A program made the translations under genes and the position numbers. This document shows, piece after piece, positions 1 through 64,000 of a stretch of 64,000 bases of DNA (the stretch's first letter is position 1; every line of letters starts with the position of its first letter). The stretch is from an uncultured delta proteobacterium (GTDB lineage: Bacteria; Myxococcota; Myxococcia; Myxococcales; Myxococcaceae): assembly GCA_963771175.1 (NCBI GenBank), contig CAVYSY010000007.1:41782-105781 (forward strand), written 5' to 3'. The notes beneath the pieces are model-generated. The model was not told the origin of the DNA. It saw nothing but the letters and a program-made list of their open reading frames with translations, and did not search any database.

Positions 1-321
1 ATCGAGGATGCCATCTCCCTCCTGGAGATCTACCGCGAGGTCGGGAGCCAGCAGCCCGTCTTCGTGGTGACGGACCTCTCGGAGGCCACCACCGTCGACC
101 TGAAGGCCCGGGACCACATCTCCTGGAACATCCATATGGGCTGGTTCCACGGCGCCATCTACATCGGGGCCGGCATGGTTCAGAGGGCCGTGGCCAGCAG
201 CATGACGTTCCTCCACAGCCTCACGGGCAACGAGGCCATCCCCCAGCACTTCGTCTCCACGGAGGAGGAGGCCCGCGCGCTCATCGTTCAGGAGCGCTCG
301 CCACGGGGCAGGCAGACGTAA
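1..321 (+). CDS. STAS/SEC14 (SpoIIAA-like) domain protein, 5' truncated by window edge
   Basis: Frame open from base 1; QPVFVVTDLS...WFHGAIYIGA...FVSTEEEARA aligns by eye with the next ORF. Confidence 0.75.
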   Translation: MEDAISLLEIYREVGSQQPVFVVTDLSEATTVDLKARDHISWNIHMGWFHGAIYIGAGMVQRAVASSMTFLHSLTGNEAIPQHFVSTEEEARALIVQERSPRGRQT

Positions 322-438
322 CCTCCCCACTGCCATTCCCCTCCGGCGCGGCTAGGATGCGCGCACACGGCACGGGGGAGCCGTGGGGCCGATACGCGTG
401 GACGCTCGGGAGCCCCCCCTGGGCATCGAGAGGCTCTC

Positions 439-855
439 ATGACGGCTCCCCGCGAATGGACGATCGACACGCACTTCGTCCGCTTCGAGCATCCCGACAA
501 TCTGTACGTGAAGATCGACGGCGACGTCTCCACCGAGGCGGTGCGCCAGCTCGCCGATATCTGCCGGGACATCGCGGCGAAGCAGCCCTTCTATCTGGTC
601 GCGGATCTCTCGCACGTCGGCACCGTCTCCTCGGAGGCTCGCAACCACGCCTCCAAGCACATCCGTCCGGACTGGTACCTGGGCGTGGCCTACATCGGGG
701 CCAACCTCATCACCAAGGCCGCGGCCAAGGGTCTCGCCGTCGCGCTCTACCTCACCGGCAAGTCCTCCTTCGACATCGCGTTCGTCGCCAACGAGGCCGA
801 GGCCCGCGCGGCTCTCGAGAAGCAGCGCGCCAGGCGCGGCACCCAGGTGGCCTGA
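439..855 (+). CDS. STAS/SEC14 (SpoIIAA-like) domain protein
   Basis: GAGAGG before ATG; PFYLVADLS...EAR...YIGA...FVANEAEARA pattern of this myxobacterial family. Confidence 0.75.
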   Translation: MTAPREWTIDTHFVRFEHPDNLYVKIDGDVSTEAVRQLADICRDIAAKQPFYLVADLSHVGTVSSEARNHASKHIRPDWYLGVAYIGANLITKAAAKGLAVALYLTGKSSFDIAFVANEAEARAALEKQRARRGTQVA

Positions 856-887
856 GCGCAGAACCACCTCCGCGGCCAGTCTTCGGA

Positions 888-967
888 GGACAGGGCACCC
901 TCCGGGCTCGGTCTGGAAAAACCTGTCCGACAGTCGGACAGGTTTTTGAAAAACGCGACCGGGAGGC
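888..967. repeat. REP-like palindromic intergenic element, copy 1
   Basis: Core AAAAACCTGTCCGAC-A-GTCGGACAGGTTTTT at 917-947; flanks match 42892-42971 in reverse complement. Confidence 0.85.
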
Positions 968-981
968 TGCCTTCGAATGAC

Positions 982-1701
982 TTAGAAGAAGGCGGGGGCC
1001 TGCTCGGAGGCCGCCACGTACTCCTCACGCGCGTCGCGCGGGCGCGTGTTGTAGGCGAGCGCCTCCTCCAGTCGAGCGGGCTTCTCGCCGCGCGGCGACA
1101 TCATCAGCCGCATGAACATCTCGTAGTCCAGCCGCAGGCGCGGGTTGGTGAGGCGCTCGTGGCCGATGGTGCTGAACGTCCGCCCCCCGTAGTCGTGCGA
1201 GGGGTACACCAACGTGTCCTCGGGCAGCGACAGCAGCCGCTGGAGGCTGCGGTACTCGGCCTCGGCGTCTCCCGTTGGCAGGTCCGTCCGCCCCGTGGCC
1301 CCGATGAGCAGCGTGTCCCCCGTGAACACCCGGTCCTCCATCCTCAGCACCCGCGAGTCCGCCGTGTGCCCCGGGGTCTCCCAGACCTCGATACGCAAGG
1401 CCCCCAGCTCCAGCACGTCGCCCTCGTGCAGCGGCTGTTGCACCGCGCCCACCGGCGCTCCCGCGTGCACCGAGCTCGTCATCCGTGCCAGCTCCCGGCC
1501 TCCCGACAGGTGGTCCGCGTGCGTGTGGGTGTCCACCACCAGGCCCAGCCGGAGCTGGTCCTTCCCGAGGCGCTGCAGGTAGCTCGGCACGAGCTCCAGC
1601 ACCGGGTCCACGATGAGTGCCTCCCGTGTCCGCGGGTTGACGATGAGGTACGTGCGGCAGCTCGCCCCACCGTTCAACTCCTCGAAGATGAACCCCTTCA
1701 T
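982..1701 (-). CDS. MBL-fold metallo-hydrolase (ETHE1/persulfide dioxygenase-like)
   Basis: THTHADH, TPGHT, FTGDTL and YPSHDY motifs; start at MKGFIFEEL. Confidence 0.85.
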   Translation of the reverse strand: MKGFIFEELNGGASCRTYLIVNPRTREALIVDPVLELVPSYLQRLGKDQLRLGLVVDTHTHADHLSGGRELARMTSSVHAGAPVGAVQQPLHEGDVLELGALRIEVWETPGHTADSRVLRMEDRVFTGDTLLIGATGRTDLPTGDAEAEYRSLQRLLSLPEDTLVYPSHDYGGRTFSTIGHERLTNPRLRLDYEMFMRLMMSPRGEKPARLEEALAYNTRPRDAREEYVAASEQAPAFF

Positions 1702-1886
1702 CCCCTGCCTCCCTCGACCGGCTGCGCCGATGCACCGCAGCCGAGAGCAAGGTAGGCACGGACCGTCCGCCGCATGTCCGACCCGCCCGCCCGACGTCCG
1801 AGACGCCATCTGGTGGACGATGGCGCGCCCCATGGGGTGAGCGCCGTGCCGCTCATGAAGCAGGCGGGCGAGCGTGCGCCCGCTGT

Positions 1887-2420
1887 TCAGCGGGAGGCGG
1901 CGGGTGCCGCCGCGCCCAGGTGCGCGTGCAGCGTCTCGGCGCGCACGTAGAGGAACTGCGCGTCGCCAAAGGCCAGCCCATCCCCGTCGACGAGCTGCTG
2001 CTCCTGGTCGCCCAGCGGCACCGCGTTGACGAAGGTGCCGTTCATCGAGCCCGCGTCGCGCACGTAACAGCACCCATCCGCCGCGCTCCAGCGCATCAGC
2101 GCGTGGAACTTGGAGACGGACGGGTCGTGGATGACCACCGAGCACGTCTCGATGCGCCCCACCGCGAACACCTCGCCGTCCATCTTCGGCTTGAGGAAGA
2201 GCACCTGCAGATGCTCGAAGCCCTGCAGCATCGCCATCAGCCGGTCCGCCAGCCGGGTGCGGTGCGCCATGTACACCGTGCGCGCCTGGCCCATCTGCAT
2301 GGCCACCTGCTGGAAGACGGGAGAGGGGGGCTGTTGGATGAGCACCACCGGACCATGCTCGGCAAGGAACGTCCCGACGTCCACCCGACCCAGCGCTCGC
2401 AATTCCCTGACCGAAGACAT
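1887..2420 (-). CDS. FHA domain protein
   Basis: VGR...SVSKFHA...DAGSMNGTFVN FHA signature. Confidence 0.85.
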   Translation of the reverse strand: MSSVRELRALGRVDVGTFLAEHGPVVLIQQPPSPVFQQVAMQMGQARTVYMAHRTRLADRLMAMLQGFEHLQVLFLKPKMDGEVFAVGRIETCSVVIHDPSVSKFHALMRWSAADGCCYVRDAGSMNGTFVNAVPLGDQEQQLVDGDGLAFGDAQFLYVRAETLHAHLGAAAPAASR

Positions 2421-2519
2421 GGGCCGCGAGGGTAGGCGCACACGCCGCGCGTGCCAAGGGCCTCGGCTCGGTTATGGTTCGCCCGCACACCACCCAGGCA
2501 GCCGCAGGAGGCTTCATCC

Positions 2520-4004
2520 ATGGCGAAGGCGAAGTACGTGCTGGCAGTGGACCAGGGCACCACCGGGACGCACGTCTCCATCCTCGACGACAAGCTGCGG
2601 GTGGTGGGCAGCGCGTACCGCGAGTTCACCCAGCACTTCCCCAAGCCCTCCTGGGTGGAGCACGACCTGGAGGAAATCTGGGCCACCGTCGAGCAGTGCA
2701 TCCGCCTGGCCCTGAAGGACGCGGGGCTGGCCGGCAAGGACATCTCCGCGGTGGGCATCACCAACCAGCGCGAGACGACCGGCCTGTGGATGCGTGAGGG
2801 CGGCAAGCCCCTGGGGCACGCCATCGTGTGGCAGGACCGGCGCACCGCGCAACAGTGCGCGCGGCTGCGCGAGCAGGGCGAGGGACCCCGGGTGCACCAG
2901 ACGACGGGCCTGGTGTTGGACCCGTACTTCTCGGGCACCAAGCTCTCCTGGATGATGGAGCACATGAAGGGGGCCCGGAAGCGCGCCGAGAAGGGCGACG
3001 CGTGCTTCGGCACCATCGACACCTGGCTCGTCTACAAGATGACGGGGGGCCAGTCGCACGTCACCGACGTCTCCAACGCCAGCCGCACGCTGCTGATGGA
3101 CGTCACCCAGCTCAAGTGGGACGAGTCCATGCTCTCCCTCTTCGGCGTGCCGGGCGCGTGCCTGCCGGAGATTCGCGGCTCGGCCGAGAGCTACGGCACC
3201 ACCCGGGGCATGCGCGGCCTGCCGGATGGCATCCCCATCACCGGCATGGCGGGGGACCAGCAGGCGGCCCTCTTCGGACAGGCGTGCTTCAGCCCCGGCG
3301 AGGCCAAGTGCACCTACGGCACCGGCGCCTTCCTGCTGATGAACACGGGCGACGCGCCGGTGTACTCGAAGGCGGGGCTGCTCACCACGGTGGCCTGGCG
3401 GATTGGCGACAAGACGTCCTACGCGCTGGAGGGCAGCTCCTTCATCGCCGGCGCCGCGGTGCAGTGGCTGCGCGACGGGCTGAAGGTCATCAAGAAGGCC
3501 GCGGACGTGGAGCCGCTCGCCGCCAGCGTGAAGGAGAGCGGGGATGTCGTCTTCGTCCCGGCGCTCGCGGGCCTCGGGGCCCCGCACTGGCGTCCCGAGG
3601 CGCGCGGCCTCTTCGCCGGCATCGACCGCTCCACCACGGTGGCCCACCTGGCGCGCGCGGCGCTCGAGGGCGTGGCGATGCAGATTCACGACCTGGCCGA
3701 GGCCATGCGCCGCGACAGCGGCCAGGAGATTCCGGCCTTCAAGGTGGACGGGGGCGCCGCGGCCAACAACCTGATGATGCAGTTCCAGGCGGACATCCTC
3801 GGCACCGAGGTGGTGCGCCCGCGGAACCTGCAGACGACCAGCCTGGGGGCCGCCTTCCTGGCGGGCCTGGGAGCCGGGGTGTGGAGCAGCACGGACGCCA
3901 TCCGCCGCGCCTGGAAGGTGGACAAGGTCTTCAAGCCGAAGATGAAGGCGGAGGTGCGAGAGCGGTACCTCGCCAAGTGGCGGCGCGCGGTGGAGCGCGC
4001 CTGA
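2520..4004 (+). CDS. glpK: Glycerol kinase
   Basis: DQGTTG, GITNQRET, DPYFSGTK, GDQQAALFGQ, TYGTG and VDGG motifs; GGAGG RBS. Confidence 0.97.
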   Translation: MAKAKYVLAVDQGTTGTHVSILDDKLRVVGSAYREFTQHFPKPSWVEHDLEEIWATVEQCIRLALKDAGLAGKDISAVGITNQRETTGLWMREGGKPLGHAIVWQDRRTAQQCARLREQGEGPRVHQTTGLVLDPYFSGTKLSWMMEHMKGARKRAEKGDACFGTIDTWLVYKMTGGQSHVTDVSNASRTLLMDVTQLKWDESMLSLFGVPGACLPEIRGSAESYGTTRGMRGLPDGIPITGMAGDQQAALFGQACFSPGEAKCTYGTGAFLLMNTGDAPVYSKAGLLTTVAWRIGDKTSYALEGSSFIAGAAVQWLRDGLKVIKKAADVEPLAASVKESGDVVFVPALAGLGAPHWRPEARGLFAGIDRSTTVAHLARAALEGVAMQIHDLAEAMRRDSGQEIPAFKVDGGAAANNLMMQFQADILGTEVVRPRNLQTTSLGAAFLAGLGAGVWSSTDAIRRAWKVDKVFKPKMKAEVRERYLAKWRRAVERA

Positions 4005-4041
4005 GACAGCATCCCCCCATTCGCGATAGGAGAAGGACCCG

Positions 4042-4353
4042 ATGGCCTACGACCGCACGCAGTTGACCCCCGAGGCCCTGAAGCAGTTCCTCGCCGAGCA
4101 CCCCGAGTGGAAGCACGAGGGAGGGATGCTCCGCCGCACCTACGAGGCGCCGAGCTTCCTCGCGGGCATCGACTTCGTGAGCCGGGTGGCGAAGGCCGCC
4201 GAGGCGGCGGACCACCACCCGGACATCGACATCCGCTGGCGCAAGGTGACGCTGGCGCTGGTGACGCACGACGCGGGCGGCCTCACCTGGCGCGACACGA
4301 AGCTGGCGGCCGAGGCGGACACGCTGTTCACCCAGGTGGTGAAGCAGGGCTGA
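4042..4353 (+). CDS. Pterin-4-alpha-carbinolamine dehydratase
   Basis: ADHHPDI and THDAGGLT motifs. Confidence 0.93.
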   Translation: MAYDRTQLTPEALKQFLAEHPEWKHEGGMLRRTYEAPSFLAGIDFVSRVAKAAEAADHHPDIDIRWRKVTLALVTHDAGGLTWRDTKLAAEADTLFTQVVKQG

Positions 4354-5588
4354 TGCGCGCCGTCCTCTTCGTGTCGGTGGTGCTGCTGGCGACCCCGGCG
4401 GCGTGGGCACAGGACGAGGTGCCCGCGGCCACCCGGCCCGAGCGGCTGTACGTCAACTCGGGCGTGCTGATGGGCTCCTCGCGGGTGGTGGCGCTGGGCG
4501 GCGCCTACGTGGGCGTCGCCGAGGGCGTGGCCGGCTTCACCAACAACCTGGCCGCGCTCGCCCACCGCACCCCGTACCTGAACAAGGACTGGGACGTGGG
4601 CGTCACCCTGTCCTGGTTGGACCTGCCGCTGGCCAAGGCCAAGGGCAAGGACCTGGACAACGACGGCCTGGCCGACGACGCCCCCGAGACGCTCCAGCTC
4701 CTGGGCGCGGTGATGCTGCAGTACCGCAACTTCGGGCTCGGCTTCTCCTTGCGCAACCAACAGGTGGGCTACTGCAACACGCTCCACTGCGACGAGAGCG
4801 ACTTGCTGAGCGTGTCGCTCCTCCAGACGGCGCTGGCGGGCGCGGTGGCGCTGGGGCGGGACGAGTTCATCCTCGGCTTCGGCATCTACAGCGCGCAGGC
4901 CGTCTTCAGCCACAAGTCGGAGGGTGACTGGCGGTACGGAGACACGGGCCTGGCGCTGGACATGCTGTACCGACCGCTCGGGAGGCCGTACCGGGTGGGG
5001 GTGTCGGTGCGACCCGAGGTGGTGGGCGCCTGGCGGCGGCAGGAGGGACAGGTGCCCTTCCTCGCGGGCCGGCAGCTCTACGCGGCGGTGGTGTCGCCGG
5101 CGGTGCTGTCGCTGGGAGTGAGCTGGCGACTGGGCGAGGGGGCGGAGAACTACAACCGGCTCTCCCCCGCGGCGCGCCGGCAGATGCTGGAAGGGGAGCA
5201 CTTCTCCGAGGTGCCGCCCGAGGACGTGGTCGGAGCCCCCTCGGGCCGGTGGCTCATCAGCGTGCAGGCGGACTTCATCTCGCGGGTGGAGAACGCGGTG
5301 TCGGTGCACTCGTTCACGGCGCTCACCGAGCCGACGAGGGTGGGAGCCTCGGGGATGCTGCAGCCGCGCCTGGGCGTGGAGCACGAGACGTGGCCGGGGC
5401 GGCTGCGCACGCGGCTGGGGACGTTCATCGAGCCCTCGCCCTTCGAGGACCACCTGCCGAGGCCCCACTTCACGGGAGGCTTCGAGCTGTTCCTGTTCCG
5501 CTACTGGGAGGACTGGGCGCTGACGGCCTCGTTCGATGCCTCGCGCCGCTATTCCAACTTCGGCATCTCGGTGGGCTTCTGGAGATGA
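4353..5588 (+). CDS. Putative outer-membrane beta-barrel protein (FadL-like start)
   Basis: Signal peptide (PAAWAQ); ALGGAYVGVAE motif; amphipathic strands ending ISVGFWR; TGATG coupling. Confidence 0.6.
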   Translation: MRAVLFVSVVLLATPAAWAQDEVPAATRPERLYVNSGVLMGSSRVVALGGAYVGVAEGVAGFTNNLAALAHRTPYLNKDWDVGVTLSWLDLPLAKAKGKDLDNDGLADDAPETLQLLGAVMLQYRNFGLGFSLRNQQVGYCNTLHCDESDLLSVSLLQTALAGAVALGRDEFILGFGIYSAQAVFSHKSEGDWRYGDTGLALDMLYRPLGRPYRVGVSVRPEVVGAWRRQEGQVPFLAGRQLYAAVVSPAVLSLGVSWRLGEGAENYNRLSPAARRQMLEGEHFSEVPPEDVVGAPSGRWLISVQADFISRVENAVSVHSFTALTEPTRVGASGMLQPRLGVEHETWPGRLRTRLGTFIEPSPFEDHLPRPHFTGGFELFLFRYWEDWALTASFDASRRYSNFGISVGFWR

Positions 5589-6478
5589 GCGAGCGCCACC
5601 CCTGGAGGACGGTGGCCTTCACGGTGCTGGCGCTCATCGGGTTCGCGGCCAACTCGCTGCTGTGCCGGGCGGCGCTGGAGAACGGGGCCTGGCGCATCGA
5701 CGCGGCGAGCTTCACGAGCATCCGGCTCGGCTCGGGTGCGCTCGTGCTGTGGCTGCTGCCGCGGGCGCGCGGAGGAGGAGAACGCCGGGGCTCATGGGGC
5801 TCGGCGCTGGCGCTGTTCGCCTACGCCGCGGGCTTCTCGCTGGCGTACGTGCGGATTCCCGCGGGAGTGGGCGCGCTCATCCTCTTCGGCTGCGTGCAGG
5901 CGACGATGCTGGGCGTGGGCCTCTTCCGGGGCGAGCGCCCCCGTCCGCGGGAGTGGCTGGGCTTCGTCATGGCGCTCGGAGGGCTCATCGTGCTGCGCCT
6001 GCCGGGAGCCACCGCGCCGGACCCGCTCGGGGCCACGCTGATGGCGGGGGCGGGCGTGGCGTGGGGCGTGTACTCGCTGCGAGGGCGCGGCAACGCGGAC
6101 CCGCTGGCGGCCACGGCGGACAACTTCCTGCGGAGCGTGCCGATGACGGCGGGGCTCTCCGTCCTGGGGCTCCTGGTGCTGGAAGCCCCGAGGGCGACTC
6201 CGGCGGGCGTGGGACTGGCGGTGGCGTCGGGGGCACTGGCGTCGGGCGTGGGCTACAGCCTGTGGTACGCGGCGCTGCCGTACCTGACGGCGATGCGGGC
6301 GGCGGTGGTGCAGCTCGCGGTGCCGGTGGTGGCGGCAGCGGGTGGCGTGCTGCTGCTCGGCGAGGCGCTGACGGTGCGGCTGGTGGGCGCGGGCAGTGCC
6401 CTGTTGTGCGGCGTGCTCCTGGCCCTCACGGCGCGCCAGCGCAAGGCCCCAGCGAAAGAGCCGGCCTCGGCGCGGTAG
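5585..6478 (+). CDS. DMT/EamA family transporter
   Basis: About 10 hydrophobic segments; FAANSLLCR and GYSLWY motifs; overlaps upstream stop. Confidence 0.9.
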   Translation: MSERHPWRTVAFTVLALIGFAANSLLCRAALENGAWRIDAASFTSIRLGSGALVLWLLPRARGGGERRGSWGSALALFAYAAGFSLAYVRIPAGVGALILFGCVQATMLGVGLFRGERPRPREWLGFVMALGGLIVLRLPGATAPDPLGATLMAGAGVAWGVYSLRGRGNADPLAATADNFLRSVPMTAGLSVLGLLVLEAPRATPAGVGLAVASGALASGVGYSLWYAALPYLTAMRAAVVQLAVPVVAAAGGVLLLGEALTVRLVGAGSALLCGVLLALTARQRKAPAKEPASAR

Positions 6479-6487
6479 GCGGCAGGC

Positions 6488-6766
6488 TCAGCCGCGCCGG
6501 CCTGGGCGACGCCTCGCCGACTGGCGCACGCCGGGGAGTGGACGGGGTGGGCCCTCCAGGTGCGCGGAGCGGAGCGGTCTGGCGGCTTGGGGCCTCAGCT
6601 CCCTCCCATCTTCGGGCAGGGGCCGCTCCCCCTCCCGCCGCAATGCCGGCGGGCTGAGCAGGCGAGCGTCCGGCCGCCAGTCGAACAGCAGGAGGGAGAT
6701 CAGCACCATCGTCACCACCGTGCGCCGGAACGAGGGGGATTCCTGGAGGAGCAGTTGCGGATTCAT
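6488..6766 (-). CDS. Small hypothetical protein
   Basis: GAAGAGG before ATG, one hydrophobic stretch, directly downstream of the STAS gene. Confidence 0.4.
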   Translation of the reverse strand: MNPQLLLQESPSFRRTVVTMVLISLLLFDWRPDARLLSPPALRREGERPLPEDGRELRPQAARPLRSAHLEGPPRPLPGVRQSARRRPGRRG

Positions 6767-6818
6767 CTGCCTCTTCCAACACCCGACCGCCGCGCCTTCA
6801 TGCACCCCTGGACGCCGC

Positions 6819-7190
6819 TCAGTCGTCGAGGTCCCGATGGTCGCGCACCGGGAAGCAGGCCGGGCACGTCATGCTCCGGCGCGTGGGCGCGAGCGTGTGC
6901 GGGTCGATGTTCAGGTACTGGAGCACCCGCGCCGGGTGGCTGGGAATCCCCCGCGTCTTCAGGTGGAGCTCCGGCAGCCGGCTCAATCCCTGGACGAGCA
7001 TATCCAGGGCGAAGTCCTGGAAGGTGTTCACCCTGCTGAAATCCAACTCCATGTGGCCCGCGTCGGCCCGACGCTGGAGGAGCGCCAGGACATCCCGGGC
7101 GGCCCTGGCATCGAAGGTTCCGTGCAGCTCGATGCAGGCGCGCGAGGGGGGCAACTCCCTCTCTTGCTGGATGGGCGCTGTCTGGTTCAT
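6819..7190 (-). CDS. STAS-domain (anti-sigma antagonist-like) protein
   Basis: AAGGAGG RBS; IELHGTFD...LDFSRV..FQDFAL pattern. Confidence 0.7.
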   Translation of the reverse strand: MNQTAPIQQERELPPSRACIELHGTFDARAARDVLALLQRRADAGHMELDFSRVNTFQDFALDMLVQGLSRLPELHLKTRGIPSHPARVLQYLNIDPHTLAPTRRSMTCPACFPVRDHRDLDD

Positions 7191-7220
7191 GGACGTTCCT
7201 CCTTCCCAGCTCACCCTGAT

Positions 7221-7236
7221 TGAAAGATGCGTGCCA
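7221..7236 (-). promoter_or_regulatory. Possible sigma54 promoter
   Basis: TGGCACGCATCTTTCA: perfect -24 box, non-consensus -12 (TC for GC). Confidence 0.3.
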
Positions 7237-7423
7237 GCCGATCCGCCCGGGGATTCCGGGCGCCGGGCGCAATTCGTGCGCTTCCGCACACCCTGGCGTG
7301 CAGTCGCTGCGCCCCTCCCCCAAGGACGCATCTCTCGTTTCCTGGGTCCCTACCGGGCGAGAGCGGCCCCTGGGGAGCGGCCTTGCACCTCCCACACCAG
7401 CGGGGAAGCCTCGCCCGCGGACG

Positions 7424-8524
7424 TCACAATCCTTTATCGAGCTCCTGGAGCACGAGAGTGACGGCGGCCTTCGCGTTGACCCGCCCGAAACCGTAGAAGC
7501 CGCTGTAGGGCCTCATCTTGACGTTGTCCGTGAAGGACGTGTGGTCGAAGGAGGCGAGCTGGCCGCTGGTGAGCGACCCGGCGGCGGTCTTCCACTTTCC
7601 GGCGGCGTGCGTGCAGGTCGCGTCGATCTTGTCGGCGCTCAGGCACAGGAGCGTCTTGACCTGCTTGGGCGTCAATTTGGGATTCGCCAGCAGCATCAGC
7701 GCCACCACCCCCGCGACCATCGGGCACGCCGCTGACGTATTCCCGTGGTAATCGAAGTTCCTGTTCCCGGAGAGCCCCTGCTCGCCCTGGCCCGTGTTGG
7801 ACGTGCTCACCGGTCGGATTCCGCTGTCATCACTGCCGGGTGCACAGACCGTGATTCCGGGCCCGTAATTGGACCTGCCGCTCTTCACTTCCGGCCCGCC
7901 GGTCGCGTTGAGCGTCGAGCCGACCAGGATGGCGTCTTCGGCGAAGAGGACGTCCTTTCCCGCCAGGACCTCGTTCTCGTTGCCGGCCGCGAAGACGAAC
8001 ACCGTCTGGGCGCTCAGCTCCTTGATGAGGTCTCTCATCTTGTAGGCCTTCTGGGCCGCCTTCTTGTTCTCGCTGAAATAGCCCGGGCCGTAACCCCAGC
8101 TGCAGCTGATGACCCGCGCGCCGCGACCGCACAGCTCCCGGAACATCTGCTCGTCGTCGTTGAAATTGTCGCTCGGCGCGTAGCGCGCACCGAAGAGGGA
8201 GAGCGTGAACTCAACGCAGGAGGTCGCCACGCCTCCCAGGAACTGCCCTTCCGCGCTCCCTCCGATCAACCCGGCGCACAAGGTCCCGTGCGAGTTGGTG
8301 CCGTTCTTCACGGGCGAGCCGCCCTCGAAGGAGAGGGAGCCCTCGGCATTGATGACCGACGCGAGGTTCGGGTGCTCGATGTCGCAGCCGTTATCGAGGA
8401 CGGCCACATTGACGGAGGCCGGCTCCGTGTACCTCCACCCGTTCTCGGCGGAGGCGGGCACATAACGACCGGCAACCAACGTGCGCGCCTTGGGGATTTT
8501 CATCAACTCGTGCCATGTGGCCAT
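7424..8524 (-). CDS. S8 (subtilisin-like) serine peptidase
   Basis: Triad motifs VAVLDNG, HGTLCAG and GNTSAACPMVAG; oxyanion motif AAGN. Confidence 0.9.
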   Translation of the reverse strand: MATWHELMKIPKARTLVAGRYVPASAENGWRYTEPASVNVAVLDNGCDIEHPNLASVINAEGSLSFEGGSPVKNGTNSHGTLCAGLIGGSAEGQFLGGVATSCVEFTLSLFGARYAPSDNFNDDEQMFRELCGRGARVISCSWGYGPGYFSENKKAAQKAYKMRDLIKELSAQTVFVFAAGNENEVLAGKDVLFAEDAILVGSTLNATGGPEVKSGRSNYGPGITVCAPGSDDSGIRPVSTSNTGQGEQGLSGNRNFDYHGNTSAACPMVAGVVALMLLANPKLTPKQVKTLLCLSADKIDATCTHAAGKWKTAAGSLTSGQLASFDHTSFTDNVKMRPYSGFYGFGRVNAKAAVTLVLQELDKGL

Positions 8525-8633
8525 GTTGGATGTCCTCCAGGCACGAGCCTATACGAGCCCTCCCCGGACCACCCAGGCCTTCGCGAACCTCAAGTCCCCA
8601 CGGCTACCCGGGAGACACGTGGTGATGTGCGGC

Positions 8634-9710
8634 TCAGCCCGCGTTGCGCAGGAACGTCGCCAGCTTCTCGTAGGCCACCGCCAGCGCGGGGATGGGGGCG
8701 CTCTCGTTCGCCTGGTGCGCCTGCGCCGTCTCGCCCGGCCCGAAGTTCACCGCGTCCACCCCGAGCTCGGAGAAGCGCGCCACGTCCGTCCACGCCTGCT
8801 TCGACGCCGCCGGCAGCCCCGTCAGCGCCATCAGCCCCTGGAACAGCGGGTTGTCCGCGCACACCCGGCCGCTCGGCGCCAGGTCCGTGAACTCCACCTC
8901 CGCCGCGTCCCCCACCAGCTCCCGCACGTCCTGCTGCGCCCGCTCCACGCTCTTCCCCGGCGCGAACCGGTAGTTGAGGTTGAGCTCGAACGCCTCCGGA
9001 ATCACGTTGCGCGCCCGCCCTCCCGAGGCCTTCGTGATGTTCATCACCTCATAGAAGGAGAACTCGCCCTGCACCACCTCGCGCCGAGGCAGCGCCAGCA
9101 GGTGCGCCAGCAGCGGCCCCGCCTTGTGGATGGCGTTCTCCCCCTGCCAGGGCCTCGCCGAGTGCGCGCTCCGCCCCTTGAACCGCAGCGTCACGTGCAG
9201 GCTCCCCACGCACCCCACCTGCACCACCCCGTCCGTCGGCTCCATCGCGATGCCGAACTTCACCCGCTTGAGCTCCGGCCGCGTGTCGAACAGCGGCCCC
9301 AGCCCGCTCTCCAGGTAGGGACCCTCCTCGCGCTCGTAGAGCACCACCACCAGGTTCACCGGCAGCTCGGCACGCGGCAGGTCCTCCGCCAGCGCCATCA
9401 TCACCGCCAGCCCGCCCTTCATGTCCGAGGCGCCCAGGCCGAAGACGCGCTCCCCTTCAAGCCTCGGCTCCCGGTCGTTCGGGTGCGCGGGCACCGTGTC
9501 CAGGTGACCCACCAGCGCCACCGTGGGCCTGTCGTCCCGCAGGTTCCCCAGCACCAGCGAGTGCCCCAGCCGGAACACCTCGCGCTGCGGAAAGAGCCCG
9601 CGCGCCCAGCGCTCCACGTGGTCGGCGATGGCCCGCTCCTCCCCGATGGGGCTGGGAATCCGACACAGGGCCAACGTGGACTGGGCAAGGCGGGTCGCGA
9701 GGTCGCTCAT
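8634..9710 (-). CDS. dapE: Succinyl-diaminopimelate desuccinylase (M20 family)
   Basis: GHLDTVP, GASDMKGG, REEG, HSARPWQG, WTDVARF and AHQANE motifs; dapD nearby. Confidence 0.9.
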   Translation of the reverse strand: MSDLATRLAQSTLALCRIPSPIGEERAIADHVERWARGLFPQREVFRLGHSLVLGNLRDDRPTVALVGHLDTVPAHPNDREPRLEGERVFGLGASDMKGGLAVMMALAEDLPRAELPVNLVVVLYEREEGPYLESGLGPLFDTRPELKRVKFGIAMEPTDGVVQVGCVGSLHVTLRFKGRSAHSARPWQGENAIHKAGPLLAHLLALPRREVVQGEFSFYEVMNITKASGGRARNVIPEAFELNLNYRFAPGKSVERAQQDVRELVGDAAEVEFTDLAPSGRVCADNPLFQGLMALTGLPAASKQAWTDVARFSELGVDAVNFGPGETAQAHQANESAPIPALAVAYEKLATFLRNAG

Positions 9711-9725
9711 CTTCCGCTCGAAAGG

Positions 9726-11633
9726 CTACAGCTCGACCTGGGTGCCCATCTCCACCACGCGGTTGGGCGGGATGCGGAAGAAGGACGTGGCCGAGCGGGC
9801 GTTGTGGCTCATCCAGACGAAGAGGGCCTCGCGCCAGCGAGCCATGCCCGGCTTCTTGGTGACGAGGAGCGTCTCGCGGCCGAGGAAGAAGCTGGTGCCC
9901 ATCAGGTTGAACTGCAGCCCGGCCTCCCGCAGGCGCTTGAGGATGTCCGGGATGCTCGGGTCCTCCATGAAGCCATAGCGCGCGTACACGCGCTTGAGCC
10001 CGAGCTCCAGCGGCTCCACCTCCACGCGCTCGGAGACCGGCACGTGGGGCACGTCCTGGGTCTGGATGGTGAGGAGCACCGTCTGCTCGTGCAGCACCTT
10101 GTTGTGCTTGAGGTTGTGCAGGAGCGCGCTGGGCGCGGCCTCCGCGTTGCCCGTCATGAAGATGGCCGTGCCGGGCACGCGCGTGGGCGAGTGCTCCCGG
10201 AAGCTCTCCAGCAGGGCCTCGACGGTGAGGGAACCCGCGCGCAGCCGCTCGCCCAGCAACTCGCGGCCGCGCTTCCACGTCGTCATCAAGGTGAAGATGA
10301 TGAGGCCGAGCGTGAGCGGGAACCAGCCGCCGTCGGGCACCTTCACCACGTTGGCGCCCAGGAATGACAGGTCGATGGCCAGGAAGAGCGCCGACACCGG
10401 CAGCACCACCGCGCGGCTCATCTTCCAGCGCTCGCGGGCCACCACGTACGCGAGCACCGTGGTGATGGACATGGCGGCGGTGGTCGCCATGCCGTAGGCC
10501 GCCGCCAGTGCGCTCGAGGAGCGGAAGGTGAGCACCAGCACCACCACGCCCAGGAGCATGGCGAAGTTGAGGCCGGGCAGGAAGATCTGCCCCTCCTCCT
10601 GCGCCGAGGTGTGCACCACCTCCATGCGCGGGCTGTAGCCGAGCTGGATGGCCTGGCGCGTGAGGCTGAAGGCGCCCGAGATGAGCGCCTGGCTGGCGAT
10701 GCTCGCCGCCAGCGTGGCGAGCGCCACCAGCGGGTAGAGCAGGAACGGCGGGGCGAGCTGGTAGAACGGGTTCTCCGCCGTCGGGTCGCGCAGCAGGAGC
10801 GCGCCCTGCCCGAAGTAGTTGAGCAGCAGCGAGGGCAGCGCCACCGCGAACCACGCCAGCCGGATGGGCTTGCGGCCGAAGTGGCCCATGTCCGCGTAGA
10901 GCGCCTCGCCCCCGGTGATGACCAGGATGACCACCGCCAGCAGCAGGAAGCCGTGCACGCCGTTGTGGACGAAGAACTCCACCGCGTAGCCGGGCCACAC
11001 CGCCCGCAGCACGTCCGGCCGGGCCAGGATGGAGCGCGCCCCCAGCGTGGCGAGGGTGAGGAACCACAGGAGCATCATCGGCCCGAAAATCTTGCCGATG
11101 CCGGCCGTGCCCCGACTCTGCACCACGAACAGGCCGACCAGGATGACCAGCGTGAGCGGCACCACGTAGGGCTCGAACACGTTCGTGGCCACGTTGAGAC
11201 CCTCGGTGGCCGACAGGACCGAGATGGCCGGAGTGATGACGCCGTCGCCGTAGATGAGGCCCGCGCCGAACAGCGCCATCCACACCAGCACCTTGCGGTT
11301 GCTGCTCGGGCGGCCCTCGCGCGTGCGGTGCATCACCAGCGCCATCAGCGCCAGCATTCCACCCTCGCCGCGGTTGTCCGCGCGCATGACGAACGCCAGG
11401 TACTTCACCGAGATGACGATGACGAGGGCCCAGAAGAACAGGCTCAGCACCCCCAGCACGTTGGCGGGCGTGGGGGCGATGGCATGCGGCCCATGGAAGC
11501 ACTCGCGAAGCGCGTACAGGGGCGAGGTGCCAATATCGCCATAGACCACCCCCAGCGCTCCCAGCGCTCCCAGTGCGACGCGACGGAATGAGGGGGGTTC
11601 GGCGCCAGCGGAGGAGTGCACGGAGAGGCTCAC
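9726..11633 (-). CDS. kup: KUP/HAK/KT potassium transporter
   Basis: GVVYGDIGTSPLY, ADNRGEGG, EALYADMGHFG and YGFME motifs; start uncertain (GTG 11633). Confidence 0.96.
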   Translation of the reverse strand: MSLSVHSSAGAEPPSFRRVALGALGALGVVYGDIGTSPLYALRECFHGPHAIAPTPANVLGVLSLFFWALVIVISVKYLAFVMRADNRGEGGMLALMALVMHRTREGRPSSNRKVLVWMALFGAGLIYGDGVITPAISVLSATEGLNVATNVFEPYVVPLTLVILVGLFVVQSRGTAGIGKIFGPMMLLWFLTLATLGARSILARPDVLRAVWPGYAVEFFVHNGVHGFLLLAVVILVITGGEALYADMGHFGRKPIRLAWFAVALPSLLLNYFGQGALLLRDPTAENPFYQLAPPFLLYPLVALATLAASIASQALISGAFSLTRQAIQLGYSPRMEVVHTSAQEEGQIFLPGLNFAMLLGVVVLVLTFRSSSALAAAYGMATTAAMSITTVLAYVVARERWKMSRAVVLPVSALFLAIDLSFLGANVVKVPDGGWFPLTLGLIIFTLMTTWKRGRELLGERLRAGSLTVEALLESFREHSPTRVPGTAIFMTGNAEAAPSALLHNLKHNKVLHEQTVLLTIQTQDVPHVPVSERVEVEPLELGLKRVYARYGFMEDPSIPDILKRLREAGLQFNLMGTSFFLGRETLLVTKKPGMARWREALFVWMSHNARSATSFFRIPPNRVVEMGTQVEL

Positions 11634-11695
11634 CTCGAAGAGACGGGCCGGCCTGTCCGGGCCGCCGTGAAAGGCCGCCAGCCTTAGCGCACCCC

Positions 11696-11885
11696 CCGCT
11701 CCCGGGTCATCGAATTCCGCGAGGGGTCGGTGCAAGAGGAGCGGAAACAATCACCCTGGGTGAATGAACACCCCCCTTCACCCCGCTCGGGGTGTGGGTG
11801 GCCCACGCCCATACCGGCCCCGAGGCGGCGGCCACCCAGGGAGGAGCGCCGAAAGGCGGGCGGAGAGGGCTCACCCGTTGGCCAG
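11696..11885 (+). ncRNA. Candidate structured cis-regulatory RNA (unassigned family)
   Basis: Nested stems with GNRA loops (GCGA, GAAA) and G-U pairs that form only on the + strand. Confidence 0.5.
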
Positions 11886-11943
11886 GCAGCCACAGCCACC
11901 CCATTTCCCGTTATTTGGTTCGTAGACAAAACTTTCTCCATCC

Positions 11944-14154
11944 ATGCTCACCATCCCCGTCCCGCCGCTATGTGCTGAGCCCGACCCCCTCTCCCCCCCA
12001 CTGAAATACCTGCTCGCCCTCTACCCCCGTGCCCGCGAGGCGGAGGAGCGGCTGCGAGAGCTACAGGCGCTGCTGACGTCGGCCCAGCCCCTGGCGCCGC
12101 TCGCGACGCGCATGACGTGGCTGGAGGAGCTGGCCCGCTGGCTCCAGGCGCGCGGAGCCACGCTGTCGCGGCGCGGGCAACTGGCGCCAGTGGAGTCCTC
12201 GGGCTCGGCGCGCCTGCGGCTGCTGCTGGAGGTGCTCGGCGAGGTGCCCGAGTGGTGCGAGGCCTTGCGGGGTGTCATCGCATCGGTGCTCGCCGAGACG
12301 TCGGCGCGGAAGCTGTTCACCGAGCCGGGCCTGTCCTCCGGCCGGGGCCTCCTGGGGGACGCCGCGGCGCGGCTCGGTCAGCGGCTCGTGCCCCCCGCGC
12401 CGGACGAGCGGGACCTGGCGTCGCTGGTCTGGCGCCTGTTCCCGGGGGAGGAAGGCGCCGCGTGGCTGGACGAGCTGTCCGAGCAGCCCGTGGCGGCCCT
12501 CTGTGCCCTGCTGGGTGCGCCGTCCTTCGCCCCGTTGGGGGCGGCGGTGGAGGACGCGGTGGTGGTGCTCGCCGCGCGGGCGAGCGCCCTCGGCCTGGCG
12601 GGGGACGTGCTGGCGCGGCTCCCCCCGGGGCCCGTCGCGCAGTCCCCCTTCGTCCGCCTGCCGCGCGCCTGCGAGGCACTGCGGGGAGCGGTGCGCGCGC
12701 GCGCGGAGGGGCTCGCGATGCGGCGGGGGCGAGAGGCCTGCGCCGAGGCCATTGGAGACTGCCGCGCCGCCGCGCAGGCGGTGTTGCACCGCATGCATGC
12801 GGACGCGGTGGACACCGACCTCGTCTACCGGCTCCAGCAGCTCGGCCACACGCTGGACCGGCTGGAGTCACTGCTGTGGCTGCTGGCCCCGGACAGCCCT
12901 GGCGCCACGCCGTGCGCCGCCACCCGACTGCTCTCGTCCCTGGTCCATGAGCACGAGAGGGAGCGCAGCGTGGCCGGGCTGTTCCGCAACAGCATGCGCT
13001 ACATCTCCCGGCGCATCTTCGAGCACACGGGGGAGGTGGGCCGCCACTACATCACCACCAGCCAGGACGAGTACCACCAGATGGTGAGCGCGGCGGCGGG
13101 TGGGGGGCTGATCACCACCGTCACCGCGGCGCTCAAGCTGTGCATCACCTTCGCGGCGCTGCCGCTCTTCTTCGAAGGGCTGGCGGCCGCCACCAACTAC
13201 GCCCTCAGCTTCATGCTCATCCAGGTGCTCGGCTTCACCCTGTCCACCAAGCAGCCCTCCATGACGGCCGCGGCCCTGGCGGTCTCGATGGACGTGAAGG
13301 CCGGCGACAAGGGGATGCGCAGCCTGGTGGAGCAGCTCGCCTGCATCACCCGGTCCCAGCTCGCCTCGGTGCTCGGCAACCTCGGCGCGGTGGTGGCCGC
13401 CGGCACCCTCGTGGGGCTCCTCCTCCAGGCGCTCTGGGGCCGACCCCTGCTGGAGGTGCACCAGGCGGAGTACGTGGTGCGCTCACTCCACCCGCTGCGC
13501 AGCGGCACGCTGTTCTTCGCCGCCCTCACGGGGGTGCTGCTGTGGTGCTCGAGCGTCTTGGGCGGCTGGCTGGAGAACTGGGTGCAGTACCGGCGCCTGC
13601 CGGAGGCACTCGCGCGCCATCGCGGCCTCATCCGCATGCTGGGCGAGGCGCGGGCGAAGTGGCTGGGCGAGGCCCTCGCGCGCAACGCGTGCGGCCTGGG
13701 CGCCAATGTCGGCCTGGGCCTGCTGCTGGGCATGACGCCCGCGGTGGGCCGCTTCTTCGGCCTGTCGCTGGACGTGCGGCACGTCACCCTCAGCGCCGGC
13801 ATGCTCACCTTCGCGGGCTCGGCACTGGGGCCCGAGCGGCTGCTGGAGTCGGACTTCCTCTGGGCGGTGGTGGGCCTCGCCCTGGTGGGGGTGGTCAACC
13901 TGACGGTGAGCTTCTCGCTGGGGCTCTTCGCGGCGGTGCGAGCGCGGGGCCTGGAGCCGGTGGGCTTCCTGTGCCTGGCCTTCGCGGTCCTCGCCGGAGG
14001 CATCCGCTCCCTCTCCGGCTTCATCCTCCCGCCGCCGAACCCGCTCCTGCCGGTCCGTCGCCCCGACTCGCCCTACAGCGTGCGGTCCGCCGCGCGCCCT
14101 CGCTCCGCGACCCTCCGCGAGAGGCCGCACGACGCCGACTCCCGGCTCGCCTAG
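11944..14154 (+). CDS. Gcr-like 'site-specific recombinase' family (PF10136-like) multi-pass membrane protein
   Basis: GRHYITT, AAGGG, NYA, TLSTKQPSMTA, RSQLASVLGN and LDVRHVTLS motifs; start uncertain. Confidence 0.85.
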   Translation: MLTIPVPPLCAEPDPLSPPLKYLLALYPRAREAEERLRELQALLTSAQPLAPLATRMTWLEELARWLQARGATLSRRGQLAPVESSGSARLRLLLEVLGEVPEWCEALRGVIASVLAETSARKLFTEPGLSSGRGLLGDAAARLGQRLVPPAPDERDLASLVWRLFPGEEGAAWLDELSEQPVAALCALLGAPSFAPLGAAVEDAVVVLAARASALGLAGDVLARLPPGPVAQSPFVRLPRACEALRGAVRARAEGLAMRRGREACAEAIGDCRAAAQAVLHRMHADAVDTDLVYRLQQLGHTLDRLESLLWLLAPDSPGATPCAATRLLSSLVHEHERERSVAGLFRNSMRYISRRIFEHTGEVGRHYITTSQDEYHQMVSAAAGGGLITTVTAALKLCITFAALPLFFEGLAAATNYALSFMLIQVLGFTLSTKQPSMTAAALAVSMDVKAGDKGMRSLVEQLACITRSQLASVLGNLGAVVAAGTLVGLLLQALWGRPLLEVHQAEYVVRSLHPLRSGTLFFAALTGVLLWCSSVLGGWLENWVQYRRLPEALARHRGLIRMLGEARAKWLGEALARNACGLGANVGLGLLLGMTPAVGRFFGLSLDVRHVTLSAGMLTFAGSALGPERLLESDFLWAVVGLALVGVVNLTVSFSLGLFAAVRARGLEPVGFLCLAFAVLAGGIRSLSGFILPPPNPLLPVRRPDSPYSVRSAARPRSATLRERPHDADSRLA

Positions 14155-14175
14155 GCCCTGTCCGAGGCTCGACTC

Positions 14176-15285
<1,110 letters not shown>

Positions 15286-15378
15286 GTAAGCTGGCGCTGT
15301 CCCAAACGAACCCCGGAGGAGCCGCCACAGGGGAGGGCGCTCCCCCGGCCGCTTCATGTGGGAGCGCTCAGACCCTGT

Positions 15379-16284
15379 TCACATCGTGCGCCTGGCCAGC
15401 TCCTTGGCCGCGTCCACGAAGAGGCGCAGCGCCGGGGAGCGCTGCGCACGGCTGGGGAAGTAGAGGAAGAAGCCGGGCACCGTGGGCGCGTAGGGCTCGA
15501 GCACCCGCTGCAGCCGCCCGGTGCGTAGCTGCTCCGCCACCATCGGCTCGAAGGCGTACGCCAGCCCCAGGCCCTGCTCCGCCAGGGACACGCTCAGCGG
15601 GTTGTCGTTGGTGACCACGCCCCCGCGCACCGGCACGCGCCACGTCCTGCGGCCCCGCTCCAGCTCCCACGCGTAGAGCGCCCCGGTGGTCCGCGAGCGG
15701 AAGGTGATGCACTCGTGGCGCAGGAGGTCCTCGGGCCGCTGGGGCGTGCCGTGGCGCGCGAGGTAGCCGGGCGCGCCCACCACCACGAAGCGGAACGCGT
15801 CGGTGAGCCGCACCTGCACCATGTCGCGCTCGATGGCCTCGCTCAGCCGCACGCCCGCGTCGTAGCCCTCCGCCACGATGTCCACGAAGCGCTCCTCGAT
15901 GACGACCTCGACCTCGATCCGCGGGTGACGCGCGCGAAAGGTGGGGACCACCGGGGTGATGACGAAGGGCACCGCCGCCCGCGGCACCGACAGCCGGACC
16001 CGGCCCACCGCCTCTCCCGGTCGAGCGGAGACCTCGGTGAGGGCGGCGAGCGCCTGTCCCAGCGCCGGACCCGCGCCCTCCACGAGCCGCCTGCCCGCCT
16101 CCGTCAGCGACACGCTGCGCGTCGTGCGGGTGAGCAGCACCACGCGCAGCTGCTCCTCGAGCTGCCGCACCGCCTGGCTCACCGCGGAGGTGGAGACGCC
16201 GAGCTCGCGCGCCGCGCCGCTGAAGCTGCGCAGGCGCGCCACGGCGAGGAACACCTGGAGCTGCGGGAGGGGAGCCGTATTCAT
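15379..16284 (-). CDS. LysR-family regulator (CrgA-like)
   Basis: FLAVARLRSFSGAARELG..SAVSQ, RTTRSVSLTEAG and GYDAGVR motifs. Confidence 0.95.
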   Translation of the reverse strand: MNTAPLPQLQVFLAVARLRSFSGAARELGVSTSAVSQAVRQLEEQLRVVLLTRTTRSVSLTEAGRRLVEGAGPALGQALAALTEVSARPGEAVGRVRLSVPRAAVPFVITPVVPTFRARHPRIEVEVVIEERFVDIVAEGYDAGVRLSEAIERDMVQVRLTDAFRFVVVGAPGYLARHGTPQRPEDLLRHECITFRSRTTGALYAWELERGRRTWRVPVRGGVVTNDNPLSVSLAEQGLGLAYAFEPMVAEQLRTGRLQRVLEPYAPTVPGFFLYFPSRAQRSPALRLFVDAAKELARRTM

Positions 16285-16353
16285 TGCGAGAGTACCTTCC
16301 GGGCCGGGCCACCAGCACCGGCACGAATGCAACGACACTACCGAGGAGCTCAA

Positions 16354-16468
16354 GCCTCACTGTTAAGCATTGCTTAAGAGCCTATTGACTCCCTGGCACG
16401 TAGTCATCCGAGGCCTCGGGGCGTATTTCTCTTCGTGAACGGGGCGCCACGGCCCCGAACCCACGGAG
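16354..16468 (+). promoter_or_regulatory. Promoter/5'UTR copy 2 with LysR T-N11-A box
   Basis: Dyad TTAAGC-ATT-GCTTAA at 16363-16377 between divergent LysR and ADH genes. Confidence 0.72.
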
Positions 16469-16480
16469 CTCTGGAGAAAC

Positions 16481-17540
16481 ATGCTCACCGTCAATGCCTA
16501 CGCGGCCACGGCCGCGACGAAGCCCCTCGGTCCGACGACCATCCAGCGTCGTGACCTCGGCCCGCACGACGTCCTCATCGAGATCAAGTTCTGCGGCATC
16601 TGCCACTCCGACATCCACCACTCTCGCGGTGAGTGGGGTTCGGTGGCCTACCCCGTCGTCCCCGGCCATGAGATCGCCGGGATCGTCGCCCAGGTCGGCT
16701 CCAAGGTCACCAGGCATGCCGTCGGCGACCGCGTCGGCGTCGGCTGCCTGGTCGACTCCTGTGGCGAGTGCGCGAGCTGCCGCAAGGGCGAGGAGCAGCA
16801 CTGCCTCAAGGGGTTCACCGGGACCTACGGCGGCATCGGGAAGGACGGCCAGCTCACCCAGGGCGGCTATTCCACCCACATCGTCGTGACCGAGGACTTC
16901 GTCCTCAAGATTCCCGAGGGCATCGGGCTCGACGCCGCCGCGCCGCTGCTGTGCGCCGGCATCACGACGTACGCGCCGCTGCGCCATTGGGGCGCCGGCC
17001 CCGGCAAGAAGGTGGCCGTCGTCGGTCTGGGCGGGCTCGGGCACATGGCCGTGAAGCTCGCGCACGCGATGGGTGCCGAGGTCACCGTCCTGTCGCAGTC
17101 GCTGAACAAGAAGGAGGACGGCCTGCGCCTCGGTGCGGACCACTACTACGCCACGAAGGATCCGGAGACGTTCAAGAAGCTCGCCGGCTCGTTCGACCTC
17201 ATCGTGAACACGGTGAGCGCGAAGATCGACCTCGACGCCTACCTGTCGCCTGCTGGCCCTGGACGGCGCCCTGGTCAACGTGGGCGCACCCGCGGAGCCG
17301 CTCTCCGTCAACGTGTTCTCCCTCATCATGACCCGCCGGTCGTTCGCGGGTTCGCTGATCGGCGGCATCCGCCAGACCCAGGAGATGCTGGACTTCTGCG
17401 CCAGGCACCGCATCGGCGCCGACATCGAGGTCATCCCGGCCAGCAAGATCAACGAGGCCTACGAGCGAGTGCTCGCCTCCGACGTCCGGTACCGGTTCGT
17501 GATCGACACCGCGACACTGAGGTACGGCAATCCGCCGTGA
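16481..17540 (+). CDS. Zn/NADP-dependent alcohol dehydrogenase (CAD family), one frameshift near 17250
   Basis: GICHSD, GHE, CGECASC and GLGGLG motifs; C-terminus (GSLIGG...DVRYRFVID) is in another frame. Confidence 0.9.
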
Positions 17541-17605
17541 GGAACGCACATGGTTTGGGAAGAAGCAGCCCTGAGGGCTGCCCCGCCGACGTTTTGAATC
17601 CGCGC

Positions 17606-18430
17606 CTACACCGGCACCGCGAAGTCGCGCAGCGCCGCGTTGAGGCTCGTCTTCTTGTCGGTGCTCTCCTTGCGCTGCCCGATGATGAGGGCGCACGGCA
17701 CCATGTAGCTGCCGGCCGGGAACTTCTTCTCCTTCATGCCCGGAATCACCACGCTGCGCGCCGGCACCCGCCCCTTGTAGACCTTCTCCTCGGGGCCGGT
17801 GACGTCGATGATGGGAGTGGAGGCCGTCAGCACCACGTTGGCGCCCAGCACCGCCTCCTCCTCCACCACCACGCCCTCCACCACGATGCAGCGGCTGCCG
17901 ATGAAGGCCCTGTCCTCGATGATGACCGGCGAGGCCGTGGGCGGCTCGAGCACCCCGCCCAGCCCCACGCCACCCGACAGGTGCACGTCACGGCCCACCT
18001 GCGCGCAACTGCCCACCGTGGCCCACGTGTCCACCATCGTCCCCGCGCCCACCCGCGCGCCGATGTTCACGTAGCCGGGCATCACCACCGCCCCGCGCTC
18101 CACGAACGCCCCGTAGCGCACCACCCCCGGCGGCACCACCCGCACGCCCGCCGCCTCCAGCCCCTTCTTCAGCGGAATCTTGTCGAAGAACTCGAAGGGC
18201 TCCACCTCCATCACCTTCATCTCCGAGATGGCGAAGAACAGGAGGATGGCCTCCTTCACCCAGGCATTCACCTTCCAGCCCTCGGGCCCCTTCTCCGCGA
18301 CCCGCAGCTCGCCCGCGTCCAGCAGCGTGAGCGTCTCGCGCACCGCCGCGACGTACTCGGCTTCCTTCAACTTCGCCCGGTCCGCGAAGGCCGCGGACAC
18401 CTTCTGAGAGAGACTCTCGGTGGAGGACAT
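17606..18430 (-). CDS. dapD: Tetrahydrodipicolinate N-succinyltransferase
   Basis: [23 protein letters not shown] and [14 protein letters not shown] motifs. Confidence 0.96.
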
Positions 18431-18472
18431 GGCCGCTCCTTCAAGCACGAAACGCCGCGCACCGCACCATCC

Positions 18473-18808
18473 TCATGCGTGGGCCTGTTGGCCGACGGCG
18501 GTCATCCCCGGACTCGGGGGCTCCGCCAGCGGGTACACCGCCGTGATGATCTCCCGGTCCAGCCGGTCTCCCACCGGCTCCACCGCCGCGTGGGCCCGGC
18601 CCGAGACGTACACGCCGAGCCCCGTCACCCGCTGCACGTGCGACAGGGGCACCGCCCACAGCTTGCGCGAGAAGCGCCGACGCACGAAGAGCACCGTCTC
18701 TCCGATGCACTTCACCTTCCCGAGCACCGTCCCGTCCTCGTCTCGCACCTTCATCGCGTGCTGAATCGAGCGCCGCTCGAACGGGGATTCCATCCAGTCC
18801 ACCGCCAT
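18473..18808 (-). CDS. DUF2171/PRC-barrel-like small protein
   Basis: [14 protein letters not shown] pattern; GGAGG RBS. Confidence 0.55.
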
Positions 18809-18926
18809 GGCCGCACCTCCACTCGCACAAGGTGAGGTCCCGGGCGGCCCGAGGGGAGCACGACACCGGGTAGCGGGCCCCCGGCCGCCCGCACGCCACG
18901 AGGCACGGGCGGACCGGGAGGGACGG

Positions 18927-19160
18927 CTAGCGGCCGAGTTCCTTGGCCACCGCGTCCACTACCTGCTGATCGGTGGGAAAGCCGAGCGACTCCTTCCGCA
19001 ACACCGTCTTGCCATCCACGGCGATCTCGAAGCTCCCCGAAGGTCCCACCTTCAGCTCCGAGTCCAACTCCAGGTCCTTCTTCAGCGCGGCCGCCGCACG
19101 GACGGCCCGAGGCTTGTAGCCTCAACCACTGCAATAGGTGATGGTGATACGAGCGGCCAT
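18927..19160 (-). CDS. SelW/SelT/SelH (Rdx) family probable selenoprotein, in-frame UGA at codon 13
   Basis: Manual translation MAARITITYCSG(U)GYKPRAVRAAAALKKDLELDSELKVGPSGSFEIAVDGKTVLRKESLGFPTDQQVVDAVAKELGR; AAGGAGG RBS; CxxU and GSFEI..DG...GFP motifs. Confidence 0.9.
19089..19107 (-). promoter_or_regulatory. Putative bacterial SECIS element
   Basis: GGCCG-U-CC-GUGC-GG-CGGCC hairpin at +15 to +33 after the UGA; bulged U, apical loop begins GU. Confidence 0.6.
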
Positions 19161-19270
19161 GTCGGGCCTCCTTCTGGGTGTAGGGATTGAAATAACGAAC
19201 GACGAGCGGCGTGCAAGCGGACAACCCATTCCAGGCCAGGAATCCATTGACGCCCGGGCGCCTCGGGGCC

Positions 19271-20719
19271 ATGCAGGCCCCCATGTCCTCCCCTCGCCCG
19301 AGTCTCGCCGCCGCCTACGACCCCGAGCACTTCCGCCGCCTGGGACACCGGCTGGTGGACCAGCTCGCCGACCACCTCGCCCGGGCCACCCGTCGCGAGG
19401 GGCCCGTGCTGCCCTGGGCCCCGCCCGCCACCAACGTCGAGCGCTTCCCCGCGGACTTCCCCGAGGAGCCCTCTGGCGACTTCCCGGCCCTCGTCTCGCG
19501 CGTCCTCGAGGCCTCGCACCACCTGCACCACCCGCATTACGTGGGCCACCAGGTGTCCGCCCCCCTCCCCCTGGCCGCCCTCAGCGACTTCGCCTCCTCG
19601 CTCCTCAACAACGGCATGGCCGTCTACGAGATGGGCCCCGTCGCCACCGCCATGGAGCACAACGTGCTGCGCTGGATGGCCGGAGTGCTCGGCCTGCCCG
19701 AGGGCGCGGGCGGCGTGCTCACCTCGGGGGGCTCGGCCGGCAACCTCACCGCCCTGCTCGCCGCGCGCCAGGCGAAGGCCGGCCATGACGCCTGGAACGG
19801 AGGCGCCACCGCCGGGCCGCCCCTCACCGTGCTCGTCCCCGAGACAACCCACTACTGCGTCTCGCGCGCCACCCGGGTCATGGGCTGGGGCGCCGAGGGC
19901 GTCACCCCCGTCCCCGTGGACGCGCACTACCGGCTGCGCCCCGAGGCCCTGGAGGACGCGCTCGCCGCCGCGAAGCGTGCCGGCCGCCGCCCCATCGCCG
20001 TGGTGGCCAGCGCGGGCTCCACCGCCACCGGCGCCTTCGACCCGCTCGAGGCCGTGGCCGACTTCTGCGAGAAGCACGGCCTGTGGTTCCACGTGGACGG
20101 AGCCCATGGCGCCTCGGCCGCGCTCAGCCCCAGCTACCGCCACCGGGTGAAGGGGATTGAGCGCGCCGACTCGGTGGTGTGGGACGCGCACAAGCTGATG
20201 ATGATGCCGGCGCTCATCACCGCCGTGCTCTTCCGCGACGCGAGCCGCTCCTTCGAGGCCTTCGCCCAGGAGGCCTCCTACCTCTTCCACGGACAGGACT
20301 CCCGCCGCTGGAGCGACGTGGCGCTGCGCACCCTGGAGTGCACCAAGGAGATGATGGCGCTCAAGCTGTATGCCTGTCTCCACGTGCTCGGCACGAAGCT
20401 CTTCGCCGATTCCATCACCGACACCTTCGACCTGTCCCGCCGCTTCGCCGAGCGCCTCCAGTCCTCCGGGGACTTCGAGCTGGCCGTGCCCCCCGACTGC
20501 AACATCGTCTGCTTCCGGTACACGCCGGAGGGTGTCCCCGCCGCGGAGCTCGACGCGCTCCAGGTGCGCCTGCGCGAGTCGCTCGTCACCAGCGGAGACT
20601 TCTACCTGGTGCAGACGACGCTCGGCGGGCGCGTGTGGCTGCGCACCACGCTCATCAACCCGCTCACCACCGACGCGGACCTGGACGCCCTGTTGGTCGC
20701 GCTGCGCCGGGCCGCCTGA
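19271..20719 (+). CDS. Group II PLP-dependent decarboxylase
   Basis: TSGGSAGN, HVDGAHG and WDAHK (PLP lysine) motifs. Confidence 0.92.
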   Translation: MQAPMSSPRPSLAAAYDPEHFRRLGHRLVDQLADHLARATRREGPVLPWAPPATNVERFPADFPEEPSGDFPALVSRVLEASHHLHHPHYVGHQVSAPLPLAALSDFASSLLNNGMAVYEMGPVATAMEHNVLRWMAGVLGLPEGAGGVLTSGGSAGNLTALLAARQAKAGHDAWNGGATAGPPLTVLVPETTHYCVSRATRVMGWGAEGVTPVPVDAHYRLRPEALEDALAAAKRAGRRPIAVVASAGSTATGAFDPLEAVADFCEKHGLWFHVDGAHGASAALSPSYRHRVKGIERADSVVWDAHKLMMMPALITAVLFRDASRSFEAFAQEASYLFHGQDSRRWSDVALRTLECTKEMMALKLYACLHVLGTKLFADSITDTFDLSRRFAERLQSSGDFELAVPPDCNIVCFRYTPEGVPAAELDALQVRLRESLVTSGDFYLVQTTLGGRVWLRTTLINPLTTDADLDALLVALRRAA

Positions 20720-20810
20720 GGGGGGGCCTGCGAGGCATTCCATGCGATGCTGACCACCCCGTGACAAACACGGGGCACGGACGTGTTACGAAGGACGAGG
20801 TCATCCATCG

Positions 20811-21923
20811 GTGGCCCGACAGGGGTGCACGTTGGCGCAGGCGACGAAGGCGAAGTTTCTGGAGGCGGGGCCCTTTCATCAGGCTCTCAAGGCGCGGGTA
20901 GACAACTACTTCCAGGAGAGTGGGCGCTCGCAGCGCGATCTCCCGGGGATGTACGCCAAGACGGCGGCGCTGCTCGGCTGGTTCGTCGCCTCCTATCTCT
21001 TCCTCACCTTCGTGGCGTCGGGCCCGTGGAGCGCGGTGCTCGGGTGCCTGTCGCTCGGGCTGTCGATGGCCGGCATCGGCTTCAGCATCCAGCACGACGC
21101 GAACCACGGCGGTTACTCGGAGCACAAGTCCGTCAATCGCCTGCTCGCCGGGACGCTCGATATCCTCGGCGCCTCCTCCTACGTGTGGAGCTGGAAGCAC
21201 AACATCTTCCACCACAGCCATCCCAACGTGGTCGGGCTCGACGCGGACATCGACATCCAGCCCTTCTGCCGGGTCGCCCCGGGCCAGCGGCTGTACGCGG
21301 CCCATCGCTTCCAGCACTTCTACATCTGGCTGCTCTACGGGCTGCTCGCGGTGAAGTGGCACTTCGTCGATGACTACAAGGACGTGCTCACCGGCAGCGT
21401 CGGACGGCAGAAGATGCCGCGCCCCACCGGACGGAAGCTCGTCGGCGTCCTCGGCGGCAAACTGTTCTTCATCGGATGGGCCCTGGTGGTGCCGTCCCTC
21501 TTCCACCCCGTGTGGCAGGTGGTGCTCTGCTATGCCCTGACGTCGTTCATCCTCGGCGTCACGCTCGCGAGCGTCTTCCAGCTCGCGCACTGCGTGGAGG
21601 AGGCGGAGTTTCCCGAGGTGCCGCAAGACGGCGGCACCTTCACGCGCGAATGGGCGGTGCACCAGGTGGAGACGACGGTCGACTTCGCGCGGGGCAACCG
21701 GCTGGTGTGCTGGTATCTCGGCGGGCTCAACTTCCAGGTGGTACACCACCTGTTCCCCCGGGTGTGCCACCTGCATTACCCGGCGCTCTCGCGCATCGTC
21801 GAGGAGACATGCCGGGAGCACGGGGTGCGCTACCGCGCGCAGGAGAGCGTGGGCGCTGCATTGGGAAGCCACGTGAGGTGGCTCAAGCGGATGGGTCGGC
21901 CAGCGGTCGTGGAGGCAGCGTGA
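20811..21923 (+). CDS. Membrane fatty acid/acyl-CoA desaturase
   Basis: His boxes HDANH, HNIFHH and QVVHHLFP. Confidence 0.93.
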   Translation: MARQGCTLAQATKAKFLEAGPFHQALKARVDNYFQESGRSQRDLPGMYAKTAALLGWFVASYLFLTFVASGPWSAVLGCLSLGLSMAGIGFSIQHDANHGGYSEHKSVNRLLAGTLDILGASSYVWSWKHNIFHHSHPNVVGLDADIDIQPFCRVAPGQRLYAAHRFQHFYIWLLYGLLAVKWHFVDDYKDVLTGSVGRQKMPRPTGRKLVGVLGGKLFFIGWALVVPSLFHPVWQVVLCYALTSFILGVTLASVFQLAHCVEEAEFPEVPQDGGTFTREWAVHQVETTVDFARGNRLVCWYLGGLNFQVVHHLFPRVCHLHYPALSRIVEETCREHGVRYRAQESVGAALGSHVRWLKRMGRPAVVEAA

Positions 21924-22294
21924 TGAGGGATGAGAACGAGGAGCGGATCCGCTTCGGGCGTGCGCAGAAGTTCCGGCTCTCCTCGAAGGGCAACGAGGCC
22001 GTGTCGGCGTACAGCCTGATGGTGGAGAAGGCGCGGGCGGGGGCGGGACGCGCCCAGTTCGACGCGGCCCGCACGGCGTGGAGCACCCCCCGTGGGCTCA
22101 CCTCCGAGGATGGGCTCTTCCTCGTGGAGTTTGGCGTGGGGGACCGGACCATCACGGAGGCGACGCGCAGCCTCGAGGACTGCGCCAGCTCGAAGGAAGT
22201 GAAGGCCGCCGTCGAGCGGCTCCTGGAGTGCGGCATGCTCGAGCCGGTGCCCGTGCCGCCCCCTCCCCCCTCCGCGCCACGCCGTTTCTGGTAG
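21923..22294 (+). CDS. Hypothetical protein
   Basis: TGATG coupling to the desaturase; protein-like composition. Confidence 0.65.
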   Translation: MRDENEERIRFGRAQKFRLSSKGNEAVSAYSLMVEKARAGAGRAQFDAARTAWSTPRGLTSEDGLFLVEFGVGDRTITEATRSLEDCASSKEVKAAVERLLECGMLEPVPVPPPPPSAPRRFW

Positions 22295-22394
22295 GCGTCA
22301 CGGCGGGGTACCTCCCACCCCGCCCCCGAGCCTCCCGGGGGGAGTTTGGAAGAGTCGCGCGGGGCGCGGAAATCGGGTAGAGCCCCGCTCCGCC

Positions 22395-23116
22395 ATGCTC
22401 GTCTCCGTCGTCATCCCCGTCTACAACGAGATCCCCACCCTCGCCGAAATCCTCCGCCGAGTCACCGAGGTGGACTTCCCCAAGGAGCTCGTCATCGTGG
22501 ACGACTGCTCCCGCGATGGGAGCCGGGAGTTCCTGCAGCAGCTCAGCGAGAAGGGCCTGTCCGTCATCGGCGGCACCCCGCGGAACCGCAACGAGCTGCG
22601 CATCCTCTTCCAGGAGAAGAACCAGGGCAAGGGTGCCGCCCTGCGCCGCGGCTTCGCCGAGTCCGACCGGGGACATCGTCATCATCCAGGACGCGGACCT
22701 CGAGTACGACCCGCGTGAAATCCCCCGCGTCATCCAGCCCATCATCGATGGCGACGCCGACGTCGTCTTCGGCAGCCGCTTCATCGGCACGCCCCGGCGC
22801 GTCCTCTACTTCTGGCACTCGGTCCTCAACAACGCTGCTCACCCTGCTGTCCAACATGACCAGCAACCTCAACCTCACCGACATGGAGACCTGCTACAAG
22901 GCCTTCCGCGCCGAGGTCATCCGGTCGGTGGACATCGAGGAGGACCGCTTCGGCATCGAGCCGGAGATCACCGCCAAGGTGGCCCGCGGCGGCTGGCGCG
23001 TCTTCGAGGTGCCCATCAGCTACCACGGGCGCACCTACGAGGAGGGCAAGAAGATCGGCTGGAAGGACGGCGTCCGAGCGCTCTACGCCATCGGCAAGTA
23101 CACCCTCAAGCGCTGA
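22395..23116 (+). CDS. Glycosyltransferase family 2 (DPM synthase-like), frameshifts near 22668 and 22834
   Basis: [15 protein letters not shown] and NQGKGAA; then [10 protein letters not shown]; then TDMETCYK...GKKIGWKDG in three successive frames. Confidence 0.88.
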
Positions 23117-23256
23117 CGTTCCGCCCCTCTGCGGCGTCCGGCGTCCGACACCGTCGGGCGCTCGACGCCTGGAGGCCCAACCCCTCCAGGCGCCTCTCCC
23201 GCCCCGTCCTCCCGACCAGAGGTGCCCTTTTGCTCCAGGCTCCCTAGGTTCCGAGG

Positions 23257-23820
23257 GTGCTACCTCGATTCGTCCTCTACGGGTGTGCTGGCTGGGTGAT
23301 GGAGGTGTGCTTCACGGGAGTGGGTGCCGCCCTCTTCCAGCAGGACAAACACGGGACAGCGAAGACGTACCTCTGGATGCACCCCATCTACGGCGCCACC
23401 GCGCTGGGGATGGAGTTCCTCCATGACCGGTTGCGCTTCCTGCCCCGGCCCGTGCGAGCCCTCGCCTATACGGCCGTCATCTTCGGCGCCGAGTTCACCA
23501 CCGGCTGGCTGCTGCGCAAGGCGCTCGGCCGCTGCCCGTGGGACTACGAGCAGCGCGGCTGGAGCGTGAAGGGGCTCATCCGCCTGGACTACGCCCCCTT
23601 CTGGTACGCCGCCGCCCTCCTCTTCGAGCCCGTGCGCGAGGCCTTCCTGCGCGTCACCAGCGAGGCCCTCCGCCAGACGCCCGAGTACCGCCACGCCGTG
23701 CAACAGGGCGCCGTGGCCGAGCCCCTCCACCTCAGCGCCGTCGCCGCCGAGCAGGAGGCCGGAGAGGCGGCCGATACCTTCCTCCTCGCCGAGGAGGCGG
23801 ACGCCCATCGCGGCCACTGA
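23257..23820 (+). CDS. DUF1113/CmpB-like membrane protein
   Basis: GWVMEV, PIYG, EFTTG and CPWDY...GLIRL motifs. Confidence 0.75.
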   Translation: MLPRFVLYGCAGWVMEVCFTGVGAALFQQDKHGTAKTYLWMHPIYGATALGMEFLHDRLRFLPRPVRALAYTAVIFGAEFTTGWLLRKALGRCPWDYEQRGWSVKGLIRLDYAPFWYAAALLFEPVREAFLRVTSEALRQTPEYRHAVQQGAVAEPLHLSAVAAEQEAGEAADTFLLAEEADAHRGH

Positions 23821-24026
23821 GCCACCGGGCAGGCACGACCTGTGGGGAAAACCCCTCACCCCGGACCTTCTCGCAGCGGGAGGAAGGGCGAGCGGAGGGG
23901 GAAGGACGGTGGGCCCCGTGGGTCGGACGCTCTCCGGCCGGGCCTCATCTTGACAGTCGGCTTTTCTTCCTGATGTAGGCGCTGCGTAGTACCTTGCCGC
24001 GCGATTCCTGCAGGTGCAGGAAATGA

Positions 24027-28099
<4,073 letters not shown>

Positions 28100-28103
<4 letters not shown>

Positions 28104-29332
28104 CCTCCCTCCGTCTGGACCTTCACCTTGCGCCCCGGACGCAACGTCCCATTGGGCGACACCACCACCTGCGTCCCCGGCGGCGGGCCCTTGGTCAGCG
28201 CCACCTCCTCGCCCACCTTCTCCGCCACCTGCACCGGCTGGCGCTTCAGCCGCCCATCCTGAACCACCCACACCATGGACTGCCCGTCGCGGCCTCGCAC
28301 CACCGCCGCGGCCGGCACCCGCAGCGCCGCGTCCTCGCGGGCGAGCACCTCCGGTGACACCTCCTCCTTCAGGAAGGCCACCCGTGCCCCCATGTCCGGC
28401 AGCACGCCCGGGGGAATCTCCTCGAAGGCCACGTTCACGTCACCGGTGGCCTTGGAGCGGTCGATGGCCGGGCGGATGGAGCGCACCTTCGCGCGGAAGG
28501 CCTGGTCCGGGAACGCGTCGAGGAAGACGAGCGCGGGCTGCCCCAGCTCGATGCGCGGGAGCTGCTCCTCGCTCACCTCGGCCTCCACCTCGAGCGCCCC
28601 CAGGTCCACCAGCTCGACGATGCCGCCGATGTTCTCCTGCTCGAGCGCGGCGGGCGCGAGCACCGCTCCCTCGTCCGCCAGCTTGCGCACCACCGTGCCC
28701 GAGAAGGGCGCGCGCACCACGGTGTGGGAGAGCAGCAGGCCCGCCGCCTCCGACGCGCGACGGGCCGCGTCGAGCTGCGCCATGGAGGCCCGCTCCTCGG
28801 CCGAGGAGGCACTCGCCAGGGCCCGCGCCTCCTCCAGGCTCGCCCGGGTGACGACTCCCTCCCTGGCGAGCCGCTCGGCCCGGCCCAGGTCGCTCCGCGC
28901 CCGCGTCGCCGTGGCCCGCGCGGCGAGGAGCCGTTGAGAGGCCGCCTGGAGCTCGGCCCGGGCGCGAGCGGCCGCCACCCGCGCATCCCGATCATCCAGA
29001 CGGGCGAGCACCTGCCCCTCCTTCACCGCATCCCCCTCGTCCACCGCCACCTCCACGAGTCGGCCCGCCACCTGGGGCGCGATGACGGAGCGGCGGCGCG
29101 AGGCCACATAGCCGGCAGCGGAGAGCTCGGTCTGCTGCTCGCCAGGACGGGCCTCGCGGACCTCGGCCACGCGCACGCTGGGAGCCCGGCCCATCACCAT
29201 CGCCGCCGCGACGAAGGCCAGCACCACGACGAGTGCCACCGGAAGGAGCCACCGTCGCCCGAATCTCCGCCGGGGGTGGGCCGAGCGGTCAATCCGGAGT
29301 GCGTTCAACCTCTGGGCCTGGGCCTCCGCCAT
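28100..29332 (-). CDS. Periplasmic adaptor (MFP) subunit
   Basis: N-terminal [19 protein letters not shown], coiled coil, VRAPFSG. Confidence 0.92.
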
Positions 29333-29576
29333 GGGGACTCCCCTTGCGTCATGACATCTCGGTGAGAAGGTAGGGGGAGGCCCCGAGCATGACCCGGAAG
29401 TGAGGCCGCCCGCCCCCCCTGCTACCGAAGCACGCGGGCGCCCTCTTCTCCCTCCGAGGGAGGCGGGCTCGGCGGTGAGAGAAAACCTTGAGGTCTCTCC
29501 CGCCAGGGCCACACGACAGGCACAGATTGAGCGGGAGGGACCACGATGGAGGGATTGCGATGAGCGAGGGATTGCG

Positions 29577-29813
29577 ATGATCGACCCCGGGGACATCCGC
29601 GAGGGCATGACGGTGAGGGACCAGGAAGGCCGGAAGCTCGGCACGGTGGCGAACGTGGGGGAGACCCACTTCGAGCTGGAGCAGGGGTCGCCGGCCCGGC
29701 GGGACTACATGGTGCGCTACCACGGAGTGGCGCGCGTACAGGGTCGGGATGTGTTCCTCTCAGCCGATCCCACGCCCGTGCAGCCCGAGGACGAGTCGCC
29801 CCCGAGCCCGTGA
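29577..29813 (+). CDS. DUF2171/PRC-barrel-like small protein
   Basis: IREGMTVRDQEGRKLGTV pattern. Confidence 0.7.
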   Translation: MIDPGDIREGMTVRDQEGRKLGTVANVGETHFELEQGSPARRDYMVRYHGVARVQGRDVFLSADPTPVQPEDESPPSP

Positions 29814-29935
29814 AGCGCGCTCAGCCGGGCTCGGGTGGGAGTTCGCGCACGGCGCCATACCCGGCGTCCATGTGACAGGGGCACCGCAAGCGCGATACAT
29901 CAACGCTCTCCCCTTCCCCACCAGGAGCGAGCGGG

Positions 29936-30703
29936 TTGAAATCCCACCATCATCCTTCCCGTCCGAGCCGCCTCCTCACGGCCGGACTTCTCCTCGGGGC
30001 GCTCGTCGCCCTGCTTCAGCCGGCGGAGGCGTCCGCTGGTAACTCCGCCGGCAACGCGCGGCTGCTCGCCTCGGACGAGGCCGCCACCATCAAGCACCCC
30101 GTCCTCGGCCTGCAGCGCTCGGCACTGCCGCTGGGCCTGGGCTTCGCGGTGGACACCTCCGTCCTCGCGGACCTGGCGCTCACGCCCAACCTGGGCCTGC
30201 GCTGGGCGCTGGAGGCGGGGCCCCACCGCTTCGTCGTCGGCGCGCGCTACGCGAAGTTCATGGGCTCCACGCTGGCCTCGGACTACGTCACCGCCCAGCA
30301 GCCGCTGGTGAAGCGCTTCGACCTCGACTTCAGCGGACCCAGCGCCTACGCCCTCTACGGCTTGTCGCTCGGCCGGGTGCTGGTGCAGGCCGAGGTGCGC
30401 CACTCCCGCTACGCGAGCGTCACCACCACGGCCACGGGCGCCCTGGTGCTCAACTTCGCCGGCAACTGGTCCCTCGTGGGTGAGTTCGGGGTCCGGCTGC
30501 ACCAGACCCAGAATCCGGACTCGGCGCAGCCGCCGGCGCAGGGCCTCCCCCTGCGCGGCGCGGCCGGCATCCGCTACGCCGGGGACAACTTCGGCTTCTC
30601 GCTCGGGGCCGCATACGTGGACCTGCACGAGCCCATGGTCCCCGTCAACGACGGCCGCCTCCCCATCCTCCCCGCCCTCGACCTGTCCTGGACCTTCCGA
30701 TGA
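29936..30703 (+). CDS. Putative outer-membrane beta-barrel protein
   Basis: Signal peptide, alternating strands, ends DLSWTFR. Confidence 0.6.
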   Translation: MKSHHHPSRPSRLLTAGLLLGALVALLQPAEASAGNSAGNARLLASDEAATIKHPVLGLQRSALPLGLGFAVDTSVLADLALTPNLGLRWALEAGPHRFVVGARYAKFMGSTLASDYVTAQQPLVKRFDLDFSGPSAYALYGLSLGRVLVQAEVRHSRYASVTTTATGALVLNFAGNWSLVGEFGVRLHQTQNPDSAQPPAQGLPLRGAAGIRYAGDNFGFSLGAAYVDLHEPMVPVNDGRLPILPALDLSWTFR

Positions 30704-31278
30704 AACGCCTTGTCCTCGCCCTTGTCTGCCCGCTCCTGCTCTCCGCGTGCTCCGCCGAGGTCGCCGTGGAGACGCCGCCCCAGACGCAGAAAGTCCCCAT
30801 CACCTCGGTGGGCAAGCCCGCCTACGCCGAGGTGGCCGTCGACCTGCCCCCCGAGACGCAGGAGCTCGACGTCACCGTGAAGGAGATCAGCGCCACCCTC
30901 ACGGTGCACAACCCCTCGGATGCGTTCGACCTGACGACGTCCGCGCGGCTGTCCCTCCAGGGCAACGCCACGCCGGGCACCCCCATCTTCTATACCGATC
31001 AGAACCTGCCCCCGTACTACGCCACCGCCGAGGTCCTGATGGCTCCGCGTGAATTCGCGCCGGCCTCGCGCACGCCGGTGACCATCACCTCGCCCACGCT
31101 GGCGAAGGCCGTCGGCCAGAAGCGCATCTGGGTCATCGTCGCCAACACGGTGACCGGGTTGGGGGGCATCGGCCTCCCGACCGAGCTGGAGATCCAGCTC
31201 GAGAACATCGTCCTGCACGTCACCCTCACCAAGTCCTTCAATGGACTGGACGGCGCGCTGGGCGTGGGCGGGCTCTGA
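30700..31278 (+). CDS. Putative lipoprotein
   Basis: MKR + hydrophobic stretch + LSAC lipobox; ATGA overlap. Confidence 0.75.
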   Translation: MKRLVLALVCPLLLSACSAEVAVETPPQTQKVPITSVGKPAYAEVAVDLPPETQELDVTVKEISATLTVHNPSDAFDLTTSARLSLQGNATPGTPIFYTDQNLPPYYATAEVLMAPREFAPASRTPVTITSPTLAKAVGQKRIWVIVANTVTGLGGIGLPTELEIQLENIVLHVTLTKSFNGLDGALGVGGL

Positions 31279-31422
31279 AGCACTGAAGTGGGAGCCGGGC
31301 CCGAGACCCGCCCGGACCCGGCTCCACCGTCACATCAGGCGCTGCGGGCCACCCACCATCCGGCCCGCGCGAGGAAGAGTTCTAGCGCACCGGTCTGACA
31401 CGTCCCGGACACCCGGAGCCCC

Positions 31423-31770
31423 ATGACCCCAGCCTCGACAAAGCGAAGCATGCTGCTCGACTACCTGATGAGGGTCCGCCGGGACACGCAAGCCGGACGA
31501 TTGGGCATGCACATCGGCGAACCCAATGTGGATCGCTTTCAGGGACTCATCACGGGCTATCACATGTGCCAACTCGATCAGGGTGTGGATGATGTCGAGT
31601 ACGGCCAGTTCCGCGAGTGGCTGCGCGAACAAGGTGAGTTCCCCCCGGAGGGATGGGAAGCGAAGTACCTACGGGACTGCGATGGAGACCCCGAGCGGGC
31701 CATCCGCAAGTACCTCGATTTCGTCGCCGAGTTCCTGGCCAGGCATCGCGAGGAGCCAATGCAGAGCTGA
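31423..31770 (+). CDS. Hypothetical protein, possibly orphan toxin immunity
   Basis: Lower GC; ITGY...FREWL...GW...LDFVAEF pattern. Confidence 0.6.
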   Translation: MTPASTKRSMLLDYLMRVRRDTQAGRLGMHIGEPNVDRFQGLITGYHMCQLDQGVDDVEYGQFREWLREQGEFPPEGWEAKYLRDCDGDPERAIRKYLDFVAEFLARHREEPMQS

Positions 31771-31779
31771 TACGCGGGC

Positions 31780-32457
31780 TCATCGCGTCCGCGAGCGCGA
31801 CGCGGTGCGCGGCCCGAGCGCGAGGGAGCGGTACACCTTGGACTCGGAGAAGGTGGGGATGTCCGTGGGGCGCTGGGCCCACCAGTTCATCACCAGCGTC
31901 ACGCGCAGCCGCGAGGTACCCGGCAGCTTCCCGTGGGGAATCTGGTTGTGGGCGTCCAGCACGCCGTGGGTGAGGTCCCCGCGGAAGTAGGCGAAGCGGT
32001 TGGGCCTCGGCATCGCGAGGTCGAAGTCGCTCGTGTTCGGGGCGAGTGACGGGTTGTCCTCGCAAGGCAGGGCCTTGGTCACCGCGAGCGCCCCACCCCG
32101 GACGCTGTTCATGAATAGCAGGGAGGTGAAGCGCGGGTGCAGGAGCGGGCCTCCGCGCAGGGCGAGCTTCTCGTCCCGGTCCTGGTGGAAGTCCACCTGC
32201 ACGTCCGTGGTGCGCATCCGCGAGAACCACCACTCCACGCCGACGATGCCCCGGCGCAGCGGCACGCGCGGGCGCAGCTCGAGGATGACCTGCTCCACGA
32301 TGTTGGTGGGCTCGCCAAGGTCGAACCAGAAGGTCGTCTGGTACGTCTGGCGCAGGCGCTCGGTGCCCAGCGCGAGGACCTTGCGCCGCAGGCGGTTGAA
32401 GTCCGCGTCGGGCAGCGCGTGGTCGTGGATGTGGACGAGGGGGGCTCGGGGCGGCAT
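31780..32457 (-). CDS. Putative 2OG-Fe(II) oxygenase-fold protein
   Basis: HQD...HGV...RVT arrangement (HxD...H...R). Confidence 0.65.
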   Translation of the reverse strand: MPPRAPLVHIHDHALPDADFNRLRRKVLALGTERLRQTYQTTFWFDLGEPTNIVEQVILELRPRVPLRRGIVGVEWWFSRMRTTDVQVDFHQDRDEKLALRGGPLLHPRFTSLLFMNSVRGGALAVTKALPCEDNPSLAPNTSDFDLAMPRPNRFAYFRGDLTHGVLDAHNQIPHGKLPGTSRLRVTLVMNWWAQRPTDIPTFSESKVYRSLALGPRTASRSRTR

Positions 32458-32577
32458 GGCGGGGCGCGACTCTACGCCAACCCGCCGGTCAGTAGGTCCA
32501 GAGACCGATGAGCAGGAGCGCGGAGAGCCCCAGCACGAGCCGGAGCTCCGGACGCTCCATCTGACTCATGCGCGCTC

Positions 32578-33864
32578 TCACTGGGACGAGACCGCGACCA
32601 CGGGCTCGGCGTCCTCGGGCAGGGGCTCCCGGGCCGCGGCCGAATCCAGATGGTCCACCCGCCGCAGCTCGGGGAAGACCCAGGCCCAGAGCGCCACCAC
32701 CGCCAGCGTCCCCACCGCGCCCGTCACCACCGCGGGCACCGCGCCCAGGTGCTCGGCGAACGCACCGGCGCGGAACTCGCCCAGCTCGTTGGAGGCACCC
32801 ACGCACATCATGTTCACCGCGCCCACGCGGCCCCGCATGTCATCCGGCGTGGCCACCAGCTCCAGCGTGTGCCGCACCACCACACTCACCATGTCCGCGG
32901 CCCCCGCCACCGCCAGGGCCATGATCGACAGCGGCAGCGAGTGGCTCACCCCGAAGACGAGCGTGGCCGCGCCGAAGATGGCGACCGAGGTGAACATCTT
33001 CCACCCCGCCCGACCGCCCAGGGGACGAACCGCGAGGAGGACAGCCACCACCGCCGCGCCCGCCGCCGGCGCGCTGCGCAGCAGACCCAGGCCCCAGGGT
33101 CCGGTGTGCAGCACGTCGCGCGCGTAGATGGGCAGCAGCGCCACCGCTCCGCCCAGCAGCACCGCGAACAGGTCCAGGGTGATGCTGCCCAGCAGCAGGC
33201 GCTGCCGGCGCACGAAGCGCAACCCCGCGAGCACCGTGGAGAGGGAGAGCCGCTCACTGGAGGCGCGGCCCGTCCGCACCTTCAGGGAGAGGATCCACAC
33301 CACGGTGAGCGCGCACAGCGAGGCCGAGCCGATGTAGGCCCCCGTGGCGCCCGCCCACCCGTAGAGGACGCCGCCCACGGCGGGGCCGGCGATGGTGGCC
33401 ACCTGCCATGTGGTGGAGTTGATGGCCACGGCGCGCGTGAGCTCCTCGGGGGGCACCAGATGGGGCGTGATGGCGGAGCCCGCGGGCGAGTAGAAGGCCC
33501 GCGCGGTCCCGAAGAGCACCAGCACCCCGTACACGAAGCGCACGTCCTGGACGTGACCCAGGGAGAAGGAGAGCAGCAACAGGCTGCACAGCAGCATCAC
33601 GGACTGGCACACCGCGAGGATGATGCGCCGGTCCACGCGGTCGGCCACCTGCCCACCGACGAGGCAGAAGGCAAGGAAGGGCAGGAACTGCGCCAGGCCC
33701 GTGTAGCCCAGGGCCAGGGCGCTGCCGGTCATCTCGTACACCTGCCAGCCGATGGCCACCGACTCGACCTGCACGGCGAGCACCGCGCACAGCCGGGCGA
33801 GCTGGTAGATGCGGAAATCGCGGTGACGGAAGACGGAGGCAGCCGACACTTCGGAAGAGGCCAT
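32578..33864 (-). CDS. MFS transporter (EntS/DHA3-like)
   Basis: GQVADRVDRR motif A, TPDDMRGRV, about 12 TMs. Confidence 0.93.
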   Translation of the reverse strand: MASSEVSAASVFRHRDFRIYQLARLCAVLAVQVESVAIGWQVYEMTGSALALGYTGLAQFLPFLAFCLVGGQVADRVDRRIILAVCQSVMLLCSLLLLSFSLGHVQDVRFVYGVLVLFGTARAFYSPAGSAITPHLVPPEELTRAVAINSTTWQVATIAGPAVGGVLYGWAGATGAYIGSASLCALTVVWILSLKVRTGRASSERLSLSTVLAGLRFVRRQRLLLGSITLDLFAVLLGGAVALLPIYARDVLHTGPWGLGLLRSAPAAGAAVVAVLLAVRPLGGRAGWKMFTSVAIFGAATLVFGVSHSLPLSIMALAVAGAADMVSVVVRHTLELVATPDDMRGRVGAVNMMCVGASNELGEFRAGAFAEHLGAVPAVVTGAVGTLAVVALWAWVFPELRRVDHLDSAAAREPLPEDAEPVVAVSSQ

Positions 33865-34006
33865 ACGGGAGGGTGGCTCTAACGCAAGCCTCTGGCTCCC
33901 GCCAGCCACGGTGCGAGCGAGCAGGCGGGGGGAACAACAGGTACGCTCATGGACGCGGCGAGCGCTCCAAAAGAGCCCATGTTGTGCCAAGAGGAGCGGT
34001 GCGTGG

Positions 34007-34119
34007 TTCCGCTCGTCACCGGTGACGAGTGAAACCCACTGGGGCCATTCCGCTTGTCACCGGTGACAAGTGAAACCCTCCGACCCCATTCCGCTTGTCA
34101 CCGGTGACAAGTGAAACCC
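34007..34119. repeat. Three tandem 41-bp units with an 18-bp perfect palindrome
   Basis: TTCCGCTYGTCACCGGTGACRAGTGAAACCC starting at 34007, 34048 and 34089. Confidence 0.92.
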
Positions 34120-34184
34120 TCCGAAGCAGCACCGCCACTGCACTCTTGTGCCCCGCGCAGCAGGAGTGCCCCAAAACGGGTCAC

Positions 34185-34568
34185 TCAGGCCTCCCGCTGG
34201 AGCGCGGCCACCATGAGGCTCAGCGTCCGAAGCTGGGACGCCTTCAGCTTGCGCACCGAGCGCATCAGCCGCCGGACCTGCGCTCCATCCCGCTCGGGGG
34301 GAGGCGTGAGTGCCCACTGAGGAGGTGATTCGGAGGCGAACCCGAGCAGGTGATCCGCCGGAATCCGGAGCGTCAGGCACAGGCGCCACAAGGACGGGAC
34401 ACTGGGAAGCATCAGCCCTCGCTCCAGTCGCCCATAGACCTCGGGGGCCATGCCGATGCGCTCGGCCACATCCACCTGGGTCAGACCCGCCTGGACTCGC
34501 GCCGCCCGGGCCACCGCCCCCAGTTTCTTCGACAGCCGACGCCGCACGGCGGCCTGCGTCGAGTCCAA
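34185..34568 (-). CDS. XRE-family HTH regulator
   Basis: ARVQAGLTQVDVAERIG...YGRLERG...PSV motif; start uncertain. Confidence 0.88.
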   Translation of the reverse strand: MDSTQAAVRRRLSKKLGAVARAARVQAGLTQVDVAERIGMAPEVYGRLERGLMLPSVPSLWRLCLTLRIPADHLLGFASESPPQWALTPPPERDGAQVRRLMRSVRKLKASQLRTLSLMVAALQREA

Positions 34569-34604
34569 TCCACGAGCGCTATACCCACATCCAATCCCTG
34601 GCGC

Positions 34605-35003
34605 CTACTGCGAATCGGGAGGACTCATTTTGTCCAGTTCCTCCGGAAGAGGCATCGGACGGAACCTCAACCCTTTCGCATCCCGCCCTAGAATCACGCG
34701 AAATCCCTCGCCAGCGATCTTCACGAGCTCACCCTCGTTGGCCTTTCCACTGGCGAGCCATTCGTCTGCCTCCTCTCTCGTCACGAATGCATGAGAAGGG
34801 ACGATGTATTCAGCGGCGGGCGTATAGAACTTCTGGAAGAATTCGCGATACTCGTCCAGCTTCTGGATTTCACGGACATAAAACAGCGCCACCGCGGCGA
34901 CTCGGATTGCCTCATCCTCTGGCGATCCTTCCTGGTACTTCTCGTCCACGGCGCGCAGGACTTCGAGAACGGAGTCAACATCGAACTCTTTATTGTATAC
35001 CAT
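34605..35003 (-). CDS. Hypothetical acidic protein, possibly orphan immunity
   Basis: Clean ORF with visibly lower GC than its flanks. Confidence 0.7.
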   Translation of the reverse strand: MVYNKEFDVDSVLEVLRAVDEKYQEGSPEDEAIRVAAVALFYVREIQKLDEYREFFQKFYTPAAEYIVPSHAFVTREEADEWLASGKANEGELVKIAGEGFRVILGRDAKGLRFRPMPLPEELDKMSPPDSQ

Positions 35004-35034
35004 TATCGATCCGGGACTCTCACAGCAGTCATTG

Positions 35035-37038
35035 TCAGACCTGAGACATCACTGCCCTGCCATCAGCGTGATTCCGGCGCCTTGGACGAAGGCATAGCAA
35101 AGCCAGCACCGCGAGGCTCACCAGCGACACCATCAGCCCCGCGCGGAAGGAGCCCGGGCGGTAGTGCAGTTCCACCCGACGCTCATTGCCGTGCAGGGGG
35201 ATGGCGCGCAGGCCCTCGGCCTCGAGCAGCGGCACCGGCGCTCCGTCCGCCTCCGCCTCCCATCCGGGGAACCACGCATCCCGCACGACGAGCCGCTCGC
35301 CCCCACGCGGGAGCACGAAGGCGAGCCGTGAGGGCAGGTCCACCGCGGGCTCCAGCTCCAGCCGCTCGCCTCCCGACTCCAGCACCGCGCGCCCCTTCCG
35401 GCCCAGCCGCAGCGCGAGGTAGCTCCGATTCTGGAACAAAACCTCGCCCGGGTACGCCGCGCGCTTCGCCTCGTCGTCGATGACCACCACCGAGGCCCCG
35501 AGGTGCTCCGCCGCCCGCTCCGGCGCGTCGCGCACGAGCTGCTTCACATACGCGGGCGCTGGCACCACGAAGCCCTCCAGCGCATCGAAGCCCCCGGCCA
35601 TGTTGGCGTTGGGCACGCCCACCTCGCACGCGTCCGCCCGGTGCGCGACGTCCACGCGCATCCAGTCGATGTCGTAGGCCACGCGCCCCTCGGGGCGGAA
35701 CTCCAGCGAGGGCCGGCACGGCGCCGCTCCGCTCAGGCTCCACAGCGTCCCCACGCCCTGCTGGAAGACGGCGCACTCGATGACCATCACCGCCGCCACC
35801 ATCCACGCACGCCGGCTGGGAACCGCACCGCGCGCGGCCAGCAGCGCGCCCCCCGCCATCCCCACCCAGGCCACGCTCACCGCCCAGTGCGCCCCCGCGC
35901 CCGCCACCGCGAGGACACACGCCCCGAGCAGCGCCACCACGGCGAACACCGCGCCCGAGCGCCGCGAGTGGGGCCGGGGCCCTCGCTCCCACGCGGTGAA
36001 CCCGTAGGCCACCGCCAGCGCCAGCAGCACCGGCAGCGCCGAGAGGAACTTGATGGGGAAGCGGAAGAGGCTGGCGCCGGGCACCCACGCGTACAGCCAG
36101 GTGAAGAGCCGCCCCGAGTCCCCCAGCGCCAGCAGGACGAGCACCCCGCACAGCACGGCGAGCCGCTTGCGCCGCCACAGCCCCCAGGCCGCGAGCACCA
36201 GGAGGCTCGCGCCCACGAAGAGCACCGACTGGAAGGTCTGCACGCCGGAGCGGTCCGCGCCGAAGCGGACGAAGGGCAGCGCGAGGTCCACCACCTCCCG
36301 CGGGGACAGGGCGAACTGCGAGGCATCGCCCGCGCCAAGCCCCCCGCTCCGGTCCGAGCGCACGAGCAGCTCGAGGAACGGAATCCACGTGACGGCCGAG
36401 AGCCCGGCCCCGAGCGCCACGGCCCCCAGCGTCCACCGCGTGCGCTTCCACAGGCTCCACGCGAGCCCCGCCAGCGCGAGCAGCGTCAGCTCCGGAGAAC
36501 CCGCGAGCACGCTGCACGCCACCTGCACGCCGAGCAGCGCCATGCCGCCCCGGGTGGGACGGCGCGCCAGGAGCCGCCCCGAGCCCCACACCCACGGCAC
36601 CCAGCTCAGCCCGCACAGCATGTTGGGGTGGGCATAGTGCTCGACGGCGAGCGGACTGAGACCCGCGGCGAGCCCGGCCAGCACGGCGGCGCGACGGCTC
36701 GCTCCCGAGTACCTCGCCAGCCGCCACGTCCCGAGCGCCAGCCACACCAGGTGCGCGAAGAGGAAGGGGCCCAGGACGCGCTCGGGGGGTGCCAGCAGGA
36801 AGAGGAGGCTCGGCGGGTAGAGCACCTGCGTCTGCAACTCGGCGAGGAACGGGTGGCCGGCGAGCAGGTGCGGGTTCCACAGCGGCAGCGCGCCTTGCAG
36901 CAACTGCTCGCGCAGGAAGGCGGCATTGGGCAGGAAGAGGAAGAGGATGTCCGGCGACACCGGCTGGCGCACGAGCATCACCCCGTGGCTGAGGAGCACG
37001 GCGAGTATCAGGACGATCCACGGCAGCTTCCGGTGCAC
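35035..37038 (-). CDS. YfhO-family membrane protein (GT-C-like)
   Basis: LPLWNPH..GHPF...LYP, FRFP and WFPGWEA.ADG...LHYRP motifs. Confidence 0.85.
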   Translation of the reverse strand: MHRKLPWIVLILAVLLSHGVMLVRQPVSPDILFLFLPNAAFLREQLLQGALPLWNPHLLAGHPFLAELQTQVLYPPSLLFLLAPPERVLGPFLFAHLVWLALGTWRLARYSGASRRAAVLAGLAAGLSPLAVEHYAHPNMLCGLSWVPWVWGSGRLLARRPTRGGMALLGVQVACSVLAGSPELTLLALAGLAWSLWKRTRWTLGAVALGAGLSAVTWIPFLELLVRSDRSGGLGAGDASQFALSPREVVDLALPFVRFGADRSGVQTFQSVLFVGASLLVLAAWGLWRRKRLAVLCGVLVLLALGDSGRLFTWLYAWVPGASLFRFPIKFLSALPVLLALAVAYGFTAWERGPRPHSRRSGAVFAVVALLGACVLAVAGAGAHWAVSVAWVGMAGGALLAARGAVPSRRAWMVAAVMVIECAVFQQGVGTLWSLSGAAPCRPSLEFRPEGRVAYDIDWMRVDVAHRADACEVGVPNANMAGGFDALEGFVVPAPAYVKQLVRDAPERAAEHLGASVVVIDDEAKRAAYPGEVLFQNRSYLALRLGRKGRAVLESGGERLELEPAVDLPSRLAFVLPRGGERLVVRDAWFPGWEAEADGAPVPLLEAEGLRAIPLHGNERRVELHYRPGSFRAGLMVSLVSLAVLALLCLRPRRRNHADGRAVMSQV

Positions 37039-37240
37039 TTCGCCTCCAGGCCCGCATACCTACCCGCCGGAGAGGGGCCTGAACAGGGCCCCGAGGGTGC
37101 CCTCCGCTCTCCGGCGGCCTGCTCGCTACCCAACAGCCCCCCGCGGCGGGGCCCGAGCCGTCACCCGGTGGACGCCAGCCCCGCGACCCCCTCACGAGAA
37201 GCCGAGCGTCGGCTCGCACTCTGGGTAGAGTCGGGCCCCT

Positions 37241-39793
37241 ATGGCGCACCCGACCGACGACAAGAACTTCCGACTCCCCCTCTCCATCCGTCCCCGGCGG
37301 TACGCGGCGACGCTGACGCTCGACCTGGAGGGCAAGAGCTTCACGGGACAACAGACCATCGAGCTGGACCTCGAGAAGCCCTCGAACGAGCTCATCCTGC
37401 ACGCCATCGCGTTGCAGCTCGGCGAGGTGACCTTCCGGGGCGGCAACGGCAAGAGCCTGAAGCCCACCGAGCTGCGCGCGGTGCCGGCGAGCGAGACGGT
37501 GGTGCTGCGCTTCGGCGAGCAGCTCCCCGCGGGCGCGGGAGCGCTGGACGTGGCGTGGACGGGCCGCTTCACCGAGGGCCTGCGGGGCATGTACCTGGCG
37601 GGCAAGGTAGCGGCCACGCAGTTCGAGGCGGCGGACGCGCGGCGGCTCTTCCCGTGCTTCGACGAGCCGGCCTTCAAGGCGCGCTGGGCGCTCACGGTGC
37701 GGGTGCCGCCGGGGATGACGACGCTGGCCAACGGGGCGCTGGTGAAGGACGAGCCGGACGGCGACCTGCGCAAGCTGACCTTCCAGGAGACGGAGGTGCT
37801 CAGCTCGTACCTGGTGGCGCTGGTGTGCGGCCCGCTGGTGGGCACGCCCGAGGAGAAGGTGCAGGGGATTCCGGTGCGCACGTGGGCGCTGCCGGAGAAG
37901 CAGCACCTGACGCGCTTCGGGCAGGACGCGGCGCTGGCGGCGCTGCCCCGGCTGCAGGAGTACTTCGGGCTGCCCTACGCCTTCGGCAAGGTGGACCAGG
38001 TGGGCATCCCCGACTTCGAGGCCGGCGCGATGGAGAACGCGGGCCTCATCACCTACCGGGAGATCGCCCTGCTGTTGGACCCGACCACGGCGCCGCTGTC
38101 GGTGCAGAAGCGGGTGGCCGAGGTGGTGACGCACGAGCTGGCGCACCAGTGGTTCGGCAACTGGGTGACGATGGTGTGGTGGGACGACCTCTGGCTGAAC
38201 GAGGCCTTCGCCACGTGGATGGCGTACAAGATTGTCGACGCCTGGAAGCCGGACTGGCGCGTGTGGCTGGACTTCGACGCGGGCAAGGCGGCGGCGATGC
38301 AACTGGACGCGCTGCGCTCCACGCACCCCATCCACGGCGAGGTGCGCAACGCCAGCGAGGCGGGCGAGAGCTTCGACCTCATCACCTACGAGAAGGGTGG
38401 CGCGGTGCTGCGCATGATTGAAGGCTTCCTCGGCGAGGAGGCCTTCCGCGAGGGCATGCGCCAGTACATGCGCACGCATGCGCGCTCCAACGCGGTGGCG
38501 GACGACCTGTGGAAGGCGCTGGCCAATGCCTCGTCGCAGCCGGTGCTGGAGCTGGCCAAGGCGTGGATTGGCCAGAACGGCTACCCGCTGGTGTCGGTGG
38601 CGGTGGACGGGCGGACGGTGACGCTGTCGCAGCGGCGCTTCTACTCGGAGCCGGGCGTGCGCGGCGAGGAGCGCTGGCCGGTGCCGGTGGTGCTGCGGTA
38701 CTCGGACGCGGGCGGGGTGCACGAGCAGCGCGTGCTGCTGCGCGAGGCCCAGACGCAGGTGACGCTGGAGGGCTCGGGCGAGGTGCGGTGGCTGTGCGCC
38801 AACGCGGGCTCCACGGGCTTCTACAGGGTGGCGTACGACGCCAAGGCACTGGAGCGGCTGTCGGCGAACCTCCAGACGCTGGCCCCCTCGGAGCGCATCT
38901 CGCTGCTGGCGGACCAGTGGGCGCTGGTGCGCAGCGGACAGGAGTCGGTGGCGTCCTTCCTCGAGCTCGCGGGCCGATTCGGCGACGAGGAGGACGACAC
39001 GGTGCTCGACGAGCTGGTGTCGCGGCTGGCCTACGTGGAGGGCCGGCTGGTGGAGGGCGCGGAGCAGGAGCGCTTCCGCCGGTGGGTGGAGGAGCTGCTG
39101 GGGTCGGGGCTGAAGAAGCTCGGCTGGGACTCGGCGCCGGGGGAGTCGGACCGGGTGAAGCTGCGGCGCGCGGCGCTGGTGCGCGCGGTGGGTGGAGTGG
39201 CGCGCAGCCCCGAGGCGCTGGCGGAGGCCCGGCCCCGGGTGGAGCGGGTGCTGGCCGGGGAAAAGAACGCGCTGGAGCCGAACCTGCTGGACGCGGCGGT
39301 GGGCATGGTGGCGCGAGCGGGAGACCGGTCGCTCTACGAGAAGCTGCTGGAGAAGATGTTGGTGGAGCCGGATCCGGCGACGCAGCGGCGCTACCTGATG
39401 GCGCTGACGGCCTTCGAGAACCCGGCGCTGGCGGACGCCGCGCAGAAGCTCTTCTTCACGGACAAGGTGAAGATGCAGGACGTGGCGAGCTTCGTGACGG
39501 GCCTGATGGGCAACCGGACGGGCCGGGACGCGTGGTGGGCGGAGATGCAGAAGCGCTGGAAGGACGTGCTGGCGAGGACGGGCGGGGCGCCGATGCTGCT
39601 GCGCCGGGTCGTGGAGTCCATGGGCGGGCTGCGCGAGCGCAAGCAGCTCGACGAGGCCCGGAAGCTGTTGGCGGCGCACCCCGTGGAGGAGGCGAAGCAG
39701 GCCACCGAGCAGACGCTGGAGCGGGTGTCGCAGGACGTGGCGCTGCGCGAGCGCGCCATGCCCGAGGTGAGTGCCTGGCAGAAGCGCAAATAG
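37241..39793 (+). CDS. M1 family aminopeptidase with ERAP1-like C-terminus
   Basis: GAMEN, HELAHQWFGN...WLNE and YEKG motifs. Confidence 0.96.
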   Translation: MAHPTDDKNFRLPLSIRPRRYAATLTLDLEGKSFTGQQTIELDLEKPSNELILHAIALQLGEVTFRGGNGKSLKPTELRAVPASETVVLRFGEQLPAGAGALDVAWTGRFTEGLRGMYLAGKVAATQFEAADARRLFPCFDEPAFKARWALTVRVPPGMTTLANGALVKDEPDGDLRKLTFQETEVLSSYLVALVCGPLVGTPEEKVQGIPVRTWALPEKQHLTRFGQDAALAALPRLQEYFGLPYAFGKVDQVGIPDFEAGAMENAGLITYREIALLLDPTTAPLSVQKRVAEVVTHELAHQWFGNWVTMVWWDDLWLNEAFATWMAYKIVDAWKPDWRVWLDFDAGKAAAMQLDALRSTHPIHGEVRNASEAGESFDLITYEKGGAVLRMIEGFLGEEAFREGMRQYMRTHARSNAVADDLWKALANASSQPVLELAKAWIGQNGYPLVSVAVDGRTVTLSQRRFYSEPGVRGEERWPVPVVLRYSDAGGVHEQRVLLREAQTQVTLEGSGEVRWLCANAGSTGFYRVAYDAKALERLSANLQTLAPSERISLLADQWALVRSGQESVASFLELAGRFGDEEDDTVLDELVSRLAYVEGRLVEGAEQERFRRWVEELLGSGLKKLGWDSAPGESDRVKLRRAALVRAVGGVARSPEALAEARPRVERVLAGEKNALEPNLLDAAVGMVARAGDRSLYEKLLEKMLVEPDPATQRRYLMALTAFENPALADAAQKLFFTDKVKMQDVASFVTGLMGNRTGRDAWWAEMQKRWKDVLARTGGAPMLLRRVVESMGGLRERKQLDEARKLLAAHPVEEAKQATEQTLERVSQDVALRERAMPEVSAWQKRK

Positions 39794-39814
39794 CCCACGC
39801 AGTACGCTCTTCAC

Positions 39815-39848
39815 CCTCCCTCCGCCGGGCATCTCCGACGGAGGGAGG
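39815..39848. terminator. Hairpin between convergent genes
   Basis: CCTCCCTCCGCCGG / CCGACGGAGGGAGG stem. Confidence 0.5.
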
Positions 39849-39854
39849 AGTGCG

Positions 39855-40707
39855 TCAGCCGAGCAACGCCTGGGCGTGATGGCGCAGGTGATCGTCGATG
39901 AAGGTGGCGATGAAGTAGTAGCCGTGGTCGTAGCCGGGCTGCCGGCGCAGGGTCAGCGGGTGGCCCGCGGAGGCGGCGGCGCGCTCCAGGGCCTCGGGCA
40001 GGAGCTGGGTGGCCAGGAAGTCGTCGGCATCGCCCTGGTCGATGAGGATCGGCAGCCGTTCGGTGGCTCCGGCGATCAGCGCACTGGCGTCCCACTCGCG
40101 CCAGGCCGCGCGGTCGGGCCCCAGGTAGCGGCTGAAGGCCTTCTCTCCCCAGGGACAGTTCATCGGGTTGCTGATCGGCGCGAAGGCGGAGACCGACAGG
40201 TAGCGTCCCGGATTGCGCAGCGCGCAGACCAGGGCCCCGTGCCCGCCCATCGAGTGCCCGCTGATGCCTCGCCTCCCGTTGAGGGGGAAGGTCCGCTCCA
40301 CCAGCGCGGGCAGCTCGTGCACCACGTAGTCGTGCATGCGGTAGTTGCGGGACCAGGGCTCACGCGTGGCGTTGAGGTAGAAGCCCGCGCCCATGGCCGA
40401 AATCGAAGGCTCCCTCCGGATCGCCCGGCACGTCCTTGCCGCGAGGGCTGGTGTCGGGCACGACCACGGCGAGACCCAGCTCGGCCGCCAGCCGCTACGC
40501 GCCGGCCTTCTGCGAGAAGTTCTCGTCCGTGCAGGTCAGGCCGGAGAGCCAGTAGAGCGTCGGCACCTGCTCGCCGCGAGCGGTCTGCGGCGGCAGGTAG
40601 ACGGCGAACGTCATGTCGCAGCCCAGGGTGCTGGACCGGTGGCGGTAGCGCTTGAGCCAGCCGCCGAAGCACTTGTGGCTGGAGACGAGGGTCAGGTTGT
40701 CGCTCAT
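39855..40707 (-). CDS. fghA: S-formylglutathione hydrolase, in-frame TAG at 40495-40497 and frameshift near 40395
   Basis: [28 protein letters not shown] and GYDHGYYF motifs. Confidence 0.88.
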
Positions 40708-40721
40708 GGGAGGCCTCCGGC

Positions 40722-41887
<1,166 letters not shown>

Positions 41888-41977
41888 TTAGCTAATCCAT
41901 GGGAGCGGGCGGATCTTCACCGGTCCGGGAAAAGATTGTTGCCGTCCAGGGATAATCCCGAGACAGATGGACCCACC

Positions 41978-42868
41978 ATGAACCGGTGGGAAGGAATCGA
42001 CGAGTTCGTCGCCGTGGCCGAGACGAGCAGCTTCTCACGCGCGGCCGAGCGCCTGGGAGTCTCCTCCTCGCATGTCAGCCGGCAGATCAGCCGCCTGGAG
42101 GACAGGCTGCAGGCGCGGCTCTTCTACCGCACCACCCGGCGCGTCTCGCTGACGGAGGCGGGGCTCACCTTCCTGGCCCACTGCCAGCGCCTGGCGGAGG
42201 AGCGGGACGAGGCCTTCCTCGCGGTCAGTGACCTGCAGGGCACGCCCAAGGGGCTGCTGCGCATGACATCGGCGGTGACGTACGGCGAGCGCTTCATCGT
42301 GCCGCTGGTGAACGCCTTCATGGCGCGGCATCCGGGGCTGCGGGTGGACATCCACCTCACCAACGACACGGTGGACCTGGTGCGAGAAGGCTTCGACCTG
42401 GCGATCCGCCTGGGGCGGCTGACGGACTCCACGCTGGTGGCGACCCGCCTGGCGCCGCGGGCGATGTACCTGTGCGCCGCGCCGGAGTACCTGGAGCGCT
42501 ACGGCACACCGCACAGCCTCTCGGAGCTGGAGCGCCACCCGTGCCTGATTGGAACCTCCGATGTCTGGGTGTTCCAGGCCGAGGGCCGCGAGCAGCTCTT
42601 CCGGGCCCGCGGGCCGTGGCGCTGCAACAGCGGCGCGGCGGTGCTCGATGCGGCGCTGCGGGGCTTCGGCCTGTGCCAGCTCCCGGACTACTACGTCCGC
42701 GAGCACCTGCGCGCGGGCCGGCTCATCTCGCTGCTGGAAGCCAACCAGCCACCGAACACCGCCGTCTGGGCGCTCTACCCGCAGAAGCGGCACCTCTCGC
42801 CCAAGGTGCGCCTATTGGTGGAGCACCTCAAGCGAGAGCTGCCCCTGCTGCCCGAGTACCGGGCCTGA
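41978..42868 (+). CDS. LysR-family regulator divergent from frmA
   Basis: FVAVAETSSFSRAAERLG and RTTRRVSLTEAG motifs. Confidence 0.95.
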   Translation: MNRWEGIDEFVAVAETSSFSRAAERLGVSSSHVSRQISRLEDRLQARLFYRTTRRVSLTEAGLTFLAHCQRLAEERDEAFLAVSDLQGTPKGLLRMTSAVTYGERFIVPLVNAFMARHPGLRVDIHLTNDTVDLVREGFDLAIRLGRLTDSTLVATRLAPRAMYLCAAPEYLERYGTPHSLSELERHPCLIGTSDVWVFQAEGREQLFRARGPWRCNSGAAVLDAALRGFGLCQLPDYYVREHLRAGRLISLLEANQPPNTAVWALYPQKRHLSPKVRLLVEHLKRELPLLPEYRA

Positions 42869-42891
42869 GCCATCCGAACCGAGAAACGTCG

Positions 42892-42971
42892 GCCTCCCGG
42901 CCGCGCTCTTCCAAAACCTGTCCGACTGTCGGACAGGTTTCTCCAAACCGAGCCCGGAGGGTCCTCTGTCC
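42892..42971. repeat. REP-like palindromic element, copy 2
   Basis: AAACCTGTCCGAC-T-GTCGGACAGGTTT at 42914-42940 with flanks matching 888-967. Confidence 0.85.
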
Positions 42972-43011
42972 GCAGGCCTCCTCCTGCACGGACTTACTTC
43001 GGATGGCTTGG

Positions 43012-44039
43012 CTACGACGGGCCTTCGGGACGACGCAGGCCAAAGGCTTCCGCGAGCAGTTCGTAGGAGCGCACGCGCGCCGCGTGGCTGTGGATGTGTG
43101 ACGTCACCATGAGCTCGTCCGCCCCCATCTTCCGGGCCAGCTCGAGGAGCCGGGCTCGGACGCGCTCGGGGGTGCCCACGACGAGCATCGAGCGCGAGGC
43201 GCGGACCTGCTGCAGCTCGAAGGGGGTGTACGGGTACGCGCGCGCCTCCTCCGGGCTGGGAATGGGCCCGTTGCGGCCATTGCGGATGTTGACCCACAGC
43301 AGGTCGTGCGTCAGCGCGAGCTCCTCCGCGCGCTCCTCCGTCTCGGCGCAGACCACCGATACGCCCAGGATGGCATAGGGCCGCGCGAGGTACTCGGAGG
43401 GCTGGAACAGGTTCCGGTACGCGGACATGGCCGGCAGCGCCATCTCCGGGCTGAAGTGGTACGCGAACGCGAAGCCCCGGCCGAGCGCCGCGGCGAGCCG
43501 GGCACCGAAGTCACTGGAGCCGAGGAGCCAGATGGAGGAAGCGGGACACCCGGCGGTGAGGCCCGCACCCGGGCGAAGAGGTCGTCCTCGGGGAACTCGG
43601 CCTCTCCGGCGAAGGCGCGCAGGAGCTGGAGCTGCTCCGGGAAGTCATCCGCGGAGAGGGCCTCCACGGAGCGGCGCAGGGCCAGCGCGGTGACGCGGTC
43701 CGTTCCGGGAGCGCGCCCGAGCCCCAGGTCGATGCGTCCCGGGTAGAGCGCCTCGAGCGTGAGGAAGTTCTCCGCGACCTTCAGGGGCGAGTGGTTCGGG
43801 AGCATGATTCCGCCCGAGCCGACGCGCAGGTGCTGGGTCTCGCGGGCGAGGAGGCCGATCATGATCTCCGGCGCGGAGCTGGCCAGGCCCAGGGTGTTGT
43901 GGTGCTCGGCCACCCAGTAGCGCGTGTAGCCGAGCGCGTCCGCCCTGCGCGCCAGGTCGATGCTGTTGCGCAGGGCCTGAGGGCCCGTGGAGCCCGTGCC
44001 GACGGGAATCAGGTCGAGGAGGGAGAGAGGAAGAGACAT
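43012..44039 (-). CDS. LLM-class flavin-dependent oxidoreductase, frameshift near 43540
   Basis: RYWVAEHH, GSGGIMLPNHSPLKVAE and DLGLGRAPG motifs; C-terminal half in another frame. Confidence 0.88.
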
Positions 44040-44057
44040 ATCGGAACCCGGCTGTCC

Positions 44058-45101
44058 TCAACCCTGGGAGTCCACGTCCGAGGCCGGCTCCTCCATCGAG
44101 TCGGTTCCCGCGCCCTCCCCCACGTCCCCATCCCGGCGCTGCTGCACCAGGTGGAGCACGATGACGGCATCGAGGGTGAGCAGGCCCGGCAGGAAGACCC
44201 AGGGGCCGGCGGTGTAGGGGCTCATCATCAGGAAGAACCACGTCGTGAGCCAGACGCCCATGAGGACGAGCACGATGGGATGCAGCGCCGCCAGCCCGCG
44301 CTGCCGCAGGGCGAAGCTCGCGAGCAGCACGAGGGTGAGCTGGGTGAACGTCGCGAGCGGCTGCTCCCCGCCGGAGGCCCCGAAGAAGGGCGTGTTGCTC
44401 CGGGCCCAGGGAAGCAGGAGCGCGAAGGAGCACACGGCGGCGCCCACCACCACCCAGCGGTTCAGGCGCTGACGGAGGCTGCCCTCGTACAGGTAGTCGA
44501 AGTCCTCCTCCGACGTGGCGAAGAACCGCTGCCCCTGCTCGTAGCCGAGCACCAGCGCGGCGAGCAGCCACAACAACGAGACGGGCCCGAAGCCCAGCAT
44601 CAGCAGGGCATGGGCACAGGTGAGCGCGGCGTAGGCCCGCGCGATGCCCGGATGCTGCGTCTCCTCGGGGAGGTTCTCGAGTGCCGCGGGCAGGGCGCGG
44701 GCCTCCGCGGTGCGCAACTCCTGCACCCCAGGCTGGGTGATGACGCGCCACTCGTTCACGGCCACCAGCGCGCCGCCCAGGAGCATCACCAGCGAGCCCG
44801 GCAGGCCGATGCCCGGGACGAACGGCAACACCGAGAGCAGGATGGCGAGTCCCACCAGCCCCAGGCCGAGCAGCGACAGCGAGCCACCCGGCAGGCGCGA
44901 GCGCAGGCGCGGATCATCCAGCACCCCCGCGATGGCGTCGCCGAGCTGCCCCGCCACGTCCCGGACGGGGGCGAACACCTTGGAGAGCACCTCCGAGAGA
45001 CGCTCGAAGGGCGAGGGAGGCGGGGGCTCCCACTCATAGGACTCGTCCCCGGTGCCGTAGTCGGCGTTGGAGTCCTCGGAGCCCTTCGAGCGGAAGGCCA
45101 C
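44058..45101 (-). CDS. Hypothetical multi-pass membrane protein
   Basis: Acidic termini and several TM stretches. Confidence 0.7.
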   Translation of the reverse strand: MAFRSKGSEDSNADYGTGDESYEWEPPPPSPFERLSEVLSKVFAPVRDVAGQLGDAIAGVLDDPRLRSRLPGGSLSLLGLGLVGLAILLSVLPFVPGIGLPGSLVMLLGGALVAVNEWRVITQPGVQELRTAEARALPAALENLPEETQHPGIARAYAALTCAHALLMLGFGPVSLLWLLAALVLGYEQGQRFFATSEEDFDYLYEGSLRQRLNRWVVVGAAVCSFALLLPWARSNTPFFGASGGEQPLATFTQLTLVLLASFALRQRGLAALHPIVLVLMGVWLTTWFFLMMSPYTAGPWVFLPGLLTLDAVIVLHLVQQRRDGDVGEGAGTDSMEEPASDVDSQG

Positions 45102-45241
45102 ACTCGAGGCAAACGCCCTGCGTCACATCGGGGATGGGTTGGCCACAGTGCGAGCAGTTCATGGGGATCCGAAGCAGGGGGACCCCAGTCTAGGCCAGAC
45201 GCGGCTCGCGGCGGTACAGCCCCCCGACCGCCCTGGCAGCT

Positions 45242-46309
45242 TCACCACAGCATGTCTTGATCCTCGGTGACCCCGGGCACCCCGGACAGCGAGTACGTCC
45301 GGCCGTCCACCCGCACCGTGCCCTCGAAGAAGCCAAGCGGCTGGGCGAAGTGGCTCACCACCACCTTGAAATCGTGGTCCTCGCGGTGGACGTAGAGGGG
45401 CTGGAAGCGCAGGTCCACCGCGCCGTCCACCGTCCTCATGTGCCACGGGCTCATCAGCTCTTTCCGGTCGTACTCGAAGACGGCCCGGGCGAGCGGGTAG
45501 AGCTTGTCCCCCAGCCAGAGCGCGTTCTCGTTGGTGCCGGCGCTCTCGTTGAAGCCCTCGACGAGGTTGAGGCCCACCGGCGTTCCGTCCGCCAGCCGCC
45601 CCGCGAGGAAGGCCCACCGCCACGAGGTGTGCCGAGCCATATAGCCCTGGGTGTAGTCCGTCCCGCCCACCCCACCGTCCAGTCGGAAGCGCTTGCCTCC
45701 CGCCTCCAGGCTGCCGAAGGCCAGCATGCCGCCGCGCTTCTGGGTGACGTTGACGAAGCCGCCTCCCTCCACGGGGGCGATCACCGTCAGCGCCGGAGGG
45801 CCTCCGGCCACCAGCAGTTCCCCATCCCACAGGAAGGATTGGAGGCTGCCCGTGCGCAGCCGGCTCACGTCCACGTTCAGGTGGTAGCGCTCGTCGTCCT
45901 CGCCGCGCCGTGCCGTGAACCGCCCGCCCAGGGTGCGGAACGAGGCCGTCAGCCCCGCGCCGGGCTTGTCGCTCACCTCGGCGAGCGGGCCGGGCGCGCC
46001 CAGGAAGCTCACATCGCAGAGGGGACGCTGCTCCTTGAGGTCCAACGCCACGGCGAAGGCGTTGGCCGAGTAGCCCACGTCCACCACCGCGAAGAGCGCG
46101 AGCACCTCCGGCGTGGCCGCCAGGGTGTAGTGCCAGCGCTTGCGTTTGAGCAGCCGGGCCGGGGCCGCCGCGGGGGCCCACCGGCCCTTGAGCCGGGAAA
46201 GGTCCACCTCGGGCAGCTCGCCCTGGTAGGTGCCGAATCGGGGTTCACCCGACGCCGTAGCCACGGAGGCTGGCGCAGGAAGGAGACTCAGTTCTCGCTC
46301 CGGGGTCAT
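45242..46309 (-). CDS. DUF2804-like protein
   Basis: KRWHY, DYTQGY..RHTSWRWA, ENALW and QPLG.F.G motifs. Confidence 0.8.
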   Translation of the reverse strand: MTPERELSLLPAPASVATASGEPRFGTYQGELPEVDLSRLKGRWAPAAAPARLLKRKRWHYTLAATPEVLALFAVVDVGYSANAFAVALDLKEQRPLCDVSFLGAPGPLAEVSDKPGAGLTASFRTLGGRFTARRGEDDERYHLNVDVSRLRTGSLQSFLWDGELLVAGGPPALTVIAPVEGGGFVNVTQKRGGMLAFGSLEAGGKRFRLDGGVGGTDYTQGYMARHTSWRWAFLAGRLADGTPVGLNLVEGFNESAGTNENALWLGDKLYPLARAVFEYDRKELMSPWHMRTVDGAVDLRFQPLYVHREDHDFKVVVSHFAQPLGFFEGTVRVDGRTYSLSGVPGVTEDQDMLW

Positions 46310-46412
46310 TTCCTTCCCAAGGTGGGCCATGCCCTTCCATATGCCACCCGGCCCACGAGTACGAGGGATGACTTACGCACAGAACGGAATCGCCACTGTG
46401 CGGGGTGGACCC

Positions 46413-47456
46413 TCACCCCTGCCCCTCCAAGGCGTCCCAGCGAGGGAAGCGACGGTAGCGCTCGCGGAGCTGCGCCACGTCGTGCTCGAACCAGCGGCGG
46501 ACCCAGTCCGAATAGGCCGCGTGGGCCGAGGGCCACGGCAGGGCACCCGAGGCCGCGCGCACCACCGCGTGGCCCGCCATCATCCCGGACATCAGCGCCT
46601 TGAGCACGCCGTGGGAGGAGGCCGGGTCGAGCACCGCGGCCGCGTCGCCGACCATCAGGTAGCCGGGGCCAGCCGGGGACTCCACGCGCCGCCAGGTGAC
46701 GTCCGCGCCTCGCGTGCGCCCGAGCGGCTCGCACTCGCGCAGCTCCGGGGCCGCCATCCATTGGGCACGGGCCGCCCATCCAGGGTCAGTCGGGTCCACT
46801 GACGGACCCCCGGCCGCACCCGCGCCGTCCAGGTCCAGCCCTCGTCATCGGCCACGATGCGGGCTCCTCGCCATCGGAGCCTTCGGGCTCCACCACGTAG
46901 CCGTAGGTGGCCACCAGCGTGGGAGAAGCCTTCAACCGGGGGAGGTCGAGCTGGCGGGCGAGCCAATGCGCGCCCCCTGCCGCGTCGATCACCACCCGGG
47001 CGTGGAGGGGACCCGCGTCCGTCTCCACGCCCACCACCTCGCCACGCTCGTCTCGGAGCGGGTGGAGCGCGCGGCGGGCTGCAACACCTCCACCCCCAGC
47101 GCGCGTGCCCGCTCCAGCAGGAGGGCATCCAGCTCGGCCCGCCACGCCTGGAAACCCAACCACGGGCCGTTCGCGTCCTGGCCGAAGGGGACGAACTGGC
47201 GTGGCCCATCCCACTCCACCCAGAAGCCCGGGTAGCGGACGAAGCGGGCGGCCCGGACCGCGTCGCCCACACCCAGTTGCGTGAACAGGGGCTCGACGCC
47301 CGGGTGGAGCGACTCTCCCGGACAGTCTCGCGGGAAGGCGGCCCGCTCCAGCACGAGCACGGACAGCCCGGCCGTGGCACAGGAGATGGCGGTGGCGGAC
47401 CCGGCCGGGCCTCCGCCGATGATGACCACGTCCACGCTACGTGCCGTGCCGCTCAT
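46413..47456 (-). CDS. FAD-dependent oxidoreductase (halogenase/geranylgeranyl reductase-like), frameshifted
   Basis: IIGGGPAG, GESL, IDAAG and VGDAA..LDPASSHG across frames. Confidence 0.8.
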
Positions 47457-47541
47457 CCAACCAGGTCCCCGCGGCGGCACACTTCAGCAAGAACCCATCG
47501 GGTCGATCAACAGGTCGACCCGCTGAGGATGGGGGAGAAGT

Positions 47542-48714
47542 TCACGAGCGGCCGAAGACGATGCGCTCGTCGCTGAGCAGCCGGGAGATGAGCGACAGGC
47601 ACACCGCCGTCAACGCGAGGCTGCTCACCGTGCCCAGCACGAAGGGCAGCGCGCCCAGCACCTCGCCGCGCATCAGCTCGGACACCAGGAGCTGCTGTCC
47701 CAGCACGGGCACTCCGTACATCCACATCTGGCTCTGGATGGGAGACAGCGCCAGCACCATGCCCGGCAGGGTGGGCAGCATCATCAGGAGCTGCAGGTAC
47801 GTCTGCGCCTCCTTGTACGAGCGCGCGAAGGTGGCCACCAGCATCTGCGCCGCCGAGGCCAGCAGCGCCATGGGCAGCATCGCGCCGATCATCGCCACCG
47901 CCGTCGCCGGCTCCAGGCTCACCTTCACGCCCAGGTCCTGCAGCGGCACCCGCTTCGCGATGACCACGAACGCCACCGAGACCACCACCACCGTGACGCA
48001 GGAGAACACCGTGGTGGCCAGCCACTTGCCCACCACCAGCGTCCCGCGCTGCACGGGGTTGAGCAGCAGCGGCTCCAACGAGCCACGCTCGCGCTCGCCC
48101 GCCATGGTGTCGATGGCCACGTTCAACCCGCCGATGAAGCAGGCCATCACCAGGAAGATGGGAATCATGTTGAGGATGCTCGCGGCCAGCCGCTCGGGCG
48201 TGGCCAGGTCCACCTCTTCAATCTGTACGGGCGAGGCCAGCTCCGGCGCCACCCCGCGCGCCAGCAGCCGCTGCATGCCCAGGACTCCCGAGTACCGGCT
48301 CAGCAGCACCTGGATGCGCTTGACGTTGGCGCGCGCCTTGTTGCGCGAGTTGTCCACCACGAGCTGCACCTTCGCCGAGCGTCCCGCCGCGAAGTCCTTC
48401 CCGTAGTCCTCGGGGATGACGAGCACCGCGTCCAGCGTGCCCGCCCGGATGCCCGCTTCGTAGTCCGCCGGAGCCTCGACCAGCTTCGCCCCGGAGCGCT
48501 CCAGGAAGGCCATGAGGCTCGGCGCGTGCGCCCGCCCCACCACGGGCAGCTCCACCGGCTTGTCCTGCCGGTTCCACGAGGCAATGACCGTGAACATCAC
48601 CGCGAAGACGATGGGCCCCACCAGCGAGCCGCCCAGCACGCTCATCACCGAGCGCCGGTCGCGCAGATGGTCCCGCATCTCCTTGCGAAACACCGCCGAG
48701 AGGAGCGCCTTCAC
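47542..48714 (-). CDS. ABC permease (NatB-like)
   Basis: KEMRDHLRDRR, AGERERGSLEPLL and ARSYKEAQ motifs. Confidence 0.92.
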   Translation of the reverse strand: MKALLSAVFRKEMRDHLRDRRSVMSVLGGSLVGPIVFAVMFTVIASWNRQDKPVELPVVGRAHAPSLMAFLERSGAKLVEAPADYEAGIRAGTLDAVLVIPEDYGKDFAAGRSAKVQLVVDNSRNKARANVKRIQVLLSRYSGVLGMQRLLARGVAPELASPVQIEEVDLATPERLAASILNMIPIFLVMACFIGGLNVAIDTMAGERERGSLEPLLLNPVQRGTLVVGKWLATTVFSCVTVVVVSVAFVVIAKRVPLQDLGVKVSLEPATAVAMIGAMLPMALLASAAQMLVATFARSYKEAQTYLQLLMMLPTLPGMVLALSPIQSQMWMYGVPVLGQQLLVSELMRGEVLGALPFVLGTVSSLALTAVCLSLISRLLSDERIVFGRS

Positions 48715-49445
48715 TGCATCAACCCCTGGTCACTGCCGATGACCGTCACGAATGCCTCCTCCAGGCTGTCCTTCCCCGTGCGCGCGCGCAGCTCGTCCGG
48801 GGAGCCCTCCGCCACCACCCTGCCCCGCGCCACCACCACGATGCGGTCACACAGCGCGGCCACCTCCTGCATCACGTGGCTGGAGAACACCACGCAGTGC
48901 CCCTGCTCGCGCAGCCGGCGGATGAGCGTGCGCACCGCGCGCGTGCTCATCACGTCCAGCCCGTTGGTGGGCTCGTCGAGCAGCACGTTGCGCGGCCCGT
49001 GCACCAGCGCCCGCGCCAGCGCCACCTTCATGCGCTCGCCCTGGCTGAAGCCCTCGGTGCGCCGGTCGGCGATGTCCTTCATGTCCAGCAGCTCCACCAG
49101 CTCGTCGATGCGCTTGTCGAGCGCGGCGCCGGACAGGCCGTGCAGCTCGCCGACGTAGTGGATGTGCTCGCGGGCGGTGAGGCGCGGGTAGAGGCCGCGC
49201 GCGTCCGGCAGCACGCCGAGGGCCCGGCGCACCTCCACCGGGTGCTCGGCCACCTCCAGCCCGTCCACCTTGACGCTGCCCCGGTCCGGCCGGATGAGCG
49301 TGTAGAGCATGCGCAGCGTGGTCGTCTTGCCCGCGCCGTTGGGCCCGAGCAGTCCCGTCACCACGCCGTCCTCGGCGCGGAAGCTCACGTCCTCCACCGC
49401 CGTCACCGCGCCGAAGCGCTTGTGCAGGTTCGTCACTTCGATCAT
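48711..49445 (-). CDS. ABC ATP-binding protein (NatA-like)
   Basis: GPNGAGKTT, FSQG, LDEPTNGLD and SSH motifs. Confidence 0.95.
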   Translation of the reverse strand: MIEVTNLHKRFGAVTAVEDVSFRAEDGVVTGLLGPNGAGKTTTLRMLYTLIRPDRGSVKVDGLEVAEHPVEVRRALGVLPDARGLYPRLTAREHIHYVGELHGLSGAALDKRIDELVELLDMKDIADRRTEGFSQGERMKVALARALVHGPRNVLLDEPTNGLDVMSTRAVRTLIRRLREQGHCVVFSSHVMQEVAALCDRIVVVARGRVVAEGSPDELRARTGKDSLEEAFVTVIGSDQGLMQ

Positions 49446-49470
49446 GGCTTTGCACTCGGCAGGCTGGCGC

Positions 49471-50958
49471 TCAGGGCACCGGGCCGGCGAAGGAGGTGAA
49501 GAAGGGGGGACGCTTGAGGCCCTCGCCGCACTTCGACTCGAGCCCCTCCACGCTGCCGCGGGCCACGAAGTCCGCCATCAGCGCGCGCACGCAGCCGATG
49601 CTGCTCGTCCCGTGCCCCACTCCGGGCAGCACCACGTGCCGGCTGTTCGTCAGCGTGCGCATCGCGTCCTCGGCCCACGAGGGCGGCGTCACCGGGTCCA
49701 ACTCGCCCGACAGCAGCAGCACCGGCACGTCCGACTTCACCGGCTCGCGGTAGTCCTTGGGCAGCTCGCCGCGCGGCCAGAAGCGCACACGGCTTGAGCA
49801 TGGTGCGCACCATCGTCTCGCCCAACCACGAGCCCTTCGACTCGCGGGCGAGGGCCTCGTCCGAGATGAGCGGCGCGTCCTCCGCGCACACCACCGAGAG
49901 GAACATGCCCAGGCTCATGTTGGGACTGGCGCCACCGCTCAGGTTCTGGTGGATGGCGACGAGCGGCCGCCAGTCGCCCTGCGTGGCCCGGTCCAGCACC
50001 AGCGGCACCAGCGACGTCGCCTCGGGCATGTAGAGCACCCCGCGCAGCACCGCCACGAAGGTGGTCGTGGCTGATGGTGAGGTCCTCCGGCACGCCGGTC
50101 AGCGGGTGCTCCACCCGCGTGCGCACCGGCTCCTTCTGGAGCTGTGCCAGCAGCGACTCGAAGCGGCCCCTCAGCTCCGGGTAGCGCTTCGCGCACGCCG
50201 CGTCCTGCTCGCAGTGCGTGAAGAGCAGGTCCAGCGCCCGCTGGCTGTCGCGCGCGACGTTGAGCGGCAGCAGCAGGGACATGGGCGCCACGCCCTCGAG
50301 CATGACGGTGCGCACGTGCTCCGGGTGCTGGCGCAGGTACACCAGCGCGGCGCGCGTGCCGTAGGAGACGCCGTACAGGTTGAGCTTCTCGTAGCCGAGC
50401 GCCTCGCGCACCTCGTCCAGGTCGTCCATGGCGATGGGCGTGGTGTAGAGGCGCACGTCCGCGTCATAGCCGGCGAGGCACTTGCGGAACTCCTCCTCGC
50501 GGTAGGTGTCGTCGAACTGCTGGGCCAGCGGCGCGTCATGGGGCACCGGCTCGCACTCGAGCGGCCGCGAGTCCCCCGTGCCCCGCTGGTCCACGAAGAC
50601 CAGGTCCCGGTTGCGGTGGAGGCGCTCCAGCACGGGCACCATGTACCCGGCCAGCTTCGCGGCGCCCTGTCCCGGTCCACCGGCCAGCATCACCACCGGG
50701 TCCGGCTCCGGCGAGGACGCCAGCGCCGGCACCACCACCACCTTCAGCGGCACCTTGCGCCCCTGCTTCGCGGCGCGGTCCTCCCACACCTCATGGGTGC
50801 CACACAGGGCCTGCCGGCCCGAGCCCTCCAGCCGGCACGGGCTCGAGGGCCACCTTCCGAGAGGGCCCCGACGCGCCAGCACCCCGCGTGCAGGCGGTGA
50901 GCGACAGCAGGACACAGAGCAGGGCGGGCAGCAGCCGGGATGCGGAGGGCGTTCTCAC
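49471..50958 (-). CDS. Lipoprotein alpha/beta hydrolase (TAP-like peptidase), three frameshifts
   Basis: LTAC lipobox, AGGPG, DQRGTG, GVSYG nucleophile, DPVTP and GH motifs. Confidence 0.85.
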
Positions 50959-51086
50959 GGGGCCCAAGGCTTATCACCCCCCACCTCGGCCACACACCCC
51001 TACCCCCTCACCCGGCGGCCGGGCTCGCCCGAGCACCCGTTTGAATTGCCCGGTAGCATGGCCCGTCCCCTGCTAAGCCCATGACC

Positions 51087-51923
51087 ATGAAGAACCGCTC
51101 GCTCCTCGTCCTCGCGACCCTTGGCCTCGCCCTGCTCGCCGGCTGCGCCTCGCTGCAGCGCATGGCCAAGAACGCCTTCCAGAAACCGCGCCTCACCTTC
51201 AAGCAGGCCCGCCTGCAGAAGGCCTCGCTCGCCGACGCCACCGTCGACCTCGTCTACCAGTTGGAGAACCCCAACCCGCTCGGGCTGAAGCTCGCCTCCA
51301 TCGACTACGCCTTCTTCGTCGAGGGCAAGCAGGTGGTGGCCGGCACTCCGCCCAAGGGCCTCAACATCGCCGCCAAGGGCAAGTCCGAGCTCGTCTTCCC
51401 CGCCAACGTGAAGTTCGCGGACATCGTCCCCGTGGTGCAGACGTTCCTCAACCAGGACACCGCCCGCTACAAGGCCCAGGGCAGCGTGGGCATCCAGACG
51501 CCCATCGGCGTGCTGCGCTTCCCCCTCGAGCACGAGGGCACCTTCGAGGTCCCCAAGGTTCCCCAGGTCCAGTTCGAGTCCCCCCGCATCACCAACGTCA
51601 CCCTCCAGGGCGCCACCGTGGAGTTCCCCCTCACCGTGAAGAACCGCAACAGCTTCCCCCTCCCGGTGGGCGGCATCAGCGGCGCCCTCAGGGTGGCCGG
51701 CAGCAGCGTGGGCAACCTCTCCACCGGCGACCTCGGCCTGCTGGAGGCCGGCAGCACCCGCCAGCTCTCCCTGCCCCTCAAAATCAACTTCCTGAGCGCC
51801 GCCGCCGCGGCCGGCGCCCTGCGCTCGGGCGGCAATGCCCAGGTGAAGCTGGATGGCCAGCTCCTCTCGGGCGGCCAGAACGTGCCCCTGGACGTCGCGC
51901 AGCTCCTGAATTTCCGGCGATAG
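51087..51923 (+). CDS. LEA type 2/WHy-domain lipoprotein (two domains)
   Basis: LAGC lipobox; ENPNP and KNRNSFPL repeats. Confidence 0.88.
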
Positions 51924-52020
51924 CCGGCTCGGCCGGGGGCAGGCGACCGGGGGAGCTCTTGAAGGTTGTCCCCCGGCGCTCCACCCGTTACGGTTGCGCG
52001 GCATTCTTCCGGGCCCCCTC

Positions 52021-52414
52021 ATGCGCCGCATTCTCTTCAAGTCCAAGATCCACCGCGCGACCGTCACCCAGGCCGACCTGGATTACGAGGGCTCGGTCAC
52101 CATCGACCGAGACCTGCTGCGCGCCGCCGACATCCTCCCCTACGAGAAGGTGGCGGTGTGGAACGTGACGCAGGGCACCCGCCTGGAGACCTACGCCCTG
52201 GAGGGCGAGGCGGGCAGCGGCGTCATCTGCATCAACGGCGCGGCGGCGCACCTCAACAAGCCGGGGGACCTCGTCATCCTGGCCACCTTCGCCGAGGTGG
52301 AGGAGCACGAGGCGGCCCACTGGAAGCCCACGGTCGTCTTCGTGGACGAGAAGAACCGGCATCGTCCCCGGCCGGACGGAGGAGATTCCGGGCCCGGCGC
52401 GCCGTATCGCCTGA
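52021..52414 (+). CDS. panD: Aspartate 1-decarboxylase, frameshift near C-terminus (about 52360)
   Basis: [14 protein letters not shown] cleavage site, RLETY and INGAAAH motifs. Confidence 0.95.
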
Positions 52415-52530
52415 GCGACGCCGGACGCGCTCAACGTCAACTGCTTTACCCTCCCGCGCGGGCTTGCCATGCTCGTGCGCTCATTCCGTGCGAGTGAAGG
52501 GGCCGTCAGGGTCCCGGAGGCGAGGAAGCG

Positions 52531-52974
52531 ATGAAGTGGACGTGGGCGTGTGGAGGCCTGCTGTTGATGCTGGCGGGCTGTGGCACCTCCAAGGAGGCCT
52601 TCCGACCCAACCCCAACGACGATGATCCGCTCGTGGGGGCCGTGCAGGTGGTGCGCTCGCCGAGGCTGGACCGGTGCGTGCAGCACGGGGGCTCCTCGGT
52701 GCGCGGCAACTGTGACGAGGCCCGCTACCTGGGCTCCGAGTACACGCGGCGGCTGTCGGTCGGGGACGAGGTGTGCCTCGAGGGCGGTTACGGAGATGAG
52801 CCGGGGGGGATGTGCCTGGCGCGGGCGGTGGTCATCGACACGGCACCCAACCAGATAAAGCTCGAGGTGCGCACGGCGAAGCCGGACTCGCGCTGGTACA
52901 ACGCCGAGATGCGCCACGCCTGGTACGAGGAAGGCGCGCTGGTGGACCTTTACCTCGCCGAGCGGGGTTACTGA
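52531..52974 (+). CDS. Putative lipoprotein
   Basis: LAGC lipobox; GAGG RBS. Confidence 0.75.
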   Translation: MKWTWACGGLLLMLAGCGTSKEAFRPNPNDDDPLVGAVQVVRSPRLDRCVQHGGSSVRGNCDEARYLGSEYTRRLSVGDEVCLEGGYGDEPGGMCLARAVVIDTAPNQIKLEVRTAKPDSRWYNAEMRHAWYEEGALVDLYLAERGY

Positions 52975-52989
52975 GGGGAGGAGACACGC

Positions 52990-53610
52990 ATGGCCTTCTA
53001 TGACCCCATCGCCGACAAGGTGAAGAGGCTCACCCCGGCGGAGCTGAAGAAGCTGGCGGACACGAAGTTGGCGGACCTGGTGCAGCAGGAGGTACCGCGC
53101 GCGCGCAAGCGGGTGGCGGAGCTGGAGCAGCGCTACCCGTCGGCGGGGACGAGGGAGCGGGCGCAGCGGCTCATCGACGAGAAGAAGCACATCGCGGGGA
53201 TGGTGGGAGGAATCTCCGGCGTCTTCGGGCTGCTGGGGCTGCCGGCGGACCTGACGGTGATGGCGTGGCTGCAGCTCACGCTGCTGGTGGACCTGGCCAC
53301 GCTCTACAAGGTGAACCTGAAGAGCGAGCGGGCACGCAACGAGCTGCTGGACCTGTACGGCTACGCGACGGGCGTGGGGCCGATGCAGCGCTCGAGCCCC
53401 CGGGTGCTGGGGAAGGTGGCCGAGGTGCTACTGAGGAAGGGCGGCATGCACATGCTGGGACGGGCGATGCCCCTGGTGGCGGCGCCGGTGACGGCGTACC
53501 TCAACAACCAGCACATCCAGAAGGTGGGCGACCATGCGGTGCGCTCCTACGAGGGCTTCGACAAGGCGCACGCGAAGACAAAGCAGGCCTCCTCGCGCAA
53601 GGCGAGCTGA
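52990..53610 (+). CDS. EcsC-family-like protein
   Basis: GG..G..GL.GLPADL and PLVAAPV.A..N motifs. Confidence 0.75.
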   Translation: MAFYDPIADKVKRLTPAELKKLADTKLADLVQQEVPRARKRVAELEQRYPSAGTRERAQRLIDEKKHIAGMVGGISGVFGLLGLPADLTVMAWLQLTLLVDLATLYKVNLKSERARNELLDLYGYATGVGPMQRSSPRVLGKVAEVLLRKGGMHMLGRAMPLVAAPVTAYLNNQHIQKVGDHAVRSYEGFDKAHAKTKQASSRKAS

Positions 53611-54111
53611 GTGACCGAGCACGCCCGACAGGTCTGTCCGCTGACGGGGGCGTACCTGCGCCCCTACTTCGAATCGCTGGTGGCCAGGGCCGTGGCGGAC
53701 GCGAATCAAGCGCGCATGCCGCTCACGGTGCTCTGGGTGGACACGGACGAGACCCAGGAAGGCAACGACGCGCACGGGCGCGAGACGATGGACGCGGCAC
53801 TGAGCGCGCTGGTGGACGAGCTCGGAGCGGAGCTGGATGGACGCGGGCCCATCGGCCGCATGGAAGGGGACGCGTTCGCGGTGAGCCTCTTCGCGGTGGC
53901 TCCGTACATGGGAGAGCGGCTGGCGGAGAGGTTGCGTCGTCGGCTCGCGACGCGGACCTTCCCTTCGCTCTCCGGCGACTTCCACCTCACCGTCTCCGTG
54001 GGCGTGGCGGGACTGCGCCCCGGAGAGCCCTATGGCAACCTGCTCGACGCGGCGGAGGCCACGTGTGGGCGGGCGAAGCAGGCCGGGCGGAACCGCGTGG
54101 TGACGCGGTAG
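53611..54111 (+). CDS. Standalone degenerate GGDEF-domain protein
   Basis: PLTG, ND.HG, RMEGDAF, TVSVGVA and AKQAGRNRV motifs. Confidence 0.85.
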   Translation: MTEHARQVCPLTGAYLRPYFESLVARAVADANQARMPLTVLWVDTDETQEGNDAHGRETMDAALSALVDELGAELDGRGPIGRMEGDAFAVSLFAVAPYMGERLAERLRRRLATRTFPSLSGDFHLTVSVGVAGLRPGEPYGNLLDAAEATCGRAKQAGRNRVVTR

Positions 54112-54114
54112 GCC

Positions 54115-55707
54115 CTACGCCATCCCCAGCGCCTTCATCCGCGCCTTGAGGGTGTTGAGCGCGATGCCCAGCTCCACCGCGGCCCGGCTCTTCTTGCCCT
54201 GGTGCTTCTCCAGCGCGCTCCGGATGTCCTGCTCGGTCAGGTCCCCCGGGCGCTTGCGGAGGGACACCGGTGATTCGGGGAGGGGCGTGAGCCCCCTCGG
54301 CGCGGGCGTGGCCGAGGGGCCCCCGAAGCCGAGCAGCCGCTGCGACAGGTAGCTCTTCACCGCCTCCAGCGTGATGATGAGCCGCTGGCGCTCGATGCCC
54401 TCCAGCTCCTGCCTCGCCGCCTCGCGCGCCACCACGGTCCGCACCGTCGACTCCAGCTCGCGGATCTGCCCCGGCCAATCCGCTTTCTGCAGGTACGCGA
54501 TGGCATCAGTGGTGAGCTCGGCGTCGTAGCGCTGCTCCACGTGGAGCCGGTGCAGGAACGTCTCCAACAGATGGGGGATGTCCTCACGCCGCTCCTCCAG
54601 CGTGGGCAGCACGATGACGTCTCCGGTGGCGAGCCGCTGCGTCAGGTCCTGCCGCAGCCCCGTCTGGTGCAGCGGCACCTTCGAGGCCGAGATGAGCCGG
54701 AAGCGCGGCGGCGGCTCGCGGAAGTCCGCCGGTGCACCCAGCGGCGCGAGGCTGCCGGTGCCCTCCAGCACGTCGATGAGGAAGTCCTGGGCCAGCGGTG
54801 GCAGGAACTCCACCTCGTCCAGGAAGAGCGTGCCTCCATTGGCGCTGTAGAGCTTGCCCACCCGCGCCATCAAGGCCCCGGTGTACGCGCCCTTCACGTG
54901 CCCGAGCAGCTCACTGCTGAGCGCCGCCGTGTCCTGGGAGAGCCGGCCACAGTTGAGGATGACGAAGTTGCCCTGGAGCCGGCTCCGGCTGTGGATTTCC
55001 CGCGCGATGAACGTCTTCCCCGTGCCCGACCTGCCCAGCAGGAACACCGGGAGGTGGTGGCGGGCACACACGTCGATGGAGCGCTCGAGCCCGGTGGCGA
55101 TGGGAGACCCCGCGCGCATGGGACGAGGACCCGCCACCAGCCCGTGCGGCACCTCCTCCAGCAGGGTGATGCGGCTCTTTCCGTTGCCAAGCACGACCGT
55201 GTCCCCGACCTCGAGGACCCAGTCGCGCGAGGGGCCCACCCGCTGGGAGGACTGACGCGCGTCCCCCGTCCCCAGCGCCTCCGCCCGCCCCAGGTAGCTG
55301 CCATTCCTCGAGTTGAGGTCCCGGTACACCCAGCGGTGATCCTCCCGGAAGGACAGGCGCCCGTGCTGCCTCGACACCGTTGACTGGGGGAAGACCACCG
55401 TGGACTCGGGCGCCCGCCCGAAGACATAGGAGCGATCCGAGTACAGGGGTACCACCAGCTCCTCCACGCCCTCGCGCTGCACGAGGAGGGCCTTCGGCTC
55501 GCGGTACGGCACGGCTTCGACCTCGCGAGCCGCCGGCGCCTCCCGCAGGGGCCGCTCGTTGCGCGTGCTGGACTCGGAACCGATGGAGACGAGGGCGGCC
55601 TGGGCGTGGTGGGTCGCGGCGCGCGAAGAGCGGTCCGGAGCCGCAGCGGACCTCTGCTCCGCTCCGACCTCGACACGTCGACTCGACTCCTCGTCCCTAC
55701 TGGTCAT
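54115..55707 (-). CDS. FHA + sigma54 AAA+ activator + Fis-type HTH, paralog 1
   Basis: FGR..VSRQH..NSRNG; GRSGTGKT; GHVKGAYTGA; LFLDEV; WPGQIRELE. Confidence 0.93.
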   Translation of the reverse strand: MTSRDEESSRRVEVGAEQRSAAAPDRSSRAATHHAQAALVSIGSESSTRNERPLREAPAAREVEAVPYREPKALLVQREGVEELVVPLYSDRSYVFGRAPESTVVFPQSTVSRQHGRLSFREDHRWVYRDLNSRNGSYLGRAEALGTGDARQSSQRVGPSRDWVLEVGDTVVLGNGKSRITLLEEVPHGLVAGPRPMRAGSPIATGLERSIDVCARHHLPVFLLGRSGTGKTFIAREIHSRSRLQGNFVILNCGRLSQDTAALSSELLGHVKGAYTGALMARVGKLYSANGGTLFLDEVEFLPPLAQDFLIDVLEGTGSLAPLGAPADFREPPPRFRLISASKVPLHQTGLRQDLTQRLATGDVIVLPTLEERREDIPHLLETFLHRLHVEQRYDAELTTDAIAYLQKADWPGQIRELESTVRTVVAREAARQELEGIERQRLIITLEAVKSYLSQRLLGFGGPSATPAPRGLTPLPESPVSLRKRPGDLTEQDIRSALEKHQGKKSRAAVELGIALNTLKARMKALGMA

Positions 55708-55732
55708 CCACCCCTCGACATGCGGAGTTGCC

Positions 55733-55758
55733 TGTCAGGATTGATAGCAGTCCTGACA
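55733..55758. promoter_or_regulatory. Inverted-repeat site upstream of activator 1
   Basis: TGTCAGGA-N10-TCCTGACA; 17-bp core shared with 58655-58680. Confidence 0.6.
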
Positions 55759-55817
55759 AAACCTCGCTTTCACGTTCTTGATCGACAGAAGCTTTATCGG
55801 CTTTTTGGTGGAAACAC

Positions 55818-55833
55818 TGGCACTCCGGGTGAA
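55818..55833 (+). promoter_or_regulatory. Possible sigma54 promoter
   Basis: TGGCACTCCGGGTGAA (GG-N10-GA), divergent from activator 1. Confidence 0.4.
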
Positions 55834-55881
55834 GGAGGACCCGGCATGTGACGTGCAAAGGAAAACCCGCGCAGTCGCCGG

Positions 55882-56976
55882 ATGAGCCGGCCCCGCCCCT
55901 CAGGAGCACGCGTGTTCACCACCTCTGTCGGATACATCGGCCAGAGCAGCGCGACGGATCATCTCGCGCCCGAGCAGCGGCGGCAGGCCCTGCGTTGGCT
56001 CATGCGCGACGACTCCATTTCCTACCCCGCTGTCGACGAGGTGCTCCGTGCGTGCCTGCGAGATGAGGACGCGGAGGTGCGGGTGACGGCGGTGCTGGCG
56101 GCAGCGCGGCTGCGGGCCCGCGAGGTGCTGCCAACGCTCCACGCGGTGCCCCTTCCCAACGCGCTCCGGGAGCTCGAGGACCCCCGGGAGCGCCGCGCCC
56201 TCGAGCAGCTCTTCAAGGGGGTCATCCGATACCTCCACGAGCGTCAACTCCCGAGCATCCTCGTGCCCGGGAGGGATCCGCTGCGGTCGTTGCGAGAGTT
56301 GCTCGACGGCGCCGTGGAGGTGACGGACGCGACGTCGCTGCTGCTCCACTCGCTCACCACGCCCCTGGCGTTGGGGCGGCGGCCCCAGCTCCTTCCCTCG
56401 GGAATCATCGAGCGGCAGGGTCAATTCTACCTGCGCCGCTCGGGCCTGCCGTTGCAGTGGGTCGCTCCGATCGACCACTGGCTGGGCGCCCACACCCCGC
56501 GCCGGGTGCGCTCCGAGGGCTTCTTCGTGGCCCGTTTCCCAGTGGATTGCTCCCTCGCGACCTGGATGGGTAATCCTCTACCCATCCGTGTCGTTCCCGA
56601 CCGGGAGCGGACGTGGCTCGGCTCGTTCGAAGAGGCCCAGTGGCTGTGCAAAACCCTCTCACGAATCGAGAAAATCTCCCTCCGGCCGCCGACGGTGGAC
56701 GAGTGGGAGATGGCGGCGCGCGGACCGGATGGGCGGCGCCACCCGTGGGGGAACCTGCCGCAGCGGGACGGGGAGCGGTGCGCGTCTCCGTGGGGGGTGG
56801 AGGACCTGGTGGGGGACGTCCCCGAATGGACTTTCGAGCCCGAGAACGCCACGCGATTCCTCCGGGGCGGCGTGGAGTCCCGGACGTGGATGAAGCACGG
56901 CGTGGAGCTGACGGACGAGGAGCCCGTCGCGGCCCTGCGGCCCGTCATCCCGGCCTTCCCGCTCTGTTCGGCGTAG
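55882..56976 (+). CDS. HEAT-like + FGE-sulfatase (SUMF1)-like domain protein
   Basis: LRDEDAEVR; LRPPTVDEWEMAARG.DGRRHPWG; SPWGVEDLVGDVPEW; start uncertain. Confidence 0.75.
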   Translation: MSRPRPSGARVFTTSVGYIGQSSATDHLAPEQRRQALRWLMRDDSISYPAVDEVLRACLRDEDAEVRVTAVLAAARLRAREVLPTLHAVPLPNALRELEDPRERRALEQLFKGVIRYLHERQLPSILVPGRDPLRSLRELLDGAVEVTDATSLLLHSLTTPLALGRRPQLLPSGIIERQGQFYLRRSGLPLQWVAPIDHWLGAHTPRRVRSEGFFVARFPVDCSLATWMGNPLPIRVVPDRERTWLGSFEEAQWLCKTLSRIEKISLRPPTVDEWEMAARGPDGRRHPWGNLPQRDGERCASPWGVEDLVGDVPEWTFEPENATRFLRGGVESRTWMKHGVELTDEEPVAALRPVIPAFPLCSA

Positions 56977-56988
56977 CGGGGGCTCGCG

Positions 56989-58632
56989 TCACCCGAGCCC
57001 CAGCGCCTTCATCCGGGCCTTGAGGGTATTGACCGCGATGCCCAGCTCCGCCGCGGTCCGGGTCTTGTTGCCCTGGTGCTTCTCCAGCGCGCTGCGGAGC
57101 TCCTGCTCGGTCAGGTCGCGCGGGCGCTTGCGACCGGGCGCGGACGCCTCCACGACGGTCACCGCCTTCTGCACCGGAGGCGCGACCACCGGGCTCCCGA
57201 AACCGAGCTGCCGCTGCGACAGGTAGCTCTTCACCGCCTCCAGTGTGATGACGGTCCGCCGGTGCTCGATGCCCTCGAGCGAGCGCAGCACCACCTCGCG
57301 CGCCACCACGGCCTTCACCGTGGACTCCAGCTCGCGGATCTGCCCCGGCCAGTCCGCCTCCTGCAGGTACGCGATGGCATCGCTGGTGAGCTCGGCGTCG
57401 TAGCGCTGCTCCGCCTCGAGCCGGTGCAGGAACGTCTCCACCAGATGGGGGATGTCCTCACGCCGCTCCTCCAGCGTGGGCAGCACGATGACATCTCCGG
57501 TGGCGAGCCGCTGCGTCAGGTCCTGCCGCAGCCCCGTCTGGTGCAGCGGCACCTTGGAAGCCGAGATGAGCCGGAAGCGCGGTGGCGGCTCGCGGAAGTC
57601 CGCCGGTGCACCCAGCGGCGCGAAGTTGCCGGTGCCCTCCAGCACGTCGATGAGGAAGTCCTGGGCCAGCGGTGGCAGGAACTCCACCTCGTCCAGGAAG
57701 AGCGTGCCCCCGTTGGCGCTGTAGAGCTTGCCCACCCGCGCCATCGAGGCCCCGGTGTACGCGCCCTTCACGTGCCCGAGCAGCTCGCTGGTGAGCGCCG
57801 CCGTGTCCTGAGGCAGCCGGCCACAGTTGAGGATGACGAAGTTGCCCTGGAGCCGGCCCCGGCTGTGGATCTCCCGCGCGATGAACGTCTTCCCCGTGCC
57901 CGACTTGCCCAGCAGGAACACCGGAAGGTGGTGGCGGGCACACACCTCGATGGAGCGCTCGAGCCGCACGGTGGAAGGAGAGCCCACCTGCCCGGAACGA
58001 GGACCCGCCACCAGCCCATGCGGCACCTCCTCCAAGAGGGTGATGCGGCTCCTGCCATTGCCCAACAGGAGGACGTCACCCGCCTCGACGACCCAGTCCT
58101 TCGAGGCGCTGATCTCCTGGAAGTGCCTGCGCTCGTCGCCGTCGACCTGAACCTCACTGCGCCCCAGGTAGCTGTGGTTGCGCGAGTTGAGATCCCGATA
58201 CACCCACCGGTGATCCTCCCGGAAGGACAGGCGCCCGTGCTGCCTCGACACCGCGTCGTGCGGGAAGACCACGGTGGACTCGGGCGCCCGCCCGAAGACA
58301 TAGGAGCGGTCCGGGTACAGGGGGACGATCAGCTCCCCGGTCCCCTCGCGCCGGACACACAGGGCCTTGGGCTCGCGGTAGGGCACGTCCCCCGAGCCCA
58401 CGGGCGGAGCCTCCTCGATGGCCTGGGATTCGCCCGACGGACCCCTGGGGAGCCGCGACTTGCGCGTTGGGGTGTCGTCCTGGGGTGCCGGCCGCGGTGT
58501 GACGTCGGTGAGCGCCTGCTCGGTGAGCGCCTGAAAGGTCCGGGTCTTCTCGAGTGACGGGCCGCCCGGTGCATCTCCCAACGTCACCTCATTGCCGCCA
58601 ACCTCCAGCTCGTCACCAGCCCTGCTCGTCAT
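56989..58632 (-). CDS. FHA + sigma54 AAA+ activator + Fis-type HTH, paralog 2
   Basis: Same motifs as paralog 1; AAA+ region nearly identical by eye. Confidence 0.93.
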   Translation of the reverse strand: MTSRAGDELEVGGNEVTLGDAPGGPSLEKTRTFQALTEQALTDVTPRPAPQDDTPTRKSRLPRGPSGESQAIEEAPPVGSGDVPYREPKALCVRREGTGELIVPLYPDRSYVFGRAPESTVVFPHDAVSRQHGRLSFREDHRWVYRDLNSRNHSYLGRSEVQVDGDERRHFQEISASKDWVVEAGDVLLLGNGRSRITLLEEVPHGLVAGPRSGQVGSPSTVRLERSIEVCARHHLPVFLLGKSGTGKTFIAREIHSRGRLQGNFVILNCGRLPQDTAALTSELLGHVKGAYTGASMARVGKLYSANGGTLFLDEVEFLPPLAQDFLIDVLEGTGNFAPLGAPADFREPPPRFRLISASKVPLHQTGLRQDLTQRLATGDVIVLPTLEERREDIPHLVETFLHRLEAEQRYDAELTSDAIAYLQEADWPGQIRELESTVKAVVAREVVLRSLEGIEHRRTVITLEAVKSYLSQRQLGFGSPVVAPPVQKAVTVVEASAPGRKRPRDLTEQELRSALEKHQGNKTRTAAELGIAVNTLKARMKALGLG

Positions 58633-58654
58633 CCGGGAGCCCTCGTGCAATTGC

Positions 58655-58680
58655 CGTCAGGATTGATAGCAGCCTTGATG
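58655..58680. promoter_or_regulatory. Second copy of activator-upstream site
   Basis: GTCAGGATTGATAGCAG identical to copy 1; right arm degenerate. Confidence 0.55.
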
Positions 58681-58764
58681 AGCCCATGTCGCTCGGCTCC
58701 GTCCTGATGTCTGCGCGAGACGTAAGTCCCTGAAACCACTCGGGAGCGTCTGTTGGGTAGTCGA

Positions 58765-58780
58765 CGGCACACGCCGTGCT
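58765..58780 (+). promoter_or_regulatory. Sigma54 promoter candidate
   Basis: CGGCACACGCCGTGCT, GG-N10-GC spacing, upstream of the FHA gene. Confidence 0.55.
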
Positions 58781-58835
58781 TTGGCTCGGCTCAGCCGGAT
58801 GGGCCGGCCTTCGTCGCTCCAGGAGACACCACACC

Positions 58836-59183
58836 ATGCTCACCCTCACTGTCGGGCATATCGGGAAGCACAGCAGGACGACGCGGACCCTGGCCACCCG
58901 GGAGCTCACCATCGGCCGCGACGCCGGAAGCGACCTCGTCCTGGAGGATGGGCTCGTCTCGCGGACGCACTGCCGGCTGGTGGCCCTCGAGGGGGCGGTC
59001 CTCGTGACGGACGCGGGCTCGCGCAACGGGACGTGGATCAACGGCAGGCCCATCGACGGGCCCTCGCTGCTGAAGTTCGAGGACGAGCTGGTCATCGGCC
59101 CCTACAAGCTGCGGGTCCAGTCGCTCGTCGGGAGGTGCACGACCGGGCACCTGCAGGGACTCTCGGAGCAGCGGGCGGCCTGA
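58836..59183 (+). CDS. Standalone FHA domain protein
   Basis: IGR...VSRTH...DAGSRNGTWING; AGGAG RBS. Confidence 0.88.
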   Translation: MLTLTVGHIGKHSRTTRTLATRELTIGRDAGSDLVLEDGLVSRTHCRLVALEGAVLVTDAGSRNGTWINGRPIDGPSLLKFEDELVIGPYKLRVQSLVGRCTTGHLQGLSEQRAA

Positions 59184-59199
59184 GCTCGCCCGGACGTCG

Positions 59200-61408
59200 T
59201 CAGGGCGTCAGCTGGCGTCTGCCGGGACACATGCCGAGATTCCGGGCTCGGACCTGAGCGTCCGAGCCCGCGGTGAGCCACTCGCGCACCGCGTCCACCC
59301 GCGCCTGCATCACCGGGCTGTTCGCCGCGTGCTCCAGTCGAGCCGTGTCCTGTGCCGACAGCGCCCAGCTCAGCGGCGCCGTCTCGCTGAACTCGAAGAT
59401 GGCCGTGGTGAAGAAGCACGACTCGCCCGCGTTCAGCTCGTCCTGCACCATGCCCAGCAGCTCGTCGTTGCGGAACGACATGCTCGACTCGCGTGCCCGC
59501 AGCACCGCCTCCACCGGAGATGTCAGCCCGCCCAGCGGACCCCCCGCCCCGTTCCCCGCCTGCAACTTCGTCCGCCGGCCATTGCCCAGGTGGTCGCGAA
59601 TCTGGATGAGCACCACCCCCGAGGTGCACTCGCGCACCCAGTCGCGGTGCGTGTGCAGCCACAGCGCCGCCAGGTCCACCCCGTAGTTGTCGTAGTAGCC
59701 CGCGTCCACCACCCGCACCGGGGGCGAGGTGGGCAGCGCGCTCGCCGGACTCATGTAGGGGAACGACGCGCTCATCCGCGCCGCCGCCGCCACCGAGAAG
59801 GCCGACTGCTTGCGAGGGAAGAGCTGGAAGAGCTGCACACTCGAGACGGACAGCCGCGCCTCCGGGCCCTCCACCGGCTCGTCTCCGAGGCCCTCCATCA
59901 CCAGCGTGCTCGCCCGCGACGACGTCAGCGCCGACAGGTCCAGGTTGCTCACCAGCAGCCGCCGTCCGTCCTCCACCAGCATCGGCGAGTACACCAGCGA
60001 GGGCAGCCAGCCCTGGGACTCGCCCTCGCGCAGCGACGCGAAGGTGCGCGCCATCAGCCCGCCCGTGTGCTGCCCCCAGGCCTGCTCCAGCGCCCGCCCA
60101 CGGCTCTCGCCAAAGGGCAGCAGCAGCGCGATGGCCGCTGGCGACAGGCTGTCCTGCTGCATCATCGTGGCGAGTGACACCCGCTCGCGCGGCGTGCCCC
60201 CGGGCTCCAGCCCCGCCACCCACGTCCCCGCTCCCACCATGCCGCCCGAGGCCCCGGTGACGAGGCGCACGTAGCGGTGGAAGCCTGGGATGCCCTCCGG
60301 GCCCTCCAGCTTCGAGAGCACGTGCGCCGTCCACGCCGCGGCGCGAATGCCACCTCCACTCGTCGCCACCAGTGCCAGCCGAGGCCTCGGCCCCGGCCCG
60401 CAGCGCATCGTCGCAGGTCCCGCCGCGAGCTGTGTCTCTCCCTCGGTGGACCACGCCACGCCCGGAGGAGGCTCCGCCCGCATCCGCGCCAGCCACACGT
60501 CCAGCGCCTCGTTGTCCCCCAGCAGCCCCGCATCGCTCGGGGACGCGAGGCTCGTCCCCGCGTACGTCGGCGGCTGGGGCAGGGACAGCTCGTCATAGAA
60601 GGAGAGGTCCGCACACCCGCGCCCGCCGAACACCCCCAGCGTCCCCATGAGGACGAGTGCCCCCATGTGTCGCTCGGGGAAGAAGAAGCGGATGGCTCCG
60701 TAGACGGCGCCGCACATTCCGATCGCCACGCAGATGACCACGGCGGGCGACACCCACCCGTGGTTCCCGGTAATCGACACGTGCACGGCCACCATCAGGT
60801 AGCCCAGGGCGAAGACGGCCAGCAGCCCGGCCTGAAGCACGTGCAGCACCACCACGTGCGTCGAGCGCTTGCGGAAGAGCGTCACCTCAATGCGCCGCAG
60901 CCAGCGGTGGCGCTTCCGGTCCGCCTCGTACCAGCGCTGCAGCCGCTCGGCGCCGCGCGTGAGCAGCAGCGTCATCCCCAACGCGGCCAGCACGCCAAAG
61001 AGGAAGGCGAAGTGCCGGTCGATGAGGCTCGGCACGCTGAGCACCACCAACCACGCCGGATAGGTGCCCGTGCGGAAGAGGTACCAGCGGAATGGTGGGC
61101 GGCACCCCACCCGGCTTGCCTCGCCGGGGCGCCAGCGCCCACGTCTCGTCCGCGTCGAGCAGGTACCCGATGAAGCACAACTGCCCCAGCAGCATCGCCG
61201 CCATGAAGGCCGCGACGAACGTCACCCGGGGCACGTCGTGGAAGAAGAGGCGCGGCAACCCCATCGCGTCGAACGCGCCCCAGACGAAGCTCACCGGCAA
61301 CACCTGGAGCACGAGCAGCAGCGGGGAGCGACCCAGCCACTCCACCAGCGGACGCAGCGGCTGCGACGTCTCGCCGCGCCACCAGGACTGGACCTGTTCC
61401 AACGCCAT
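59200..61408 (-). CDS. Membrane-anchored patatin-like phospholipase, frameshift near 61095
   Basis: SGGGIRAA, GASGG, SASFP and VDAGY motifs; multi-TM N-terminus split over two frames. Confidence 0.8.
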
Positions 61409-61464
61409 GACCTCAAGCCTGCATCAGAATGGCCCCGCGGCGATAGTCCGGGAATCCTGGGTGT

Positions 61465-61694
61465 TCAGCTTGCTTCACCAGGGACCAGGCAGGCAGGCTC
61501 CGCGTCCGTGCGCCCCCGCGTCGGAGGCAGCGAGCCCTGGAGCCCCGCCGCCGTGACGAGCGCCCCGTAGACGGGCATTCCCACCGCGTCCGTCACGCGC
61601 ACCTCGCAGGCGGCTCCATCCTCCGGCACGCTCAGCGACACCGCGCGCTCCCCATCGCCCTCGCCCAGCACCACCGCCGGGCTCTCGTAGACCT
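61465..61694 (-). pseudogene. Fragment of carboxypeptidase-regulatory-like domain gene
   Basis: VRVTDAVGMPVYGALV...GRTDA; no start, abuts the IS remnant. Confidence 0.5.
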
Positions 61695-62316
61695 CATAGG
61701 GCTGACGGCACCACGCACCTCTTCTTCACCGGGCTGGAACTGTTACGGCGTGTGGCGTCCCTGGTGCCCCCACCCAAGCTGAACCTCACCCGCTTCCATG
61801 GCGTCTTTGCTCCGGGCGCGAAGCTGCGGCCATTTCTGGTCCCCCAAGCGGGAGCGGAGGAGGAGAGCGAGGCGCCCCAGGCAGAGGCGAGGAAGGAAGC
61901 GAGGAAGGAGCGGACAGCGAGAGTGGACCAGGCAGGGCTGCTACAAAGGACCTTCGCGGTGGATGTGTTCGCCTGCGTGAGGTGTGGAGGCAGGCGGCGA
62001 GTGCTGGCGTACTTGAAGGAAGTGGGAGGGGGGCGCGCGATTCTGGAGCACCTGCGTCTGCCCACGGCAGGTGCGAGCCTGGCCGCAGCGCGAGGGCCAC
62101 ATAAGGCCGCGTGGTGTTGAGGCTCGAGCCGCCCCAGCCAACAGAACCCCTGCCGCGCCCCTTCTGGGAGGGCGGCCTGGGCCGGCGTGTACCCCAAGGG
62201 GGCTGCGTGGCCTCTGCACCGGCCGGGCTCACAACTCGGGCGGCCTCCATCAGCGGCCCTCCTCGGCCCCTCGGCTCCTGCCCTCCTCCCTCAACAGTCC
62301 TTCAATCCGTCCTATG
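61695..62316 (+). mobile_element. IS91-like transposase 3' remnant plus downstream end
   Basis: 61704-62120 encodes DGTTHL...LVPPP..NLTRFHGVFAP...LL.RTF.VDVFAC.RCGG; no N-terminus. Confidence 0.8.
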
Positions 62317-63144
62317 CTCCGGCATGGGCGGAGCTGCCGGCGATTCCGGGCGCGAACCAGACGCGGGCGAAGCCGGGGGCGACGGTGCTGATGGACCACC
62401 CGCACATGACGGTGGACGGGAAGAACGCGCCACTGGTGGCGGTGTGGGACTACGGCCGGGGCCGGGCGCTGGTGATGGCGACGGACGCGAGCTGGTACTG
62501 GGCCTTCACGTCGCACAAGCAGGGCTCGCCCAGCCGCACCTATGACCGGTTCTGGGGCAACGCGCTGCGCTGGCTCGTGCGAGCCCCTGACCTGACGACG
62601 CTGAACGTGACGGCGGATCCTCCGTCGGTGGAACCGGGCAAGCCTGTGGGCGTGGTGGTGTCGTCGAGGACGTCGGACTACCAGCCGGCGCAGGACGCGC
62701 AGGTGCGGGTGGAACTGGTGTCGGTGGACACGCAGAAGCCGGTGGCGGTGCAGGTGGGGCAGACGGGGCCGGATGGCGTCGGTGCGGCTGGAGTTCGCGC
62801 CGCCGGCACCGGGCCAGTTACAAGCTGGTGGCCACGGCGAAGAAGGGCGAGACGGACCTGGGCAAGGGCGAGGACGCGGTGGTGGTGCGAGCGGTGGGCC
62901 CGGAACTGTCGGACGCCTCGGTGCGGCCGGAGCTGATGGCGCAGATAGCGAAGCACACCGGAGGCAAGTCATACCGACTGCCGATGGACGGGCTGCCGGA
63001 TGACGTGCCGCTGTTGGATCCACCGGTGGTGGAGGTGGGCCGGGCGAAGGACAAGCCGTTGTGGGACCGCTGGTACTCCTGCTGGCGCTGGTGGGCCTGC
63101 TGGGCGCCGAGTGGTTCCTGCGCCGCCGTTTCGGCTACGTATAG
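62317..63144 (+). pseudogene. C-terminal fragment of class I glutamine amidotransferase-like (DUF1355-type) membrane protein
   Basis: PLVAVWDYGRGR...WYW...FWGNALRWL; ends AEWFLRRRFG; two frameshifts; 5' part absent. Confidence 0.7.
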
Positions 63145-63277
63145 CCCACCGCTTGCCCCTGAGGGTGGCATGCGGCCCCCTCCCTCCTCCTTCGGCACCT
63201 TTGCTGAAGGGATTAGTGCAGTCTCGCCCGGCGGGCTGCATACACTCAACGAAGCCCGAAGCATTGTACGCGTGCAG

Positions 63278-63564
63278 TCAGGGCTTTGTTTCTTCCATCC
63301 CTGGTTCTCCGTGTCGAACTCGCCACGAACGTTTCGGCTCTCCAACCGATCGGTTTTCTCGAGCAACCCGAGCCGCGCGAGCGCACGGCCAATCTCGGCA
63401 TGCGTGGCCATGATGGGATCCTTCAACTGCTCACGCGAGTACAACTCATGCACATAGAGCCGGGGCCAAGTCCGCATGATGTGGCGGATGACATCATGGG
63501 AGTCGAATTGGTCCGGCATGGCCTGTACAGACGACCGGAGCATTTCCTCGGTAATGTGATTCAC
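63278..63564 (-). CDS. Hypothetical protein of about 95 aa; 3' end uncertain
   Basis: AAGGA RBS, GTGA overlap with DUF559; tracked ORF runs on into the opposite gene after ...WKKQSP. Confidence 0.5.
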
Positions 63565-63947
63565 TTGAGTTCCTTTATTGCGCTGCGGATCTCACGAACA
63601 GCTCGCTTCGGAGACTCGAGAACCTCCTCATTCGAGAACCTCAGCACCTTGACTCCCAACTGCTCGATATGCCATTCGCGAATGGCATCATCCTTATTCT
63701 TGAATTGATGAATGGGACCATCAATCTCCACGACCAGCTCCAATTCCTGGCAATAAAAATCAACCCTGTAGTTACGGCCATTAATATTGAAGCAATGCTG
63801 ACGCCAGAAGACAACACCGAGCTGCTTGTTCGAAAGCAACTCCCAGAGAGCAGCCTCTGCTTCAGTGGGATTCTCCCTGCTCTCTTGCGCCAGCTCCTTC
63901 ATGTAATCAGGGACATCGCCTTCCCCTGACTTTCTCCTTGGGGGCAT
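63561..63947 (-). CDS. DUF559/Vsr-like endonuclease domain protein
   Basis: TEAEAALW, F.RQH, YRVDFYC, EIDG..H and VLRFSN motifs. Confidence 0.9.
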   Translation of the reverse strand: MPPRRKSGEGDVPDYMKELAQESRENPTEAEAALWELLSNKQLGVVFWRQHCFNINGRNYRVDFYCQELELVVEIDGPIHQFKNKDDAIREWHIEQLGVKVLRFSNEEVLESPKRAVREIRSAIKELK

Positions 63948-64000
63948 GGATTCCTCGATTGGTGTGCGTCCAGCGCAAGATTACGCCGTTTCCATCGATA

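Follow-up and report, generated by a model that had tools for sequence, protein, structure and literature searches.

A small Rdx/SelW-like gene with a very likely selenocysteine codon in an Archangium-like myxobacterium

Described SelW-like proteins and the gene in the window

SelW-like proteins with a CxxU motif (Pfam Rdx, PF10262) appear among the 119 families of prokaryotic selenoproteins catalogued in 2026, where the bacterial SelW (SELENOW)-like entry of Table 1, motif CxxU, is given as "predicted with high confidence" (PMC13188914), and they were the most numerous selenoprotein family of the GOS marine metagenome survey, with 427 sequences (PMC2398784). For SelW of Campylobacter jejuni (CJnc60; NF041051, SelTWH_Campy), read-through of the UGA was shown by Ribo-seq and proteomics (PMC11955535). 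The closest solved relative of the protein described here is human MIEN1 (C17orf37; structure 2LJK), whose CxxC motif is redox-active, with a measured potential of -225 mV (PMC3527542). The CxxU SelW-like family is thus long known, and the gene reported below adds a member to it and no new mechanism.

The gene is situated on the minus strand of the window (the whole stretch of 64,000 nt that was analysed) and codes for 77 residues from ATG to TAG, with a single in-frame TGA (Table 1). Its frame starts with MAARITITYCSG, 12 residues that end in YCSG, and after the TGA continues for 64 sense codons, including those for GSFEIAVDG and GFP, up to the terminal TAG (18929–18927). The original prediction, made from the letters alone and without naming the strand, had described this arrangement, from the AAGGAGG ribosome binding site and ATG to the 64 open codons after YCSG-TGA; we could read all of it directly in the minus-strand frame. 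It had also noticed that the gene was missing from the list of open reading frames, and indeed no ORF of at least 50 aa is listed in this frame under translation table 11. GGAG-type purine-rich motifs also precede the ATG of most homologues from the same genus.

The read-through protein, scored with C substituted for U, matched PF10262 with 48.2 bits (cut-off 22.6) and TIGR02174 (CXXU_selWTH) with 46.2 bits (cut-off 34.2), being the only Rdx-family match in the genome. Since the PF10262 match covers model positions 1–73 of 74, it spans the TGA, and the motif C10-S-G-U13 follows the first β strand; this supports the proposed Rdx-type CxxU at the redox position of the family. The best NCBIfam E-value, 7.4e-16, was to NF041051, with 58.2 bits against a cut-off of 88, which leaves the protein outside this equivalog. 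As with C. jejuni SelW, this is a small gene missed by annotation owing to its UGA, although in another phylum. It also resembles the Rdx family in its CxxU near the N-terminus, single predicted Sec, length of about 80 residues, predicted in-frame SECIS and stand-alone gene, and differs in that the host is a myxobacterium. In an alignment of 54 family sequences, Cys10 was the only invariant column, and G42, F44 and P62 were conserved in at least 90 %, so that the G-x-F-E/x-V motif and the downstream FP motif are both present.

An AlphaFold2 model of the protein (mean pLDDT 93) has the order β1-α1-β2-β3-β4-α2, which is predicted to be thioredoxin-like, with a strand at residues 5–10 and a helix from residue 16; C10 closes β1, and U13 lies in the loop just ahead of α1. 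The family profile matched eight solved Rdx proteins, all with the motif at the same position (E-values from 1e-18 to 2e-9), namely 2LJK, mouse SelW (2NPB) and the bacterial CxxC structures 3DEX, 2FA8, 2OKA, 2OBK, 2OJL and 2P0G. The solved proteins are longer, with 96–117 residues, and the aligned chains of MIEN1 and 3DEX carry CxxC where the protein described here has CxxU.

Downstream of the gene there are a 111-aa ORF, without matches in Pfam or NCBIfam, and dapD, and a PLP-dependent decarboxylase gene is divergently oriented. The 111-aa ORF accompanies the Rdx gene at 19 of the 39 loci, dapD at 18 and the decarboxylase gene at 13, and none of the three occurred in loci L046–L065, with flanks of ca. 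1–2.5 kb. These neighbours are shared in close relatives only, and gene order was rejected as an indication of function. A promoter scan gave no site, and its one terminator-like match, inside dapD, is at chance level.

Table 1. Positions of the features discussed; those without a genome handle are numbered within the window, and G000 is the genome under study.
Feature	Position	Strand	Remarks
SelW-like/Rdx CDS	18927..19160	-	family matches, read-through ORF
Shine-Dalgarno-like AAGGAGG	19167..19173	-	6 nt 5′ of the ATG at 19160; read directly
Cys10 codon TGC, first residue of CxxU	19131..19133	-	Cys in 39/39 TGA-type homologues
In-frame TGA, codon 13, putative selenocysteine	19122..19124	-	TGA in 39/40 homologues, TGC in the other
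Second hairpin, taking in GA of UGA	19109..19123	-	minimum-energy fold; may be incidental
Predicted bacterial SECIS	19089..19107	-	7-bp stem, 5-nt loop CGUGC, -11.8 kcal/mol
111-aa ORF, flanked by the Rdx gene and dapD	18473..18808	-	
mreB	24057..25093		
Region around selA	G000:C39:363200-366300 region		
Nine other TGA genes: SelD, FdhA, two peroxiredoxins, PrdB-, TlpA-, DsbA-, AhpD- and UshA-like	G000: C26:43655, C13:13854, C11:4104, C26:112676, C26:111840, C9:61356, C11:123649, C27:17719, C58:79922	-, -, +, -, -, -, +, +, -	heuristic scan
Barrel-like ORF, 337 codons	G000:C6:135884-136897 (L073:1385-2398)	+	outside the window
ORF with WCPPC and two CxxCH	G000:C6 ~135070-135890 (L073:474-1388)	+	
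Cys-type Rdx gene of G044	G044:C109:27852-28067 (L065 / L135)		
Paired Rdx genes	G125:C4:764010-764567; G213:C37:17230-17788; G231:C44:127685-128259		ca. 350 bases apart

Conservation of the TGA and the predicted SECIS hairpin

We examined the codon in a sample of 61 genomes, the one under study and 60 relatives, which are kin, so that the counts are not independent. A homologue of the Rdx gene was found in 40 of them, including 17/17 of the genus, and the alignment suggested in the original prediction gave TGA after Cxx in 39 homologues and a Cys codon (CAPC, TGC) in one, from genome G044. Leaving aside the gene itself, the same TGA is thus present in 38 of 39 homologues, from several families, with a conserved downstream frame (36–88 % identity). 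A TAA in G044 and a second TGA in G030 were considered as recoded codons and rejected, both being ordinary terminal stops.

In the same sample, selA was found in 49 genomes (47 of them over cut-off) and tRNA-Sec in 46. Cross-tabulated by hand, 38 of the 39 genomes with the TGA form have at least one of selA and tRNA-Sec, among them 35 with the two together; in the remaining one, G007, whose completeness is 73 %, neither was found. Another 11 genomes are without either, if G055, with a weak selA fragment of 45 positions, is included; ten of the 11 gave no Rdx match, and the other is G044, with its Cys form. Because the genomes are kin, this co-occurrence of the TGA form with the Sec machinery is a pattern and not a test.

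In a wider sample of the phylum, 71 of 201 genomes had an Rdx match, and there was one TGA in 69 of the 76 matches, whose rows include one from an unpublished genome, G236. The position of the TGA could be parsed in 17 of 30 fetched loci, 15 with TGA and two with Cys, leaving 13 unparsed. Three genomes of a single genus of the same family (G125, G213 and G231) each contain two closely spaced Rdx genes, only one of which has a TGA, possibly a Sec/Cys tandem.

Downstream of the TGA, the mRNA can form a stem-loop in which bases 18–24 pair with 30–36, numbered from the U of UGA. The loop G (19099) is in the second position of the loop, followed by U, and 21 nt separate the UGA from the loop. The bSECIS model (section 5 of PMC13188914) has a loop of 3–9 nt with G in its first two positions, a stem of 4–16 bp, a distance of 16–37 nt from the UGA and a minimum free energy of at most -7.5 kcal/mol; the hairpin lies within all of these ranges, and 38 of 39 homologues also reach -7.5 kcal/mol. 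Where the model allows an optional loop-closing pair, this hairpin has C-C, which is no pair.

Among 35 distinct sequences, 98 % of the 245 cells of the stem are paired, and three pairs show two-sided, compensatory changes, in two cases at third codon positions. The covariation score was matched by none of 500 shuffles, registers slid along the alignment paired in only 27–72 %, and RNAalifold recovered the helix unaided. The loop G is invariant (39/39). The Arg codon of the loop is CGT in 32 of 37 sequences and CGG in the other five, never CGC, whereas genome-wide CGT makes up 6 % of Arg codons and CGC, the commonest, 47 %. The exact arrangement occurs at 163 of the 196,137 TGA triplets of the genome, for a register chosen after the fact. 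The region was no more stable than shuffled sequences (z-scores of -0.62, -0.06, -1.13 and +0.36), and thermodynamic folding did not by itself pick out the SECIS. A search of the 64-kb window with Rfam and ARAGORN gave no matches.

The Cys-type gene of G044, a genome in which neither selA nor tRNA-Sec was found, keeps the hairpin in the same register, with 7/7 pairs and the loop G, so that the hairpin alone is not diagnostic of recoding. Remnant SECIS elements have been reported after a change from Sec to Cys (PMC1794560), and the G044 hairpin is probably such a remnant.

A second hairpin, closer to the UGA, is weakly supported: 81 % of its cells are paired and one pair has a two-sided change, but a register slid by -1 scores the same for covariation (0.125 versus 0.127), and the hairpin is not part of the RNAalifold consensus. 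Its Pro codon is CCT in 23 of 37 sequences, compared to 7 % genome-wide.

Selenocysteine machinery and alternative readings of the TGA

The assembly (9.83 Mb in 58 contigs, 69.4 % G+C, 81.7 % complete) contains another protein 82–86 % identical to named Archangium proteins, and we infer that the host is an Archangium-like myxobacterium. The original prediction had proposed to look for selA, selB, selD and tRNA-Sec, whose absence, together with TGC in relatives, would have pointed to a nonsense mutation. All four are present, and the relatives keep the TGA. The tRNA-Sec scored 71.4 bits (gathering threshold 47) and has the anticodon TCA; a tRNA for selenocysteine is also mentioned in the A. gephyra genome paper (PMC5441343). 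SelD, at 380.8 bits, itself carries an in-frame TGA, in CAG-U-AAK. Genes selA and selB were matched along almost their entire length, but are broken by frameshifts into pieces that score below the cut-off.

The frameshifts in selA and selB make room for the alternative that survives best, namely that this is a true selenoprotein gene of the lineage that has fallen silent here, with both machinery genes truly broken and Sec decoding lost. We thus counted private indels, defined as single-base indels relative to three genomes of the same genus. The selA gene is in six pieces, with 10 private indels in 1340 bases, and selB has two. Contigs of related strains from four public runs are without the listed selA and selB indels, which fits a real lesion or an assembly error alike. 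The indels are not specific to selA, however: the 3.9 kb around it, neighbouring genes included, has 30 (7.7 per kb), and mreB, in the window, has two, these being mostly insertions. Read in their true frames, neither gene has a nonsense codon, selA differing from that of genome G011 by 56 synonymous and 31 non-synonymous changes and selB by 54 and 18, compared to 90, 37 and no nonsense for selA between G011 and G012. In addition, selA is a single uninterrupted match in 16 of 17 genomes of the genus, and the tRNA-Sec, selD and SECIS are intact. We therefore consider loss of decoding very unlikely; the indels in selA and selB seem to be local assembly errors and not gene decay, and the comparisons point to an intact Sec pathway in this strain.

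Still less probable is that the UGA is read as Cys, by a recoded tRNA, or as Trp, under code 4, in which case the product would be an ordinary CxxC or CxxW protein. Most full-length family members do have CxxC, with Cys at this position in 57 of 111 distant representatives, and Trp is found in 21 of the 111 (both pattern counts) and in one database protein (P0002). Nevertheless, TGA terminates ordinary genes of this genome, such as selD and selB, and the tRNA found with a TCA anticodon scores as tRNA-Sec; since TGA ends ordinary genes here, the Trp entries are most simply seen as gene-caller artefacts.

That the TGA is a nonsense mutation or a sequencing error in a CxxC gene, as an assembly error-prone elsewhere could suggest, is effectively refuted by its conservation across independent assemblies, in the 38 other genomes, with a conserved frame downstream; most Rdx matches of the phylum sample also contain one TGA, and there are no private indels near the gene. 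This agrees with the earlier argument that the TGA is not the indel type of error: the 2990 bases around the gene covered by three relatives contain 0 private single-base indels. TGC or TGT in reads at this codon had also been named as counter-evidence, and we approached this through contigs of related strains; one of them, assembled from a public run (X3), extends over the entire stretch, and none of its 32 listed differences falls within the TGA. Public runs of RNA, or possibly of RNA, contained 0.05–0.11 of the words of the stretch. Separately, the window ORFs at 16481 and 22395, which we take to be alcohol dehydrogenase-like and glycosyltransferase-like, respectively, also look frameshifted.

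The machinery genes, the TGA kept in relatives and the SECIS hairpin all support the proposed decoding as selenocysteine. Together, these comparisons favour an intact small Rdx/SelW-like gene in which the UGA very likely specifies selenocysteine by means of the predicted SECIS, with a probability of roughly 0.95.

Predicted function and the wider set of selenoprotein genes

Following the standard bacterial pathway, SelD would make selenophosphate, SelA would use it to convert Ser-tRNA(Sec), and SelB would bind the loop with the invariant G, 21 nt downstream of the UGA, and deliver Sec-tRNA(Sec). That SelB binds this hairpin and Sec is inserted at codon 13 is, judging from the conserved sequence features, highly probable; in the lack of selenium, translation would end after 12 residues. 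There is no room for a signal peptide, so that the protein is likely cytoplasmic. By analogy within the family, it is probably a CxxU thiol/selenol oxidoreductase in which the selenolate of Sec13 would attack an oxidised cysteine or a disulfide of a partner protein, reducing it, Cys10 would resolve the intermediate as a selenenyl-sulfide, and a cellular thiol system would re-reduce the enzyme. It would belong to a selenium-based antioxidant set, together with AhpD-, DsbA- and TlpA-like proteins and two peroxiredoxins predicted to contain Sec. The literature consulted here reports no substrate for a bacterial SelW-like protein.

These additional candidates come from a heuristic scan of all TGA codons of the genome, followed by family searches, which identified nine other genes of known families with TGA at the catalytic position (Table 1); the peroxiredoxin and PrdB-like genes of C26 adjoin. 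Of nine scan candidates compared with the family libraries, one, C3, was dropped as a selenoprotein because it looks like a frameshifted ordinary gene, and another, C6, is the barrel-like ORF described below. The genome would have ten Sec genes of known families, most of them for enzymes of peroxides and disulfides, and in addition a candidate for an exported, barrel-like selenoprotein that is uncatalogued.

The single gene matters for annotation. Among its close database homologues, 13 of 14 lack the N-terminal part with the redox motif, covering 58–71 % of the protein, and one has Trp in the place of Sec; the nine shortened entries inspected all start after the UGA. The active site is consequently invisible in those collections. 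Our literature searches found no description of myxobacterial selenoproteins, although survey supplements may list them; searching the deep-Sep paper by term was likewise negative (PMC12013277), and SelW-like proteins are missing from the selenoproteins listed in 2006 for Anaeromyxobacter dehalogenans (PMC1794560).

Archangium is aerobic. Tentatively, the gene might mark a selenoproteome of soil-dwelling, aerobic myxobacteria that is large but neither annotated nor described, a reading to which we give somewhat less than even odds. If true, the Myxococcaceae would be an aerobic lineage rich in selenoproteins, contrary to the review literature, in which genomes with many selenoproteins are mainly those of anaerobes (PMC9312934), and would offer a genetically workable place to find the role of bacterial SelW-like proteins. 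Since the gene was found in all 17 genomes of the genus, a substrate of a SelW-like protein could be tested in a myxobacterium that can be cultivated.

The barrel-like ORF begins with a signal-peptide-like sequence followed by C-A-G-TGA. It had no match of its own in Pfam or NCBIfam, and PF13557 was matched by one of 18 members of its family; its model is mostly composed of long β strands in a barrel-like arrangement (pLDDT 82). Among 22 near-full-length homologues, 11 have CxxU, eight have UxxU, with two TGAs, and three have CxxC. A hairpin with a GGUC loop covaries in 15 aligned TGA forms and is changed in three Cys forms. No matching entry was seen in the 119-family catalogue as consulted (PMC13188914), and we regard the CxxU/UxxU protein as a candidate new selenoprotein family. 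A thioredoxin-like ORF with WCPPC and two CxxCH motifs ends where the barrel-like ORF begins, and its product is a possible partner of the barrel-like protein.
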